From IMG/VR virus record IMGVR_UViG_3300046396_000007, positions 1 to 52,700 of that record: a DNA stretch of 52,700 nt. One strand, 5' to 3'. The notes beneath the pieces were generated by a model. It was not told where the DNA came from and made no database searches. It was given only the letters and a program-made list of their open reading frames with translations. A program made the translations under genes and the position numbers. Shown here piece after piece: positions 1 through 52,700 of the stretch (positions within the stretch are counted from its first letter, which is position 1; each line of letters begins with the position of its first letter). Origin of the DNA: a virus.

Positions 1-103
1 AACGGCGATGCGCGGGTTTCCGGCGATGCATGGGTTTCCGGCAATGCGCAGGTTTACGGCGATGCATGGGTTTCCGGCGATGCATGGGTTTCCGGCAATG
101 CGC
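1..103. repeat. Terminal direct repeat, identical to 52598..52700 (circular closure or terminal redundancy)
   Basis: Base-by-base comparison of 1-103 with 52598-52700 shows 103/103 identical. Confidence 0.95.
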
Positions 104-231
104 AGGTTTACGGCGATGCATGGGTTTCCGGCAATGCGCAGGTTTACGGCGATGCGCGGGTTTCCGGCGATGCGCAGGTTTCCGGCGATGCATGGGTTTC
201 CGGCAATGCGCAGGTTTACGGCGATGCATGG
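1..231 (+). repeat. Tandem 18-nt (36-nt super-unit) coding repeat: ggcgatgcatgggtttcc / ggcaatgcgcaggtttac
   Basis: Direct reading shows about 13 consecutive 18-nt units with few substitutions. 21 of the 36 nt in the super-unit are G/C, against an AT-rich genome. Confidence 0.95.
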
Positions 232-519
232 GTGCAATCAAATAATGATTATTGTTGCTTTCAAAATTTCGGATCAGAAAACAGAACCACTACATTTTAT
301 CGAACCGAAACAAAGGATATAATACAAGTAACTTGCGGATGCTTTCAAGGCACTTTAACTCAATTCAAAGATCAAGTAATAACAACACACGGCAATAATG
401 TATTTGCTCGGGCTTATTTAGCTATTATAACTATAGTTGCTATTAAGTTTGACATTGAGCATGCTTTTCAATCTCAAGATGAAAACACCGAACAAAGTGA
501 AAATTTAAATGAGAAGTAA
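1..519 (+). CDS. 3' part of a wrap-around gene: hexapeptide-repeat (left-handed beta-helix-like) protein. It joins 52457..52700 across the contig ends, about 219 aa in total.
   Basis: Frame 1 is open from base 1 to TAA 517-519. It reads NGDARVS GDAWVS GNAQVY ... (13 six-residue repeats), then a non-repeat tail ...GCFQGTLTQFKDQVITTHG... The 103-nt end identity puts it in frame with the ATG at 52457. Track ORFs 8..322 and 30..245 are the other two frames of the same repeat. Confidence 0.8.
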   Translation, partial: NGDARVSGDAWVSGNAQVYGDAWVSGDAWVSGNAQVYGDAWVSGNAQVYGDARVSGDAQVSGDAWVSGNAQVYGDAWVQSNNDYCCFQNFGSENRTTTFYRTETKDIIQVTCGCFQGTLTQFKDQVITTHGNNVFARAYLAIITIVAIKFDIEHAFQSQDENTEQSENLNEK

Positions 520-716
520 TGCCCGAAATAGCCAAAATAACCCTACTCGAAAAGCCTGAAAAATCAGAATCAGGCAAAGCGCGTCTTTTCAAGGTAAAAG
601 ATCAGGGTGATTACTGGATACCTGAAACTTATTTTTTCGGTTATAATCCGGCAACTAAACAGGCTGAAGTTGAGACCTGGATTTTACATCAAAAAGGAAT
701 TAAATATAAAGTATGA
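519..716 (+). CDS. hypothetical protein (65 aa)
   Basis: ORF track. The ATG overlaps the upstream TAA (TAATG). Confidence 0.6.
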   Translation: MPEIAKITLLEKPEKSESGKARLFKVKDQGDYWIPETYFFGYNPATKQAEVETWILHQKGIKYKV

Positions 717-845
717 AACACCGCAGCATCCAACACACCATAACGCCTCCGACATATAGGCCACAAACATGCCCGAAAAAATTAACAGACGGGCTGAACA
801 AATGGTATGAGTATATTCATATGGAAAATAAAAAGTTGAAATAAT

Positions 846-1235
846 ATGGAAAAGAAAATAGCAATTAAGATTAAGAATGAGCGACAATTTAGGATATTAA
901 TGCAACATTACAGAGATAGGGGATTTTACCCTGGTAGTAATTGCGAGTTGCATGAATTAGATTATAATTCATGCTTGGCAGTAGGATATGAAAATAATTT
1001 TAATTCTATTTATTCCGAACATGAATTAAATAAATATACTATTCTTAACTTCCACCAATTTGCCTCAATAGTTGGCATAGAATTGCTGCCTGAGGAAATA
1101 ATGATAGATATGGAGCCATGCGCAAAAGAAACTGCGACCGTTACTAAAGATGCTGTTGAGTTCTCAGGTCATATTTGTCAGTTGTCAGCATATTTAATTG
1201 AAGAAATATACACCGCTTACAAATCACTTCAGTAA
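846..1235 (+). CDS. hypothetical protein (129 aa)
   Basis: ORF track with an ATG start. Its stop overlaps the next ATG (TAATG at 1233-1237). Confidence 0.65.
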   Translation: MEKKIAIKIKNERQFRILMQHYRDRGFYPGSNCELHELDYNSCLAVGYENNFNSIYSEHELNKYTILNFHQFASIVGIELLPEEIMIDMEPCAKETATVTKDAVEFSGHICQLSAYLIEEIYTAYKSLQ

Positions 1236-1474
1236 TGAGCGCACATCGCCAACAAAGCAAAGATTTACGCGATATGATTCAGTCCGATAGGATAAAGTTT
1301 GCAATAAATCAATTTGAAAAAAGAGGTGTAAAACTTGAATACTAGGATGAAAAAGAAATTTGGTTTTATTGGAAAGGATCACGCGTTACTTTCTTTCCTT
1401 TCACTGGATGGCATAGCGGCAAATCTATAAAAGACGGTCGCGGATTAATGGAATTATTAAATCAATTAAAATAA
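1235..1474 (+). CDS. small protein with an in-frame TAG at 1343-1345 (36 aa + TAG + 42 aa)
   Basis: ATG 1235 reads MSAHRQQSKDLRDMIQSDRIKFAINQFEKRGVKLEY, then TAG, then DEKEIWFYWKGSRVTFFPFTGWHSGKSIKDGRGLMELLNQLK, then TAA 1472-1474. Both ends are TAATG overlaps with neighbouring genes. The 42 codons after the TAG contain no early in-frame start codon. Confidence 0.5.
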
Positions 1475-2808
1475 TGGAAAAACCAACCACCGAAATCCAA
1501 CTAACGCACCCCGAGGTCATTCCCAACGAACTGCAAACCATAGCCGAAAAATCAGGCTTGGTAATTACGGAGGCGCAAGGCATAGCGATTAAGTTTGCTC
1601 CGTACATGGCTACGGTAAACGAATACGCGCAATTAATCGCCAAGATTGAGAAAACTAATCCGACCGAAGTGGATGCAAAATTAGCGCGTGAATACCGGCT
1701 AAAACTTGTCGCTAATCGAGGTAAAAACGGGATGGATATAGTTCACACCGAATGTAAAGCCGGGGTAATTGTTAAAGGCAAGCTGATCGATAACCTGTAT
1801 AATTTGGTTGAAAATTCATCTAAGCTATCTGAATTAGAGGCTGAAGCAATTGAGAAGCACCAGGAACGGTTAGAGGAAAAACGTAAAACAGAAGTTGCAG
1901 CGGGCCGCATTGAATTACTATTGCCTTTCGGGACTGATACTACTTATCTTCCATTGAATATAATGACGGATGAACAGTTTGATCGGTTGCTTGCTAATGA
2001 ATCATTGCTATTTACTACCAGGCAAGAGGTCGAGGCTAAGGCGGAAAGAGAACGTGTTGAGGCTGAAAGGTTGGCGGAAGAGAAAAGGTTAGCTGATGAA
2101 CAAAAAGAGCGCGAAAGGTTAGAGGCTGAACGTGTTGAAGCGGAACGTATCCGAATTGAGCTTGAAAGGATTGAAAACGAAAAGAAAGCCGAAATTGAGG
2201 CTGCTCACAAACAAGCCGCTATTTATATCGAGCAACTTTTACAGGATGGATTTACCGAAGATGAAGGGGGTGACCTTTGGTCAAAACAAGGCAGCTGGAC
2301 TATAGGATATTCAGATCTATTTAAAAGCACACCTGATGAATTTGCAACCACTGTTAAGCGTATTAATGATTGGATTATTGAGCGCAATGCAATGGAAGCC
2401 GAAGAGAAGCGCCACGCCGCTGAATTAAAAGCCGCTAATGATTTGGCTGAAAAACAACGCGCTGAAAACGCCGCCAAACTTGCCGAACAACAACGACTTG
2501 CCAAAATCGAATCTGACAAACAAGCCAAATTATTAGCAGATCAAAAAGCTGCATCCGATAAACTTGCCGCTGAATTAAAGGTCAAAAAAGATGAAGAAAT
2601 TCGAATTGCTAATGAAAAAATAGCAGCAGAAAAACAGGCCCTTATCGCACCGGACAAAGACAAAATAAACGCGCTTGACCTGGCTATTAAAAATATCGCT
2701 ATCCCTGAATTTAAAACTCCGGAGGCTAAAAAGATCGGTAGTAAAGTTCAGGAGTTGCTTAATGGGGTGTTAGATGAAATAAAGGAGCAGAGTAAGAATT
2801 TAAAATAA
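1474..2808 (+). CDS. coiled-coil protein of the recombination module (444 aa, E/R/K/A-rich centre)
   Basis: ORF track. Contains a long ERERVEAERLAEEKRLADEQKERERLEAERVEAERIRIELERIENEKK stretch. It lies directly upstream of recT. Confidence 0.7.
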   Translation: MEKPTTEIQLTHPEVIPNELQTIAEKSGLVITEAQGIAIKFAPYMATVNEYAQLIAKIEKTNPTEVDAKLAREYRLKLVANRGKNGMDIVHTECKAGVIVKGKLIDNLYNLVENSSKLSELEAEAIEKHQERLEEKRKTEVAAGRIELLLPFGTDTTYLPLNIMTDEQFDRLLANESLLFTTRQEVEAKAERERVEAERLAEEKRLADEQKERERLEAERVEAERIRIELERIENEKKAEIEAAHKQAAIYIEQLLQDGFTEDEGGDLWSKQGSWTIGYSDLFKSTPDEFATTVKRINDWIIERNAMEAEEKRHAAELKAANDLAEKQRAENAAKLAEQQRLAKIESDKQAKLLADQKAASDKLAAELKVKKDEEIRIANEKIAAEKQALIAPDKDKINALDLAIKNIAIPEFKTPEAKKIGSKVQELLNGVLDEIKEQSKNLK

Positions 2809-2815
2809 AAATCAT

Positions 2816-3760
2816 ATGTCAAAAACAAACACAGCGGTTCAACCCGCACAAAATCAGACTCCTGCACCCGTTGAGCCAAAAACAGCAAAATCATTATTCA
2901 ATCAGGATAATGTAAAAACCCGTTTCGCTGAAATATTGGGTAAAAAATCAGTTGGCTTTATCGCTTCCGTGCTGCAATGTACTGCGCAAAATTCATCACT
3001 TGCAAAAGCAGATCCAAACAGTATACTACAGGCTGCAATGATAGCAGCAACACTTGATTTACCAATTAATGCAAACTTAGGATTTGCTTACATTATACCT
3101 TATGATAATTCGATAAAGGATAAAGACGGCAATTGGCAGAAAATAACACAGGGGCAATTCCAGGTCGGATGGCGCGGATTTGTGCAGCTTGCACAACGAT
3201 CCGGACAATACCTTAAAATCAATGTTGTGGAGGTGTTTCAAAATCAATTCAAATCTTACAATACACTTACCGAGGAGCTAGATGCTGACTTTAGTATTGA
3301 TGGGGAAGGCGACATTGTTGGATATGTAGCTTACTTTAAACTTCTTAACGGCTTTGAAAAAACTGTTTATTGGAGTAAAGCAAAAGTAACCGCGCACGCT
3401 CAAAAATACTCAAAGGCTTTTTCATCACAATACGGGAAATCCCCATGGAAAGACGTTGATCAATTTCATGAGATGGCTAAAAAAACCGTTTTGAAAAACA
3501 CGCTATCCAAATGGGGGCCGTTATCAATCGAGATGCAAACTGCCATGAAAACAGACCAGGCAGTTATCAAAGATGCTGACACGCAGGATATTGATTATTC
3601 AGACGTTGAGCCCTTGCAAATTGAAGATCCTGAAAATAAACGTTTCGGCCTGATGGTTGATGATTGTAAAACAGTTGCTGAACTTGAAAAACTACGAGAT
3701 AGTATTTCAAATGATGTGCAAAACGATTTGTATAACCAACAGTTAAACGCCTTGTCATAA
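2816..3760 (+). CDS. recT: RecT-family single-strand annealing recombinase
   Basis: Segments ...LGFAYIIPY..., QFQVGWRGFVQLAQRSGQYLKINVVEVF and SPWKD...MAKKTVLKNTLSKWGPLS match the RecT family pattern as I recall it. Confidence 0.85.
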   Translation: MSKTNTAVQPAQNQTPAPVEPKTAKSLFNQDNVKTRFAEILGKKSVGFIASVLQCTAQNSSLAKADPNSILQAAMIAATLDLPINANLGFAYIIPYDNSIKDKDGNWQKITQGQFQVGWRGFVQLAQRSGQYLKINVVEVFQNQFKSYNTLTEELDADFSIDGEGDIVGYVAYFKLLNGFEKTVYWSKAKVTAHAQKYSKAFSSQYGKSPWKDVDQFHEMAKKTVLKNTLSKWGPLSIEMQTAMKTDQAVIKDADTQDIDYSDVEPLQIEDPENKRFGLMVDDCKTVAELEKLRDSISNDVQNDLYNQQLNALS

Positions 3761-3767
3761 TCATTAT

Positions 3768-4685
3768 ATGAAGTTTGATAATTATTTATTCAGATGCTCC
3801 GCGCTGGGGCATCTGATGGAAAAGCCGGATGGCAAAACAAATCTCGATATTTATTTAGCTTCAAAAGCTAAATACGATCAGAGGGTTACTGAATTGGATG
3901 CGCTGCCTAAATACGATAAAAAGACGGGACTTGTCATAATGAAGTCTTGGGAAAACAAAAAGGCCGCTGTTGATCGTGAATGGATGGCTATGGACTACGC
4001 AGAAAAACATAAGGATGATGTTCAGTTATCCATCGGGGCAAAAACACATTTGATGGATATTTATATATCTGAAAAATATGGGCGAAAAACAGATATTACC
4101 AATAAGTATGTTGAAAAAGGATTAACTGTTGAAGAGGATGGAATAACCATTTATAGCCGCATAAAAAAGGTATTTTTCCGAAAGAATGAAACGCACCTTA
4201 AAAACCTTTTTATTAAAGGAACACCTGATAGTTTTATCGGAAAGTCAATCCACGAAGCGGATGAAATACCGGATATTAAATGTTCTTGGAATATTTACAC
4301 ATTTTTGCGGACATTTACCAAAGATATAAATACGCTTTATTATTGGCAGGGTGTAGGCTATATGTGGCTTACAGGAGCAAAAAGATTTAACTTGGCATAT
4401 TGCCTTGTAAATACACCAACCCCGCTTATAGAGGCTGAAAAACGATCATTGTGGTATAAGTTGGGTCAGCCCGAAAATGATAACTCAAATTTCATTGATG
4501 CCTGTAATGAATTGGAAAAATCAATGCTTTATGACGATATTCCGCTAAATGAAAAATTGCTTGAATATTCAATCGAACGCCGCGAGGAAGATATTGAACT
4601 ATTAAAGAAAAAGATCATTGCAGCCAGGGCTTATTTGAATGAACTACACGAATTATTAACGGTTAAATTTTCACAAGCAGCATAA
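3768..4685 (+). CDS. PD-(D/E)XK recombination exonuclease (YqaJ/lambda-Exo-like partner of RecT)
   Basis: Lies immediately downstream of recT. Contains GTPDSFIG ... ADEIPDIKCSWN, a D...D/E-x-K nuclease motif. Confidence 0.65.
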   Translation: MKFDNYLFRCSALGHLMEKPDGKTNLDIYLASKAKYDQRVTELDALPKYDKKTGLVIMKSWENKKAAVDREWMAMDYAEKHKDDVQLSIGAKTHLMDIYISEKYGRKTDITNKYVEKGLTVEEDGITIYSRIKKVFFRKNETHLKNLFIKGTPDSFIGKSIHEADEIPDIKCSWNIYTFLRTFTKDINTLYYWQGVGYMWLTGAKRFNLAYCLVNTPTPLIEAEKRSLWYKLGQPENDNSNFIDACNELEKSMLYDDIPLNEKLLEYSIERREEDIELLKKKIIAARAYLNELHELLTVKFSQAA

Positions 4686-4687
4686 CC

Positions 4688-4855
4688 ATGACCACCCATC
4701 AACGCATACAAGCCCTGCTCAACTTAGGCATGACGTATAATGAGCAACGCCGGGATTTCACAGGCCAGAATGGTAAGATCGATCACGATATGGTTATCTA
4801 TCATTCGGATAATGATTTTGAGAAAAAATTAAGTAAATTAAAGGAGAAGAAATGA
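4688..4855 (+). CDS. hypothetical small protein (55 aa)
   Basis: ATG 4688 reads MTTHQRIQALLNLGMTYNEQRRDF...KLKEKK. Its TGA overlaps the next ATG (ATGA). It is below the track's size cut-off. Confidence 0.5.
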   Translation: MTTHQRIQALLNLGMTYNEQRRDFTGQNGKIDHDMVIYHSDNDFEKKLSKLKEKK

Positions 4856-5106
4856 AAACAGAAATAAGGGGCGCATCATTAGTTGCGTTCGAGAAAATAA
4901 TAAGCGATATTGATTCTGCCGCATACGATGCCGGAATTAAACAGGGTAAAATTGATGGCGAAGAGGAATATAAACAATCTCTTGATCGCGAATTTGAAAA
5001 ATCAAACCATGACTTTGTTGTTGAAAAATTCAGCGACTGTAAAACATTGGCAGATTTTACCGAAACATTTAACGAATTACGTAACCGCTCTTATAACTTC
5101 ATGTAG
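4852..5106 (+). CDS. hypothetical protein (84 aa)
   Basis: ORF track. Ends in TAG 5104-5106, directly abutting the clamp ATG in the same frame. Confidence 0.6.
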   Translation: MKTEIRGASLVAFEKIISDIDSAAYDAGIKQGKIDGEEEYKQSLDREFEKSNHDFVVEKFSDCKTLADFTETFNELRNRSYNFM

Positions 5107-6192
5107 ATGCAAATTAAAATCCAACAATCCCAATTATCCGAAGCCTTGAAACTAATATCAAAGGCGGTTAGTCAAAATAATATTATTCCGGCAGCTTCAT
5201 GCATCAGGTTTAAAACAGATGGCAATCAGCTCGAATTATCGAGTTGTAATATGCAAGTTTCAATGCAAACTACAATACCATGTGAGGCTACCGAAAACAA
5301 CGATGGTATCATTCAGTCAGGGTTATTAATCGAAACTATTTCATCATTGGCAGGTCAGTCTGTAACCTTTAATATCGATGGTGGTATAGTTACCATCATT
5401 CACAATTCAGGCACATGTGAGATGCCAATTGAACCAGGGGGCGACTTTCCGAAAATTATCATCGATACCGATAAAGAAGCAAAAATGCAATCCGCTGATT
5501 TGTTTGAGGCAATTTATTCAACTGCTTATGCCAGATATTTAGATGAAACGAATTTAAAGTTTACAGGATTGCAAGTTGATTTCGCAAAGGATAATGCGAC
5601 ATTTGTGGCGTGTAACTTAGTGCTATTATCGGCATTCAATGTGCCTGGCAAATTTAAACCAGGTGGTTTATTAATGCCAAAGCATGTAACAGACGTTTTA
5701 GCTAGTCTCACATTTCAATCTGAATGCACTATTAAGTATTCGGATAAAAGCATTGGTTTCGAGTTTGAAAATGGATTGATAATAAAATCAATGCTTATCG
5801 ATGACAAATATCCTGATTGGCGATCAATCGTGCCTAAAAATGATATTATGTGCACTGTGAACCGGGCCGAATTAGTAAGTTCATTAAAGCGAGTTATTAA
5901 GTTCTCTCCTATCAAAATTAAGATCGTTTCTATTTATGCTTCGGCTGGTAAATTTGAGGTTCAATCATCAGATATGAACATGAAGCAATCGGCAAAGGAA
6001 ACCATTAACGCTAATATGACTACCGACTTAATGATTAATATCAATATTAACGGTGGTGAACTTATAGCAGCTTTATCTCACATGGATAGTGAAAACGTGA
6101 CTTTTTTATATAGTAACCAGGAAACCGCAATGCTTATAAAAGAAGATCTGGAAAATGAAAATTTTGTAAGTATAATGCCGCTGAAAGTGTAG
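5107..6192 (+). CDS. dnaN: DNA polymerase III beta sliding-clamp homologue
   Basis: 361 aa. The N-terminus MQIKIQQSQLSEALKLISKAVSQNNIIPAASCIRFKTDGNQLELSSCNMQ... and ...GGDFP... follow the DnaN pattern. The stop is TAG followed immediately by TAA. Confidence 0.8.
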   Translation: MQIKIQQSQLSEALKLISKAVSQNNIIPAASCIRFKTDGNQLELSSCNMQVSMQTTIPCEATENNDGIIQSGLLIETISSLAGQSVTFNIDGGIVTIIHNSGTCEMPIEPGGDFPKIIIDTDKEAKMQSADLFEAIYSTAYARYLDETNLKFTGLQVDFAKDNATFVACNLVLLSAFNVPGKFKPGGLLMPKHVTDVLASLTFQSECTIKYSDKSIGFEFENGLIIKSMLIDDKYPDWRSIVPKNDIMCTVNRAELVSSLKRVIKFSPIKIKIVSIYASAGKFEVQSSDMNMKQSAKETINANMTTDLMINININGGELIAALSHMDSENVTFLYSNQETAMLIKEDLENENFVSIMPLKV

Positions 6193-6203
6193 TAATTTAG
6201 TTG

Positions 6204-6211
6204 TATATTTG
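6204..6211 (+). promoter_or_regulatory. candidate Bacteroidota -7 box TATATTTG
   Basis: Exact match to TAnnTTTG. No clear TTTG -33 element upstream. Confidence 0.35.
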
Positions 6212-6248
6212 TTTATCAGCGTTGCAGGCTGAACAGAAAACATTAAAC

Positions 6249-6302
6249 GTCCTAATTGGGGAGGCTCTGCAACGGCTAACCCAGTTAGGACTTCTTTATT
6301 TT
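6249..6302 (+). terminator. intrinsic-terminator-like hairpin plus T-tract directly before the ATG at 6303
   Basis: gtcctaattgg (6249-6259) pairs with ccagttaggac (6281-6291): 11 bp with one G-U. It is followed by ttctttatttta. Confidence 0.6.
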
Positions 6303-8534
6303 ATGGAAAAATTATCTTACGAACAATTAATCGAACAAAAAAGAATTAAGCCCAAATTATCTGGATTTGAAGTTGAAGAAAATGCGCTACACGGATTGCT
6401 TTTTGATTTTCAAAAATACTGTACCCGATTAGCGTTAAGACATGGGCGATACGCCTTATTTGAAGATTGTGGTCTTGGTAAAACATTTCAGGGATCCGAG
6501 TGGGTGACAAAAATAACCAATCACATACAACGGCCTTGTATTTCAGTTGCTCCGCTGGCTGTGGTTGATCAAACAATTCAAGAGGGTGTTAGATTTGGTT
6601 ACGATATTCGCGAAGCAAAAAAAGGCTCTGATTACCCCTTTCAAATTACAAATTACGAACAACTCGACAATATTAACCCCGATGATTACGGCGCTATATG
6701 GCTGGATGAAAGTTCCATTCTGAAAAACGAAACTGGCGCGTATCGTAACAAATTAATCAAAGGCTTTGAAAACCATCAATTCAAACTTTGCACCACCGCA
6801 ACACCCTCTCCTAATGATCCAATGGAATTAGGTAACCATAGCGAATTTTTAAATATTATGCCATATAATGAAATGCTGGCTATGTTCTTTACGCATGATG
6901 GTAGTGACACTTCAAAGTGGAAAATTAAAGGACATGCTAAACAGCGTTTTTATGAATGGGTTAATTCATGGGCTATTATGCTTAGCAACCCTGCCGATAT
7001 TGGTTTTTCAGCAACTGGATATGATTTACCAGCGCTTAATTTTATTGAGAAACAAATCAAAACCCCAAAACGGGATAATGGTAAAATATTCAATGATACC
7101 GCTGTTAGTGCGACTAATATTAATAGTGAGTTTCGTTTGACGGTTGTGCCGCGTCTGGAAATGGTTAAAGAAATTATAGATACTAAACCGGGCGAAGCAT
7201 TTTCAATTTGGATTAAACACAAGGCGGAGGGTGAATCGTTACGCAAATTACTACCAGATGCTATAGAAGTATCTGGCGAACACAAACCTGAATATAAAAA
7301 GAAAATGCTATTAGCATTCGGTAAAGATGAGTTTCAATTCATTATAACCAAAAGTAAGATAGCTAGTTTCGGCTTGAACTGGCAAAACTGCCACAACGCA
7401 ATCGCAGCTACTGTTGGATTTGGTTTTGAAGAAATATACCAGCTAATAAGGCGACATTATCGTTTCGGTCAAAAGCATGATGTTAATCTTTGGATTATTA
7501 CTACAGACACGATGCAGAACGTTATTCAATCAATTAACAAAAAAATTAAAAACCATATTGAAATGCAAAAAGGTATGACCAAAGCCCATCTAAAGCAAAT
7601 GGCAATTGAAAAAGGCGAAGAACCAAAAGAGCAAATGCAATCGTACAAAGGTAAAAACTTTGAAGTTTACCGCGGAAACTGCGTGAAATTAATCAATAAT
7701 TTAGCCGATAATTCAATCGGATTTTCAATGTTTTCTCCGCCCTTCCCTACATTATATGTATATTCAAACCATGATGAAGACATGGGTAATAATAAAGACT
7801 TTAATAAATTTAAACAGGAATTTCAATATATGGTTGCGCCTTTATTTAACAAGATGCAAGCCGGGCGTAATGTTGTTGTTCACTGCCAGGATTTGCCAAT
7901 TCAAAAGGGTAAAGAGGGATATATCGGATTACGCGACTTCAGTGGAATGATACTTGATACTTTTATTGATGCCGGGTTTATTTACCATTCCCGCGTTACG
8001 CTATGGAAAAACCCTGTTATTGAAATGACGCGGACACATGCATTAGGTTTATTACATGCTCAAATTAAAAAAGACGCTGGAATGAGCCGAGTTGGTTTAC
8101 CTGATTATTTATTAGTTTTTCGTAAACCAGGCGAACATGAAAACCCGGTTAAGCACCAGGATACTGACCCTAACGGCCCAAACTTCATGAACGTTGACAT
8201 GTGGCAAAAAATAGCATCACCGGTTTGGTTTGATGTTAACTTTAGTGAAACACTCAATTTAAAAGGCTCAAAAGATGCTGATGATGAAGCTCACATATGC
8301 CCTTTATCATTGGACACTATAGGTAGGGCTACATTGTTATGGAGCAATCCTGGCGACCTTTGTTATACTCCATTTGGAGGCATAGGTTCAGAGCCTTTTA
8401 AATGGCTTGAAATGGGGCGAAAGGCTATTGCAAATGAATTAAAGGAATCGTACTTTAATATTCATATTAAAAACTGCAAGGCGCAAGAGGTTGCTGTTGA
8501 GGCTGGCAAAAGGCAAATGTTAATGTTTAGTTGA
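6303..8534 (+). CDS. SNF2-family helicase fused to an N6-adenine/N4-cytosine DNA methyltransferase
   Basis: Helicase motifs seen: DCGLGKT, WLDESS, TTATPSPND, RRHYRFGQ. The C-terminal half has SPPF (FSMFSPPFPTLY), then later TPFGGIGSE (FxGxG), which is the beta-class motif order. ATG at 6303 is preferred over the track's TTG at 6201. Confidence 0.8.
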   Translation: MEKLSYEQLIEQKRIKPKLSGFEVEENALHGLLFDFQKYCTRLALRHGRYALFEDCGLGKTFQGSEWVTKITNHIQRPCISVAPLAVVDQTIQEGVRFGYDIREAKKGSDYPFQITNYEQLDNINPDDYGAIWLDESSILKNETGAYRNKLIKGFENHQFKLCTTATPSPNDPMELGNHSEFLNIMPYNEMLAMFFTHDGSDTSKWKIKGHAKQRFYEWVNSWAIMLSNPADIGFSATGYDLPALNFIEKQIKTPKRDNGKIFNDTAVSATNINSEFRLTVVPRLEMVKEIIDTKPGEAFSIWIKHKAEGESLRKLLPDAIEVSGEHKPEYKKKMLLAFGKDEFQFIITKSKIASFGLNWQNCHNAIAATVGFGFEEIYQLIRRHYRFGQKHDVNLWIITTDTMQNVIQSINKKIKNHIEMQKGMTKAHLKQMAIEKGEEPKEQMQSYKGKNFEVYRGNCVKLINNLADNSIGFSMFSPPFPTLYVYSNHDEDMGNNKDFNKFKQEFQYMVAPLFNKMQAGRNVVVHCQDLPIQKGKEGYIGLRDFSGMILDTFIDAGFIYHSRVTLWKNPVIEMTRTHALGLLHAQIKKDAGMSRVGLPDYLLVFRKPGEHENPVKHQDTDPNGPNFMNVDMWQKIASPVWFDVNFSETLNLKGSKDADDEAHICPLSLDTIGRATLLWSNPGDLCYTPFGGIGSEPFKWLEMGRKAIANELKESYFNIHIKNCKAQEVAVEAGKRQMLMFS

Positions 8535-8551
8535 TTATTAATAGAAATGCA

Positions 8552-8905
8552 ATGACACCACAAATATTCCCCGGATTAAGCGAACCAAAAACGCAGTTAT
8601 TTTTTGATATACAGGCTTTTATTGCTGTTAATGGCGGCAGGTTGAGGCTGGCAAATATGATTGAATGTGAACAGATAAAAAAAACAAGATATAGTTTTTG
8701 CAAGCCAAAACACGAAAGAAAGATATTCCATTATCGAAAAGAGGATGATCAATTTATTATTGACAATTTTAAGGATATGAATTTATATGATATATCTTTA
8801 AAACTAGATAGATCATATACATCTACCAGAATGAGGATATACCGACTTCAACAAACAGGGATGGTTGGCTATAAAAAGCCACACCCAAAAAGAAATTTCT
8901 TATGA
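8552..8905 (+). CDS. hypothetical protein, possible C-terminal helix-turn-helix
   Basis: ORF track frame. First ATG is at 8552. The C-terminus ...DDQFIIDNFKDMNLYDISLKLDRSYTSTRMRIYRLQ resembles Myb or sigma region-4-like HTH proteins. Confidence 0.5.
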   Translation: MTPQIFPGLSEPKTQLFFDIQAFIAVNGGRLRLANMIECEQIKKTRYSFCKPKHERKIFHYRKEDDQFIIDNFKDMNLYDISLKLDRSYTSTRMRIYRLQQTGMVGYKKPHPKRNFL

Positions 8906-9000
8906 ACCCCTCATTTAAGAAATAAAGTTTGTGAAAAGAAAGGTAAATTAGGTATATTTATACATAATAATTATCAAAGCAAAAATTAACAGTGATGCGT

Positions 9001-9008
9001 TATATTTG
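9001..9008 (+). promoter_or_regulatory. candidate -7 box TATATTTG
   Basis: Exact TAnnTTTG match 75 nt upstream of the ATG at 9084. Confidence 0.35.
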
Positions 9009-9037
9009 CATTGAATTTATATCTGACAATATTAATT

Positions 9038-9083
9038 GGGCCGGTTCAGTAAAGCATCACACTGACGGCCCTTTTATAATTTT
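9038..9083 (+). terminator. strong hairpin plus T-tract directly before the ATG at 9084
   Basis: gggccg..ttcagt / actga cggccc forms 11 bp with a 2-nt bulge (9038-9071). It is followed by ttttataatttt. Confidence 0.55.
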
Positions 9084-9890
9084 ATGGTAACAATATTCCC
9101 TAAATTTGCCGATACGGAAAACCCTTATCACAGGCATATTAATCATATTTTAAACAGAATTAAAACAGGGTCATCGCAAGAACTTATAGACCGAATACGT
9201 ATAACTGGTAATAAAGATTTAAAACTCAAACTTCCCTCTATATTGTTTAGTGGCACTTTTTCAAAAAGAGAAGCAAAAAGCATAATTCAACATTCTGGTT
9301 TTATATGCCTGGATTTTGATAAATTCCCTGATAGTGAAACATTGTTGATGTGGAAAGATACATTAGAGGCTAATGAATATACATATTGCGTTTTCCTTTC
9401 CCCTTCTGGATGCGGGTTAAAATGCGTTGTTAAGATCCCTCCTATTTTAGAAAATCATAAACGATATTTTGAGGCTTTAAAAGATTATTACAAATGTGAA
9501 TATTTCGATAAAAGTGTTTCTGATGTATGCCGTATATGTTTTGAAAGTTATGATCCATACTTAACCATCAACCAAAACTCTACAACTTGGGATAAAGCCA
9601 AAGAATACACTCCGGTGTCGGCTATTTATAATATTACCAATTTAGACGAGCAAAAAACAGCAGCTAATTTATTAAAGTGGTGGAATAGGAAATATGGCCT
9701 GTATTCCGGAGGTCGTAACGCTAATGTGTTTAAACTTTGTGCTGCATTTAATGATTATGGTATTTCAAAGGATTATGCACATCAAATAATATCAGCTTTT
9801 CAGCAAGAAGATTTCCAATTAGTTGAGATTGAAAAGGTATTGAATAATGCCTATCGTAAAACGGATAAATTCGCAACCTTAAAATTTTAA
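9084..9890 (+). CDS. primase-like protein (BT4734/VirE-N-like N-terminal domain with a primase C-terminal-like region)
   Basis: LPSILFSGTFSKREAKSIIQHSGFICLDFDKF and VFLSPSGCGLKCVVKI resemble the BT4734/VirE-N family. GRNANVFKLCAAFNDYGIS resembles PriCT. It sits upstream of an SF3 helicase. Confidence 0.55.
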   Translation: MVTIFPKFADTENPYHRHINHILNRIKTGSSQELIDRIRITGNKDLKLKLPSILFSGTFSKREAKSIIQHSGFICLDFDKFPDSETLLMWKDTLEANEYTYCVFLSPSGCGLKCVVKIPPILENHKRYFEALKDYYKCEYFDKSVSDVCRICFESYDPYLTINQNSTTWDKAKEYTPVSAIYNITNLDEQKTAANLLKWWNRKYGLYSGGRNANVFKLCAAFNDYGISKDYAHQIISAFQQEDFQLVEIEKVLNNAYRKTDKFATLKF

Positions 9891-9895
9891 ATAAT

Positions 9896-11332
9896 ATGGG
9901 TAATAAACTTTCAATTGCTCATATTGCATCCGAAAAGGACTTCCCTCATTTTACATTATATAAACCTAAACAAAACGGGGGATGGGAGTTTGATTATGTT
10001 AAGCTAACTGCCTTTTTTACAACTAGGGGATATTTCATTTACAGAACGAGTATTGATAAATTTTTTCCAATAAGAATAATTGATAATATCGTTAAACAAG
10101 TTGGCAAAAAAGAACTTAAGGATGAAATTTTGAACTTCCTGCTAAATATAGATGAATGTCCTGAACATATACACCAATTCGCGCTAAAGGATATTGCAAA
10201 AGCAGTCAATGAGGAATTTTTGGAAACGCTACCAGCAAAACAGGTTGAGTTTAGGCGCGATAGAAAAGATGCAATGCAGATATACTATCAAAATTGCATA
10301 GTAAAAATAACCGGTAAAAAAATTACCACCCACCCATATACGGAGCTTGATGGATATATTTGGGAATCGCAAATTTTGCAGCGTGATTATGATATTGTCT
10401 ATGGCCCTGAAATGCAAAGTGATTTTAAAAAGTTTGCTTTCAATATATCAAATCAAGATCCGGACAGATATGCTTCGGTTTGCAGTGTAATTGGTTTCCT
10501 AATTCATAACTTTAAAAACCCAGCATATTGCCCAGCAATCATATTAAATGACGAGGTTATTAGCGATCATCCGGAGGGTGGTACAGGTAAGGGAATTTTA
10601 ATAAAGGCGGTTGAGCAATTTTTAACTACCGTTACAATTGAGGGTAAAACATTTAATTTCGACAAAGGTTTTGTTTATCAATCGGTAAATAGCGATACTA
10701 AACTAATGTCATTCCAAGACGTAAACAAATCATTCGATTTTGAGCGCCTGTTCAGTGTTTTAACTGATGGAATAACAGTTGAAAAGAAAGGGCTCCAAGC
10801 GATACATTATCCTTTTAATGAAACACCAAAAATAGTTATCACAACCAATTATGCCATTCGAGGAGTGGGCAACTCTCATGAACGTAGGCGTTTTGAATTG
10901 GAGATTAGCCAATATTATAACAAGAAGCGAACACCATTTGATGAATTTAAAAAAATGATGTTCATTGATTGGAGGCAACACGAATTTTTAGCGTTTGATT
11001 CATTTATAATGGAATGCTGCCAATATTATTTAAACAACGGACTGGTTACCCAGGTTTTGATTAACCTGCCGGAGAAGCGTTTAATGACAGAAACAAATTA
11101 TGATTTCATAGAATTTATGGAGGGTAAGGAATTGTTAACAATGGCAATAGCTGACGTATATTCAGATTTTGTAAAAGAATATCCTGAATATTTAAAAGAT
11201 AAGTTTTTCAGTAAGCAAAAGTTGTCTAAATGGATGAGAATTTATGCCTTATATAAAGGGTACTCTATGCCTGATAAAGCATATGTTTACAATTCAATTA
11301 GGTATTACACCTTTAATAAATTACAAAGTTGA
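9896..11332 (+). CDS. P-loop NTPase, SF3 (P4/D5-type) replicative helicase
   Basis: Walker A motif HPEGGTGKGIL. The 478-aa size and its position after the primase-like gene and before the iterons fit this call. Confidence 0.65.
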   Translation: MGNKLSIAHIASEKDFPHFTLYKPKQNGGWEFDYVKLTAFFTTRGYFIYRTSIDKFFPIRIIDNIVKQVGKKELKDEILNFLLNIDECPEHIHQFALKDIAKAVNEEFLETLPAKQVEFRRDRKDAMQIYYQNCIVKITGKKITTHPYTELDGYIWESQILQRDYDIVYGPEMQSDFKKFAFNISNQDPDRYASVCSVIGFLIHNFKNPAYCPAIILNDEVISDHPEGGTGKGILIKAVEQFLTTVTIEGKTFNFDKGFVYQSVNSDTKLMSFQDVNKSFDFERLFSVLTDGITVEKKGLQAIHYPFNETPKIVITTNYAIRGVGNSHERRRFELEISQYYNKKRTPFDEFKKMMFIDWRQHEFLAFDSFIMECCQYYLNNGLVTQVLINLPEKRLMTETNYDFIEFMEGKELLTMAIADVYSDFVKEYPEYLKDKFFSKQKLSKWMRIYALYKGYSMPDKAYVYNSIRYYTFNKLQS

Positions 11333-11433
11333 GATGAAAAATTACAAACAATTACAAATAAATTACAAAGTTTTTTTCGTTAACTTATTGATATTTAGTT
11401 ACTTATTGTCAATATTACAAAAATTACAAAGTT
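11320..11433 (+). repeat. direct iterons ATTACAAA(GTT), 6 copies
   Basis: Copies start at 11320, 11341, 11351, 11362, 11414 and 11423. Those at 11320, 11362 and 11423 have the full ATTACAAAGTT. Confidence 0.9.
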
Positions 11434-11541
11434 TTTACTACTATTTATATGAAATATATCGCGCACGTAAAATATATAAAATGTTAGTAATTTTAGTAAT
11501 TTTTAGCATAGTTTGTTTATTATCAATTAGTTACGTTTTTC

Positions 11542-11615
11542 AACTTTGTAATTTTTTGACCAAACTTTGTAATTTTTCCCTTCAACTTTGTAATTTTTCT
11601 TAAAACTTTGTAATT
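11542..11615 (-). repeat. inverted iterons AACTTTGTAATT, 4 copies at 20-21-nt spacing
   Basis: Exact 12-mers at 11542, 11563, 11584 and 11604. Confidence 0.95.
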
Positions 11616-11638
11616 TTTTTAGACTAAAACTATTTAAA

Positions 11639-11776
11639 ATGGCAAAATCATACAAAAAATACGCAAAACCAACCACTAGATTAAACAGTGCGGGTGATAT
11701 GGTAACAGATAAACCGGACGAACCAAAATATAAAGCCAAGCCGAAACCGAAGATGCCTTATATTCATCCCCCTTGA
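11639..11776 (+). CDS. hypothetical small basic protein (45 aa)
   Basis: ATG 11639 reads MAKSYKKYAKPTTRLNSAGDMVTDKPDEPKYKAKPKPKMPYIHPP and ends at TGA. Confidence 0.35.
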   Translation: MAKSYKKYAKPTTRLNSAGDMVTDKPDEPKYKAKPKPKMPYIHPP

Positions 11777-11779
11777 CTA

Positions 11780-11875
11780 ATGGAATATTTAACAACCCGG
11801 GATCGGATAATATGGAGATTATTTCCAAACAGTAGAAAAGAAATTGAAGAAAGATATAAAGACAATTTAAAATGA
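11780..11875 (+). CDS. hypothetical micro-protein (31 aa)
   Basis: ATG 11780. Its TGA overlaps the next ATG (ATGA at 11872-11875). Confidence 0.3.
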   Translation: MEYLTTRDRIIWRLFPNSRKEIEERYKDNLK

Positions 11876-12033
11876 AAATACAACAGTTAATAGATCAATT
11901 AGAATCTATAAAAGACAAACAGGATGAGCTTATAGTTTATATTAAAAATGGTGAGTGCCATGATTTTTATAATATAGATCACATAGCCTATCATAATAAT
12001 GAGGATGAATTTTATTTAGTAATAACTGATTAA
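11872..12033 (+). CDS. hypothetical small protein (53 aa), paralogue of the next gene
   Basis: Reads MKIQQLIDQLESIKDKQDELIVYIKNGECHDF... and shares the QQLIDxL..KDK N-terminus with 12035..12205. Confidence 0.5.
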   Translation: MKIQQLIDQLESIKDKQDELIVYIKNGECHDFYNIDHIAYHNNEDEFYLVITD

Positions 12034-12034
12034 A

Positions 12035-12205
12035 ATGACAGTGCAACAACTAATCGATAAGCTACAGTTAGCCAAAGATAAAAAACAGCAAGTAGAAATA
12101 ATAAGCGAAAATATAAATTGCGGAGTGGTATGCTCTGTTTTTCAATCACCAAACGCAATAGTTTTGAAAGCGTTTATAGATAACCAAAAAGAAGATTATG
12201 AATAA
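12035..12205 (+). CDS. hypothetical small protein (56 aa), paralogue of the previous gene
   Basis: Reads MTVQQLIDKLQLAKDKKQQVEIISENINCG... Its stop overlaps the ATG at 12198. Confidence 0.5.
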   Translation: MTVQQLIDKLQLAKDKKQQVEIISENINCGVVCSVFQSPNAIVLKAFIDNQKEDYE

Positions 12206-12707
12206 TAATCAACCCCTATACTTCGCCAAAGAATCACAACTCCAATCCTACGTAGTAAAATGGATTCGAAAAGAATATCCTGGCACCCATTTTCGCACCG
12301 ATTATTTCGCAGATCAATATTGCCCATCATATATCAAAGAGCAATTTTCATCACAGCAATCAGGATCAGGCTATCCCGATATTCACATCATACATAAAAC
12401 AAGGTTATATTCATGTCTCTACATCGAAACCAAGTTAAGCAAAGACAAAGTTTTCCGCAAAGATGGTATTACCTTGTTATACTCCGAACATCTATGCAAT
12501 CAATTTCAATACCACGAATATCTACGCGCCCAAGGATGCGCTGTTGTGTTTGGGCTGGGACTAACTCATATACAGCAGACAATAATAGCTTACATGGCCG
12601 GAAAATGCGTTGAACAGACTTGCTTTGGTAAAAAATGGGTCGATAAGGCGAAAGGCGAAGTTGATAAAAAAGCGGATGAGTTTTTTAGTAAGCAAAATAT
12701 CACATAG
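12198..12707 (+). CDS. VRR-NUC-like PD-(D/E)XK nuclease
   Basis: ESQLQSYVVKWIRKEYPG ... SGYPDIHII ... LYIETKLSKD ... NQFQYHEYLRAQGCAVVF fits the VRR-NUC pattern (PD ... ExK ... Q..w...L...G). Confidence 0.6.
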   Translation: MNNNQPLYFAKESQLQSYVVKWIRKEYPGTHFRTDYFADQYCPSYIKEQFSSQQSGSGYPDIHIIHKTRLYSCLYIETKLSKDKVFRKDGITLLYSEHLCNQFQYHEYLRAQGCAVVFGLGLTHIQQTIIAYMAGKCVEQTCFGKKWVDKAKGEVDKKADEFFSKQNIT

Positions 12708-12819
12708 CAAACATAGTCGAACCAACAACCCATCTCATCAATTATTTTCTTTTTAAATTATGATTTGGAAAAAAATGGTTAACAAAAAAGGCAGATTTGT
12801 TAATGTAAAATAGTATAAG

Positions 12820-12827
12820 TAAATTTG
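12820..12827 (+). promoter_or_regulatory. candidate -7 box TAAATTTG just upstream of the small terminase gene
   Basis: Matches TAnnTTTG and lies 5 nt before the ATG at 12833, implying a very short or absent leader. Confidence 0.35.
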
Positions 12828-12832
12828 GACAA

Positions 12833-13216
12833 ATGGACGATTATAAAAAAGAAATATTGGAATCACTTGAAAATCACAAAGGTATAGTTACAAGTGCCTG
12901 TGCTTCAATAGGGTGCCCCCGTTCAACCTATTATAACTACTATAATACCGATCCTGAATTTAAAATTGCCGTTGATGATATTCAAGATATAGCTATTGAT
13001 TTTGTAGAATCTAAATTAATGGAAAAAATTAATGGCATAACTATGCTTGATAAGGAAAAAGATGGTGAGACTATTACATACACACTACCACCAAGTGATA
13101 CCGCAATAATTTTCTACCTTAAAACTAAAGGCAAAAAACGAGGATATATTGAGAAAACTGAATTAGATATATCCGGGGCGCTTAATTTAGCAAATGAACC
13201 GGTAATATTTAAATAA
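12833..13216 (+). CDS. terminase small subunit
   Basis: 127 aa with an N-terminal HTH-like segment (ACASIGCPRSTYYNYYNTDPEFKIAVDD). Lies directly upstream of the large terminase gene. Confidence 0.7.
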   Translation: MDDYKKEILESLENHKGIVTSACASIGCPRSTYYNYYNTDPEFKIAVDDIQDIAIDFVESKLMEKINGITMLDKEKDGETITYTLPPSDTAIIFYLKTKGKKRGYIEKTELDISGALNLANEPVIFK

Positions 13217-13217
13217 T

Positions 13218-14546
13218 ATGCCTGTACAAGTAGAGCGACTTCCCCAATATGACATACTATATAATCCACCACCAGAAACCAACCTAATTGTATGCATAGG
13301 CGGTCGTGGAGGTGCCAAGACTTACGAAGTATCAAAATACATCGCCTATTCAACCACAATAAAAAAGAAACGCGCAGTCATTCTAAGAGACGAACAGGCA
13401 TTAATCAAAGAAACTATCCTAAATGAGATTTGGACGCGCTATGATACAGCTAACGAGCACGGAAGGCTTGATCGGGAATGTATTAAGAACGAAACCGAAT
13501 TAAAAGATCGCAAAACAGGCAAAACACTACTTTACACCAAAGGCTTTCGCGCTACGTCCCTGGTTAAAACAGCTAACATGAAAGGCCCGAGCGATATTGA
13601 TATTGCAGTTGTTGAAGAGGGGGAAGATATTAGAGATAAACAGATGTTTGATACGTTTGTGGATGGATTGAGAAAAGAGGGATGTATCGTAATTATCATG
13701 CTTAATACTCCTAATTTGGCTCACTTTATTGTTAAGCGCCTATTCAATGCAACTCCTGTCCTGGATGATAAAGGCGAGCCAACTGGGTATTTTAAATTAT
13801 CGCCAAAAGATATACCTGGATTTGTTTGTATCCAAACCGATTACACAATGAATCCATTTTTAACGCCAAATATTATTGCAAGATATAAAGGGTATGGGGA
13901 TCCAACACATCATTTATATGATTTTCATCATTACATGACAGCCATACTTGGTTATGCATCAACAGGGCGGAAAGGTCAGATATTTACCAAAGTCAAACCT
14001 ATACCACTCGCTAAATATTTATTATTACCATTCAAGGAATACTACGGGCAGGATTTTGGCACAGCATCTCCAGCAGCTTTAATCGGAGCAAAATTTGACG
14101 GCAATACGGTTTATATCAGGTTGCTAAATTACTTACCTATGGATGTTTTATCATTGGCAAAATTATACAGCACATTAAAATTTGACCCGACAGATAGAAT
14201 TGTTTGTGATTATGCCGACCCTATAAGCATATCAAAATTAGCTAATGGGTTTCAAGATCTTTCGGATGATGAATATATGAAATATCCTGAATTGGCAAAT
14301 GGTTTTTACGCTGTTAAATGCCCAACAAAAGATATTACAGGTCATATATCGCTAATGAAGTCAATGCGGATGTATGCAGTTGAAGAGGATGAAATGTTAT
14401 GGGAAGAAATAAATAACTATGTTTATGCACAGGATAAGTTTAAGAACTATACCGATGATCCAATCGATGACTTCAATCACGCGCTTGATGCAGCCAGATA
14501 TTTGATAGCAGATCAGCGCGGAGCCGGAGAAATGAAGGCATATTAA
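13218..14546 (+). CDS. terminase large subunit
   Basis: Walker A-like CIGGRGGAKT, and the C-terminal nuclease signature DDFNHALDAARYL. 442 aa. Confidence 0.9.
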   Translation: MPVQVERLPQYDILYNPPPETNLIVCIGGRGGAKTYEVSKYIAYSTTIKKKRAVILRDEQALIKETILNEIWTRYDTANEHGRLDRECIKNETELKDRKTGKTLLYTKGFRATSLVKTANMKGPSDIDIAVVEEGEDIRDKQMFDTFVDGLRKEGCIVIIMLNTPNLAHFIVKRLFNATPVLDDKGEPTGYFKLSPKDIPGFVCIQTDYTMNPFLTPNIIARYKGYGDPTHHLYDFHHYMTAILGYASTGRKGQIFTKVKPIPLAKYLLLPFKEYYGQDFGTASPAALIGAKFDGNTVYIRLLNYLPMDVLSLAKLYSTLKFDPTDRIVCDYADPISISKLANGFQDLSDDEYMKYPELANGFYAVKCPTKDITGHISLMKSMRMYAVEEDEMLWEEINNYVYAQDKFKNYTDDPIDDFNHALDAARYLIADQRGAGEMKAY

Positions 14547-14591
14547 CACAATTTTGCAATATCCAAAATATAAATTACCTTTATTAAAATT

Positions 14592-16358
14592 ATGGCAACA
14601 ATAACCGACGAGCAAGTTTCAGATATTATTAAGAACAACCCTAATAAAGATTTAATCAAGTGTGCTCAAACTTATTCAAACACGCTATCTCTGCATGTTT
14701 TGGGGAAGGGGTTATCAGATGCCATGAGCCGTAATGAATATTTTGAAAGCGATGATGTTTTTAAAGTGAGAAATAAGAATGCCACAAGTAATAAGGATTT
14801 GTTTGAACGGATATTATCCCGCGAACAAATGGTATTTACCGCTAAAGGCGGCTCATCATTTTATACCGGCATAAACGAGCAACAAACACAGAAACTTGAT
14901 GCCAGGCTTGATAAAATTAGATTCAATATGAATATCCGTAAATGGATCAATGAATTTGGATTGCAGGCTTATCGGGTTGATCCTATGGGCGTGTTCTTTA
15001 TCGAGGTTGATAATAAGAGCAACTCATACCCCACCTATAAAAGCAGTGATTGCGTTTTTGATTATCAACCAAATGGCAGAAAACTTGAATATATTTGCTT
15101 TAAATTAAAAAACGCTGAAGTTGCACAATTCTTAACACAGGCAGGGCAATCAGTAACTAATGACAGCGATTTACAAAGGAGGGTTGATAAATATAACCCG
15201 CAATACTTCAGGTTTATTGATGACAAAGACGATAGAATTGTTAAAAACAACGGAACTTCAGTAGAGATTATACATTCCATACCGATCGCATTTGACGAAC
15301 TCCCTGGCATACGGGTATCTGATTTAATTGATTTCAGCGAACCATCGCAACTATTATCCCCGCTTGATAAGGTTATTGAGTTAGCCTCGACATTTTTACA
15401 GGATAGATCAATTCGTGATTTATCAAAGAAGTTTAGTGGATTCCCTAAATCGTATGAACCATTAATGACATGCGGAACATGTAATGGCACCACTATGTTA
15501 TCAGGAAAGGCGTGCCCAGATTGTACGCCATTAGGCGCCGATAGGGGGACTGGTAAGAAACTAAAAACCACCGTTGCGGATGTTGCACGTTTCCCATTAC
15601 CAAAAGAAGGCCAAGTAGGCTCCTTTGATCCTGCTAAATACTTCGGTTACATCACACCTCCAATTGATACATGGAACAAACAAGACACGTCCTTAAATGA
15701 CATTGAGGCAGAAATGACCGATACCTATTGGGGAACAAATGATAAGCAATCAACAACCGGGCCTACTGTAGGCGCAAAACATTCATTTAAAGAAACTGCA
15801 ACTAAAACACTGAATGATTTAAAGCCGGTTTATACAAGGCTTAATAAAACAGCAGATTGGGCAGAGGGGACAGAAAATGCATTATGCGCCTACATTGGTA
15901 AGCAAATGTTTAAATCATTTAAGAACTGTTCGCGTACTTATGGGCGTTATTACATTCTTGAAACACCCGATGAGTTGATGGAGCAGTATTTGGATATGAA
16001 AACTAAAGGAGCGCCCCAAACGGCTTTATTTGATATTTTACGAAAATACTATCATGCGCTTTATCAAGATGACCCAATTGAGTTATCTATTAAATTAAAA
16101 CTTATTGATGTTGAGCCGTTTGTGCATTTAACATTAGTTCAAGTGCAAGCAAGCAATCCCGCAAGAATTGATTTTTATATGAAAATGTATTATAGTGAAT
16201 GGTTGGCTATGAAAGATAATACATATTTATTGGTGACTAAAACAGAGGCACTAATTGCTGATTTGGTAACGTATTCAAAAACTAAGATGGTTGCGCCTGC
16301 CGATAGTCTTGTGCCGCCAACTGTAGGAATAACAGAAACAATAAGAAATACAAATTAA
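14592..16358 (+). CDS. portal protein (by size and position), with an internal CxxC...CxxC motif
   Basis: 588 aa, directly after the large terminase gene. CGTCNGTTMLSGKACPDC lies at 15471-15524. Confidence 0.65.
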   Translation: MATITDEQVSDIIKNNPNKDLIKCAQTYSNTLSLHVLGKGLSDAMSRNEYFESDDVFKVRNKNATSNKDLFERILSREQMVFTAKGGSSFYTGINEQQTQKLDARLDKIRFNMNIRKWINEFGLQAYRVDPMGVFFIEVDNKSNSYPTYKSSDCVFDYQPNGRKLEYICFKLKNAEVAQFLTQAGQSVTNDSDLQRRVDKYNPQYFRFIDDKDDRIVKNNGTSVEIIHSIPIAFDELPGIRVSDLIDFSEPSQLLSPLDKVIELASTFLQDRSIRDLSKKFSGFPKSYEPLMTCGTCNGTTMLSGKACPDCTPLGADRGTGKKLKTTVADVARFPLPKEGQVGSFDPAKYFGYITPPIDTWNKQDTSLNDIEAEMTDTYWGTNDKQSTTGPTVGAKHSFKETATKTLNDLKPVYTRLNKTADWAEGTENALCAYIGKQMFKSFKNCSRTYGRYYILETPDELMEQYLDMKTKGAPQTALFDILRKYYHALYQDDPIELSIKLKLIDVEPFVHLTLVQVQASNPARIDFYMKMYYSEWLAMKDNTYLLVTKTEALIADLVTYSKTKMVAPADSLVPPTVGITETIRNTN

Positions 16359-16376
16359 AAACCCCCAATAACAAAA

Positions 16377-16790
16377 ATGGCAAGACCAAAAAAAGAAGTA
16401 CAGGCGCAAAGTGTGCCAGCTTCACCAAATGAAGAGTTAACAGAATTATCTGAACTTAACTACCGGGCGCTAAATGGCGAGGCATGGAATAAGTACCAGG
16501 AAGTTGAACAGTCGTTATTTATGAATGACAAGTACGATTATGAAGTGTGGTTTGCTCAGCCAACTATGAAATGGCGGATCAATGAAGATACTGGGGAGCG
16601 TGAGCAATATCAAACCGGTGTGCAGATCAACAATGGCGCTATCGGCGGCGGTCCTCTAATGATCTCCCGTGTATCGGTAATGCAAGCCCGTGAAAATAAC
16701 AAGCATGCTAAACCAGGCGCAAGCGAATCAAGGAATAGTAAGTATTATTTTTTGGTTCAGCCGAAGAAACAAACCGCCGAAGCTGTATGA
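16377..16790 (+). CDS. hypothetical head-module protein (137 aa)
   Basis: ORF track. Lies between portal and scaffold. Confidence 0.6.
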   Translation: MARPKKEVQAQSVPASPNEELTELSELNYRALNGEAWNKYQEVEQSLFMNDKYDYEVWFAQPTMKWRINEDTGEREQYQTGVQINNGAIGGGPLMISRVSVMQARENNKHAKPGASESRNSKYYFLVQPKKQTAEAV

Positions 16791-17053
16791 TATTGCCATA
16801 TTTAGAGTTACCTGTTTGTGTAGGATATGCAAATGGTGAAGAGGGCAAAGTTGTAGTCGGTAAATTTCAACCAGTAGCTATAACCGCATATCATGAGGGA
16901 TATATGCCCGATGTTGGTATGTTTATTTACATAGGCGAGCAACCATTCCAAATTGCGCTATCATTGGATCAGTATGAAGAGCAAATACGCGGGTACTGGA
17001 ATATTGTGAACAGGAAACAGGATGTTAAATCTAAATTGGGTATTGTGTCATGA
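16787..17053 (+). CDS. hypothetical head-module protein (88 aa)
   Basis: ORF track. ATGA overlaps on both sides. Confidence 0.6.
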   Translation: MILPYLELPVCVGYANGEEGKVVVGKFQPVAITAYHEGYMPDVGMFIYIGEQPFQIALSLDQYEEQIRGYWNIVNRKQDVKSKLGIVS

Positions 17054-17361
17054 TGAAAGCAGTAACATTCCCAGAAGCAAATATTAACCTTGCTGAAAAT
17101 CAGGATGAGTATAATACATTACCGGCCTATTGCGATGTTGATGAAAACAAACAGCCCGTGCAGGTTGACGGCAAAGACCGGGACCCTTATGGCGAAATGA
17201 CAGTTTGTTTTGAAGCTGATTTAACAGACGCTGAAATTAAAGACATTCTATTGACCAGAAAAATAAAGGTTTGGTATACCGGCTTAACTTTTGGGCAGGG
17301 ATTCCAACCAATGATAATGACAACCAACAACCCATTTAAAACCCCCAACGACAATGCTTAA
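17050..17361 (+). CDS. hypothetical head-module protein (103 aa)
   Basis: ORF track. ATGA overlap with the upstream gene. Confidence 0.6.
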   Translation: MMKAVTFPEANINLAENQDEYNTLPAYCDVDENKQPVQVDGKDRDPYGEMTVCFEADLTDAEIKDILLTRKIKVWYTGLTFGQGFQPMIMTTNNPFKTPNDNA

Positions 17362-18175
17362 AAAAACCACAAAAGACGGCTTAAAAAAAATAGGTTTCGA
17401 TGTAGAGAAATTTATTGCCGCAGTAAAAGATGAGGCCGAGGTTGATTTCACCATACCCGAAATAAACCACCTCACCGAAGAAGAACTATCCACCCGCGAC
17501 ACACAAGTAATTGCAGCCGCCAAACCCGATATATTTAAAGCTGGAAAAGATGCAGGAATTGAGATTGCTGGTAAGGCTATTGCAAAGAAATACGCTTTAA
17601 CCGATGTTGATGTTAAAGATCCGGAGAAAGTAATAGCTGCACTTGATTCAAAGGTTAGTAAAGGGGATGCCGGACTGCAAAGCCAGGTTGACGCGCTGAT
17701 AAAGGATAAGGAAACGCTTGAAGCGGCTGTACTGGCAGAGAAAAACACAACCAAAGCCACATTGCGGGATGTTGAGTTGATTAGCTCATTGCCTGTAAAG
17801 CGATTGCCAGTACTTACCGACCGTGAATATCTGCTTGCCATTAACGCCAACCTACAAATTGAAGAAGTAGATGGTGCAGAAGTTGTTAAACGCAACGGTG
17901 AAATATTGCGCGATACTAAAACGCAAAAGCCTATCGCTAAAAAGGATGCCATTACCCAACTGTTTGAAGAGCGTAAATGGATAGGTGAAGAGTCACGTGG
18001 TGGTCGCGGAGGCAATGATAATCCGGGGGGTGGATCTGCTGGGCTGAAAACGTTTTCTAAGTATGAAGAGCAATGGAAAAAGGACAACCCTAATGGCAAT
18101 GTTCTTTCCCCTGAATTTCAAACAGCAGTTGCGGCTGCGGCAAAGGAAACTACTGATTTTAATTGGGATGCGTAG
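17354..18175 (+). CDS. putative scaffolding protein
   Basis: 273 aa, charged and alpha-helical-looking, located just before the capsid gene. Ends in TAG 18173-18175. Confidence 0.55.
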   Translation: MLKKTTKDGLKKIGFDVEKFIAAVKDEAEVDFTIPEINHLTEEELSTRDTQVIAAAKPDIFKAGKDAGIEIAGKAIAKKYALTDVDVKDPEKVIAALDSKVSKGDAGLQSQVDALIKDKETLEAAVLAEKNTTKATLRDVELISSLPVKRLPVLTDREYLLAINANLQIEEVDGAEVVKRNGEILRDTKTQKPIAKKDAITQLFEERKWIGEESRGGRGGNDNPGGGSAGLKTFSKYEEQWKKDNPNGNVLSPEFQTAVAAAAKETTDFNWDA

Positions 18176-18213
18176 GCACGATTATTGCACATTAAAAAAC
18201 AAATCACATTAAA

Positions 18214-18438
18214 ATGAAAAATTACGAAAAACAAAAATTTTCAGGCAATGAAAACGAATGGTATGAACCAATTGTAACGTTGGGCGTCTCGCGCATACAT
18301 GAAGAACAGGCAGCAGAACTTAACTCGCATTTCCGTAACACCGGGGTTAAGTATGTTGAAACCGATAAAGAACCGTGGGAAAGCGAGAATGAGCAAATAG
18401 TTGTAAATCATGGTGAAGCGAATACGGCATTAAATTAA
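18214..18438 (+). CDS. hypothetical protein (74 aa)
   Basis: ORF track. Confidence 0.55.
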   Translation: MKNYEKQKFSGNENEWYEPIVTLGVSRIHEEQAAELNSHFRNTGVKYVETDKEPWESENEQIVVNHGEANTALN

Positions 18439-18469
18439 AAGAATAATATTTTCTTTTCCCATATATCCG

Positions 18470-18500
18470 AATCCGGTTGCTGTGAAGTATCCGGATTTTT
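18470..18500 (+). terminator. rho-independent terminator
   Basis: aatccgg (18470-18476) pairs with ccggatt (18491-18497), followed by a T-run. Confidence 0.6.
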
Positions 18501-18502
18501 TA

Positions 18503-18535
18503 TTTGCAAATATCAAATCTTATTTACTATCTTTA
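18503..18535 (+). promoter_or_regulatory. candidate promoter of the capsid gene: TTTG, 21-nt spacer, TATCTTTA
   Basis: TTTG at 18503-18506 inside the palindrome TATTTGCAAATA, and TATCTTTA at 18528-18535. This is the same geometry as the promoter at 52396-52428. Confidence 0.45.
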
Positions 18536-18635
18536 AACCGTCAATGGTTGTACCATCCCGACATAGGTTGTACCTATCTTTCGAGCAGTGCTCAAATCAA
18601 TCAAATTTTTCACTGTTTAAAATAATCGAAACGAT

Positions 18636-19688
18636 ATGGCCAATTATGCCTCATCCGTCTTAGCCAAAGGCCAAGCGAAGATTTCAGCAAAATTCCAGGC
18701 ACCCGAATTAAGGGCGCAAATGCCAACAACAATGGCAATGGCTTTGCAAAATCAATCAATATCAATACCAAACGCACAGGATTTACGTACCTCACCGCTT
18801 CGTCCGGTTGATGTTAACTTCTTCACTAATATTGCACCTGGTACAGCTACTGCAAAAGCAGCCTTACACACAGGAACAATTGGTGATTCAAGCGTAATAA
18901 ACGTTACCTACGTGTCAGTTGTAGAAACATTCTCGCTACCATCAAAGTTAGCTGATAACAACATTTTCTCATACCAAGAACAGTTCAACAACCAGTATGA
19001 GCAGAAATGGCGTAACTTACGCACCCGTCAGGATAACGCAGCCTTATCATATTTATACGCCCACCGTTGCCAACTTGCCGCCGCAGTAGTTAACGCCCGT
19101 GCTGCCTCCGCCAATAGCGGTGCATGGAGCGATGCTCAATTGGCGCAGGAAATTGCATTTACAAACCAAAAGTTGTTTATGCAGTACGCAAAATCATTTA
19201 TGGCTGCACAGTATTACACCGGCCCTTATGATATGCTTGCTGATTTACAGACAGGCCGTAACTTTGAGTACGAGAAGAACCAGGGATCAAGCAACGCCAA
19301 TAACTTCTCATTCCAATTCGGTGATACTTCAATTTATTCAACCCAAAACGTTATTGATGCCGCTTATCAGTTAGGCGCAACTTTGATGATGCCCAAAGGT
19401 ACATTTGCTGGTTTGAACTGGAATGAAGCATTAAACCGCAGGGGATTTGATGCCGGAACAAATAGCAATAACGGTATGTTAGGGACTACAGCAGATCCGC
19501 TTGGCTCTGGTGCGGTTGCTGATATTTCAATCTATACCCAACGCGCAGATACTTCGGCAAATACAACCGGAGGTTCAACACAGGATATAGTTGATCAGTA
19601 CGAGTTAACATTAACTATCGGCTACGTTACTCCGCCGTTATCTTTGGCAGGTGATTCAGCCATATTTGAAATTGCACAGGCTACTTAA
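18636..19688 (+). CDS. major capsid protein (by position and size)
   Basis: 350 aa, preceded by the scaffold-like gene and its own promoter/terminator pair. No motif-level proof. Confidence 0.6.
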   Translation: MANYASSVLAKGQAKISAKFQAPELRAQMPTTMAMALQNQSISIPNAQDLRTSPLRPVDVNFFTNIAPGTATAKAALHTGTIGDSSVINVTYVSVVETFSLPSKLADNNIFSYQEQFNNQYEQKWRNLRTRQDNAALSYLYAHRCQLAAAVVNARAASANSGAWSDAQLAQEIAFTNQKLFMQYAKSFMAAQYYTGPYDMLADLQTGRNFEYEKNQGSSNANNFSFQFGDTSIYSTQNVIDAAYQLGATLMMPKGTFAGLNWNEALNRRGFDAGTNSNNGMLGTTADPLGSGAVADISIYTQRADTSANTTGGSTQDIVDQYELTLTIGYVTPPLSLAGDSAIFEIAQAT

Positions 19689-19693
19689 TTGAG

Positions 19694-20119
19694 ATGAAAA
19701 AAGTAATATTATTAGTGTGCTTTGCTTTGGTAGCCATCGCAGCACACGCACAAACAGGGCCGGCCGTTAAATTACCATTGGCGATAGGGGACACAATTTT
19801 AAATACAACGACTGTATCAAAGGTTATTTCTGTAACTGGCGGATATAGCGGTGCAAATATACAGGTTGTATTAGTGTCGCAAACTGGAACGCCAGCAGGA
19901 GGTGTTAGGCTGTACGGATCAAATGACGGGGGCATATCTTATGATCCAATCATGGCAAATGCAGCAGATAGTTTAGCAATAGGCACTACAGCATTGCACT
20001 ATACTTTTAAAATGCAAACTCCATTACCATCAAAATTAAAGGTTGTGGCTAAGGGAACCGGAACTCAACATACACTTGTTACTGTCTGGTATCGCACACC
20101 ATTATATCAGCACCCATAA
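19694..20119 (+). CDS. beta-rich protein with an N-terminal Sec-type signal peptide (141 aa)
   Basis: MKKVILLVCFALVAIAAHAQ-TGP... Lies directly after the capsid gene. Confidence 0.65.
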   Translation: MKKVILLVCFALVAIAAHAQTGPAVKLPLAIGDTILNTTTVSKVISVTGGYSGANIQVVLVSQTGTPAGGVRLYGSNDGGISYDPIMANAADSLAIGTTALHYTFKMQTPLPSKLKVVAKGTGTQHTLVTVWYRTPLYQHP

Positions 20120-20120
20120 C

Positions 20121-21293
20121 ATGAAATACACTAATGGCTTTGATATTGATTTAGTTTTACCGGCGTTACAGCAGCGGTTAGGATGGCTACAGCCAACTAT
20201 AGCCGGAAGTCCTGTAATATCGGCGCCAAATCTTGTATCAAAATCAGGCCGTTGCTTCAATGATGGTTCATACCATGCGCTTTGTACAGTTGATAATATC
20301 AAAAATAACCAGGAAGATCCGGCAATAACTGATACAGAACTCAACGCTTTTTTAATACAATATCAGAAAAGCGAAATAATGAGGGCGCTTAATGCAGTAT
20401 TTGTAGAGCCGGAACTGATTGAGCAATCGTTGATGTACACCCGGTTTGGATTGAATGACTATCCGTTACCTAACCAATCACAGTGGGTAGGATGGTGCAT
20501 TGAGGTTGCAAACGATTTCAGTATAAGCACTCAAATAACAATGGGCACTTTTTACTTTGACAAAGATTGCACCGTTACAATGTATCTGTTTATGGATGGC
20601 GTACGTGAACCATTGCAAACTATTACTGTTGATGTTATTGGGTATGCCCGTACCGGGGTTGATTTTGATTCGTTGGTATTAAATTATAAAACAGGAATGC
20701 GTTATTTTTTTCTGTACGACCAAAATGAACTTGAAGCACAAGGCGCACATGCGATACGTGAACAGGTAGAAACCATTGCAACAACCTATTGCTTTGAGGC
20801 TTATAATTATCAGGCATACCGTTCTACAGATGGCAGTTATTTCAACCATAACAATCGTCAATTCCCAGCATTGCCAGGGGGAGTTAATTTGGAGATAATA
20901 ACTTTTAAAGACCATACACAAAAGATTTTGCGCAAGGCAAATCTTTTCGATGAAGTGCAGGGATTGCAAATGGCGGCTATGGTTATCGAGTTGATAAATA
21001 CCTCAACCAGAACCAATTTAAACCAAAGGCAAACCGAGCAACAATCAAATCAGTTATTTATTGAGCTTAACCAGGCATTTGCTACAAAAGAGGTGCCAGT
21101 TAATCCCGGTTTAAAATCACGGATTGCGCAAGAATTTAAGAGGTTAATAGATACTTTTTTCCCGCCTCAAAAAGCAATAAGTACAAGCATGATAACTGAT
21201 TCAGACGGAATGCTTGATAGTTACGAACAAATATGGGCTAAACAGAACTGGAAAGTAATGAATAACCCAGGTGTATTAATAAGCGATGGGTAA
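20121..21293 (+). CDS. hypothetical structural protein (390 aa)
   Basis: ORF track frame. The ATG at 20121 (MKYTNGFD...) is preferred because the track start at 20043 overlaps the previous gene by 77 nt. Confidence 0.6.
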   Translation: MKYTNGFDIDLVLPALQQRLGWLQPTIAGSPVISAPNLVSKSGRCFNDGSYHALCTVDNIKNNQEDPAITDTELNAFLIQYQKSEIMRALNAVFVEPELIEQSLMYTRFGLNDYPLPNQSQWVGWCIEVANDFSISTQITMGTFYFDKDCTVTMYLFMDGVREPLQTITVDVIGYARTGVDFDSLVLNYKTGMRYFFLYDQNELEAQGAHAIREQVETIATTYCFEAYNYQAYRSTDGSYFNHNNRQFPALPGGVNLEIITFKDHTQKILRKANLFDEVQGLQMAAMVIELINTSTRTNLNQRQTEQQSNQLFIELNQAFATKEVPVNPGLKSRIAQEFKRLIDTFFPPQKAISTSMITDSDGMLDSYEQIWAKQNWKVMNNPGVLISDG

Positions 21294-21837
21294 TATATTA
21301 AAACCGTCGCCGGTAGGTATTGACAGGCCGATACAGCAGATGCAAGCCTATTTATACAATGCGTTAGTTGCTAAATGGGGTCTTGATGATACAAAATTAA
21401 CCTGCTATGGGCGAGCCTACAGGAATGCAACACAGGATGGATATACGCCGGAGGTTTATGTTGGAAATAATGAATACAAGGAGGTTTATTATGATGACCG
21501 GCTTTCTGCCAGCTCATTTTTTGGAGTTGGTGAAGAAATAAAAAATACCGCCAAATCAGTAACCGCAGATGTATTCATCATATTCATGGTAAACCTAAAT
21601 AATATAAAGCCAGGGGTTAACCGAAATGATGAAGAATGTCATATTGATGTGCAAACTTTGGTTACCAGGTTATTTTACGGTTTCACATTTACCGGGATAA
21701 CAACAGGGATCGATCATGTATTCAGGGAGTATTCAGGGCTACGCAGGTCAAAGGGGATAAAGTTTACAGATACACACCCGCAACATTGTTTTAGGTTGAA
21801 TTTTAAGTTAATATATAATCCATTTTTAAATTGTTAA
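21286..21837 (+). CDS. hypothetical structural protein (183 aa)
   Basis: ORF track. Confidence 0.6.
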   Translation: MGNILKPSPVGIDRPIQQMQAYLYNALVAKWGLDDTKLTCYGRAYRNATQDGYTPEVYVGNNEYKEVYYDDRLSASSFFGVGEEIKNTAKSVTADVFIIFMVNLNNIKPGVNRNDEECHIDVQTLVTRLFYGFTFTGITTGIDHVFREYSGLRRSKGIKFTDTHPQHCFRLNFKLIYNPFLNC

Positions 21838-21869
21838 ACAGCCTATCAAGGCACAACTAAATAAATACT

Positions 21870-22853
21870 ATGTCAACAATAGGAAACGTTTTACAAAAAT
21901 GCGCCCAGCCTCGCAAAAACACAGGCTACAACCTATCTTGTTTTACTGAATTTGGAGCGCCAATCGGTATTATATTGGCTCAATATGGGCAGACAATACC
22001 GACATCAAGTATTGCCGCTGCAAAAACAGCCATTTCGGGGTTTTTATTAAACTCCGATCCAAACCAGCGCTTTTATCCAATTCAATCGCCGATTGACCCG
22101 AAAGATAATAGCGAGGCCCCTGTAGTTGTAACCTCAACACTAGGCCAAAAGAAAAAGATCAGGGACGGCTTTACCGACTTGACTTTGCAATGGTGGGATG
22201 GTGGTATGTGCTTGCTAATCCCTTTGCGGTTAATGAACGGCATTAAAATGCCATTTTATATTTTGACCTCTTACGGATTTTTAGTAGGCACAAATAAAGG
22301 CGATGGTCTTTGTAGCCCCATCACTCCGACTTTATTTGATGCAGAGCCGTTTAAATGGTCAGCCGGTAACGATGCAAACGCATACATGATACATACCGTA
22401 TTTGATCCGGCCCAAACCAACGAAAACGTTATGTTTATCGATTTCAACGGTGCAGGCGGTGGTTTGCCATACCTACAGGGATTGATCGGGTTAGAAAATA
22501 TCGTTATAACAAAACAGGCGCGTGTTGTTGCGCTGATAACTGTAGGATTATCTACCTCATGCGGCGGTGTTGATTTATTCCAAACATACCCTACTCAATT
22601 TGTAGTTGGCTTGTGGAAAGCGTATGCAGATACCGGCGGCGTTGCTGATTTGAGCAAACCAATTGCTATAACTTCAGCTACACCAACCGCAGATGGTTAC
22701 GCATTACAGATAACAGTTGCCGATGCGAATTATACAGCGGGCGCTCCGATATGGATCGGGTTAACCAATCCGCAGGCATTATTAACAGCTGGTATCGGTG
22801 GAGTTGATGGATCTACAGGGTTTGAGGCACAGTTAGTATCAATAGGTTTATAA
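21870..22853 (+). CDS. putative major tail protein
   Basis: 327 aa. The call rests only on its position upstream of the chaperone-like genes and the tape measure. Confidence 0.4.
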   Translation: MSTIGNVLQKCAQPRKNTGYNLSCFTEFGAPIGIILAQYGQTIPTSSIAAAKTAISGFLLNSDPNQRFYPIQSPIDPKDNSEAPVVVTSTLGQKKKIRDGFTDLTLQWWDGGMCLLIPLRLMNGIKMPFYILTSYGFLVGTNKGDGLCSPITPTLFDAEPFKWSAGNDANAYMIHTVFDPAQTNENVMFIDFNGAGGGLPYLQGLIGLENIVITKQARVVALITVGLSTSCGGVDLFQTYPTQFVVGLWKAYADTGGVADLSKPIAITSATPTADGYALQITVADANYTAGAPIWIGLTNPQALLTAGIGGVDGSTGFEAQLVSIGL

Positions 22854-22856
22854 TAC

Positions 22857-23033
22857 ATGCCGATAATTAAGCAAAAGCCATCTCTTAATTTCCAGGAGAT
22901 TAAGAAGATAACCAAGCAGGAGTTAATTGATATGCACCCGTTGGCAGATGAAGATCATTTAAGTATGGAGTGGGATAAGGCGAATGGGAAAACCGCTGAA
23001 ATTGAAACTAAAGCCGCTAAGAAAAAAGATTAA
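22857..23033 (+). CDS. hypothetical small protein (58 aa)
   Basis: ATG 22857 reads MPIIKQKPSLNFQEIKKITKQELIDMHPLADEDHLSMEWDKANGK... and ends at TAA 23031-23033, followed by a terminator. Confidence 0.45.
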   Translation: MPIIKQKPSLNFQEIKKITKQELIDMHPLADEDHLSMEWDKANGKTAEIETKAAKKKD

Positions 23034-23057
23034 TTAAGTTGGTTTGTACATAGGGGT

Positions 23058-23089
23058 AGCCGTAGCATGAAAATGTTGCGGCTTTTTTT
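23058..23089 (+). terminator. rho-independent terminator
   Basis: agccgtagca / tgttgcggct forms 10 bp (2 G-U) with loop tgaaaa, followed by ttttttt. Confidence 0.65.
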
Positions 23090-23216
23090 GTATATTTGTA
23101 TCGCTGTCTGACTGACCACAGGGCGCGAAAAAGAACCACACACTTTTAGCGGAAGTTAAAACCTTATGGTTTATAAGCCTTGCAGAATTGTAGGGCTTTT
23201 TTATTACCTTTACTCA

Positions 23217-23663
23217 ATGGGCCACATGTTCGCACTTCTTGACCGCCTCGATCCAACGGAACTAAAGCCGATCATAATTCTATGCTTAAACCAATCACAA
23301 TATGAATGGTTAGGGTTGAACAGGGGGCAATTACATGACGGTCAGGATAACACCGGACATTTACAAAGCCCCGATTATGCAGAGGAACGGTACGCACTGC
23401 ATAAAAATGCAGATAACCCGGTACCAGGATTAGGCGTGCCTGATTTTTTTGTCACAGGTGATTATTACAATTCAATACAAGTGAAAGTTAATGCAAGTCA
23501 GTACGCAATAACAACATACAGTAGTGGAGTTGATTACGCACCTAAACTAGAGGCTAAATGGGATCGTAACTACGGGCTTGATCCCGAAAACTTGGGCTTC
23601 TTTTCAAGCGAAATATTAAAGCCTAAAATTATTGGTGAATTAAAAAAGGAGTTAGGGTTATGA
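23217..23663 (+). CDS. putative tail assembly protein (148 aa). The start is uncertain; an alternative ATG lies at 23166.
   Basis: ORF track frame. Position upstream of the tape measure. Confidence 0.5.
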   Translation: MGHMFALLDRLDPTELKPIIILCLNQSQYEWLGLNRGQLHDGQDNTGHLQSPDYAEERYALHKNADNPVPGLGVPDFFVTGDYYNSIQVKVNASQYAITTYSSGVDYAPKLEAKWDRNYGLDPENLGFFSSEILKPKIIGELKKELGL

Positions 23664-24289
23664 CAGAAACACCCCAACCCATACAAACAGAATTATACAC
23701 CGACCTTTCCGATATCCCATTATATAATTGGATTGAAATTGCAACAACAAACAATCTAAAATGGTTAGTCAAATCAGGTCCTGTACCGGAAGATTTAACC
23801 GAACAATATGGCGAACTATTACAGGAATACCAGGCGCTCATTAAAGATACCAAATCAGCCCATGAGCACAATATCAAGGTTACGTATGCCCGGCTTGCTA
23901 ACAGAATAGATCACATTCAAATAGCTGTTAATGCTTTACGATTGCACGGGCATGATGCTAATCTAATCAGAATATTACAAACACCACCCCCTGATGGATT
24001 AGGCTTTGAGGGACTGACCTATGAGGACTTAGAACGGGATTTAAAACTCACTGAAAACTACATGAAAGTCGATGTTATTAAGTTAGAGCAGGCAAAAGGC
24101 CAATTAGAAAAAATTATGAAAGCAGCTGATTTTGATGGGGTAAACTCAAAGGGTGTATTTTATGAGCAAATAACATCATTATCAAGATGGTTGCAATTTG
24201 GCATTAACCCTAAAGAGGTTAGTGTCATGCAGTATGTAATGTATCTGAACGCTTTGCAAATTGAAATAAAGGCTATCGCTAAAAGGTAA
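23660..24289 (+). CDS. putative tail assembly chaperone (209 aa)
   Basis: ATGA overlap with the previous gene. Lies immediately upstream of the tape measure. Confidence 0.45.
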   Translation: MTETPQPIQTELYTDLSDIPLYNWIEIATTNNLKWLVKSGPVPEDLTEQYGELLQEYQALIKDTKSAHEHNIKVTYARLANRIDHIQIAVNALRLHGHDANLIRILQTPPPDGLGFEGLTYEDLERDLKLTENYMKVDVIKLEQAKGQLEKIMKAADFDGVNSKGVFYEQITSLSRWLQFGINPKEVSVMQYVMYLNALQIEIKAIAKR

Positions 24290-24313
24290 TTTGTTTTTTC
24301 TTATATTTACATC

Positions 24314-27300
24314 ATGGCAGGCAATACCACAGCGATAGACGAAGTAGTTTTACCGGAAGCGGTCGAACAATTCAACACCCTTAAAACAGCTGGCAAAGAA
24401 CTCCGCACAGAATTAGTTCAACTGCTTGAAGTAGCTGTAAAACTTAACGCCACATTGGGCGGTTCAACCCCTGCAAACTTCGCCAAAAACTTGCAAGCAT
24501 CAACCGATGCTACAAATAAGATCATTGCCAATAATAATAAACAAATTGACAATGAACAGAAAAAAGCAGCCAAGCAAGAGGAAATTCTAAATAAATACTT
24601 GGTATTACTGTCCAAACAAGAGGCCGCAAGACAACAAGCCGAAATTAAACAGCAACAAAGAGATGCAAAGGAAATTGCAGCAGCAGAGGCAAAGGCTGTA
24701 AAATTACAAGCTATTGCAGATAAACAAAATGCAGAAATAGCACGTAAGGCCGCAGTTCAATTCCCATCAGGCCCATCCGATGGATACAACCCCGTTACAT
24801 CAGAGCCGGATCAAGCGGCAACGCGGTATGAGCCAATCATTACCGGTCAGGAAAACATGGCAATTTCTGCTAATAAATCAGCTGAGGCCATTGCTGTAGA
24901 AAATGCAGCATTAATTGAACAGCGTGAAGTTTTAGCGGGGCTATCAGTTGAATATCGCGCTAACCTGGAATTACTTTTGGCATTACAAGCCGAACGCGCT
25001 GAAAATGTAACAGAACTAAAAGCATTATCGGTTGAAGATGCAGCAAGTGGTGAACGCGCTATATTTTTAACACAAAGGCAAATTGAATTAGGAATAGCTA
25101 TCAGGCAAACTAATTTGGCGCTATCGCAGCAAACAAAACAGATGCTTGCCGAGGACACGAGCGGAGCTAGAATGCAAGCGAGATTAGATGAATTACGCGT
25201 TGCTATAGGCAACTTATCGGCAGCAGAACTTGAAAACGCAGAGGTTGGGGGCATTTGGTTGGCAGAGGCTGAAAGGTTGGATCTTGCTATAAAAACACTT
25301 CGCGGATCAACCGGAGATGCCACCAAGAATGTTGGTGCATATACAACAGCAACAGCAATAGCCGATAAAGTATCAGCTCAATTCGTGCGTCAACTAGTCC
25401 GAATGGCTGCGCAGTTTTTATTAATCACTGTCATTTTTGGCGCTATCACATGGTTGTATGATTGGATCAAAGGACTTGATTACTTCACAGGGAGATTGGA
25501 TCAGGCTACACAAAATTTAAAGTCATTTAATGAAGTACAAAAAAACGCCGCTTCATCCGCTGGCGAAATTGTAGGTAAATACCGAATATTAAGCGATACC
25601 ATAAAGGACTTATCAATATCTTACGAAGATAGATTGAAAGCGGCAACAGAATTAAAGAAACTTTTCCCGGAGGAATTAGAACATTCTACAGCCCAGGCCA
25701 TAGCCAATGGCACAGAAGCTAAATCCCTTGATAAACTAACTGATTCCGTAGTAAAATTAGCCAAGGCAAAAGCAGCTGCAACAGAGATAGAAAAAACAGA
25801 AGGTGAAATAATAGCATTACAAATACAGCGAGATAAAGTTAATGCGGCTAAGTCCTCCCAGATGGATGCAACCAACAAAGGGAACGGCTATGATAAATTA
25901 TCATTCTTTGACCAGTTAGCTGTTTCACAAAGCGGCAAGCCATCAAAAGATGATTTGAAAAAGATATTCAAGCAACAGGCAGATGATGCCAATAAAGATA
26001 TAGAGGCTCAAATAAAATTAAAAGAGGGAACAATTAAATTATTAGAGCAGTATGGAGGATTGCAAAAAGAAAGCGAAGCTATCGAAAGCAAAAGCACATT
26101 AAATCCAAAGGTAAAAAAACCAAAAGATACCGCTAATAAAGATCTGTTAGAATCACAGCGAATTGACATTGAAATAGCAAAAAATAAAAATAAGCAAATT
26201 TTAGATGATGATAATTATTCTTATGATGCCAGATTGGTTGCACTCAATCAGTATATAAAAAAGTCAAAAGAACTACTCGAAAAAGAAGCTGAAATATTAA
26301 ATGCAGACAACAACCTTCGCCCCCAACAGCGTTTGAACGATCTAAAAAAACTGAAAAATCAGGAATTAGAGATCGATATTGAACGTTTAAAGGAACTTGA
26401 TAAGTTAAACAAAGAAGAAATTGAAAAACACAAAAAACTACTTCAAGACATTTTAACCGCCGACAAAGAGCACGAACAAGAGCAGCTAGAAGATTTAAAT
26501 CAAGGCGCCATTGTTGCGGCTCAAAAGCTAAATGACAATAAGGAAAATCTTATTAATACAAAAACGCTTGAATTTTCAGAGGGTAAAATCAGCGAAAAGC
26601 AGTTTAACCGTGATTTGTTAGCCATTAATGATGAGTATAATGTTCAGAGAATAGCACAAGAGATTACACTGCAAAATACAATTTTAGCCTTAAAAGAGGG
26701 TAGCCGTGACGTTGCTTTATTACAGGCTAAGCAAAATGGCGCTACACCTGCGGAAATTGCTAAAATAACCAGCGAAGCTAATAAAGGAATTGATCCTACT
26801 AAGAACCGAATTGCCGAATTAACAACACAATATAAATCTGCTGTAACTAAGAAAAAAGTTGATTCTGCAAAGGGGGATGATGCTAGCGATAATGAAAAGA
26901 AGAAAGCTTTACAGGAATCATTAGGCGATGCAAAAGACATTGTTGGTGATATTAATGATTTGGTAGATAAGGGCTATGAAAACCAAATCAGTAAACTTGA
27001 TAAGGTAGGGCAAAAGATACAGGAAAATGCAGATATTGAAAAGGCGGCTATTGAAAACTCTCTTGATACCCAAGCAAACAAAGCCCGTAGGCAATTGGTT
27101 TTGGATGCGCAAACAGCCAGCCAACAAAAGGCAATACAGGCTGAAATAGCCAGGGAAAAGACTAAGCAGGCCCGTGCCGATAAAGTAGCTGCCATTGCAG
27201 AAATTATATTAAACACTGCTATTGCTGCATCTAAGGTTGTTGCACAAACAGGATTACTTGGCTTATTAACAGGGGTGCCAGCAGTTATTGCTTTAGGTGC

Positions 27301-27685
27301 TATTCAATTGGCAAAAGTTGCTGCAACACCTATACCGCAATTCTATAAAGGCACACCATTAGGGGGGCACAGAGGTGGTTTAGCATGGTACGGGGAGAAA
27401 GGGAGGGAGTTGGTTGAAGAGCCTGGCAAACCAGCTTACTATTCGCCCGGTGTTGCTACGCTTGTTAACTTGCCTAAGGGAACTAAAATTACGCCTAATC
27501 ACATGCTGCCAAAAACACCTGAATGGGTATCGTCAACTACGGATAATAGGGGAGTGATAGATGCAATAGACCGGTTAGCAAGCAAAGAGCAGCCAAGACA
27601 GAGAACACCGCGTTTAGCCGGATGGGTTGAGGCTCAAAGACAGGCGGATGCTTGGAATAATACAGTAAGAAATCATTTCCGTTAA
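24314..27685 (+). CDS. tail tape measure protein
   Basis: 1123 aa with long A/E/K/Q-rich coiled-coil content and a hydrophobic segment near the C-terminus (LLGLLTGVPAVIALGAIQLAKVAA). Confidence 0.85.
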   Translation: MAGNTTAIDEVVLPEAVEQFNTLKTAGKELRTELVQLLEVAVKLNATLGGSTPANFAKNLQASTDATNKIIANNNKQIDNEQKKAAKQEEILNKYLVLLSKQEAARQQAEIKQQQRDAKEIAAAEAKAVKLQAIADKQNAEIARKAAVQFPSGPSDGYNPVTSEPDQAATRYEPIITGQENMAISANKSAEAIAVENAALIEQREVLAGLSVEYRANLELLLALQAERAENVTELKALSVEDAASGERAIFLTQRQIELGIAIRQTNLALSQQTKQMLAEDTSGARMQARLDELRVAIGNLSAAELENAEVGGIWLAEAERLDLAIKTLRGSTGDATKNVGAYTTATAIADKVSAQFVRQLVRMAAQFLLITVIFGAITWLYDWIKGLDYFTGRLDQATQNLKSFNEVQKNAASSAGEIVGKYRILSDTIKDLSISYEDRLKAATELKKLFPEELEHSTAQAIANGTEAKSLDKLTDSVVKLAKAKAAATEIEKTEGEIIALQIQRDKVNAAKSSQMDATNKGNGYDKLSFFDQLAVSQSGKPSKDDLKKIFKQQADDANKDIEAQIKLKEGTIKLLEQYGGLQKESEAIESKSTLNPKVKKPKDTANKDLLESQRIDIEIAKNKNKQILDDDNYSYDARLVALNQYIKKSKELLEKEAEILNADNNLRPQQRLNDLKKLKNQELEIDIERLKELDKLNKEEIEKHKKLLQDILTADKEHEQEQLEDLNQGAIVAAQKLNDNKENLINTKTLEFSEGKISEKQFNRDLLAINDEYNVQRIAQEITLQNTILALKEGSRDVALLQAKQNGATPAEIAKITSEANKGIDPTKNRIAELTTQYKSAVTKKKVDSAKGDDASDNEKKKALQESLGDAKDIVGDINDLVDKGYENQISKLDKVGQKIQENADIEKAAIENSLDTQANKARRQLVLDAQTASQQKAIQAEIAREKTKQARADKVAAIAEIILNTAIAASKVVAQTGLLGLLTGVPAVIALGAIQLAKVAATPIPQFYKGTPLGGHRGGLAWYGEKGRELVEEPGKPAYYSPGVATLVNLPKGTKITPNHMLPKTPEWVSSTTDNRGVIDAIDRLASKEQPRQRTPRLAGWVEAQRQADAWNNTVRNHFR

Positions 27686-27687
27686 CA

Positions 27688-30078
27688 ATGAACAGCAATC
27701 AACCGCAACCCAATAAATTTACCTACCCGTTAGAAATACGCGGAGTTGAAACAGATGTGCTTTTTAATACTCCTGATGGATGGCTGCAAACCAATATTAA
27801 GTACGGTCGGTCTAAACAGTACGGAGGTGTTATTCGTGCGTTAACAATGCCTATTAAGTATGTTAATACAGGGGCTTCATTAGTCCGTAAAGAGTTTTAT
27901 AAATATGCACAGCTATCCCGCGTTAATCAGCGAATATTAAAGAATGATCCTTTGACGTTTGTTGACGAAGAGTTATTTTTTGGCAAGTTAGATTTTTCAA
28001 AGTGGAGTGATACTCCTACAGGTGTTTCGCTAAATTTAATTGAAAACAACATCAATACACAAATTGCAGCCTACGGAGATCAGCAATATATCATTCCGTT
28101 AACCGTAAACCCTACGCAACGAGCCGCCTGGATTGCTTCACGCGGCTATGATCCAATGGTTGATATTTTATTAACACCATTACAACTACAAGAAACAGCC
28201 GATTTAATATTTAACGCCAATCCTGATTTTAGGATGAATGCTTTTTTTGCAATTAGCATTGCCGATTATCAGCAAATGAGCGTCAACCCGTCAATACAGG
28301 CTACTAATTTTTTATTCCAAGCCCCCCCTGTATTTTCAAATGACTTTTTCCATATAGCCAGAACAGATACAAAAATCCGCATATCATCGCCATTAGACCC
28401 GGTTACCGGGTTGCCTATAGCAGGCGGTATTCAAACTCTTGTTAATGGCCCAAGCGGAGGCGGTACTGGACAATATGAATTTAATATTTATAACCAAGCC
28501 GGAACGTTATTAAAAACATTAGCAACCTCCCCTGCGGTTATTCACACAACACCTTTTAATTTTCAGTTTGATTTTTCATTGGAAGTTTCAGCGGGCGATA
28601 AGTTATATTTTTATATCAAAAACATTCTTAATCCTACATTGGAAGATATAGGGCATGGGGTTCAAATAAGCAGCGGATCAATGCGGCTGACTTATTACAC
28701 CTCAACTCCTGCAACATACTGTCAAGCGTTACGCCCTAATTATATATTCGATTACTTAGTGCAGCAGATGAACGGAACCGATATGCCAGCCGTGGTAACG
28801 CAAAGTAGGCTATTAGACGGGCCTTTATATCAAGCCTGTATTACATGTTCAAATGCCATTCAAACTTCGCAGGTGTCGACTATATACCAGGCAGGGGAAA
28901 GCCTGCAATATGGGGATGAATACAAAGTATTTGGAGGCGTTATTCATTATTGGAATAGCGATGGTGTGGCTACTAATTATAATCCCGGTGATATATTTAA
29001 GGCTTTTTTGCCGCACGATACATTTACGACTGATCCAGATCAGGATGGATTTGTACAGCAGCAAAATAACAACCCTCAAATATTATTGTCCTATAATACT
29101 TTTTTCAAAGCCATCCGCGGTGTTATGGGAGCTCAACTAGGTACTGGATTAGATCCGACAAATGCAAATAAATACTGCATGGAAGATTTACGGTATTTCT
29201 ATAGACCAACCGCTAAAAGCGCAACGCCAAATCAGGCGGCTTTAGATTTGGGTATTAATATTGATATTAATTCGCCAAACTTACAGGTAGCGGAGGATTT
29301 AATAGTTAACGGAATAAAAGGAGGGTATGCAAATCCGCAGTTAACCGCTTTAAATGGTGGCAAAGAAGTTAACGCTGGTGTGGTTTATGGCACTAAAATT
29401 ACTACAACATCAAATATTTTAGATATTACTTGTCCTATAAATGCAAGCCCATATGCAATCGAAGAAAAACGGATACAGCCAGGATTCAATCAGCCATCAA
29501 GCGGGCTATCAGGGTCGTTTTATTTAAATTCAGCAGCATCCCGTTCAGATAATGATAACCATTTCGTATGGGTTAAGCCTAATTCAGAACCCGAGCAAAC
29601 GTATTACCAACCCTTAACCGTTGCCGAAGGATGCCTGTCTTATTCCGGTGTTGATGCTGGATGTTATAATTGGCCTTTATCACCCATGCAAAATCTGCAA
29701 CGCGGGTCAAACTACTTGGCTTCTATATTCGACAAAATGCAGGGTTATACCATTTACTTAACGGGAGCCGATAAAAACACATCTATGATAACTGTTGATT
29801 TAAACGGGCGAAGAGTTGCAGAGGGCGAAGTGGTTAATATTAGCGATTTAGGGGCGCAAATATTTTTGCCGTATTACGATTTAATAACTACGGGGATGCA
29901 ATTCAATGCAGAGCGGATGTTAAGCGTAAACCCATTTGGGGAGGTCTGGTATATGTACAGGGGCATTAATTGGAAGTCATTTATACAGGATGTTTCAGTT
30001 GATTGTGGTAGTAATTCGCCGCAAGGCATAAAGGTGTTATTGGCGCCAAGTAATGATTTAACTTTAAGGGAATTTTAG
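27688..30078 (+). CDS. tail tip / distal tail protein (796 aa)
   Basis: Lies directly after the tape measure. Ends in TAG 30076-30078. Confidence 0.55.
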   Translation: MNSNQPQPNKFTYPLEIRGVETDVLFNTPDGWLQTNIKYGRSKQYGGVIRALTMPIKYVNTGASLVRKEFYKYAQLSRVNQRILKNDPLTFVDEELFFGKLDFSKWSDTPTGVSLNLIENNINTQIAAYGDQQYIIPLTVNPTQRAAWIASRGYDPMVDILLTPLQLQETADLIFNANPDFRMNAFFAISIADYQQMSVNPSIQATNFLFQAPPVFSNDFFHIARTDTKIRISSPLDPVTGLPIAGGIQTLVNGPSGGGTGQYEFNIYNQAGTLLKTLATSPAVIHTTPFNFQFDFSLEVSAGDKLYFYIKNILNPTLEDIGHGVQISSGSMRLTYYTSTPATYCQALRPNYIFDYLVQQMNGTDMPAVVTQSRLLDGPLYQACITCSNAIQTSQVSTIYQAGESLQYGDEYKVFGGVIHYWNSDGVATNYNPGDIFKAFLPHDTFTTDPDQDGFVQQQNNNPQILLSYNTFFKAIRGVMGAQLGTGLDPTNANKYCMEDLRYFYRPTAKSATPNQAALDLGINIDINSPNLQVAEDLIVNGIKGGYANPQLTALNGGKEVNAGVVYGTKITTTSNILDITCPINASPYAIEEKRIQPGFNQPSSGLSGSFYLNSAASRSDNDNHFVWVKPNSEPEQTYYQPLTVAEGCLSYSGVDAGCYNWPLSPMQNLQRGSNYLASIFDKMQGYTIYLTGADKNTSMITVDLNGRRVAEGEVVNISDLGAQIFLPYYDLITTGMQFNAERMLSVNPFGEVWYMYRGINWKSFIQDVSVDCGSNSPQGIKVLLAPSNDLTLREF

Positions 30079-30090
30079 TACATTTACCGT

Positions 30091-30246
30091 ATGAAACAAT
30101 GCAATAAAGTTAACACCAAAGGCAAAAAGCATGCGCCCGTTTATTATACAGGCATAGCGAAATGGCCGTCAACCAATTGTATTTGCGGCGCTTATTCAAT
30201 TTGTTTATGTCACAAGCCGGAGCCGGTTGAGGCCGCTAAAAAGTAA
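30091..30246 (+). CDS. Cys-rich micro-protein (51 aa), in the same frame as the upstream 796-aa ORF
   Basis: ATG 30091 reads MKQCNKVNTKGKKHAPVYYTGIAKWPSTNCICGAYSICLCHKPEPVEAAKK. Its TAA overlaps the next ATG (TAATG). Confidence 0.4.
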   Translation: MKQCNKVNTKGKKHAPVYYTGIAKWPSTNCICGAYSICLCHKPEPVEAAKK

Positions 30247-32354
30247 TGAGTGGAGTTTTCTACATATCAGGATTGAATGGTTTTCGCTGGACATTGGAAA
30301 CTATTTCGCTAAATCCAAATTTAAACTCATTGCCAGCAGATAGCGAAATTGATTTGCAATCATATCCAGCACCAATCCAAAAGACAGATACAGCATTCCC
30401 GGCTTTAGTTTTGCTATCCGATTTTCCGGATATGACATTGCAATTTTTAACCTGTCAAAACCAAGTAATAGCAACGCCATCATTAGGGGCAACTTCGTCA
30501 AGCATTGTCGGGCAAACATTTTTGCAGTATTTGGCAACAGTTGATTTTTCAGCGTTCCCGATTGGCAGATGCTACGGGCGCGTAAGTTATGATGCTAATT
30601 TACCAGCTTCAATAAATAGTAAACTAACAGAGTTATTAAGCCCTTTTATTGACGGTAATTTAATTACCACGATTAATGGTGTTGACGTTTCTACATTGGT
30701 TAGTGCAGGCACTTATTCAGGTATTGGTGTTGCAGGACAGACGTACGTATTCAAGGCACAGAGTTTACTTGCTTCTGGGGCTGCAAATCCGCGTATAAGG
30801 ATGACTATAACAAAAACGGTTGATAATGTCGCAACTGTTATTTATGATCATTCACAGGTTTGTAACGGCGCTAATTTATTCACAAAATCAGGTATAATTC
30901 AACCAGGCGCATCTTATAGCGCCATTGTTGTTACTGAAGATACATCGGTTGTAATTTCACCCATTGATATTGCTGATGATTCACCAGTTACGGCAAATGT
31001 GCAGTCATGGATCAGTTGCCCTATTGATGTGCAACAAAATCATCCCGACACGCAATTGATTCAGTATCAAAATTCAGAAAATACAGAAAGTGTTTTATTT
31101 CATCCATCCGAACTAATTTTACAGATGCGTATCGCCGGTAATTTTACGGGCGGCTACCAGGCAAAGGCTAATAGGCAAACTTTTGAAGATCAACCTTATA
31201 ATCCTGTTTTATTAAACGGATTTAATTACGATATTTATACTCATTATTTAGGTGGTGATGATTTTCAATTCCCGGATTGGGTGATAAAGAAATTGAACCT
31301 AATATGGGCAAAATGCGATCAGGTTAAGATTGATTATGAGTTTTATGTTGCAGCTGGGGATTTTAAAAGTGAACGTCCTATTTACACACGTAATCGGAAC
31401 GGCTATAATTATGAACTGGATCTGCAAATAGTAAAAGGTTTTGAATTTGGACAATTAACAGCGGGGGCAACTCCTACAGGAGATTTAATAGTGGTAAGAA
31501 AAACTTGGCCTGCAACAACGCCTTTCCCAAACTTCACAACATCATTTGCTATAAATGGCGTTTTTAGTCAATACAGCACATTGGATTATTTGCAAACAAT
31601 TAATCCGGATTTAGCAACATTTACGATAAAACTCGGAACTACGATAGGCGGAAATGAAATCTATGAGGGTGAAATAGGTACGCCAAATACAGATGCAAGT
31701 ATTGAATTAATTGAGATCCATGATATAGGGACTGGTTTTAATTCAGCAACAACGGTTTATTGTACCTTACCACCGGGTGTCAATATACAGGCTATACTTG
31801 TTTACGATCAACTAGATAGTCCGGCTGTTAGCGTTCCATCAAGTGGCGGGGGCGGTATTCCGCAAGGGACTATTGCGTATTATAAAGAGCTTGTGGCTGG
31901 CTATTTTACCCGTGATTGGGATATTGCAACAGGACTTGGCCAAGTCGGGTCATTATATGAGGGATGCCAAATATATGATGAAGCAGCTGGGCGTGTGCTA
32001 GTTGCATGGGATAGGGCAACCATTGATCCTGCGGCAGGACGCGGCACACCAGGTATTACAGGGGCATTACAGGTAGGGAATGTCGGTAACTTGGTTACAT
32101 TGACACAGGCGCAATTGCCAGCAGTTGGGTTGAATATGTTTGCAGATCAGGTAAATACTACCGATTCAGATTTTCCAACAATAACAGATCCGGTAGCTAA
32201 AGAGAATAACCAATCAATAGTGCAGCGCAGATGTTATTCGGTGCGTAAAGGCACAATTGAGCCAACTATAGGCCGAACCGCTAAAATGGGTGCCGGAACT
32301 GCTATAAGCGTTGCAAATGATGGTTTAATTATGCTTTGCTACATAAAATTATGA
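30246..32354 (+). CDS. tail/baseplate protein, possible receptor-binding component (702 aa)
   Basis: ORF track. Position in the tail module. Confidence 0.55.
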   Translation: MSGVFYISGLNGFRWTLETISLNPNLNSLPADSEIDLQSYPAPIQKTDTAFPALVLLSDFPDMTLQFLTCQNQVIATPSLGATSSSIVGQTFLQYLATVDFSAFPIGRCYGRVSYDANLPASINSKLTELLSPFIDGNLITTINGVDVSTLVSAGTYSGIGVAGQTYVFKAQSLLASGAANPRIRMTITKTVDNVATVIYDHSQVCNGANLFTKSGIIQPGASYSAIVVTEDTSVVISPIDIADDSPVTANVQSWISCPIDVQQNHPDTQLIQYQNSENTESVLFHPSELILQMRIAGNFTGGYQAKANRQTFEDQPYNPVLLNGFNYDIYTHYLGGDDFQFPDWVIKKLNLIWAKCDQVKIDYEFYVAAGDFKSERPIYTRNRNGYNYELDLQIVKGFEFGQLTAGATPTGDLIVVRKTWPATTPFPNFTTSFAINGVFSQYSTLDYLQTINPDLATFTIKLGTTIGGNEIYEGEIGTPNTDASIELIEIHDIGTGFNSATTVYCTLPPGVNIQAILVYDQLDSPAVSVPSSGGGGIPQGTIAYYKELVAGYFTRDWDIATGLGQVGSLYEGCQIYDEAAGRVLVAWDRATIDPAAGRGTPGITGALQVGNVGNLVTLTQAQLPAVGLNMFADQVNTTDSDFPTITDPVAKENNQSIVQRRCYSVRKGTIEPTIGRTAKMGAGTAISVANDGLIMLCYIKL

Positions 32355-32758
32355 AACACGAAAGCGTAATAAGCCGGATAATATCAGCCATTAAGGGTAA
32401 CAAAATTGCCGTTCGTGAAAATCTTTTTTATGATACTTTAAAAGGTAATTTAGATTTTGGGTTAGATGACGTTCCTAACATGAGGGCGGTGTTATCGGCA
32501 AATTCTGGCGGGGTGCAAAATCCGTTTGCTTCAGTATCGGGTATTACTATCAACTGGCAAACAGATCTTGCAGATGGAGTTAATACATATGCTGCATTGC
32601 TTGGTAATATATTCCCCCGTCCTGTAGTTGCGATCCTATCCACCGGGACTACTTATGTTTACCCTGGTACATTACCTACCGTTGACTTCGATGGCACACT
32701 CATTAATACCGTTACCCTTGATTGGGGAAGCGTTGGGAATGGATTTGTGAGGTGGTAG
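32336..32758 (+). CDS. hypothetical tail-module protein (140 aa)
   Basis: ORF track. It is the last gene of the long plus-strand block. Confidence 0.55.
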   Translation: MLHKIMKHESVISRIISAIKGNKIAVRENLFYDTLKGNLDFGLDDVPNMRAVLSANSGGVQNPFASVSGITINWQTDLADGVNTYAALLGNIFPRPVVAILSTGTTYVYPGTLPTVDFDGTLINTVTLDWGSVGNGFVRW

Positions 32759-32761
32759 GGG

Positions 32762-32968
32762 TTAATCTTCATAGTCATTCCAATCGATATAGGCGGTGTC
32801 TATTCCGTCATCATTTCCATCATCTACCATAACGCCACCCTCTAATCCACATTCAACACATTGCGCTAAATCGCCATCATACGCATATCCATCGGGGGCG
32901 CTTGTATATATTTCTGCTTCATTGCCGCATCTTGGACAATTATCTTCAAAATGTTTCCAGTCTTTCAT
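32762..32968 (-). CDS. zinc-ribbon protein with an acidic tail (68 aa)
   Basis: CPRC ... CVEC, with a D/E-rich C-terminus. Confidence 0.6.
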   Translation of the reverse strand: MKDWKHFEDNCPRCGNEAEIYTSAPDGYAYDGDLAQCVECGLEGGVMVDDGNDDGIDTAYIDWNDYED

Positions 32969-33069
32969 CTCAAAATAAATATTAAAATCAGTATTGTTAA
33001 TATAAAAGGCGCTAAAATAACTATTAACGCAATTGAGGCTATTAGGTAGTATAGGAGGAGGGTTTTCAT
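32965..33069 (-). CDS. hydrophobic micro-peptide (34 aa)
   Basis: Reads MKTLLLYYLIASIALIVILAPFILTILILIFILR. ATGA overlap with the downstream gene. Confidence 0.35.
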   Translation of the reverse strand: MKTLLLYYLIASIALIVILAPFILTILILIFILR

Positions 33070-33072
33070 AAG

Positions 33073-33480
33073 TTAATACGCTTTATTGTGTTTGTATGGA
33101 CGTGTAGAGTTGTATATTAACTTCTGCTCAATATGCCAATCAATATCTATTTTCATAGCGCCACAAACATCAAGTACACGGATAATAATGTCTGCCATTT
33201 CATCCTCGAAAGTATTTTTAATTGAAGTCTCAAAAGCATCTGAAAATCTGTTTTTTGAATTAATTATTTGCTCAACACCACCACTAATAACAATTGTAGG
33301 CAATTGAATATTAGAAGCGTGTTTATTTTTACGATCAGCTTCGCAAGCCTCTGCAACTTCTGTTACAATCAGCATTAATACTTCGCCTATATTTTTAGCT
33401 TTAATACCACCATCCTAAAAACCTTTCTTCTCATTGTTAGAATGGATTGATTTTGATAATTCATTTAAATTTGTTTTCAT
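33073..33480 (-). CDS. mazG: MazG-like nucleoside triphosphate pyrophosphohydrolase with an in-frame TAG at codon 22 (33415-33417)
   Basis: ...VTEVAEACEADRK...EDEMADIIIRVLDVCGAMKIDIDWHIEQKLIYNSTRPYKHNK fits the MazG family. ATG 33480 gives MKTNLNELSKSIHSNNEKKGF, then TAG, then DGGIKAKNIGEVLMLIVTEV... in the same frame. Confidence 0.7.
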
Positions 33481-33501
33481 ATCGTTGTTTTTATTGAGAG
33501 G

Positions 33502-33747
33502 TTAAAAAGGTAAATCGTCTAATGAATCACGGATCTCTTTTTCAGTAGGGATATAATTATCTCTTATAAAATCGTCTGCAAATTCAAGATCGCCATAACT
33601 ACCAGTACTAACCATGTCATATAATTGATTAATTACATTACAGGCATGTTGAACTTCTTGCTCTAAGTCTTTCATTTCAACATCGCGTATATAATTTATT
33701 TCGGTTAACAACTGCTCACATCCGCAATTACAATTAGTGTTTTTCAT
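33502..33747 (-). CDS. hypothetical protein (81 aa, Cys-rich N-terminus)
   Basis: ORF track. Confidence 0.55.
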   Translation of the reverse strand: MKNTNCNCGCEQLLTEINYIRDVEMKDLEQEVQHACNVINQLYDMVSTGSYGDLEFADDFIRDNYIPTEKEIRDSLDDLPF

Positions 33748-33932
33748 ACTCCAAACTCTCCATTTTTAAAACTCAATTCCGGGAATGGCTTGGCGTGTGA
33801 GGGTAGGGTGCCGGGGCCGGGCATACTGCTTGCACTTACTAATGCTTTACGCGCTTGCTCGATTAATAGATTTTGCGCATGCAACATGGCTTTAATATTG
33901 GCTACTCTGATTTTAATTTCGTTCTTTTTCAT
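33744..33932 (-). CDS. hypothetical protein (62 aa)
   Basis: ORF track. ATGA overlap with the downstream gene. Confidence 0.55.
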   Translation of the reverse strand: MKKNEIKIRVANIKAMLHAQNLLIEQARKALVSASSMPGPGTLPSHAKPFPELSFKNGEFGV

Positions 33933-33946
33933 AATTTTTATTTTTG

Positions 33947-34017
33947 TGCATGCGGGGCGATTCGAACACCCATCTTCAGAATGAAAATCTGATTCTCTGC
34001 CTTTAAGTTACATATGC
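33947..34017 (-). tRNA. tRNA-Glu (anticodon TTC), no encoded CCA
   Basis: Hand-folded cloverleaf. Acceptor GCATATG/CGCATGC has one A-C mismatch and one G-U. D arm is CTT-AAAGGCA-GAG. Anticodon stem TCAGA/TCTGA carries loop TTTTCAT. Variable loop is 4 nt. T arm is GGGTG-TTCGAAT-CGCCC. Confidence 0.65.
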
Positions 34018-34043
34018 TGCCTGCCGGCCCTTGCGAATAAGTT

Positions 34044-34208
34044 CTAAGCGCTATCTTGCACCAACATTCCAGTTTTTAATACTGGCAAAATCTTTCTTAC
34101 TTTCTCCACCCTTACCACTTCCCCACACACCGTACAATAGATTGTTATTGTTGTGGATGTGCCGGATTGAACGATTGATGGATGAGCGCAATTGGTTGGT
34201 TTTTTCAT
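34044..34208 (-). CDS. zinc-ribbon-like micro-protein (54 aa)
   Basis: ATG 34208 reads MKKPTNCAHPSIVQSGTSTTITIYCTVCGEVVRVEKVRKILPVLKTGMLVQDSA and ends at TAG 34044-34046. Confidence 0.4.
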   Translation of the reverse strand: MKKPTNCAHPSIVQSGTSTTITIYCTVCGEVVRVEKVRKILPVLKTGMLVQDSA

Positions 34209-34264
34209 ATATAAACTTTAATTTCTAATCCGTAAAGTTTCTTTTATTTGATAGTTAGATACCA

Positions 34265-34477
34265 TTACTTCAAATAAATGTCTACAATCGCTTTATTTTG
34301 CACCTTGTACCGCTTTTTATAATCCATTGATTTAAGCAGGTTTTTGATGATAAATTTTGCTCTTTTTTCGCCAATATAATCACCTAATCTATTGATTGAA
34401 ACCAAAAATCTTTTGCGAGGTTTGCCGGGCTTGGTTTTTAGTTGGATGACTACGTTATAGGTTTGTTTTAGCTTCAT
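34265..34477 (-). CDS. hypothetical basic protein (70 aa)
   Basis: ORF track. Confidence 0.55.
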   Translation of the reverse strand: MKLKQTYNVVIQLKTKPGKPRKRFLVSINRLGDYIGEKRAKFIIKNLLKSMDYKKRYKVQNKAIVDIYLK

Positions 34478-34707
34478 GGTATAACTGCTAAAATTGCGCC
34501 TACTATAGCATTATAAACAGCATCTTCATTATTGCAAAGATTTAATTCGCAATCAATGACATTTTCTAAGCATATTTTACGTTGCTCAATACAGGCCTCA
34601 TTTGCAAATATCCTCATAGCCTCTAAAATGTATATATGAACTTCAACTGGACACTGGTATGGCATTATATCAATCATTTTTTTTAGGATCTCATCTGCAC
34701 TTTTCAT
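34474..34707 (-). CDS. hypothetical protein (77 aa)
   Basis: ORF track. ATGA overlaps. Confidence 0.55.
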   Translation of the reverse strand: MKSADEILKKMIDIMPYQCPVEVHIYILEAMRIFANEACIEQRKICLENVIDCELNLCNNEDAVYNAIVGAILAVIP

Positions 34708-34871
34708 ATAAACAAATTTGCATAAATTAATAATAAACTTTTTCGTTCCTGGTAAAAGTTAGGCGGGAACATTTCGGGATAGTCGTGGATGGTGCTTACA
34801 ATGTGCTGCACATCTTCACAGCAATTGGCATTATCTAATAGGTCTAGTATTTCGTCGGGGCGGTAGATCAT
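34704..34871 (-). CDS. hypothetical small protein (55 aa)
   Basis: ATG 34871 reads MIYRPDEILDLLDNANCCEDVQHIVSTIHDYPEMFPPNFYQERKSLLLIYANLFI. ATGA overlaps at both ends. Confidence 0.45.
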   Translation of the reverse strand: MIYRPDEILDLLDNANCCEDVQHIVSTIHDYPEMFPPNFYQERKSLLLIYANLFI

Positions 34872-35101
34872 GATTCGATTTTATTTAATTGTATTATAAT
34901 TTCATCTGCAATAATTACCGCAGCTTCAATATAATCTACACATGAACCTTGTTTAATTTCTCCGAGCGAATATTGATTAGTGGCTAATAAGCCTATCATT
35001 GCTTGCCCTACATAATAGTCCCGGATGCTCATACCGTATTCCGGCTGGGCATTATTGTGGTCTCCGGTTGGAAATGCGCTATTTATGGCTGTTATTTTCA
35101 T
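34868..35101 (-). CDS. hypothetical protein (77 aa)
   Basis: ORF track. GMSIRDYYVGQAMIGLLA... resembles a widespread small phage protein family, from memory only. Confidence 0.55.
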   Translation of the reverse strand: MKITAINSAFPTGDHNNAQPEYGMSIRDYYVGQAMIGLLATNQYSLGEIKQGSCVDYIEAAVIIADEIIIQLNKIES

Positions 35102-35358
35102 GACACAAACCCCCTAACTTCCTCCTCAACCATTTCCGGCCTTACCGCCATAAGTTCAACCTTAAAATATATTTTGGCACACTCAAGCATTGTTGACGGA
35201 CTTGTGAGCATCCCGTTTTCAAGCTTTAATTCCATATCCTCAATGAATACCATTGCGCGTTCCTGCGGGGATAATATTGAGTGATATTCTTTTCCGCGTA
35301 CTTTATAGGCATCCCCGCTAAATGGATACGCTTTGCCTTTTTTTGCTGATTGGGTCAT
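35098..35358 (-). CDS. hypothetical protein (86 aa)
   Basis: ORF track. Confidence 0.55.
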   Translation of the reverse strand: MTQSAKKGKAYPFSGDAYKVRGKEYHSILSPQERAMVFIEDMELKLENGMLTSPSTMLECAKIYFKVELMAVRPEMVEEEVRGFVS

Positions 35359-35612
35359 GGTTGGTTAGTTTGAGATTGTTGAACTATAAATGATTGCCAT
35401 AATTGATAATGTTTATTTGAAATTTGCAATATTCTTTCGCTATAAGAGCCGTTAATTTTGTTTATTTTAGAAAATTTGTTTATCAATTTTTTAATCTCAA
35501 CTCCGTAATATTTATTTGGTTTACCAGCACCTCTAAAATCAAGTTCGATAAACTTAGAGGCATAATTACCAAGTCCGCTTTCGGCTAATGTCCATTGCTG
35601 AAACCTGCTCAT
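35355..35612 (-). CDS. hypothetical protein (85 aa)
   Basis: ORF track. Confidence 0.55.
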   Translation of the reverse strand: MSRFQQWTLAESGLGNYASKFIELDFRGAGKPNKYYGVEIKKLINKFSKINKINGSYSERILQISNKHYQLWQSFIVQQSQTNQP

Positions 35613-35613
35613 T

Positions 35614-35850
35614 TTACTTTATGGTTTTAATGATTAGTGTGCCGACTTTTTTAACTTCACAGTCAATTGGATAGTGATAGCATTCGCCATATTTAGAATT
35701 GAGCCATACGCCACCATTTCCAATGCGTTCAGTAATGGCAACCATTTGACTGCCAACTTGTAAGTGATCTTCGCATATTGTTGCGTAGGTATTCCCCGGT
35801 AGCACTTCCCAAACATCAATACGCTGCCCTATTTGTAGATTTGTGTTCAT
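35614..35850 (-). CDS. hypothetical protein (78 aa)
   Basis: ORF track. Confidence 0.55.
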   Translation of the reverse strand: MNTNLQIGQRIDVWEVLPGNTYATICEDHLQVGSQMVAITERIGNGGVWLNSKYGECYHYPIDCEVKKVGTLIIKTIK

Positions 35851-35854
35851 GTGA

Positions 35855-36037
35855 TTAATACTTTACAAGAGTTACGCGCTTTAATCGCTTATGTGTTTTT
35901 TCAAGTTCTTCACCATATTGAAAGTGACTGGCCAAAGGCATCGGAACTTCCATCTTGCCATAGCTATTGGCTGATTTAGCAACCTGCGCCTTTAATAAGG
36001 CTGTTACTTCTTTTCGGGTAAATGTTTGCTGCTTCAT
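35855..36037 (-). CDS. hypothetical protein (60 aa from MKQQTF...)
   Basis: Track ORF 35855..36148, trimmed to the ATG at 36037 so it does not overlap the upstream gene by about 100 nt. Confidence 0.45.
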   Translation of the reverse strand: MKQQTFTRKEVTALLKAQVAKSANSYGKMEVPMPLASHFQYGEELEKTHKRLKRVTLVKY

Positions 36038-36041
36038 TTTA

Positions 36042-36236
36042 TTAATCTTCCAATTCATAATATCCAAACTCTTCATCCAAACTAAAGCGGATGGATAAGT
36101 CGCGGTCATCATCAGTAAATCTGCGGTTGCGATCCTGATAAACATCAATTTGGCTCAATTCGTAAGGTGTTAAATCCGCTATTGATTTCGCTTTACTTTG
36201 CGCCGGAATTGAGGTGGTTGTGTGGTGGGGTCTCAT
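36042..36236 (-). CDS. hypothetical acidic protein (64 aa)
   Basis: ORF track. Confidence 0.5.
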   Translation of the reverse strand: MRPHHTTTSIPAQSKAKSIADLTPYELSQIDVYQDRNRRFTDDDRDLSIRFSLDEEFGYYELED

Positions 36237-36238
36237 GG

Positions 36239-36481
36239 TTAATTTATATTATTTATTACGGTGTATCCTTTACTTTCAATTGCTTTTCTCCAAATCTTTT
36301 TTGCGTTACCAAATTCCGGGTAATTTTTCTTAACGAAAGTCCTTATTTTATAGGTGGGAACTTCTGTTAAAATCACTTTTTTATTAGGGTCTAAAAGTGT
36401 TACGGATACAGTTTTATTTTGGTTATTGGTTTTAAGGGAGTTAAAGTAGTCGTCCCTATCGTCCGTTTGAAAGTATTTCAT
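36239..36481 (-). CDS. hypothetical protein (80 aa from MKYFQTDD...)
   Basis: Track ORF trimmed from its TTG start to the ATG at 36481. Confidence 0.5.
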   Translation of the reverse strand: MKYFQTDDRDDYFNSLKTNNQNKTVSVTLLDPNKKVILTEVPTYKIRTFVKKNYPEFGNAKKIWRKAIESKGYTVINNIN

Positions 36482-36488
36482 CTTCTTA

Positions 36489-36608
36489 ATACAATATAGC
36501 GTGATTAACATAAACATAAACAGCCAGTGCAATAATTGCCAGTCCAGCGCAAATGCATGCGATTAGGGGGGCTGCGCTTTTTAAGAGATTTTCGTTTTGA
36601 GTTTTCAT
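36489..36608 (-). CDS. membrane micro-peptide (39 aa)
   Basis: Reads MKTQNENLLKSAAPLIACICAGLAIIALAVYVYVNHAILY. Confidence 0.35.
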
Positions 36609-36614
36609 GATGGT

Positions 36615-36767
36615 TTAATTTGAATAATTATTTCCGTTATTGCCTTTTATAAAGGCTGTTTTGACTAATTTAACTGGTTTCCAGCAACATGCTTTCATCA
36701 TTTTTATATCCGATTTATTTAATGTGCTAATAACTTCGCCTGTGGTTGGATTGATGAAGCTTTTCAT
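36615..36767 (-). CDS. hypothetical small protein (50 aa)
   Basis: Reads MKSFINPTTGEVISTLNKSDIKMMKACCWKPVKLVKTAFIKGNNGNNYSN. Confidence 0.35.
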   Translation of the reverse strand: MKSFINPTTGEVISTLNKSDIKMMKACCWKPVKLVKTAFIKGNNGNNYSN

Positions 36768-36806
36768 AATCTTGATAGTTTTTAATTACCCAATATCGGG
36801 CACCTC

Positions 36807-36840
36807 AAAACCCCGCTGCCATTTTCACAGGCAAGCGGGG
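36807..36840 (-). terminator. rho-independent terminator (minus strand)
   Basis: On the minus strand: ccccgcttgcc tgtgaaaat ggcagcgggg followed by tttt. Confidence 0.65.
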
Positions 36841-36864
36841 CGAGTTCGCATAGAATTTGCGAAA

Positions 36865-37179
36865 CTATGCAATGGGGTAATCTTCGAGATTAATTCTGCT
36901 GCCTGATTTATTAATCAAGTTTTTAACAATGGATAAGCGTTCTTGCATGTTATCTAATTCCTGAAAAAATGAATAAAAACCCATAGTGTGTTCGCGCCCA
37001 TGATACTGCAAGCCAAATATTTTTTCACGGGACATTTTTAATAAAACCAAAGTTTCATCTATTCCCTGATTTAATTCTCTCAACTTGTCAGGATCGATAG
37101 TATTTGATATTTCATCATTATAGCGATCTTTCCAATAAGCCGCTACCATCATTAAATTGTTTTTGATTGAATTTTCCAT
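36865..37179 (-). CDS. hypothetical protein (104 aa)
   Basis: ORF track. Ends in TAG. Confidence 0.6.
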   Translation of the reverse strand: MENSIKNNLMMVAAYWKDRYNDEISNTIDPDKLRELNQGIDETLVLLKMSREKIFGLQYHGREHTMGFYSFFQELDNMQERLSIVKNLINKSGSRINLEDYPIA

Positions 37180-37245
37180 TTTTGCAAATTTTTGTTTAGC
37201 GTTATTGCTGATGTAAAGATACAGGTATATTTTAATATACCAAAT

Positions 37246-37428
37246 TTATTTACAAATATTTTCAATTTCTTTTATTTCAGCTTCGGTAAACTTTCTGCCT
37301 TTTACTTTATTGAACTTGTTTCCGAACTTTGCCATAGCGGAATGTATTTCCAAATCAGGATATAGTTGCCCTGCAACCCATTTCTTAGTGAACTTTCCCT
37401 GCTCAATCTGTTTTATTATTTTGCTCAT
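37246..37428 (-). CDS. hypothetical small basic protein (60 aa)
   Basis: ORF track. Confidence 0.55.
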   Translation of the reverse strand: MSKIIKQIEQGKFTKKWVAGQLYPDLEIHSAMAKFGNKFNKVKGRKFTEAEIKEIENICK

Positions 37429-37571
37429 TTTTTAACCTTATCAATTAACTCATTTAATTCAATTAAATCTTTATGACTTTGTATAATCAGTTGCTCAAGA
37501 TAATATTTATACTTAACTAAATAATCATAAATGACCTTTTCATTTCCTGGTGTTAATATCAATTCTGCCAT
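37425..37571 (-). CDS. hypothetical small protein (48 aa), first gene of the minus-strand block
   Basis: ATG 37571 reads MAELILTPGNEKVIYDYLVKYKYYLEQLIIQSHKDLIELNELIDKVKK. ATGA overlap with the next gene. Confidence 0.4.
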   Translation of the reverse strand: MAELILTPGNEKVIYDYLVKYKYYLEQLIIQSHKDLIELNELIDKVKK

Positions 37572-37591
37572 ATTAGTAACTTTTGTATATA

Positions 37592-37599
37592 CAAATATA
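37592..37599 (-). promoter_or_regulatory. candidate -7 box TATATTTG (minus strand) inside the palindrome TTTGTATATACAAA
   Basis: The reverse complement of caaatata. It lies 20 nt upstream of the ATG at 37571. Confidence 0.4.
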
Positions 37600-37638
37600 C
37601 GTTTTATTTAATTATTATTCGTATTATCTTTACGATGT

Positions 37639-38538
37639 ATGAAAAAACTCCTTTTCGCCCTCATCCTATCCCTCCCTTTACTCGCAATGGGGCAAACTGG
37701 AACGCTGCCATCGGGTAGTGTGATACAGACTGCACCGACTTCGCTTTGGAACCCGACTACGCATCGCTGGACACCTAAAGTTGGGAGTTATTGGTATGAA
37801 TTATTGACGTTAGCAGATACATCAAGCACGCTAGCGACTAAATATTATACAATCACAAATTATGTGCCTTATACTGGCATGACCAATGGCATAGATATTA
37901 ATAGACAGAATATTTTTGGTGAACAGGGCAACGAATCTTTTAATTTAAATTATGATAATATATCATTTGTAAATAATACTAACCATACCTCGGCAACTAT
38001 GGGGGCTACTGGAATAATTGGTTACCAAGGAGGAGTTGAGGGATTTGGAGTGTCATTTGGAACTACGTCCATTCCTACAGTATTTAGAACATCTATAGGT
38101 AAATTCACAGCTGGCTTACAAAGTACAGTAGCACCCACTAATGCAATAGATGTGGTAAGATTAATGGATTTGCCATCTTCATTGCCTCCAACAGGGACTG
38201 CAGGGGGTGATTTAACAGGAACCTATCCAAATCCGACTGTAAATACAATTAATAGCATTACAAAGTCTTATTATGATCCAACAAGTTCGATACAGACACA
38301 GTTGAATAATAGGATTTTAAATTCTCATTTTATAGTTGGAGAACATCCATCCGGTACCCAAGATGGTGTAAATGTTACATTTACACTTTTAAATACACCC
38401 ATCTCAGGTAAGATTAATCTTTTCGTTAATGGATTACTTCAAGATGTCAGCGATGATTATACGATTTCGGGTAACACAATTACTATGTCACTAGCCCCTA
38501 TTTCAACTGACAAATTACGCGCATCCTATATTTATTAA
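37639..38538 (+). CDS. tail-fibre-like protein with an N-terminal signal peptide (299 aa)
   Basis: MKKLLFALILSLPLLAMGQ-TG... Contains GGDLTGTYPNPTV, a motif I associate with Bacteroidota phage fibre proteins. Confidence 0.55.
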   Translation: MKKLLFALILSLPLLAMGQTGTLPSGSVIQTAPTSLWNPTTHRWTPKVGSYWYELLTLADTSSTLATKYYTITNYVPYTGMTNGIDINRQNIFGEQGNESFNLNYDNISFVNNTNHTSATMGATGIIGYQGGVEGFGVSFGTTSIPTVFRTSIGKFTAGLQSTVAPTNAIDVVRLMDLPSSLPPTGTAGGDLTGTYPNPTVNTINSITKSYYDPTSSIQTQLNNRILNSHFIVGEHPSGTQDGVNVTFTLLNTPISGKINLFVNGLLQDVSDDYTISGNTITMSLAPISTDKLRASYIY

Positions 38539-38540
38539 TT

Positions 38541-41090
38541 ATGGCAACTAAAATAAATACCAATCAAATAAATACGAACGCATCTGCAAGATTCACCAGT
38601 GATGCGGAGATGCTTACAAAAGCGAATATCGCTAATGTTGCCAATGCATTTCGGATACCTTTTTCAGATCCTAATTGGAGTTCAGGCAATACTGTTTATA
38701 CATTTTCTACTGCAGCTACAGGTAATTATGAAGTGTTTAATAATTCAATTGGTAGAAATTTTGATGGTGCCGAAATAACAAAAACAAGCACAGGATTCAC
38801 ATTAGCAAATCCTGTCTTATCGGGCGATGTTTTATTTGTTTCAGGATCTCTCGGTGTATTAGGTAATTTAATTCAAGCGCCATTACCATTAAATCAAATT
38901 CAAGGCGAAGGAACGGCATCACCGAGTACAATGGTTATCCCGCCTCTGGGAGGTTCAACTAATGTTACTGTTTCGTCTGTTGTAAATACTGATTCACCCT
39001 ATTCAAGTCAATTACCCTTTAAGCGCAGGGTAACAAATGCTTACATATCAGGAGCAAGTGTTTACTATGTCGATATAATTAACCAATTACCAACTCCACC
39101 ATCCTCTATTTCTTTAGGCTTTTGGATCAATAATTCAGATGTGTCTGCCGCATTTACCGGAGGTAGAAATTATGAAGTTCTTTATTATGATACCTCAACA
39201 ATTTCAGCGGCAATTTTCGATATTACTACAGTTATAGCGGCAATTGGGAACAACCAAACAGGGTCGGTTTCAAATTCTTTGGCTACGAGTAACTGGAAGG
39301 CTGTTTGTCTTGATAAGCAATTGGGCTATAGCTTTGTTGCTATAACAATTTATAACCTTGTATATAGCGGCTCTTATGTTCCAAGCCCGATGTTCCGTTT
39401 TTATCAACAGTTTACCGGTTATTTATATACATGGACAAAAGTTGATTTCGCAGGTATGGTATTACTGTTTAACCAAACAATAATATCCTCTGATGTTTAT
39501 CCTGATGGCATAAACAATCTACAATATCCAGCTTCAATTCCCTCTAACTTCAATAGCATTCAGAGCATTATAAACAAGTTGCCGACTACTGGTTATAAGT
39601 TTAAAATTAGCTTAACTACCAATAATATAATTGTAAGGACTTCTTTTAATTCTATTTATGACATTGCGGTAACGTTCAATATTGCAGTCGCAACAAACGG
39701 AGCTGTAAATACAGCAAGCGCAAAGCTGCTTTTAAAATCAGCAGCTACAAGCTCAGCAGGTTTGCCTTTACATGGTGCGGACGGTGACGATGCAGCGCCC
39801 ATGCTTATAGCAAACGGTTATTTTGGGGGTAATCACGGCAATTCCGGATGTGTAAATATCGTGGCAACCGCTCACGGGAAAGATGTTACCGATGAGGGCT
39901 CTAAATGGGTAGATGGTGCGGCTCACAACTTTTACATCGTAAAAGTTATTGATACAAATAATTTTTGGGTAATGGGCGACAATGTAGGAACATCTACAAA
40001 TTGGTCATATATAACAACCATTAGCGGTAACTTAACCTATGTATCAGGGGCGCAACATACTGGTAATATAACAGTAGCTTCATTTTTCGGAACTCAGTTA
40101 ACACCGGGAACAAAAAACGTTTCAATATCTGTTTTAGCCGACGGGATAGCTATTTCAGGCAATGGAGACTATGCAGCAAATACTTTAGATATAGTCGAAA
40201 CTTATGATGTTGTTGATACGCCATCTGCTGTAGCTCAATTAGTAGCAAACAGGCCTGTAGGTGGGTATCTTACTCATCCGGCTTTAAATATTGGCCCAGC
40301 CGTTGTATCTGTTCGTAATTATTATAACATACAGGAGCAATGTAAAATCGCTCTTTATGTTGCTTGGATCGATCAGGAAAACATTTATCTAAATTATTTC
40401 GGAGGAACTCAGAATAGTATGAATCCTCCTTATTGGTATGCAAACTATACGCGCTATTTCCCTGCTAGCCTTCCCATTTCCGACGGTACAAACACTTTTG
40501 ATTTCAGGGTGCCCATAAGTATTATTTCTCCAGGATCGCCAGCATGTCCGTGGGTTGCTCAAATGGATTTAACGTCTTCTTATTGGGAAGATGGTAAGCC
40601 AGTTACAAGAGTTATAGATAACGTTACGGATGGGGCTAATCTTAATATCAATTTTAATATGGGAATTCTTCCTGTAGGAATCGGAACCATTCCTAACCGG
40701 ATTAATAATATAACTGATGCATGGCAGATTTCTACTAATCGAAAACTATACCCAAAAGCGATTGATAGCAAAATTAACAATGGCAGCGGTTATGTTCCAG
40801 CTGGTACTATAAAGCAATTCGCCATGTTCAGAGGGTGGAGCGAGAAAACAAGTGCCCGCACAAATATGTACACGATTAAATTCGGCAATTCTTATTATGT
40901 AATCCTCGATTGGCATATTGTAACAAATGATGTAATTACGCTACCTAATTCCATGCTGGGCAAAACAATAACGGTTAATAGGCAAACGAGTAATGTAACT
41001 ATAACAGAAACCTTAGTAACAGGAGTGATTGAGGTTTCTGTTACGGCTTCTACCCCTCAATACGCATATTTAGAACTCATTATATCATGA
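38541..41090 (+). CDS. large tail fibre/spike-like protein (849 aa)
   Basis: Size, S/T/N/G-rich composition, and position between two fibre-like genes. Confidence 0.5.
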   Translation: MATKINTNQINTNASARFTSDAEMLTKANIANVANAFRIPFSDPNWSSGNTVYTFSTAATGNYEVFNNSIGRNFDGAEITKTSTGFTLANPVLSGDVLFVSGSLGVLGNLIQAPLPLNQIQGEGTASPSTMVIPPLGGSTNVTVSSVVNTDSPYSSQLPFKRRVTNAYISGASVYYVDIINQLPTPPSSISLGFWINNSDVSAAFTGGRNYEVLYYDTSTISAAIFDITTVIAAIGNNQTGSVSNSLATSNWKAVCLDKQLGYSFVAITIYNLVYSGSYVPSPMFRFYQQFTGYLYTWTKVDFAGMVLLFNQTIISSDVYPDGINNLQYPASIPSNFNSIQSIINKLPTTGYKFKISLTTNNIIVRTSFNSIYDIAVTFNIAVATNGAVNTASAKLLLKSAATSSAGLPLHGADGDDAAPMLIANGYFGGNHGNSGCVNIVATAHGKDVTDEGSKWVDGAAHNFYIVKVIDTNNFWVMGDNVGTSTNWSYITTISGNLTYVSGAQHTGNITVASFFGTQLTPGTKNVSISVLADGIAISGNGDYAANTLDIVETYDVVDTPSAVAQLVANRPVGGYLTHPALNIGPAVVSVRNYYNIQEQCKIALYVAWIDQENIYLNYFGGTQNSMNPPYWYANYTRYFPASLPISDGTNTFDFRVPISIISPGSPACPWVAQMDLTSSYWEDGKPVTRVIDNVTDGANLNINFNMGILPVGIGTIPNRINNITDAWQISTNRKLYPKAIDSKINNGSGYVPAGTIKQFAMFRGWSEKTSARTNMYTIKFGNSYYVILDWHIVTNDVITLPNSMLGKTITVNRQTSNVTITETLVTGVIEVSVTASTPQYAYLELIIS

Positions 41091-42727
41091 AAAAATTAAT
41101 ATTATTAATAATATCCTTTATCGCATTTATCTCAACTGCATTTGCCCAAATACCAGAGTATTCACCTCACCGAACATCGGGTAATTATCAGGTAGTAGAT
41201 GATGCGCTGTCGGTTAGACAACTTCGGATTCCAGTTGTAACTTCGCAATCATTAAATGGTTATACAGCGTTGTCTGGACAATCTTTTTCTGTTACATCTC
41301 CCGATAGCACTATCAATGTTTATTTAGGATCTGGATGGGTTAAATTTCCTAATTTACCTTGGGTAATAAATGCTTTAGCCACTAAGCATAGTATCTCACT
41401 TACAACTACAGGCAATAATGGGGCAGCTACATATATATCTAATATTTTAAACATTCCTAATTATACATTGGTTGGCCTTGGTGCAGTCGGAACTACAGGA
41501 TACCATCAAAAACAAACGGCTACCGGGATAGGAAATAGTGAAATATTTGAAAATTCTACTGGGACTGGTCTGGGTATTGGAACAACAACTCCGGTAGCTT
41601 CAGGAGGCGGTTATAATTATTTTACAATCAATGGTAGTACTGCCGGAGGTTATCTTGCGTATCAATATAATGGCACAACCAAAGGATTAGTAGGTGCTGA
41701 AAGTAGTTCTTTTGGAGTGACAGCCTCATCAGGAGCGAGACTTATATTAGGAGCGAATGGAGTTGAAAAAGCAACAGTCGGAACAAATGGTTTTTTCGGT
41801 ATAGGCACAGCATCACCTTCCAACGATTTAAGCTTTGGTAATTCAACTGATAGACAGGTATGGATTGAAAACTCTTTAACTGATGTGGCTGGACATAACC
41901 TTCAGGTAGTGGCTGGTAGTACGGTTACCGGTACAGCCGTAAATGATGTTAATGGCGGTAATTTAACATTGAAATCAGGTGTGGCAACAGGAGCCGGCAC
42001 AAGTTCGATAATTTTTCAAACACCTGCCGTTTTAGCTAGTGGAAAGGTTTTACAGTCATGGGCTACTCGTATGACAATATTAGGAAGCGGTAATGTTGAT
42101 TTTACAAAACTGTTTTCATTCGGGGGAACGGCTTTAACTGCTAATCAAGTTCCTGGAGTTAATAGTGCAGGAACGGCAATGGAGGGTAAAACTATAAGTG
42201 CAAATACAGCTACCGGAACCACTGTAACTAACGGAACTGGAACTATTGTTATAGCAAATGATACTACAAAGTTACAAACCGTTTTAAATTTTTTCCCTAA
42301 GGGTGATACAAGGTGGTTTAAAAGCCCTTTATTATCTGGATTAGCGATTGGTGATTTCATTTCATGGAACGGTACTAATTGGATAAATCATGCGATTATA
42401 GCAAGTGGAAGATTAAATTGGAATGCCACTACTTCAACGATCTCGTTAAATAACCAATCTCATACAATATTTACCCCGACTACAGGTTCAACGGTAACAT
42501 TGGTAAATAATCAGGCGAATATAATTAACCCCTCCGGTGCATTGGTAGCATTAACACTCGCATTACCTGCGTCGCCTGCTAATAATGATGAGGTAAGATT
42601 GACTTTTACACAGGCTGTAACCACAATCAGCTATAGCGGGGGGACTGTAGTAGGCGGTTTAACCAGTATTTCTACAGGAGGGCAATATTATCTAACATAT
42701 GATAGCGGAACAGCAACTTGGTATTAA
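41087..42727 (+). CDS. G/T/S-rich tail-fibre-like protein with an N-terminal signal-like segment (546 aa)
   Basis: MKKLILLIISFIAFISTAFAQ-IPE... ATGA overlap with the previous gene. Confidence 0.5.
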   Translation: MKKLILLIISFIAFISTAFAQIPEYSPHRTSGNYQVVDDALSVRQLRIPVVTSQSLNGYTALSGQSFSVTSPDSTINVYLGSGWVKFPNLPWVINALATKHSISLTTTGNNGAATYISNILNIPNYTLVGLGAVGTTGYHQKQTATGIGNSEIFENSTGTGLGIGTTTPVASGGGYNYFTINGSTAGGYLAYQYNGTTKGLVGAESSSFGVTASSGARLILGANGVEKATVGTNGFFGIGTASPSNDLSFGNSTDRQVWIENSLTDVAGHNLQVVAGSTVTGTAVNDVNGGNLTLKSGVATGAGTSSIIFQTPAVLASGKVLQSWATRMTILGSGNVDFTKLFSFGGTALTANQVPGVNSAGTAMEGKTISANTATGTTVTNGTGTIVIANDTTKLQTVLNFFPKGDTRWFKSPLLSGLAIGDFISWNGTNWINHAIIASGRLNWNATTSTISLNNQSHTIFTPTTGSTVTLVNNQANIINPSGALVALTLALPASPANNDEVRLTFTQAVTTISYSGGTVVGGLTSISTGGQYYLTYDSGTATWY

Positions 42728-42753
42728 AATTAACTATAATTAATTTAAAATAT

Positions 42754-42936
42754 ATGAAACCAATAGAATTAATAAGACAAAAATTAGCGGAAATGCTTGA
42801 AAAGTATCCTCAAGATTCTGAATTAAGCGTGGAATTACAAACACTTTATACCTTGAGTGAAGGAGTTGTAATTAAGGCTAATGATATTATAGGAGATCCG
42901 CTCCCTCCCGATCCGACACATCCGCCAAAGCCATGA
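42754..42936 (+). CDS. hypothetical protein (60 aa)
   Basis: Track frame, trimmed to the ATG at 42754 (MKPIELIRQKLAEML...). Confidence 0.45.
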   Translation: MKPIELIRQKLAEMLEKYPQDSELSVELQTLYTLSEGVVIKANDIIGDPLPPDPTHPPKP

Positions 42937-43283
42937 GCAGACGTGGAACTATATTTTTACTTACCCACGGATACCCTCTATTTATTGCCGGACATTTATA
43001 CTTTGGCGATTGGTGCAGAAAATGTCAGGTATTGTTTAATGTAATTCCGATAATTGTTTTTGGGGGCTTAATATTAACCTGGTTAAAAACTTCAAACGCG
43101 CGATTGTTGCCAATTGAACAATTGCATTTGAAGTTTTTCTTATGGAACCTAACATTTATATATGCCTATTATTGTTTATGCGTTTTTTCACTACCTTTAT
43201 GGATATATGATAAAAACTGGCAGGTAAGTGCCTTTATATTAATAACGCTAATATTTTATAGCCTAAACCATGAACGTAAATGA
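42933..43283 (+). CDS. multi-pass membrane protein (116 aa, about 4 hydrophobic segments)
   Basis: Hydrophobic runs are visible in the translation. ATGA overlap. Confidence 0.55.
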   Translation: MSRRGTIFLLTHGYPLFIAGHLYFGDWCRKCQVLFNVIPIIVFGGLILTWLKTSNARLLPIEQLHLKFFLWNLTFIYAYYCLCVFSLPLWIYDKNWQVSAFILITLIFYSLNHERK

Positions 43284-43446
43284 CTGCTTTTTTTATATTC
43301 TTATCATGCTTAGCACTGTATTTGCAATGGTTAATGTTTGGAACTATAAAAAGTTTAAGTCTTTAAAAACCGAAAATGAATTATTAAAATTTAAACTTAA
43401 AGATTGTGAGCAACGAGGAACGAACCGAATACATGAGAAATGTTAA
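43270..43446 (+). CDS. single-pass membrane micro-protein (58 aa)
   Basis: Reads MNVNDCFFYILIMLSTVFAMVNVWNYKKFKSLKTENELLKFKLKDCEQRGTNRIHEKC. Confidence 0.35.
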   Translation: MNVNDCFFYILIMLSTVFAMVNVWNYKKFKSLKTENELLKFKLKDCEQRGTNRIHEKC

Positions 43447-43765
43447 ATGGACAACATTTTGGTATTGTGCTGGAACAATAGCCAGTTTACTTGTAGGAGG
43501 CACGTTTGGAGTTGCTGCAATAAGGGGCGATATTAAAGACAGTCGTACCGTTGCTCATAATGAAAACGTGACCTTAAAACATTATGTTGATAGCCTGCAT
43601 CATGATGATGCGGTAGATTTAGGAGAATTAAGGGCAGCAATTAATAATATACCCCCTATTAAAAATACCACTATTTATAAAACAACAGCTATTCCAAAAG
43701 GAGCCATTGGTTTGTTTACTGCTCGTTATGTTGATGGTAAATTAGGATTCTTTCCTGTCAAATAA
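43433..43765 (+). CDS. N-terminally anchored membrane protein (110 aa)
   Basis: Track frame, trimmed to the ATG at 43433 (MRNVKWTTFWYCAGTIASLLVGGTFGVAAI...). Confidence 0.5.
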   Translation: MRNVKWTTFWYCAGTIASLLVGGTFGVAAIRGDIKDSRTVAHNENVTLKHYVDSLHHDDAVDLGELRAAINNIPPIKNTTIYKTTAIPKGAIGLFTARYVDGKLGFFPVK

Positions 43766-43768
43766 AAA

Positions 43769-43794
43769 AGCCATGAATATTTCTAATCAGGGCT
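43769..43794. terminator. hairpin at a convergent gene junction (possible bidirectional terminator)
   Basis: agccatga / tcagggct forms 7 of 8 pairs, flanked by an A-run on the 5' side. Confidence 0.4.
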
Positions 43795-43806
43795 AAATAG
43801 TTGCTA

Positions 43807-44067
43807 TTAAGCTAATTCATATTCTTCATTAAAAATACTTGGATCTGATTTTGAAAAATATCCTGATTCTGTTTTGATTATAAAATCATTTATTGCGGGG
43901 GTAATATAATTATCACTGCCGCTCAAAAGAACCTTTAGTTTTAATTCGTAATTCAATTGCCGAGCTATAGGCATTAAATGCCCGTCTGAAAATTCAATTA
44001 TTTCTTCTAAATTTTTACCAGTCCATTGAACTGCCTCTATTGATTGCTGTTTTCTATTGTACTTCAT
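43807..44067 (-). CDS. hypothetical protein (86 aa)
   Basis: ORF track. Confidence 0.55.
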   Translation of the reverse strand: MKYNRKQQSIEAVQWTGKNLEEIIEFSDGHLMPIARQLNYELKLKVLLSGSDNYITPAINDFIIKTESGYFSKSDPSIFNEEYELA

Positions 44068-44176
44068 AATATTTTTTATTCAAATTTGCTTAATATTATT
44101 GATAATAGACACAGGAAAAACCCTGAAAATTCAAAAAAAGACACCCGTTTAAGATCGACTTTTATAACCGCTGAAA

Positions 44177-44425
44177 TTAGATTAATTGATTGATAAACGT
44201 AAGTTCGCTTTTTTTGCCATTCTGAACCATTTTTAATGCCTCATCAAGTGATGAAATAAATACCAAAACCTTATCCATATTAACCTTTGATTCTATCGGT
44301 ATTTGCATGCTAATGCTTAAGTCATGAAACTTAGCAGATATGTACCAATTTTGGTTGTCCTTTCCACTAGCGGTTGATGTACATTTATAAGTTGTTGCAC
44401 CCAACTTTAATTCGAACTCTTTCAT
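44177..44425 (-). CDS. hypothetical protein (82 aa)
   Basis: ORF track. Confidence 0.55.
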   Translation of the reverse strand: MKEFELKLGATTYKCTSTASGKDNQNWYISAKFHDLSISMQIPIESKVNMDKVLVFISSLDEALKMVQNGKKSELTFINQLI

Positions 44426-44440
44426 ATATAGTAATTGTTT

Positions 44441-44818
44441 TTAATTAAATTCTGTTAAGGACTGTGTTAAATCCCCATTTATATTTTTAAGGGCTAAAAT
44501 ATCAGTTTGTTGCCTTTCAACTTCTGCAAGTTTAGCTCTTAGATGATCTGTCTTTTCAGTCAGCTTCCGAGCCTTAAAATCACTAATTGCAGGATATGTA
44601 AATTTGTAATCAATAGGGAGAATATCCGAAATTGAGCATTTACATATTTGTGAAACCCTGATTAAATACTCACAGCTAAAGCCACATCTACCAGCTTCTA
44701 TGTTAATAATAGAACTACGGGTAAGATTAAGTAAGAAACCAAAAGCCTCTTGATTAATATTGGCTTGTTTCCTTGCACACTTTATATTTTCTCCGACTAA
44801 TTCATTAAACGTTTTCAT
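44441..44818 (-). CDS. XRE-family helix-turn-helix transcriptional regulator
   Basis: LVGENIKCARKQANINQEAFGFLLNLTRSSIINIEAGR is a typical XRE/Cro-CI HTH. The C-terminus is coiled-coil. Confidence 0.75.
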   Translation of the reverse strand: MKTFNELVGENIKCARKQANINQEAFGFLLNLTRSSIINIEAGRCGFSCEYLIRVSQICKCSISDILPIDYKFTYPAISDFKARKLTEKTDHLRAKLAEVERQQTDILALKNINGDLTQSLTEFN

Positions 44819-44880
44819 TTTGCTAAGTTATATAAACATTTATTAATTGTCAACTACTTTTTAATATAAAAACAATTATC

Positions 44881-44888
44881 TAAATTTG
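44881..44888 (+). promoter_or_regulatory. candidate -7 box TAAATTTG, divergent from the XRE gene
   Basis: TAnnTTTG match 25 nt upstream of the ATG at 44913. Confidence 0.35.
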
Positions 44889-44912
44889 GAGAAAGAAAAA
44901 GGAAAGATAAAT

Positions 44913-45068
44913 ATGTGTTGGTGGTTTAAGACAAGCAAAGAAGAAAGGTTTAAATCTAAACTATGTGTACGGGGAGGTAAGCACGATTGCAAATATCGTG
45001 AATGGGGAATAACATATCAAGAAATATATTGTATCAAATGTGGCAGGATTAAGATAATAAGTAAATAA
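44913..45068 (+). CDS. Cys-rich small protein (51 aa)
   Basis: MCWWFKTSKEERFKSKLCVRGGKHDCKYREWGITYQEIYCIKCGRIKIISK. The ATG is preferred over the track's TTG at 44886. Confidence 0.45.
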   Translation: MCWWFKTSKEERFKSKLCVRGGKHDCKYREWGITYQEIYCIKCGRIKIISK

Positions 45069-45088
45069 TTGAAAGAAAATAAGAAAAT

Positions 45089-45117
45089 ATCTGCCCTCGG
45101 TATAACCGAGGGCAGAT
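45089..45117. terminator. perfect 12-bp hairpin
   Basis: atctgccctcgg tataa ccgagggcagat. The T-rich run is only on the minus-strand side. Confidence 0.45.
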
Positions 45118-45146
45118 AAGAAAAGATACAATAATAGCCTTATAAA

Positions 45147-45323
45147 ATGCTCGATTTAAACGAATTGGAAAAAGAAATTGATTGTTTTGTAACAAATGAA
45201 ACAACTGAATCATATAACACATACTTTAACCAGTCAGGAATGGACAAACCAACACTAATAGCAATTTTATTTTACTTTGGTTTTTTGGCTTTGATGGGAT
45301 TGGTTTGCTGGTATATAAATTGA
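45147..45323 (+). CDS. small protein with a C-terminal transmembrane segment (58 aa), holin candidate
   Basis: ...KPTLIAILFYFGFLALMGLVCWYIN. Two genes upstream of the endolysin. Confidence 0.4.
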   Translation: MLDLNELEKEIDCFVTNETTESYNTYFNQSGMDKPTLIAILFYFGFLALMGLVCWYIN

Positions 45324-45327
45324 AACT

Positions 45328-45489
45328 ATGAAAGATGAATTAAATGAGATAATGATTATGTTAATAGATGCCCATACACTTCTTTCTAAAACATCATTGT
45401 CACAAAATGAATACCAACCTATATCAACTAATTTAAATCTCGTAAAGCTTAAAATAACAGCATTGATTAATAAATTAACTGAAATATGA
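45328..45489 (+). CDS. hypothetical small protein (53 aa)
   Basis: ATG 45328. ATGA overlap with the endolysin start. Confidence 0.4.
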
Positions 45490-46043
45490 ACACAATCGAA
45501 CTATTTAACTCGCTTCGAAAGCTTAACGGGTCGCTTTCACAAATTCAAGTCGATTCTATTAATGCCATTTTAGATGCCTGTAATAAACACTTAGTTACGG
45601 ATGAACATCAGATAGCCTATATATTAGCTACGGCTTACCATGAGGCACGTTTAAAGCCTGTAAGAGAAATAGGATTGGGGAAAGGACATAAATATGGACA
45701 AAATATAAAACAAAATGGACTAAAATATCTAAACCCGAAACAAATTTATTATGGCCGGGGACTTATTCAATTAACATGGTATGAAAACTATCTTCAATTT
45801 GGTTTAGTTATTGGAATTGATTTGTTAAACAACCCTGATTTAGCTTTACAGCCTGATTATGCAGCAGAGATTATTGTCATTGGAATGAAAAAAGGAATGT
45901 TTACTGGTATTTCTTTAGGTCATTATTTTTCAAAATTAGCCAACGACCCTATAAACGCAAGGCGTATCATCAACGGAGTGGATTGCGCTGAATTGATAGC
46001 TGGATATTACAAGGCTATACTTGCTGGAATAACGCACATTTAG
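45486..46043 (+). CDS. endolysin, glycoside hydrolase family 19 (chitinase-like) type
   Basis: [18 protein letters not shown] ... [15 protein letters not shown] matches the GH19 phage-lysin signature. Confidence 0.8.
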
Positions 46044-46094
46044 TACATTTGTCTTTTCATTATTCTTTCATATAATTACTAATTTTTCGTAGAA

Positions 46095-46130
46095 ATGGGC
46101 GACATGCGAGATGAAGCCCATTTTGTTTTA
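46095..46130 (+). terminator. terminator after the endolysin gene
   Basis: atgggc (46095-46100) pairs with gcccat (46116-46121), followed by ttttgtttta. Confidence 0.5.
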
Positions 46131-46152
46131 TGGGAAAAGTTTTGTAGATTTG
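46122..46152 (+). promoter_or_regulatory. candidate promoter: TTTG, 19-nt spacer, TAGATTTG
   Basis: TTTG at 46122-46125 and TAGATTTG at 46145-46152. Both elements and the spacing fit the Bacteroidota consensus. Confidence 0.5.
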
Positions 46153-46157
46153 TTTAT

Positions 46158-46321
46158 AGTTTCCCTGCAACTATTGCGACTTGATCGCATTAGAGTAGAA
46201 ATGAGAGGTAATATTCAGGTAAAAGCCCTTCCTAAGTGGTACAGGCATTGTACGATAGGCGAAAATCGGAGCAACCACAAGATGCAGCTAGAGCCAACCC
46301 CTAAAAAGAGTTGGCTTTTTT
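46158..46321 (+). ncRNA. candidate short transcript or leader RNA (about 165 nt) bounded by a promoter and an intrinsic terminator
   Basis: It begins downstream of the promoter at 46122-46152. It ends at the hairpin agccaac (46292-46298) / gttggct (46310-46316) plus tttttt. No convincing ORF: track ORF 46111..46497 runs through the terminator and overlaps the next gene. Confidence 0.35.
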
Positions 46322-46351
46322 ATTCTCAAAAATTCTATTTAACTTTATCTC

Positions 46352-47152
46352 ATGAAAAAACTCATTACATTTTTACTCCTATTGGCTTCGGTTGGGGCTA
46401 TGGGGCAAATAATCAACTCCGCATACGTCAAAGCATTATATACAAAATATCCAACCGTAAAAAGCGCTTTTTGTCCTGCTTGCCGCCTTTGGATTAACCC
46501 ATATTATAAATCAATAGCTGATACGGTTAAAAACTATCCCGTTATTGAACACGTAATTATAACGGCTGATAATGTTAAACAGCAAGAGGCCGCGAACATT
46601 CCGCGTAAGGGTGTTTATGCCGGATGGAATATTACAACAGGGGCGAAGCATTTAGGCGCTGTTTATAAGTACGCAAACAGCACTTTAAAGAAGCCTATTG
46701 AGTTTGCTTATGGACATTGCGGATTAGCCTGGATATTGTCAGCAAGAGACGCTAACGGGGCTATATTTAGCGATACGGAAACTTATGGGGAGTTTATGGA
46801 GTGGCAAGGACAAAATGTAGGAACTATGATTGCTACAGAAGATACAACCCGGTTGCTTTTGGGAGCAACGCTAAATGAAGTTAAGCACACGCCATTGACT
46901 AATCAAGTTGATATTTGGGCCGGATGCGTGAGTAATTTAGATCCTAAAAACCCCTCAAAAGTTTATACGGTTAATGGTGTTTCAGTTACAGTACCGGATG
47001 CGGTTTGGAAAGTAATAAAATTCAATAATCAAATTGTTTGTTATTGGATGCCTAATTTAAATAATGAGGTGAAAGCATTATTGCCTAAAAGACATATCGC
47101 TTATGCTGATTTAGTAAAACGATTGAAGTTTGACCCTATTAAAACTTTATAA
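46352..47152 (+). CDS. secreted protein of unknown function (266 aa, Sec-type signal peptide)
   Basis: MKKLITFLLLLASVGAMGQ-IIN... Confidence 0.65.
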   Translation: MKKLITFLLLLASVGAMGQIINSAYVKALYTKYPTVKSAFCPACRLWINPYYKSIADTVKNYPVIEHVIITADNVKQQEAANIPRKGVYAGWNITTGAKHLGAVYKYANSTLKKPIEFAYGHCGLAWILSARDANGAIFSDTETYGEFMEWQGQNVGTMIATEDTTRLLLGATLNEVKHTPLTNQVDIWAGCVSNLDPKNPSKVYTVNGVSVTVPDAVWKVIKFNNQIVCYWMPNLNNEVKALLPKRHIAYADLVKRLKFDPIKTL

Positions 47153-47153
47153 A

Positions 47154-47408
47154 ATGAACCTATTCACATTCGCACAGCAATTTGCATTTAAGAACATTTT
47201 AGCTATGCCTTTAATTGGCGGCTTAATATATGTTATGGTAACAGTTCCGCAATTACATGATAGTTGCGTTGTTTTATTGACTCTGGTTGTTAAATACTAC
47301 TATGACAACAGCGCACAATCAGCCAAGAAAGATGAAACTATAGCCACAGCCTTAACGGTTGCACAAAATACCCCCGGGGTTCCTATTGATCCGAGTGATA
47401 AGAAATAA
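47154..47408 (+). CDS. membrane protein (84 aa)
   Basis: Track frame, trimmed to the ATG at 47154 (MNLFTFAQQFAFKNILAMPLIGGLIYVMV...). Confidence 0.5.
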   Translation: MNLFTFAQQFAFKNILAMPLIGGLIYVMVTVPQLHDSCVVLLTLVVKYYYDNSAQSAKKDETIATALTVAQNTPGVPIDPSDKK

Positions 47409-47411
47409 AAA

Positions 47412-47440
47412 AACACCCTTGACATCGCGTCTTGGGTGTT
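47412..47440. terminator. bidirectional terminator at a convergent junction
   Basis: aacacccttgac atcgc gtcttgggtgtt forms 10 of 12 pairs, flanked by an A-run and a T-run. Confidence 0.6.
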
Positions 47441-47473
47441 TTAACCTAAACCAATTTACTATGAAAAGATTCT

Positions 47474-47938
47474 TTAAGCTGATATTAAATCAGGATTATG
47501 ATTTACTTGGCTAACGGTTAAAGCCTGTTGAATTGTCATACCTGCTCCTTGGTTGTCACTTAGCCATTTCTGTATCAAAGCATTCAACGTATTTAATTGA
47601 GCCGCGTAAGTATCAGTACCTTTAATACTAGCTAAGTAAGCAACTGCATCCTGAATCTTTTGAGCATCTGTTTTGCCATCTTCGGCAACTGCCCAATTAA
47701 GATCCGTTATAATTTTAGGCAACCAAAGTTTAAAAGCGTTAATAAATCCTGTTGATGCAGGAATAAAGGCTTCTAAGCCAGTTTCAAGTAATTGCCCAAC
47801 CTGTGATGCTTCAACCGATTTAATTGCGTTAGCAATCTTATCTGCTATATCCACGATGTCATGTACCTGTGTAGATGCGCTGTGAAAAAATGTTTTTACC
47901 TTTTCCCAAAGGATTGAAAGAAAGTTTGTTGTTGACAT
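47474..47938 (-). CDS. hypothetical helical protein (154 aa)
   Basis: ORF track. Confidence 0.6.
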   Translation of the reverse strand: MSTTNFLSILWEKVKTFFHSASTQVHDIVDIADKIANAIKSVEASQVGQLLETGLEAFIPASTGFINAFKLWLPKIITDLNWAVAEDGKTDAQKIQDAVAYLASIKGTDTYAAQLNTLNALIQKWLSDNQGAGMTIQQALTVSQVNHNPDLISA

Positions 47939-47988
47939 AATTTTTATTTGTTTTTAATATAAAGTTAGTGAATAATATTAAAGATTGG

Positions 47989-48183
47989 TTAATTCAATAA
48001 TGCTAATCTATCCCTAAGTACAGCACTATAATTACGCATAATAGGCAACTGTGTATTTAATAATCCTTGTTGTCGTTTATCAATCTTATCAAAGCTTTCA
48101 CCAATCACGAAAAGAGTTAATTTTTCAATCTTTTCATCTAATTCCTGTTTTTCAACTTCAAGTCTACTTTTAAAATCGCTCAT
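47989..48183 (-). CDS. small coiled-coil protein (64 aa from MSDFKSRLEVEK...)
   Basis: Track ORF 47989..48255 starts at a TTG. Alternative ATGs are at 48213 and 48183. Confidence 0.5.
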   Translation of the reverse strand: MSDFKSRLEVEKQELDEKIEKLTLFVIGESFDKIDKRQQGLLNTQLPIMRNYSAVLRDRLALLN

Positions 48184-48263
48184 GTTTATTGTTTTTAAAT
48201 TGTTAATATTCATATACCTTAATAACCCATGCCTATAAAAAGCGATGGGTTTCAATCAATGCA

Positions 48264-48401
48264 TTAATCCTTTCTTCTAACTTCTAAGCTATAAACAGCA
48301 TACGCTACCCATAGAAAGAATGAATATAAGGAATGCATCGAACAAATTTCAGTAATTGTTATAATGCCCAATATCAACGTAGTTGAAAAACTTATTTTCA
48401 T
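48264..48401 (-). CDS. membrane micro-peptide (45 aa)
   Basis: Reads MKISFSTTLILGIITITEICSMHSLYSFFLWVAYAVYSLEVRRKD. Confidence 0.35.
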   Translation of the reverse strand: MKISFSTTLILGIITITEICSMHSLYSFFLWVAYAVYSLEVRRKD

Positions 48402-48409
48402 TCCGCTTC

Positions 48410-48580
48410 CTATCCTCTTAATATCTCACTATGCACAATATTAAACGGTGCATAAGGGTAAGTATCAATTTCAACTTTTGGCTTTACATGGCAGCCTATA
48501 TTAGCCTCAATAAGCCCGATTAATAGCCCGGTTGTAATTACAATCAGGGTTGTAAATGCTATTGTGTGTGGTTTTTTCAT
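48410..48580 (-). CDS. membrane-anchored micro-protein (56 aa) ending in TAG
   Basis: Reads MKKPHTIAFTTLIVITTGLLIGLIEANIGCHVKPKVEIDTYPYAPFNIVHSEILRG. The start lies 2 nt after the upstream stop. Confidence 0.4.
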   Translation of the reverse strand: MKKPHTIAFTTLIVITTGLLIGLIEANIGCHVKPKVEIDTYPYAPFNIVHSEILRG

Positions 48581-48582
48581 GA

Positions 48583-49068
48583 TTAATAATGATTGATGAC
48601 TTTTTGAGTTACCCTTGTTTTCTTATCAGGGTATAAATAAAATGGCTCATATTGCTTATAATCAATACCTTTCCCTATTATAAGAAAATTATTTTTAGAT
48701 CTTGGAGCAACCACCCACCCTTTAATCCAACGCCCCATTAAATTGCCTTTCACAACGCCTGTTATTATTTGAAAATAACAAATTATAGTATCTTTTACAA
48801 TATACAGAGTTCCGCCATCGCCCACATTTAAACTGGTAATAAGCGGCTGGTTTAAACTTCCAACAGTGGCTGCCTCTAAATTGTGATTGGATGCATAATC
48901 TTCACATGCTTTTATTTTAAAATCAGTTTTTGTGATGATTGTATCACATTTTGAAGACCACCATGATTTAATACTATCCTTATTAAAATGTGTGGGTTGT
49001 TTTTCTTTAATTTGCGCATTACCCACCATTACTATAAAAGTGAGTGCTATTGGTAGGGTCATTTTCAT
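48583..49068 (-). CDS. secreted protein (161 aa, signal peptide)
   Basis: MKMTLPIALTFIVMVGNAQ-IKE... Confidence 0.6.
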   Translation of the reverse strand: MKMTLPIALTFIVMVGNAQIKEKQPTHFNKDSIKSWWSSKCDTIITKTDFKIKACEDYASNHNLEAATVGSLNQPLITSLNVGDGGTLYIVKDTIICYFQIITGVVKGNLMGRWIKGWVVAPRSKNNFLIIGKGIDYKQYEPFYLYPDKKTRVTQKVINHY

Positions 49069-49379
49069 GATGGGTCGGCTATTAATCTATCAATTTCAGC
49101 AACCAACATGGCGGCTGCTTTTGTTAATTCTTTAATCCTATCGTCGGGAGATGATTTGAAATATTGGTCATCCCAAGGAAAGAACCAAGGCGAATTGTGC
49201 CCAACCGGTGTAATATCATTATCTTCCCGAACGCCTATAGATAGGCAATAAGAGGCTGCCGCATCGGCCAATTCACCATATGAATAATCTTCTATGGATT
49301 TTAAAATGTGTTCATCAGAATAGCCATATTTATCAATCTGGCGCTGACGCTCTTTTTTAATTAATTCAAATGCATTCAT
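49065..49379 (-). CDS. hypothetical protein (104 aa)
   Basis: ORF track. KERQRQIDKYGYSDEH...GELADAAASYC...LVAEIDRL resembles a widespread phage family of unknown function, from memory only. Confidence 0.55.
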   Translation of the reverse strand: MNAFELIKKERQRQIDKYGYSDEHILKSIEDYSYGELADAAASYCLSIGVREDNDITPVGHNSPWFFPWDDQYFKSSPDDRIKELTKAAAMLVAEIDRLIADPS

Positions 49380-49410
49380 ATATTTATTTTTTTTCTTTTA
49401 AAAACTACCA

Positions 49411-49440
49411 TTAAAAACAGCCTTACCAAAGTAGTAAGGC
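49411..49440 (-). terminator. rho-independent terminator (minus strand)
   Basis: gccttac (49420-49426) pairs with gtaaggc (49434-49440). On the minus strand it is followed by tgtttttaa. Confidence 0.5.
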
Positions 49441-49478
49441 CAAAGTATTTTATCTTTTGAAGTATGTAGGTCATTGGA

Positions 49479-49661
49479 TTAATGATACCAATTATGACCG
49501 CACCTCAGACAATGTGCTTGACCTCCTCCTATACCGTGAGTGCTTGTCAAAGTGGGAATTGAGCAGTTACACCATATAATATCATCATCGTGTTTCTGTG
49601 GCTTTCTGTAGCCGTATAATGGTGATTTACTAATCTTTTGTCTTGCGGTTTGCTCTTTCAT
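49479..49661 (-). CDS. zinc-ribbon-like protein (60 aa)
   Basis: WCNCS ... HCLRCGHNWYH. Confidence 0.5.
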   Translation of the reverse strand: MKEQTARQKISKSPLYGYRKPQKHDDDIIWCNCSIPTLTSTHGIGGGQAHCLRCGHNWYH

Positions 49662-50020
49662 TTCTTTTCCTTCTGTAATAACGATTCGATGTTAATGCTT
49701 TGGATGCAGTGGTCGCCTATAATTTGTTGGTCGCAGCACGCGCACATTTTACCGCAACTTGTTTTATCTTTTAATCTGCGCCTAATTGCATCTCCACATA
49801 ATATTTCTATATTATCAGCCTTTTTCAAACACTCCATTTTCACTTTCTCACCAAACTCAATCATCTGAGCGCGGGTATGTAATTCTGATGTTTCTTGGTC
49901 GGCAAAGGTTTGCATAAGATTTAGAACTATATCACAATGAATGTATAGCTTTTTATCTTCGCCCCAAATAGGGTTATTGATTATTTCATCAGCCAATATT
50001 TCCTCTTTAGTCTTTTTCAT
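49658..50020 (-). CDS. hypothetical Cys-rich protein (120 aa)
   Basis: ORF track. Confidence 0.55.
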   Translation of the reverse strand: MKKTKEEILADEIINNPIWGEDKKLYIHCDIVLNLMQTFADQETSELHTRAQMIEFGEKVKMECLKKADNIEILCGDAIRRRLKDKTSCGKMCACCDQQIIGDHCIQSINIESLLQKEKK

Positions 50021-50304
50021 AATTGTAAAAGTTTAAGTATGTGATTAAGTTCATCCATTGCATATTTAATCTTACTTTTTGTTTCGCAACCAGAAAGCCT
50101 TCCATATGTAACTGTAAACGCGGCAATCCTCCCCTTTACCACCTCAATAGCCGCCTCATTATTGGCAGGTTGTTTGAATTGGGAAGCGTAGGTTATTGCT
50201 TTAAGTGTTCGCTTATACTCATCACCCAATTTGTAATTAAACCATGTGCCAGCAGACATATAATCCGGCTTACAAAACTTTTCTGCTATTTCTTCAGGTG
50301 TCAT
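50017..50304 (-). CDS. hypothetical protein (95 aa)
   Basis: ORF track. Confidence 0.55.
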   Translation of the reverse strand: MTPEEIAEKFCKPDYMSAGTWFNYKLGDEYKRTLKAITYASQFKQPANNEAAIEVVKGRIAAFTVTYGRLSGCETKSKIKYAMDELNHILKLLQL

Positions 50305-50870
50305 CTTCTTGAAATTATATAGTTGTTATTAAGTTCAGTAAGCAACTCGTCCTTTGTTTTTGGTGAAAATCCTAACATTTGAGAAGTCAATATCATTTCT
50401 TCAACATCTGCCCAAACTGAGGCTATATTTTCAATCGCATCAAATCGCTTTCCTAACAGTTGGTAATACTCTTCTTGATCTTGGTCATGCAATATATTAG
50501 GCACATTTGTATGTGCCATTTGTTTCAGTTGTAGAAATTGGCGGGTATTCCATCCAGCGCGCTCATCTGAAATTGCATCTTCATATGCACAATTTACCCA
50601 TGCTTCTGGCTTTGGTAACATTTCCTCGGTATAGGACATGCATATTTGCCAAACAACCTCAACATCATCGTTTTTATATTCCCCGGGTGGTATTGTGGGA
50701 GAACAGAGAATGGTGTTTTGGATGGCGAATGTTTCAAACATGGTATAGTAAGGATTTATTTCATGATCCCAATCGCCATTATCAATAGTAAATGATTGTG
50801 TTGGACTAAATGGATTTTTTGGTCTCGCTATATGTTCGCAATCTACAACCCATATGGGGATGTCTTTCAT
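50301..50870 (-). CDS. hypothetical protein (189 aa)
   Basis: ORF track. Confidence 0.6.
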   Translation of the reverse strand: MKDIPIWVVDCEHIARPKNPFSPTQSFTIDNGDWDHEINPYYTMFETFAIQNTILCSPTIPPGEYKNDDVEVVWQICMSYTEEMLPKPEAWVNCAYEDAISDERAGWNTRQFLQLKQMAHTNVPNILHDQDQEEYYQLLGKRFDAIENIASVWADVEEMILTSQMLGFSPKTKDELLTELNNNYIISRR

Positions 50871-50872
50871 AA

Positions 50873-51121
50873 TTAAATCTTGATTAGAGGGTTTAAAATG
50901 TAATAAACTTCATTATGTCCGCAAAAACGCATATAAAAACGCCTTTTTTCTTTTGGCAATTGAAAATATTCTTGGCTTGATATTCTCGCTTTTAAGTAAG
51001 CGTTTTCTTTGCTACCATGCAAGTCTAAATATTCCTCATTGGTAAATGGCTTTGGTTTATTACAAAAAAATGAGCAATATTGGCCCCTATAAACATTTTT
51101 ACAAACTTTACATGCTTTCAT
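50873..51121 (-). CDS. Cys-rich (zinc-finger-like) protein (82 aa)
   Basis: CKVCKN...CSFFC. Confidence 0.5.
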   Translation of the reverse strand: MKACKVCKNVYRGQYCSFFCNKPKPFTNEEYLDLHGSKENAYLKARISSQEYFQLPKEKRRFYMRFCGHNEVYYILNPLIKI

Positions 51122-51185
51122 ATCTTCTTATCAATTAAATAACTTAACCAAACAGCCGCAATATCGGCTATAAATAAAAGGGTTA

Positions 51186-51488
51186 CTATTGTCCACATGG
51201 GGTAGGGGGTTGAGGTAAAACAAAGCAGGCAACAACTATAGCAAATGGCCAATCTTCGTCATATCTTCTGATTTCGCCAGTGTCAAATTTAACTATTGTT
51301 ATGCTATCATCCGCTATAATTATTGGTTGTAATTCATTAACTGGCACCCATTCGTTTTTGAATTGATCCATAGCGTAATTAACTCCGGCTATGAATCCAA
51401 ACCGCCTTGCATCATATCGTGTATAATGTTCAGTGCCTTTCGCGTATTCATGGGCCGCTTGCTCTATCTCCTCCGCTGTCTTTTTCAT
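51186..51488 (-). CDS. DUF551-like protein (100 aa)
   Basis: The C-terminus WVPVNELQP...FVLPQPP resembles the W..v...lP...hWmPlPePP pattern of DUF551. The stop is TAG followed immediately by TAA. Confidence 0.45.
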   Translation of the reverse strand: MKKTAEEIEQAAHEYAKGTEHYTRYDARRFGFIAGVNYAMDQFKNEWVPVNELQPIIIADDSITIVKFDTGEIRRYDEDWPFAIVVACFVLPQPPTPCGQ

Positions 51489-51712
51489 ATTTTTTGTTTT
51501 AGGGGGTGGGTGTTAATGAGTTCAAGTCTGGTAATTAACACATTTCCTTTGCCTTCGTCTTCAAATGTGAATGACTTGGTTATGCTGATTCCAGCGCCGA
51601 AATATTGCCGCATAGCAGATTTTAAGCTGTATATGTTTGCAGGTTTCGTTGAGTAGGTATCGCCTGGTTTTACAAGCCCTGTGAAGTCATACTTTTTGTT
51701 TCCGTTAATCAT
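51485..51712 (-). CDS. hypothetical protein (75 aa)
   Basis: ORF track. Confidence 0.55.
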   Translation of the reverse strand: MINGNKKYDFTGLVKPGDTYSTKPANIYSLKSAMRQYFGAGISITKSFTFEDEGKGNVLITRLELINTHPLKQKI

Positions 51713-51719
51713 TTTTTGT

Positions 51720-52331
51720 TTAATTATTTAAAATATCATTTAATATTGATAGCCCTACTTTTGGATGTACACAGTTGCGGAGTATTTGAACAGGACAGTG
51801 ATTTGTCCCGTAATAAATATTTTTTTCATAATGAATTCCTAACCAATCCATCATTATTTTTTTGCTTTCTACGGTTGCAAGATTTATAAAGTTTTTTGGT
51901 TGTTCAATTTCAATATTTGTTAACTTTACATTACTCCAAAATAGGTGCCTCCCTATCTTTTGCGGATTAAATTGTGCTTCATAGTATGGTGTTACGTTTT
52001 CAACAACAAATGATCCTTTAAACCAATGCTTAAGAAATATTATTTCTTCAAATAACTTTCCGTCTACATATCTAACGGTGTTATGCCGCGTAAATTTATT
52101 CATTTTTGAATGAGATTGACATGGCGGACTACTCCATATAATATCAAATAAATTATGGTTCTCTAATAAAAATTGATGGGCATCCCTAACTAAAACAATC
52201 TGGTTTGGTTTTCGATCTTGTAAAACAGAAGCAATTCTTTCATCTAATTCAATATTAACTATCTGGTGTTTTGTATCATCCCATAAATTTGAGTTTCCGC
52301 CTAATCCAGCGTATAGATTTAATATTTTCAT
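51720..52331 (-). CDS. very short DNA (cytosine-5) methyltransferase-like protein (203 aa)
   Basis: Motifs seen: I (LNLYAGLGG), IV (SSPPCQSHS), VI (VVENV), X-like (RNCVHPKVGLSIL). The ATG at 52331 is preferred over the track's TTG at 52346. Confidence 0.7.
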   Translation of the reverse strand: MKILNLYAGLGGNSNLWDDTKHQIVNIELDERIASVLQDRKPNQIVLVRDAHQFLLENHNLFDIIWSSPPCQSHSKMNKFTRHNTVRYVDGKLFEEIIFLKHWFKGSFVVENVTPYYEAQFNPQKIGRHLFWSNVKLTNIEIEQPKNFINLATVESKKIMMDWLGIHYEKNIYYGTNHCPVQILRNCVHPKVGLSILNDILNN

Positions 52332-52395
52332 ACCGCTAAGTAACAAACTATATTTTACATTACGAAATTTATTTTAAAATTTATTTTCATTTTTA

Positions 52396-52428
52396 TTTGC
52401 AAATACAATCCCTTTCTCTTTATATTTG
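52396..52428 (+). promoter_or_regulatory. candidate promoter: TTTG, 21-nt spacer, TATATTTG
   Basis: TTTG at 52396-52399 inside the palindrome TATTTGCAAATA, and TATATTTG at 52421-52428. It lies 29 nt upstream of the ATG at 52457. Confidence 0.55.
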
Positions 52429-52456
52429 TCACGCCAACAATGGCGAAAAGGAAAAA

Positions 52457-52700
52457 ATGGAAAAGAACTTCGCCCTCACAGAGGAAACAATGGTAAACAT
52501 ATTTGGTATAAGGCTATACCGAATAAAGGCAACTAAAACAACGAAGTATGTAAAAGAGGGTGATTTAGGCGGATGGGTAGATACGGAAACTACAAAAAAC
52601 GGCGATGCGCGGGTTTCCGGCGATGCATGGGTTTCCGGCAATGCGCAGGTTTACGGCGATGCATGGGTTTCCGGCGATGCATGGGTTTCCGGCAATGCGC
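52457..52700 (+). CDS. 5' part of the wrap-around hexapeptide-repeat protein gene (continues at base 1)
   Basis: ATG 52457 reads MEKNFALTEETMVNIFGIRLYRIKATKTTKYVKEGDLGGWVDTETTKNGDARVSGDAWVSGNAQVY... and is open to the window end. It was not in the ORF track because it has no stop inside the window. Confidence 0.8.
   Translation, partial: MEKNFALTEETMVNIFGIRLYRIKATKTTKYVKEGDLGGWVDTETTKNGDARVSGDAWVSGNAQVYGDAWVSGDAWVSGNA
52598..52700. repeat. Terminal direct repeat, identical to 1..103
   Basis: 103/103 identity with the window start. Confidence 0.95.

Follow-up and report, generated by a model that had tools for sequence, protein, structure and literature searches.

A phrog_28096-family gene interrupted by one in-frame amber codon, probably a recent nonsense allele, in a phage with a likely Bacteroidota host

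The window, by which we mean the whole 52,700-nt stretch of viral DNA analysed here, carries near its start a short gene that is interrupted by a single stop codon. An upstream ORF on the + strand (846..1235, 129 aa), for which the PHROG and Pfam searches gave no significant family match, ends in a TAA (1233-1235) that overlaps the ATG of the interrupted gene at 1235-1237 (TAATG, 1233..1237, + strand). From this ATG, 36 codons (1235..1342, + strand; MSAHRQQSKDLRDMIQSDRIKFAINQFEKRGVKLEY) lead to an in-frame TAG (amber) at 1343..1345 on the + strand, codon 37 of the gene, and under the standard code only this N-terminal part is translated. The same frame then stays open for 42 codons (1346..1471, + strand; DEKEIWFYWKGSRVTFFPFTGWHSGKSIKDGRGLMELLNQLK), up to a TAA at 1472-1474 that is apparently the stop of the ancestral, intact gene. 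This TAA in turn overlaps the ATG (1474-1476) of the next gene (TAATG, 1472..1476, + strand). The neighbour so joined (1474..2808, + strand) encodes a Glu/Lys/Ala-rich, repetitive-looking and uncharacterised protein of 444 aa. The initial annotation of this DNA had described both overlaps, the TAG after 36 codons and the 42 open codons beyond it; its account is exact to the base, and its translation of the second half is identical to ours. It had also stated that the second half has no early ATG, GTG or TTG, and there is indeed just one such codon in frame, an ATG that comes as the 35th of the 42 (1448-1450). Having no early start codon of its own, the 126-nt segment goes untranslated unless the TAG is bypassed. 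A 52-aa ORF on the minus strand (1224..1382) was dismissed; it lies antisense to a conserved gene and is without support.

How much weight can be placed on the open frame itself? Stop codons make up 6.2% of codons in the six frames of the window, so that a run of 42 open codons has a probability of about 0.07, and at least 42 open codons trail 12% of the window's genes. The open frame by itself is thus not beyond chance, and it is homology that decides.

The gene sits in a replication/recombination (early) module. The 444-aa gene is followed by genes for RecT (2816..3760), an exonuclease (3768..4685) and a sliding clamp (5107..6192), and a helicase-methylase gene is also nearby. The window begins and ends with the same 104 nt (1-233 / 52597-52700 region), so the genome is probably circular or complete, at about 52.6 kb; one ORF, ending at 519, spans the junction. 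The 104-nt terminal repeat lies in an array of 18-nt tandem units encoding hexapeptide repeats (GDAWVS / GNAQVY), and because the overlap falls inside this array the copy number of the repeat is uncertain. Close relatives of the phage were not found in the collections searched: exact-protein look-ups gave one Logan contig only, and among deposited phages nothing matched the first 6 kb of the window substantially in a distant-mode DNA search. We note that the 478-aa ORF at 9896-11332 encodes a VirE/primase-type protein rather than a terminase; the best relative that it has in deposited phages is only 42% identical and belongs to a Caudoviricetes sp. from Manatee Spring.

Do the two halves of the interrupted gene belong to one protein? 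When the halves are joined, the 79-aa sequence matches phrog_28096 with an E value of 2.8e-19, residues 14-79 aligning with positions 11-76 of the 89 in the profile, so that the match spans the TAG. The C half (42 codons) matches the same family alone, at 1.1e-14, and the N half adds 14.6 bits to the PHROG match once it is joined to the C half. A protein search returned 15 homologues of 74-80 aa each, from which a family HMM was built. Against this HMM the joined window sequence scores 105.8 bits, where the family members themselves score 74.8-132.6. The C half scores 80.2 bits, as compared with 65-83 (median 75.6) for intact members. The N half alone scores 14.6 bits, in a family whose N halves range from 12.6 to 38.1 (median 30.5). 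All 14 invariant columns of the alignment of the 15 homologues (A1) are kept in the window sequence. The family-invariant residues R19, G31, P55, G58, W59, G62, I65-K-D-G-R-G70 and L74 are retained, and with them every family-invariant residue of the P-[FY]-[ST]-G-W...I-K-D-G-R-G...L core.

The initial annotation had likened the C-terminal motif to a small phage or plasmid family, left unnamed, in which a single domain spans both halves. Such a family exists, as phrog_28096, and its members are single ORFs and single domains over both halves. It is a small (about 75-85 aa), uncharacterised family found in phages and prophages of Bacteroidota. A tblastn search of deposited phage genomes found six cultured Bacteroidota phages in which both halves are covered in a single piece; these phages infect Elizabethkingia, Flavobacterium, Alistipes, Bacteroides and Parabacteroides, and examples of the family are found in Elizabethkingia phage TCUEAP2, Flavobacterium phage vB_FspS_tant8-1, Alistipes phage AS73P1 and Parabacteroides phage PDS1. 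From this distribution the host of the window phage is likely a member of the Bacteroidota. A profile search of 1.84 billion representatives gave about 372 clusters at 50% identity; among the 150 cluster matches listed, most have a length of 70-100 aa and almost every one aligns with the profile in a single stretch.

A broader view of the family came from scanning IMG/VR, metagenome contigs and GTDB genomes at the DNA level, which yielded 172 loci; in 161 of these the core motif was located. The gene is an uninterrupted single ORF in 158 of these 161 related loci. In the 158 intact loci a Met lies 47-131 residues upstream of the motif, at 51 in 138 of them. A stop at the position of the window's TAG occurs in none of the 158 intact loci and in none of the 15 protein homologues. 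The best identity to the window gene in these scans is at most 58%. The window gene thus resembles other phrog_28096 members in its domain (residues 14-79), its invariant residues, its length of about 79 aa and its early/replication gene surroundings, and some members likewise have 3' ends tightly packed against the next gene. It differs from them in the TAG at codon 37, which breaks the family trait of one uninterrupted ORF and is seen in none of the 158 intact loci, and in an N-terminal third that stands at the divergent end of the family. On homology, then, we take the window copy to be a disrupted member of phrog_28096, and we suggest that 1235-1474 be annotated as a single disrupted gene of this family rather than as a 36-aa gene followed by a gap.

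Structure prediction for the closest homologue (P0001) places the TAG within the fold. The AF2 model (pLDDT 77) has a helix at residues 4-27, four strands, of which strand 1 is at 31-34, and a second helix at 68-77. When the window sequence is aligned to this model, the TAG site lies between strands 1 and 2. The stop is therefore predicted to fall in the loop joining these strands, within what the model presents as a single small alpha/beta domain. The N half would then correspond to the N-terminal helix and the first beta-strand, and the 42 downstream codons to strands 2-4, with the conserved P-[FY]-[ST]-G-W...S-I-K-D-G-R-G motif, and the C-terminal helix.

What the protein does is not suggested by the searches: the split gene has no Pfam match, no PDB fold matches the model of the homologue at an E value below 0.16, and the BFVD structure matches are solely to unnamed or uncharacterised viral proteins. 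Ten longer family members were scanned against Pfam, and a named partner domain, DUF3268, appeared in one only. This is the metagenomic protein P0152, in which DUF3268, a zinc-finger-containing domain, precedes the family domain. In Alistipes phage AS73P1 (locus L176, 3001-3519; OP172640.1 12823-13341) a 172-aa protein carries the family domain in its first 75 aa, and its C half matches the uncharacterised phrog_13941. Fusions to phrog_13941 and to DUF3268 are the only ones seen.

How did the stop codon arise? P0001, encoded on a Logan contig (locus L001), is 57% identical to the window protein over the whole alignment and 76% identical in the C half. Its sequence runs ...KLEYQDDTEIWFYWKGSRV, and at the TAG site it reads KLEY-Q-DDTEIWFYWKGSRV. 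The codons at the site are GAA TAC TAG GAT GAA in the window and GAG TAT CAG GAT GAC in L001. With CAG in the closest homologue at the codon that is TAG in the window, a single C-to-T transition accounts for the stop; an amber allele is expected to have a sense codon one substitution away in a homologue, and this is what is found. Downstream of the TAG, the window and L001 differ at 7, 8 and 24 bases in codon positions 1, 2 and 3, respectively, with 16 codons differing synonymously and 10 non-synonymously. This divergence, dominated by third positions, reads as a clear coding-type pattern over a long divergence. The initial annotation had left it to be seen whether the second half carries a coding signal; the retained invariant residues and the 7/8/24 pattern supply one.

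The gene appears to be dispensable, i.e., accessory, to judge from comparisons among phages. Its neighbours vary from phage to phage. The closest counterparts of the 444-aa gene (L179-L181), which have at most 51% identity and are the best match to any neighbour gene in the collections searched, have no family member within 3 kb on either side. Other disrupted alleles are also seen. In two human-gut assemblies (L124 and L126; OHGP01000248.1 and OHDU01000238.1, about 3000-3200) the phrog_28096 gene has, near its 5' end, a shared 1-bp deletion that changes GAAAGGCAAAAA to GAAGGCAAAAA, a frameshifted allele that thus recurs in two assemblies. In L076 a rearrangement has replaced the N-terminal third of the family gene.

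The reading we favor, and consider quite probable, is that the window carries a recent CAG-to-TAG nonsense allele of a dispensable phrog_28096 gene, which leaves a 36-residue fragment and 126 nt of intact, untranslated sequence. A C-to-T transition would have turned Gln codon 37 (CAG) into TAG. Ribosomes starting at the ATG at 1235 would terminate at 1343-1345 and release 36 residues, amounting to one helix and one strand, and the 42 codons downstream, which hold the core of the family motif, would be left untranslated. The 444-aa gene would initiate independently at 1474. The gene being accessory, the phage would tolerate its loss. Three parts of this account are our inference: termination at the TAG in vivo, a fragment without function and a recent date for the mutation. 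The last follows from the state of the downstream half: the decay that an amber allele is expected to show beyond its stop is absent, and the mutation is therefore recent or, less likely, the stop is read through. Two observations tell against a nonsense allele. The C half, at 80.2 bits, scores near the top of the range of intact members and the TAATG junction at its end is kept, which fits continued translation too; and the residue in the closest homologue is Gln, as expected under the TAG-to-Gln reassignment known from phages.

As a nonsense allele the gene is familiar in kind. In classical phage amber mutants and nonsense pseudogenes, a nonsense mutation truncates the protein but does not otherwise damage the gene. 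The window shows the same picture, with a single CAG-to-TAG change that cuts the sole domain of the protein and an intact remainder downstream. It differs from the classical mutants in that the allele comes from a wild metagenomic genome, where there has been no selection in a suppressor host; the affected gene being non-essential, viability does not call for a suppressor. We regard the event as an ordinary one, a routine nonsense allele in a dispensable, uncharacterised gene, and of little biological weight.

Might the T at 1343 be an artefact? The base could have been miscalled in sequencing or assembly, or the assembler could have picked a minority variant, and the gene would then be intact (CAG) in the phage population. 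One base separates the window from an intact gene, and the downstream half is undecayed. Moreover, besides the JGI contig the phage is found in only one Logan run (SRR35491132). Against this, the 52,425-bp Logan contig from that run is identical to the 52,700-bp JGI contig that is the window over 7,142 nt including the TAG, though the two assemblies may share reads, and substitution errors are uncommon in short-read consensus. We think it unlikely that the stop is an artefact.

A further possibility is that the TAG is decoded. It would most plausibly be read as Gln, either through leaky near-cognate read-through or with a suppressor tRNA that comes from the host or from a TAG-recoded phage infecting the same cell, and the full 79 aa would be made constitutively or conditionally. 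That the closest homologue carries Gln there is in keeping with this, as are the perfect preservation of the downstream half and the kept TAATG junction, and Bacteroidota are infected by crAss-like and Lak phages that have reassigned TAG to Gln (10.1101/2021.08.26.457843; PMC9523058). The window phage resembles these recoded phages (code 15; crAss-like, Lak and other gut phages; 10.1101/2021.08.26.457843, PMC9523058) in having TAG where a homologue has Gln, in its likely Bacteroidota host, in its low GC content and in TAG being the rarest stop. It differs from them in that it has one in-frame TAG, in an early gene, and in that TAG still ends genes. We consider decoding of the TAG decidedly unlikely, for the reasons that follow.

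We applied reassignment criteria after Borges et al. (10.1101/2021.08.26.457843), by which a gain in coding density of more than 10% when TAG is read as sense marks recoding in contigs of 5-100 kb. With a simple greedy ORF caller, the coding density of the window goes from 94.0% under code 11 to 95.2% under code 15, a gain of 1.2 points that does not reach this level. Stop usage points the same way: of 92 ORFs, 52 end in TAA, 28 in TGA and 12 in TAG, so that TAG, the rarest stop in this low-GC genome, still terminates genes. Reading TAG as sense also produces artificial fusions. The 84-aa ORF at 4852..5106 becomes fused to the sliding clamp at 5107..6192, and the other TAG-ended ORFs gain short, unsupported tails, except for 27688..30078, which runs into 30091..30246.

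A systematic scan of the window for ORF pairs in the same frame with nothing but a TAG between them found no other conserved gene split by TAG; the genome has a single in-frame TAG. Two pairs were considered as TAG-split genes and rejected. In the first, the TAG at 5104-5106 is followed at once, in the same frame, by the ATG of the clamp; since the clamp's own ATG-started product matches phrog_947 from its first residue (1-360 on profile positions 3-364 of 368), 4852..5106 and the clamp are two genes. In the second, the 796-aa ORF 27688..30078 ends in TAG (30076-30078) and its frame continues to a 51-aa, Cys-rich ORF, which has an ATG of its own (30091). This 51-aa ORF (30091..30246) has no PHROG match and forms a TAATG overlap with a 702-aa gene at 30246.

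No suppressor tRNA was found in the window by ARAGORN or by Rfam, whether at gathering score or at E<=1. The only tRNA, and the only RNA family match in the window, is a tRNA-Glu(TTC) at 33946-34017 on the minus strand. As the genome is probably complete, a suppressor tRNA is not simply beyond the window's end. The missing suppressor is nonetheless weak evidence against decoding, since suppressor tRNAs are detected in only about 40% of TAG-recoded phages (10.1101/2021.08.26.457843). The location of the stop also differs: recoded stops are reported to appear in structural and lysis genes (10.1101/2021.08.26.457843), whereas the split gene sits in the early module, beside RecT, exonuclease and clamp. 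Taken together, coding density, stop usage, artificial fusions and the missing suppressor led us to reject genome-wide reassignment of TAG, and we note that a solitary in-frame TAG opposite a Gln in some homologue should not be taken as evidence of code 15.

Read-through at this one site fares no better. Folding of the 150 nt around the TAG (1325-1474, from 18 nt upstream of it) gave an MFE of -22.1 kcal/mol against a shuffle mean of -23.8 (single sequence), a structure no better than shuffles (z +0.55), so that no stimulatory RNA structure is apparent. In programmed read-through, as at the UGA between coat and A1 of Qbeta or the UAG between gag and pol of MuLV, the stop is conserved in relatives and the part upstream is a complete, functional protein. 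The window resembles these systems in that the reading frame stays open beyond the stop and encodes a conserved region; it differs in that the stop is unique to one genome, with no counterpart among the 158 intact loci and 15 protein homologues, that it splits a single domain and that it has no downstream structure. Pyrrolysine at the TAG was considered and set aside: it needs pyl genes, and none are known in Bacteroidota.

One might think that the TAATG junctions require translation across the TAG, and the initial annotation had reasoned that the TAG must be decoded if the string of coupled genes is to be free of gaps. That reasoning finds no support. The recoding and read-through tests are all negative, and no other member of the family has a stop at the site. 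The 3' TAATG is also present in an intact member (L005), and the junction therefore fits an inherited feature and is silent on present translation. The TAATG junctions of the split gene would accordingly fit inheritance from the intact gene, as the nonsense-allele reading has it.

A more particular form of decoding is that the amber codon acts as a conditional switch, the 79 aa being made only when a TAG-to-Gln suppressor tRNA is at hand, for example from a co-infecting crAss-like phage. Under this reading the split gene would be a sensor of, or an early step toward, a change of code. Similar ideas have been raised speculatively in the discussion of 10.1101/2021.08.26.457843. The Gln in the closest homologue, the undecayed downstream half and the kept TAATG are consistent with a switch, which we nevertheless hold to be highly unlikely. 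If it were true that the TAG is decoded, the gene would be a minimal case of suppressor-dependent expression, of a single codon, in a standard-code phage, and would bear on how recoding starts.

Finally, could the C-terminal 42 codons be expressed separately? Translation might start at the ATT at 1358, or ribosomes terminating at the TAG could re-initiate at the ATG at 1347-1349, one base past the stop (TAGGATG) and in the +1 frame, and then slip by -1 on G-AAA-AAG (1349-1355), an A-run ending in G at which such a shift regains the family frame. This is extremely unlikely: the heptamer is imperfect, its P-site codon having to re-pair with GAA; there is no downstream RNA structure; the ATG simply results from the Asp-Glu/Asp codons and is shared by the intact homologue, which has no A-run; the product would have only part of a single domain, strand 1 and the N-terminal helix being missing; and the +1-frame ORF stops at 1430 and has no homology. 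This ORF (1347-1430) has 27 codons (MKKKFGFIGKDHALLSFLSLDGIAANL), begins ATG-AAA-AAG and probably arises by accident from the codons for Asp-Glu-Lys-Glu in the family frame.

Follow-up and report, generated by a model that had tools for sequence, protein, structure and literature searches.

The minus strand of the 52,700-nucleotide stretch of viral DNA analysed here (the window; IMG/VR virus record IMGVR_UViG_3300046396_000007) carries a gene for a predicted MazG-like all-alpha NTP pyrophosphohydrolase, the reading frame of which is broken by an in-frame amber codon. A second small gene, in the replication/recombination module, is interrupted in the same way. The two amber codons are probably independent and recent nonsense mutations, each a transition, in dispensable accessory genes of a phage that uses the standard genetic code.

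Translation of the minus strand from the ATG at 33480 reads MKTNLNELSKSIHSNNEKKGF, a stop, and then DGGIKAKNIGEVLMLIVTEVAEACEADRK, continuing in the same frame to HNKAY and closing with the TAA at 33075-33073. As the original prediction had described, the TAG at 33415-33417 is the single in-frame amber within this reading. The standard ORF list shows just the residual downstream ORF at the locus, and the JGI gene call is the same 100-residue fragment (P0002), named 'NTP pyrophosphatase'. The identification as MazG-like is borne out on both sides of the stop: when the conceptual product was searched with an X at the stop, the PHROG pyrophosphatase profiles phrog_9236 and phrog_3301 matched residues 2-108 (E 2e-32) and 2-135 (E 2e-25), respectively. 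A search of 5.8 billion protein clusters gave 144 MazG-like relatives, most of them 120-135 residues long with 97-100% query cover, the closest of which (P0001) is 78% identical over 100% of its length. The profiles match across the stop and the homologues align end to end over it, so the two halves of 33073-33480 are a single gene. The coordinates of the main features are collected in the table.

Coordinates of the two interrupted genes, their amber codons and the tRNA gene in the window.
Feature	Position	Strand	Basis
Predicted MazG-like all-alpha NTP pyrophosphohydrolase gene, broken at codon 22	33073..33480	minus	135-codon conceptual reading
In-frame amber TAG, Trp (TGG) in relatives	33415..33417	minus	Translation and homologues
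Residual 100-residue ORF from M36	33073..33375	minus	ORF list
Small gene of 79 codons, phrog_28096 (no assigned function), broken at codon 37	1235..1474	plus	Profile and homologues
In-frame amber TAG, CAG (Gln) in nearest relative	1343..1345	plus	DNA alignment with L083
tRNA-Glu (UUC), no suppressor	33946..34017	minus	ARAGORN; Rfam at gathering threshold, single match

The stop lies inside the conserved domain, at the fourth position of the alignment consensus KGFWDGG, in good agreement with the motif KGF-(W/Y)-D given in the original prediction. AlphaFold2 modelling of the closest homologue (P0001, 78% identical) places codon 22 in the loop directly after helix 1. Among 85 homologous loci the residue in this column is tryptophan in 48, tyrosine in 11, histidine in nine, phenylalanine in five, threonine in two, leucine in two, isoleucine in one and asparagine in one, with a gap in five; none of the 85 has an internal stop and none has glutamine at this column. 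For 80 of the 85 loci retrieval relied on motifs that lie beyond the stop, and the set therefore carries no bias towards intact N-termini. At the DNA level the window reads TTT TAG GAT where close relatives read TTT TGG GAC (L081, L082) or TTT TGG GAT (L086), and the proposal that TGG is one transition away from the amber is matched by the codon that these relatives use. Leucine, encoded by TTG, replaces the conserved tryptophan at L084:3059-3463 and L085:1109-1513 (P0004); TTG is one step from TGG and likewise from TAG. The 21 codons upstream of the stop are alignable in the same way, with N6 and G20 invariant and L8 and F21 nearly invariant among the homologues, only one of which (L066) starts late.

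An intact allele of the window gene at more than 78% identity is absent from the protein database. Exact-pattern scans of IMG/VR and JGI metagenome contigs for the same phage in other samples gave no match, and neither did megablast of 32000-35000 against GenBank phages. In the closest relatives the MazG-like gene lies just 3' of C5 and N6/N4 DNA methyltransferase genes (L081:703-1626, L082:1227-3221), and MazG-like genes are carried by several unrelated phage backbones (L084, L086).

The model of P0001, which describes the homologue rather than the interrupted product of the window, is all helical (pLDDT 95.8), with helices at residues 5-18, 31-50, 69-86, 91-108, 113-124 and 129-132, and has the all-alpha four-helix-bundle fold. 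Its best matches in the PDB are the iMazG structures 2Q73 and 2Q5Z (Foldseek probability 0.97-0.99; TM-score 0.72-0.76 normalised to the iMazG chain), followed by RS21-C6/DCTPP1. Weak sequence-profile matches to the PDB pyrophosphatases 4QGP and MazZ (7ODY) were also found, covering the C-terminal helices. The metal-binding motifs, E..E on helix 2 and E..D on helix 4, are present in the window product, and the acidic residues after the stop (E41, E44, E47, E92, D93, E94 and D97) are all intact; E41, E47, E94 and D97 are invariant in the alignment (A1) and E44 is nearly so. Against PF12643 the window protein scores 14 bits, below the gathering threshold of 27. JGI names the homologues NTP pyrophosphatase, and PF12643 is present in some of them.

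That translation restarts at ATG 33375 (M36), the first in-frame start after the TAG, to give a 100-residue enzyme that is truncated at the N-terminus and still active, is barely credible. The ORF is open, and its product, the sole polypeptide obtainable from a restart, would retain every acidic motif residue. Shine-Dalgarno motifs are almost absent from the genome (3 of 30 starts), so an internal AUG would require no special upstream motif. There is also a natural homologue without the N-terminal helix, at L066:1033-1373, where the ORF opens at MNFYEKEKNIGE; no N-terminal remnant is recognisable upstream of it in the gene's own frame, the sole frame checked. Against this, helix 1 (residues 5-18) of the four-helix bundle would be missing from the restart product, as would the first five residues of helix 2; lost as well would be N6 and G20, both invariant, L8 and F21, both nearly so, and the entire G20-F21-W22 loop. 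Even minimal family members of 96 residues keep helix 1, which is missing from only one of 86 loci. A restart at M36 would, moreover, leave the second interrupted gene unexplained.

This second gene, for which the same feature had been claimed, does indeed carry the same lesion. On the plus strand 1235-1474 reads MSAHRQQ...GVKLEY, a stop and then DEKEIWFYWKGSRVTFFPFTGWHSGKSIKDGRGLMELLNQLK before the terminal stop, with the TAG at 1343-1345. Its phrog_28096 match extends over residues 14-79, across the stop, and 15 homologues of 74-80 residues align over the same position. In the nearest relative (L083, 69% identity) the DNA reads TAT CAG GAT where the window has TAC TAG GAT. Across the homologues this column varies, being Q, V, R, K, I, L or a gap. 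Between the TAG and M72 there is no in-frame ATG, GTG or TTG, so that the conserved C-terminal half of this gene is beyond rescue by re-initiation. The amber codon here also creates one of the rare CTAG sites of the window.

Both amber codons recur in run SRR35491132 as assembled by Logan, where a contig of 52,425 bp is 100% identical to the window over the 14.9 kb that were retrieved (in pieces of 2.3 kb and 12.6 kb) and encodes the exact 100-residue product. The identical independent assembly excludes a consensus error of the assembler and strengthens the earlier view that a simple error is unlikely. The Logan assembly and the window probably share a sequencing library, and on the plus strand of the window each of the two changes is C-to-T, as might be expected if the TAGs were systematic read-level errors, or a minority variant taken up by the assemblers, rather than the majority sequence. 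We consider this very improbable: two different assemblers agree exactly over the 14.9 kb with both sites included, to obtain a 52-kb contig by k-mer assembly takes reads that are both accurate and deep, and substitution errors that survive consensus are rare, with two stop-creating sites among them improbable.

The first 103 bases of the window are repeated exactly at 52598-52700, and from this terminal overlap it follows that the window is a closed circle, representing a complete tailed-phage genome of about 52.6 kb. The replication/recombination module encodes RecT and an exonuclease, along with a sliding clamp and a fusion of a helicase with a methyltransferase domain; elsewhere there are genes for the large terminase, portal, virion proteins and endolysin, and blocks of small minus-strand genes. 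The nearest cultured relatives of the portal, at no more than 33% identity, come from Pseudanabaena, Rhodobacteraceae, Polaribacter and Bacteroides phages. A portal that is 66% identical over its full length is found on a 50,893-bp scaffold of a Mucilaginibacter sp. metagenome-assembled genome (L089, JAQBNZ010000239.1; 5.8 kb retrieved), which probably represents a phage or prophage related to this one and is the best clue to the host. On the strength of this match a Bacteroidota host is likely.

Several other features of the genome were seen alongside the interrupted genes. Tandem units of 18 bp with the consensus CGGCGATGCGCGGGTTTC run over the circular junction (1-265 and 52544-52700), in at least 12 copies with about 80% matches. 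The array is GC-rich within a genome of about 37% GC and is open in several frames, and could be iterons or an origin, or else an ORF for a repeat protein (8-322). Between the replication and packaging modules, 11337-11618 contains about 3.8 copies of a AACTTTGTAATTTTT unit with a 21-nt period, together with AAAAATTACA repeats, which may be promoters or an origin. The plus-strand gene at 6201-8534 encodes a 777-residue protein with SNF2-type helicase matches and an N6/N4 DNA methyltransferase region (PHROG 16, 62, 67 and 498; Pfam N6_N4_Mtase in the Logan annotation), and the minus-strand gene at 51720-52331 encodes a very compact C5-cytosine DNA methyltransferase of 203 residues with the motifs LYAGLGG, PPCQ and ENV, which matches PF00145 above gathering over profile positions 1-112 only. 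Directly after the MazG-like gene on the minus strand there is an unlisted ORF of 34 codons (32965-33069), the peptide of which, MKTLLLYYLIASIALIVILAPFILTILILIFILR, is strongly hydrophobic; its TGA and the start codon of the gene that follows overlap as ATGA. A 68-residue protein at 32762-32968 (minus strand) has a weak match to Lar restriction-alleviation proteins (PF14354, E 2.7e-4, below gathering). CTAG occurs far less often than expected over the whole window (observed/expected 0.29), and GGCC (0.49) and the 6-bp palindromes GATATC (0.05), CCATGG (0.12), GAATTC (0.13), CTGCAG (0.17) and GGATCC (0.20) are depleted too, which suggests avoidance of restriction.

The phage uses the standard code. 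TAG ends 11 of the 90 tiled ORFs, in two cases as a TAG-TAA tandem, and is the rarest terminator; the ORFs concerned include the sliding clamp (TAG-TAA), another TAG-TAA gene and a virion protein of 796 residues, and further in-frame stops occur soon after most of these terminators. ORFs cover 93.8% of the window under code 11 as against 94.9% with TAG read as sense. No suppressor tRNA with a CUA anticodon was found in the complete genome with ARAGORN and Rfam, the sole tRNA being Glu-UUC. Only two in-frame TAGs are supported by homology, both in small genes of the early or replication modules, and the terminase (TerL), portal, capsid-region, tail and endolysin ORFs are free of interruption. 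When seven further stop-bridged ORF pairs were compared with PHROGs, no match extended over the stop. The published criteria for a recoded phage (bioRxiv 10.1101/2021.08.26.457843) are that structural and lysis genes contain numerous in-frame stops, that the standard code gives a low coding density, that suppressor tRNAs are present and that the reassigned stop is depleted. Wholesale recoding of TAG is accordingly rejected for the window by its terminator usage, its coding density, its single tRNA and the number and location of its TAGs. Nor do the TAGs align with one amino acid such as glutamine, the MazG-like site having tryptophan or another aromatic residue and the second gene glutamine in its nearest relative.

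On the plus strand an 84-residue ORF with a terminal TAG (4852-5106) directly abuts the sliding-clamp gene (5107-6192), whose ATG is in the same frame; a read-through fusion of the two was rejected, as the clamp profile begins at the clamp ATG and they are separate genes. Decoding as pyrrolysine or selenocysteine is not plausible, with TAG a common terminator here and no associated element found, and neither is known to be established in the likely host phylum.

It would seem unlikely that the two TAGs are decoded, by an amber suppressor tRNA from the host or from a co-infecting phage, or by basal near-cognate read-through, with some full-length product being made. Both genes would then be functional at a reduced or conditional level, and could represent incipient recoding of TAG. 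It is consistent with decoding that both interrupted genes have TAG rather than any other stop and are otherwise undamaged, with their conserved residues in place, that TAG is so little used as a terminator, and that the C-terminal half of the second gene could be obtained by read-through only, there being no in-frame start before M72. Bacteroidota are, in addition, known as hosts of TAG-recoded phages (Borges et al., bioRxiv 10.1101/2021.08.26.457843). A single suppressor would, however, insert a single amino acid, yet the residues at the two sites are tryptophan, with no glutamine among the 85 loci, and glutamine. The affected genes are two of about 90 and are neither structural nor lysis genes, where recoded phages concentrate their stops (bioRxiv 10.1101/2021.08.26.457843). 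The complete genome is without a suppressor tRNA, code 11 already gives it a coding density of about 94%, and TAG is the genuine terminator of 11 ORFs, most with in-frame stops soon after. No significant RNA structure was found 3' of either TAG (z -1.44 and +0.49), and the chance that both stops are amber is about 0.15. More specifically, that the two ambers are tolerated through suppression by the host or by a co-resident recoded phage, as a very early, suppressor-dependent step towards TAG recoding with conditional expression of the accessory genes, appears improbable.

Two nonsense mutations, independent of each other, probably account for both genes. TGG would have changed to TAG in the MazG-like gene and CAG to TAG in the phrog_28096 gene; at each site the homologues have a sense codon that is one substitution from the stop, and both changes are single transitions. 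As neither gene has further damage, the mutations would be recent. Translation of the MazG-like mRNA would halt after 21 residues and yield no functional pyrophosphohydrolase, a loss that the sampled phage population would tolerate, and both genes would appear to be dispensable and unexpressed. In keeping with this, both are small accessory genes, and MazG-like genes occur on many unrelated phage backbones. Some observations sit less easily with nonsense mutation. Both lesions are amber and each is followed by GATG; there is no other lesion and the catalytic residues are intact, which would fit a still-expressed gene equally well; and it is somewhat unusual for a single wild phage genome to have two knock-outs fixed in its consensus. 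From codon counts in 44 long ORFs, the share of TAG among the transition routes to nonsense is 0.38, so two ambers out of two would arise with p ~0.15, and the suggestion that a second amber points beyond simple mutation is a weak hint at most. The shared GAT-G after both TAGs is inherited from ancestral Asp codons that are present in the relatives. A special TAGGATG context was rejected, as seven occurrences were observed against 5.4 expected, and was treated as coincidence. A hotspot of 5-methylcytosine deamination, an idea prompted by the C5-methyltransferase of the phage and by the CCAGG contained in the inferred ancestor TAC CAG G of the second gene, found no support either: CCWGG is not depleted (observed/expected 0.90) and the MazG-like site is not CCWGG. 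Of the three explanations left open by the original prediction, nonsense mutation is therefore favoured; amber suppression has gained no support, and re-initiation founders on the loss of helix 1 and on the second gene.

The finding is an ordinary one, and its main value lies in annotation. The 100-residue P0002 should be flagged as the remnant of an interrupted gene of 135 codons, the split gene at 1235-1474 needs a flag for its interruption as well, and the genome should stay under genetic code 11. Expression over the TAGs, if true, would offer an uncommon glimpse of genes that depend on a suppressor in an unrecoded phage and would bear on how the reassignment of stop codons begins, although nothing found points that way.

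Among known enzymes the closest comparison is with iMazG, the integron-associated MazG of Vibrio DAT722 (2Q73, 2Q5Z), which shares its four-helix-bundle fold with the model of P0001. Other kin are the single-domain MazG-like enzymes (PF12643; DCTPP1/RS21-C6; phage MazZ, 7ODY), which have the acidic E..E and E..D motifs in common with the window gene. The subfamily of the window gene differs from iMazG and its kin in that about 35 residues are inserted between the two helices that carry the motifs. In contrast to those enzymes the window copy is stopped at codon 22, where the frame for the whole domain is interrupted identically in the second assembly. As in classical amber mutants of phages, each TAG in the window is one transition from the sense codon of relatives, the gene is otherwise intact and the genome holds no compensating element. 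Those mutants are laboratory stocks, whereas the TAGs of the window are the consensus of a wild metagenomic population and the dispensability of the genes is deduced. With the code 15-type phages (crAss-like, Garnet and Topaz) the window shares in-frame TAGs in conserved genes and a probable Bacteroidota host. In those phages, however, TAGs are numerous in structural and lysis genes, density under code 11 is low, suppressor tRNAs are encoded and TAG is lost as a terminator, whereas the window has two TAGs in accessory genes of the early or replication modules, a density of 94%, no suppressor tRNA and 11 ORFs that end in TAG.
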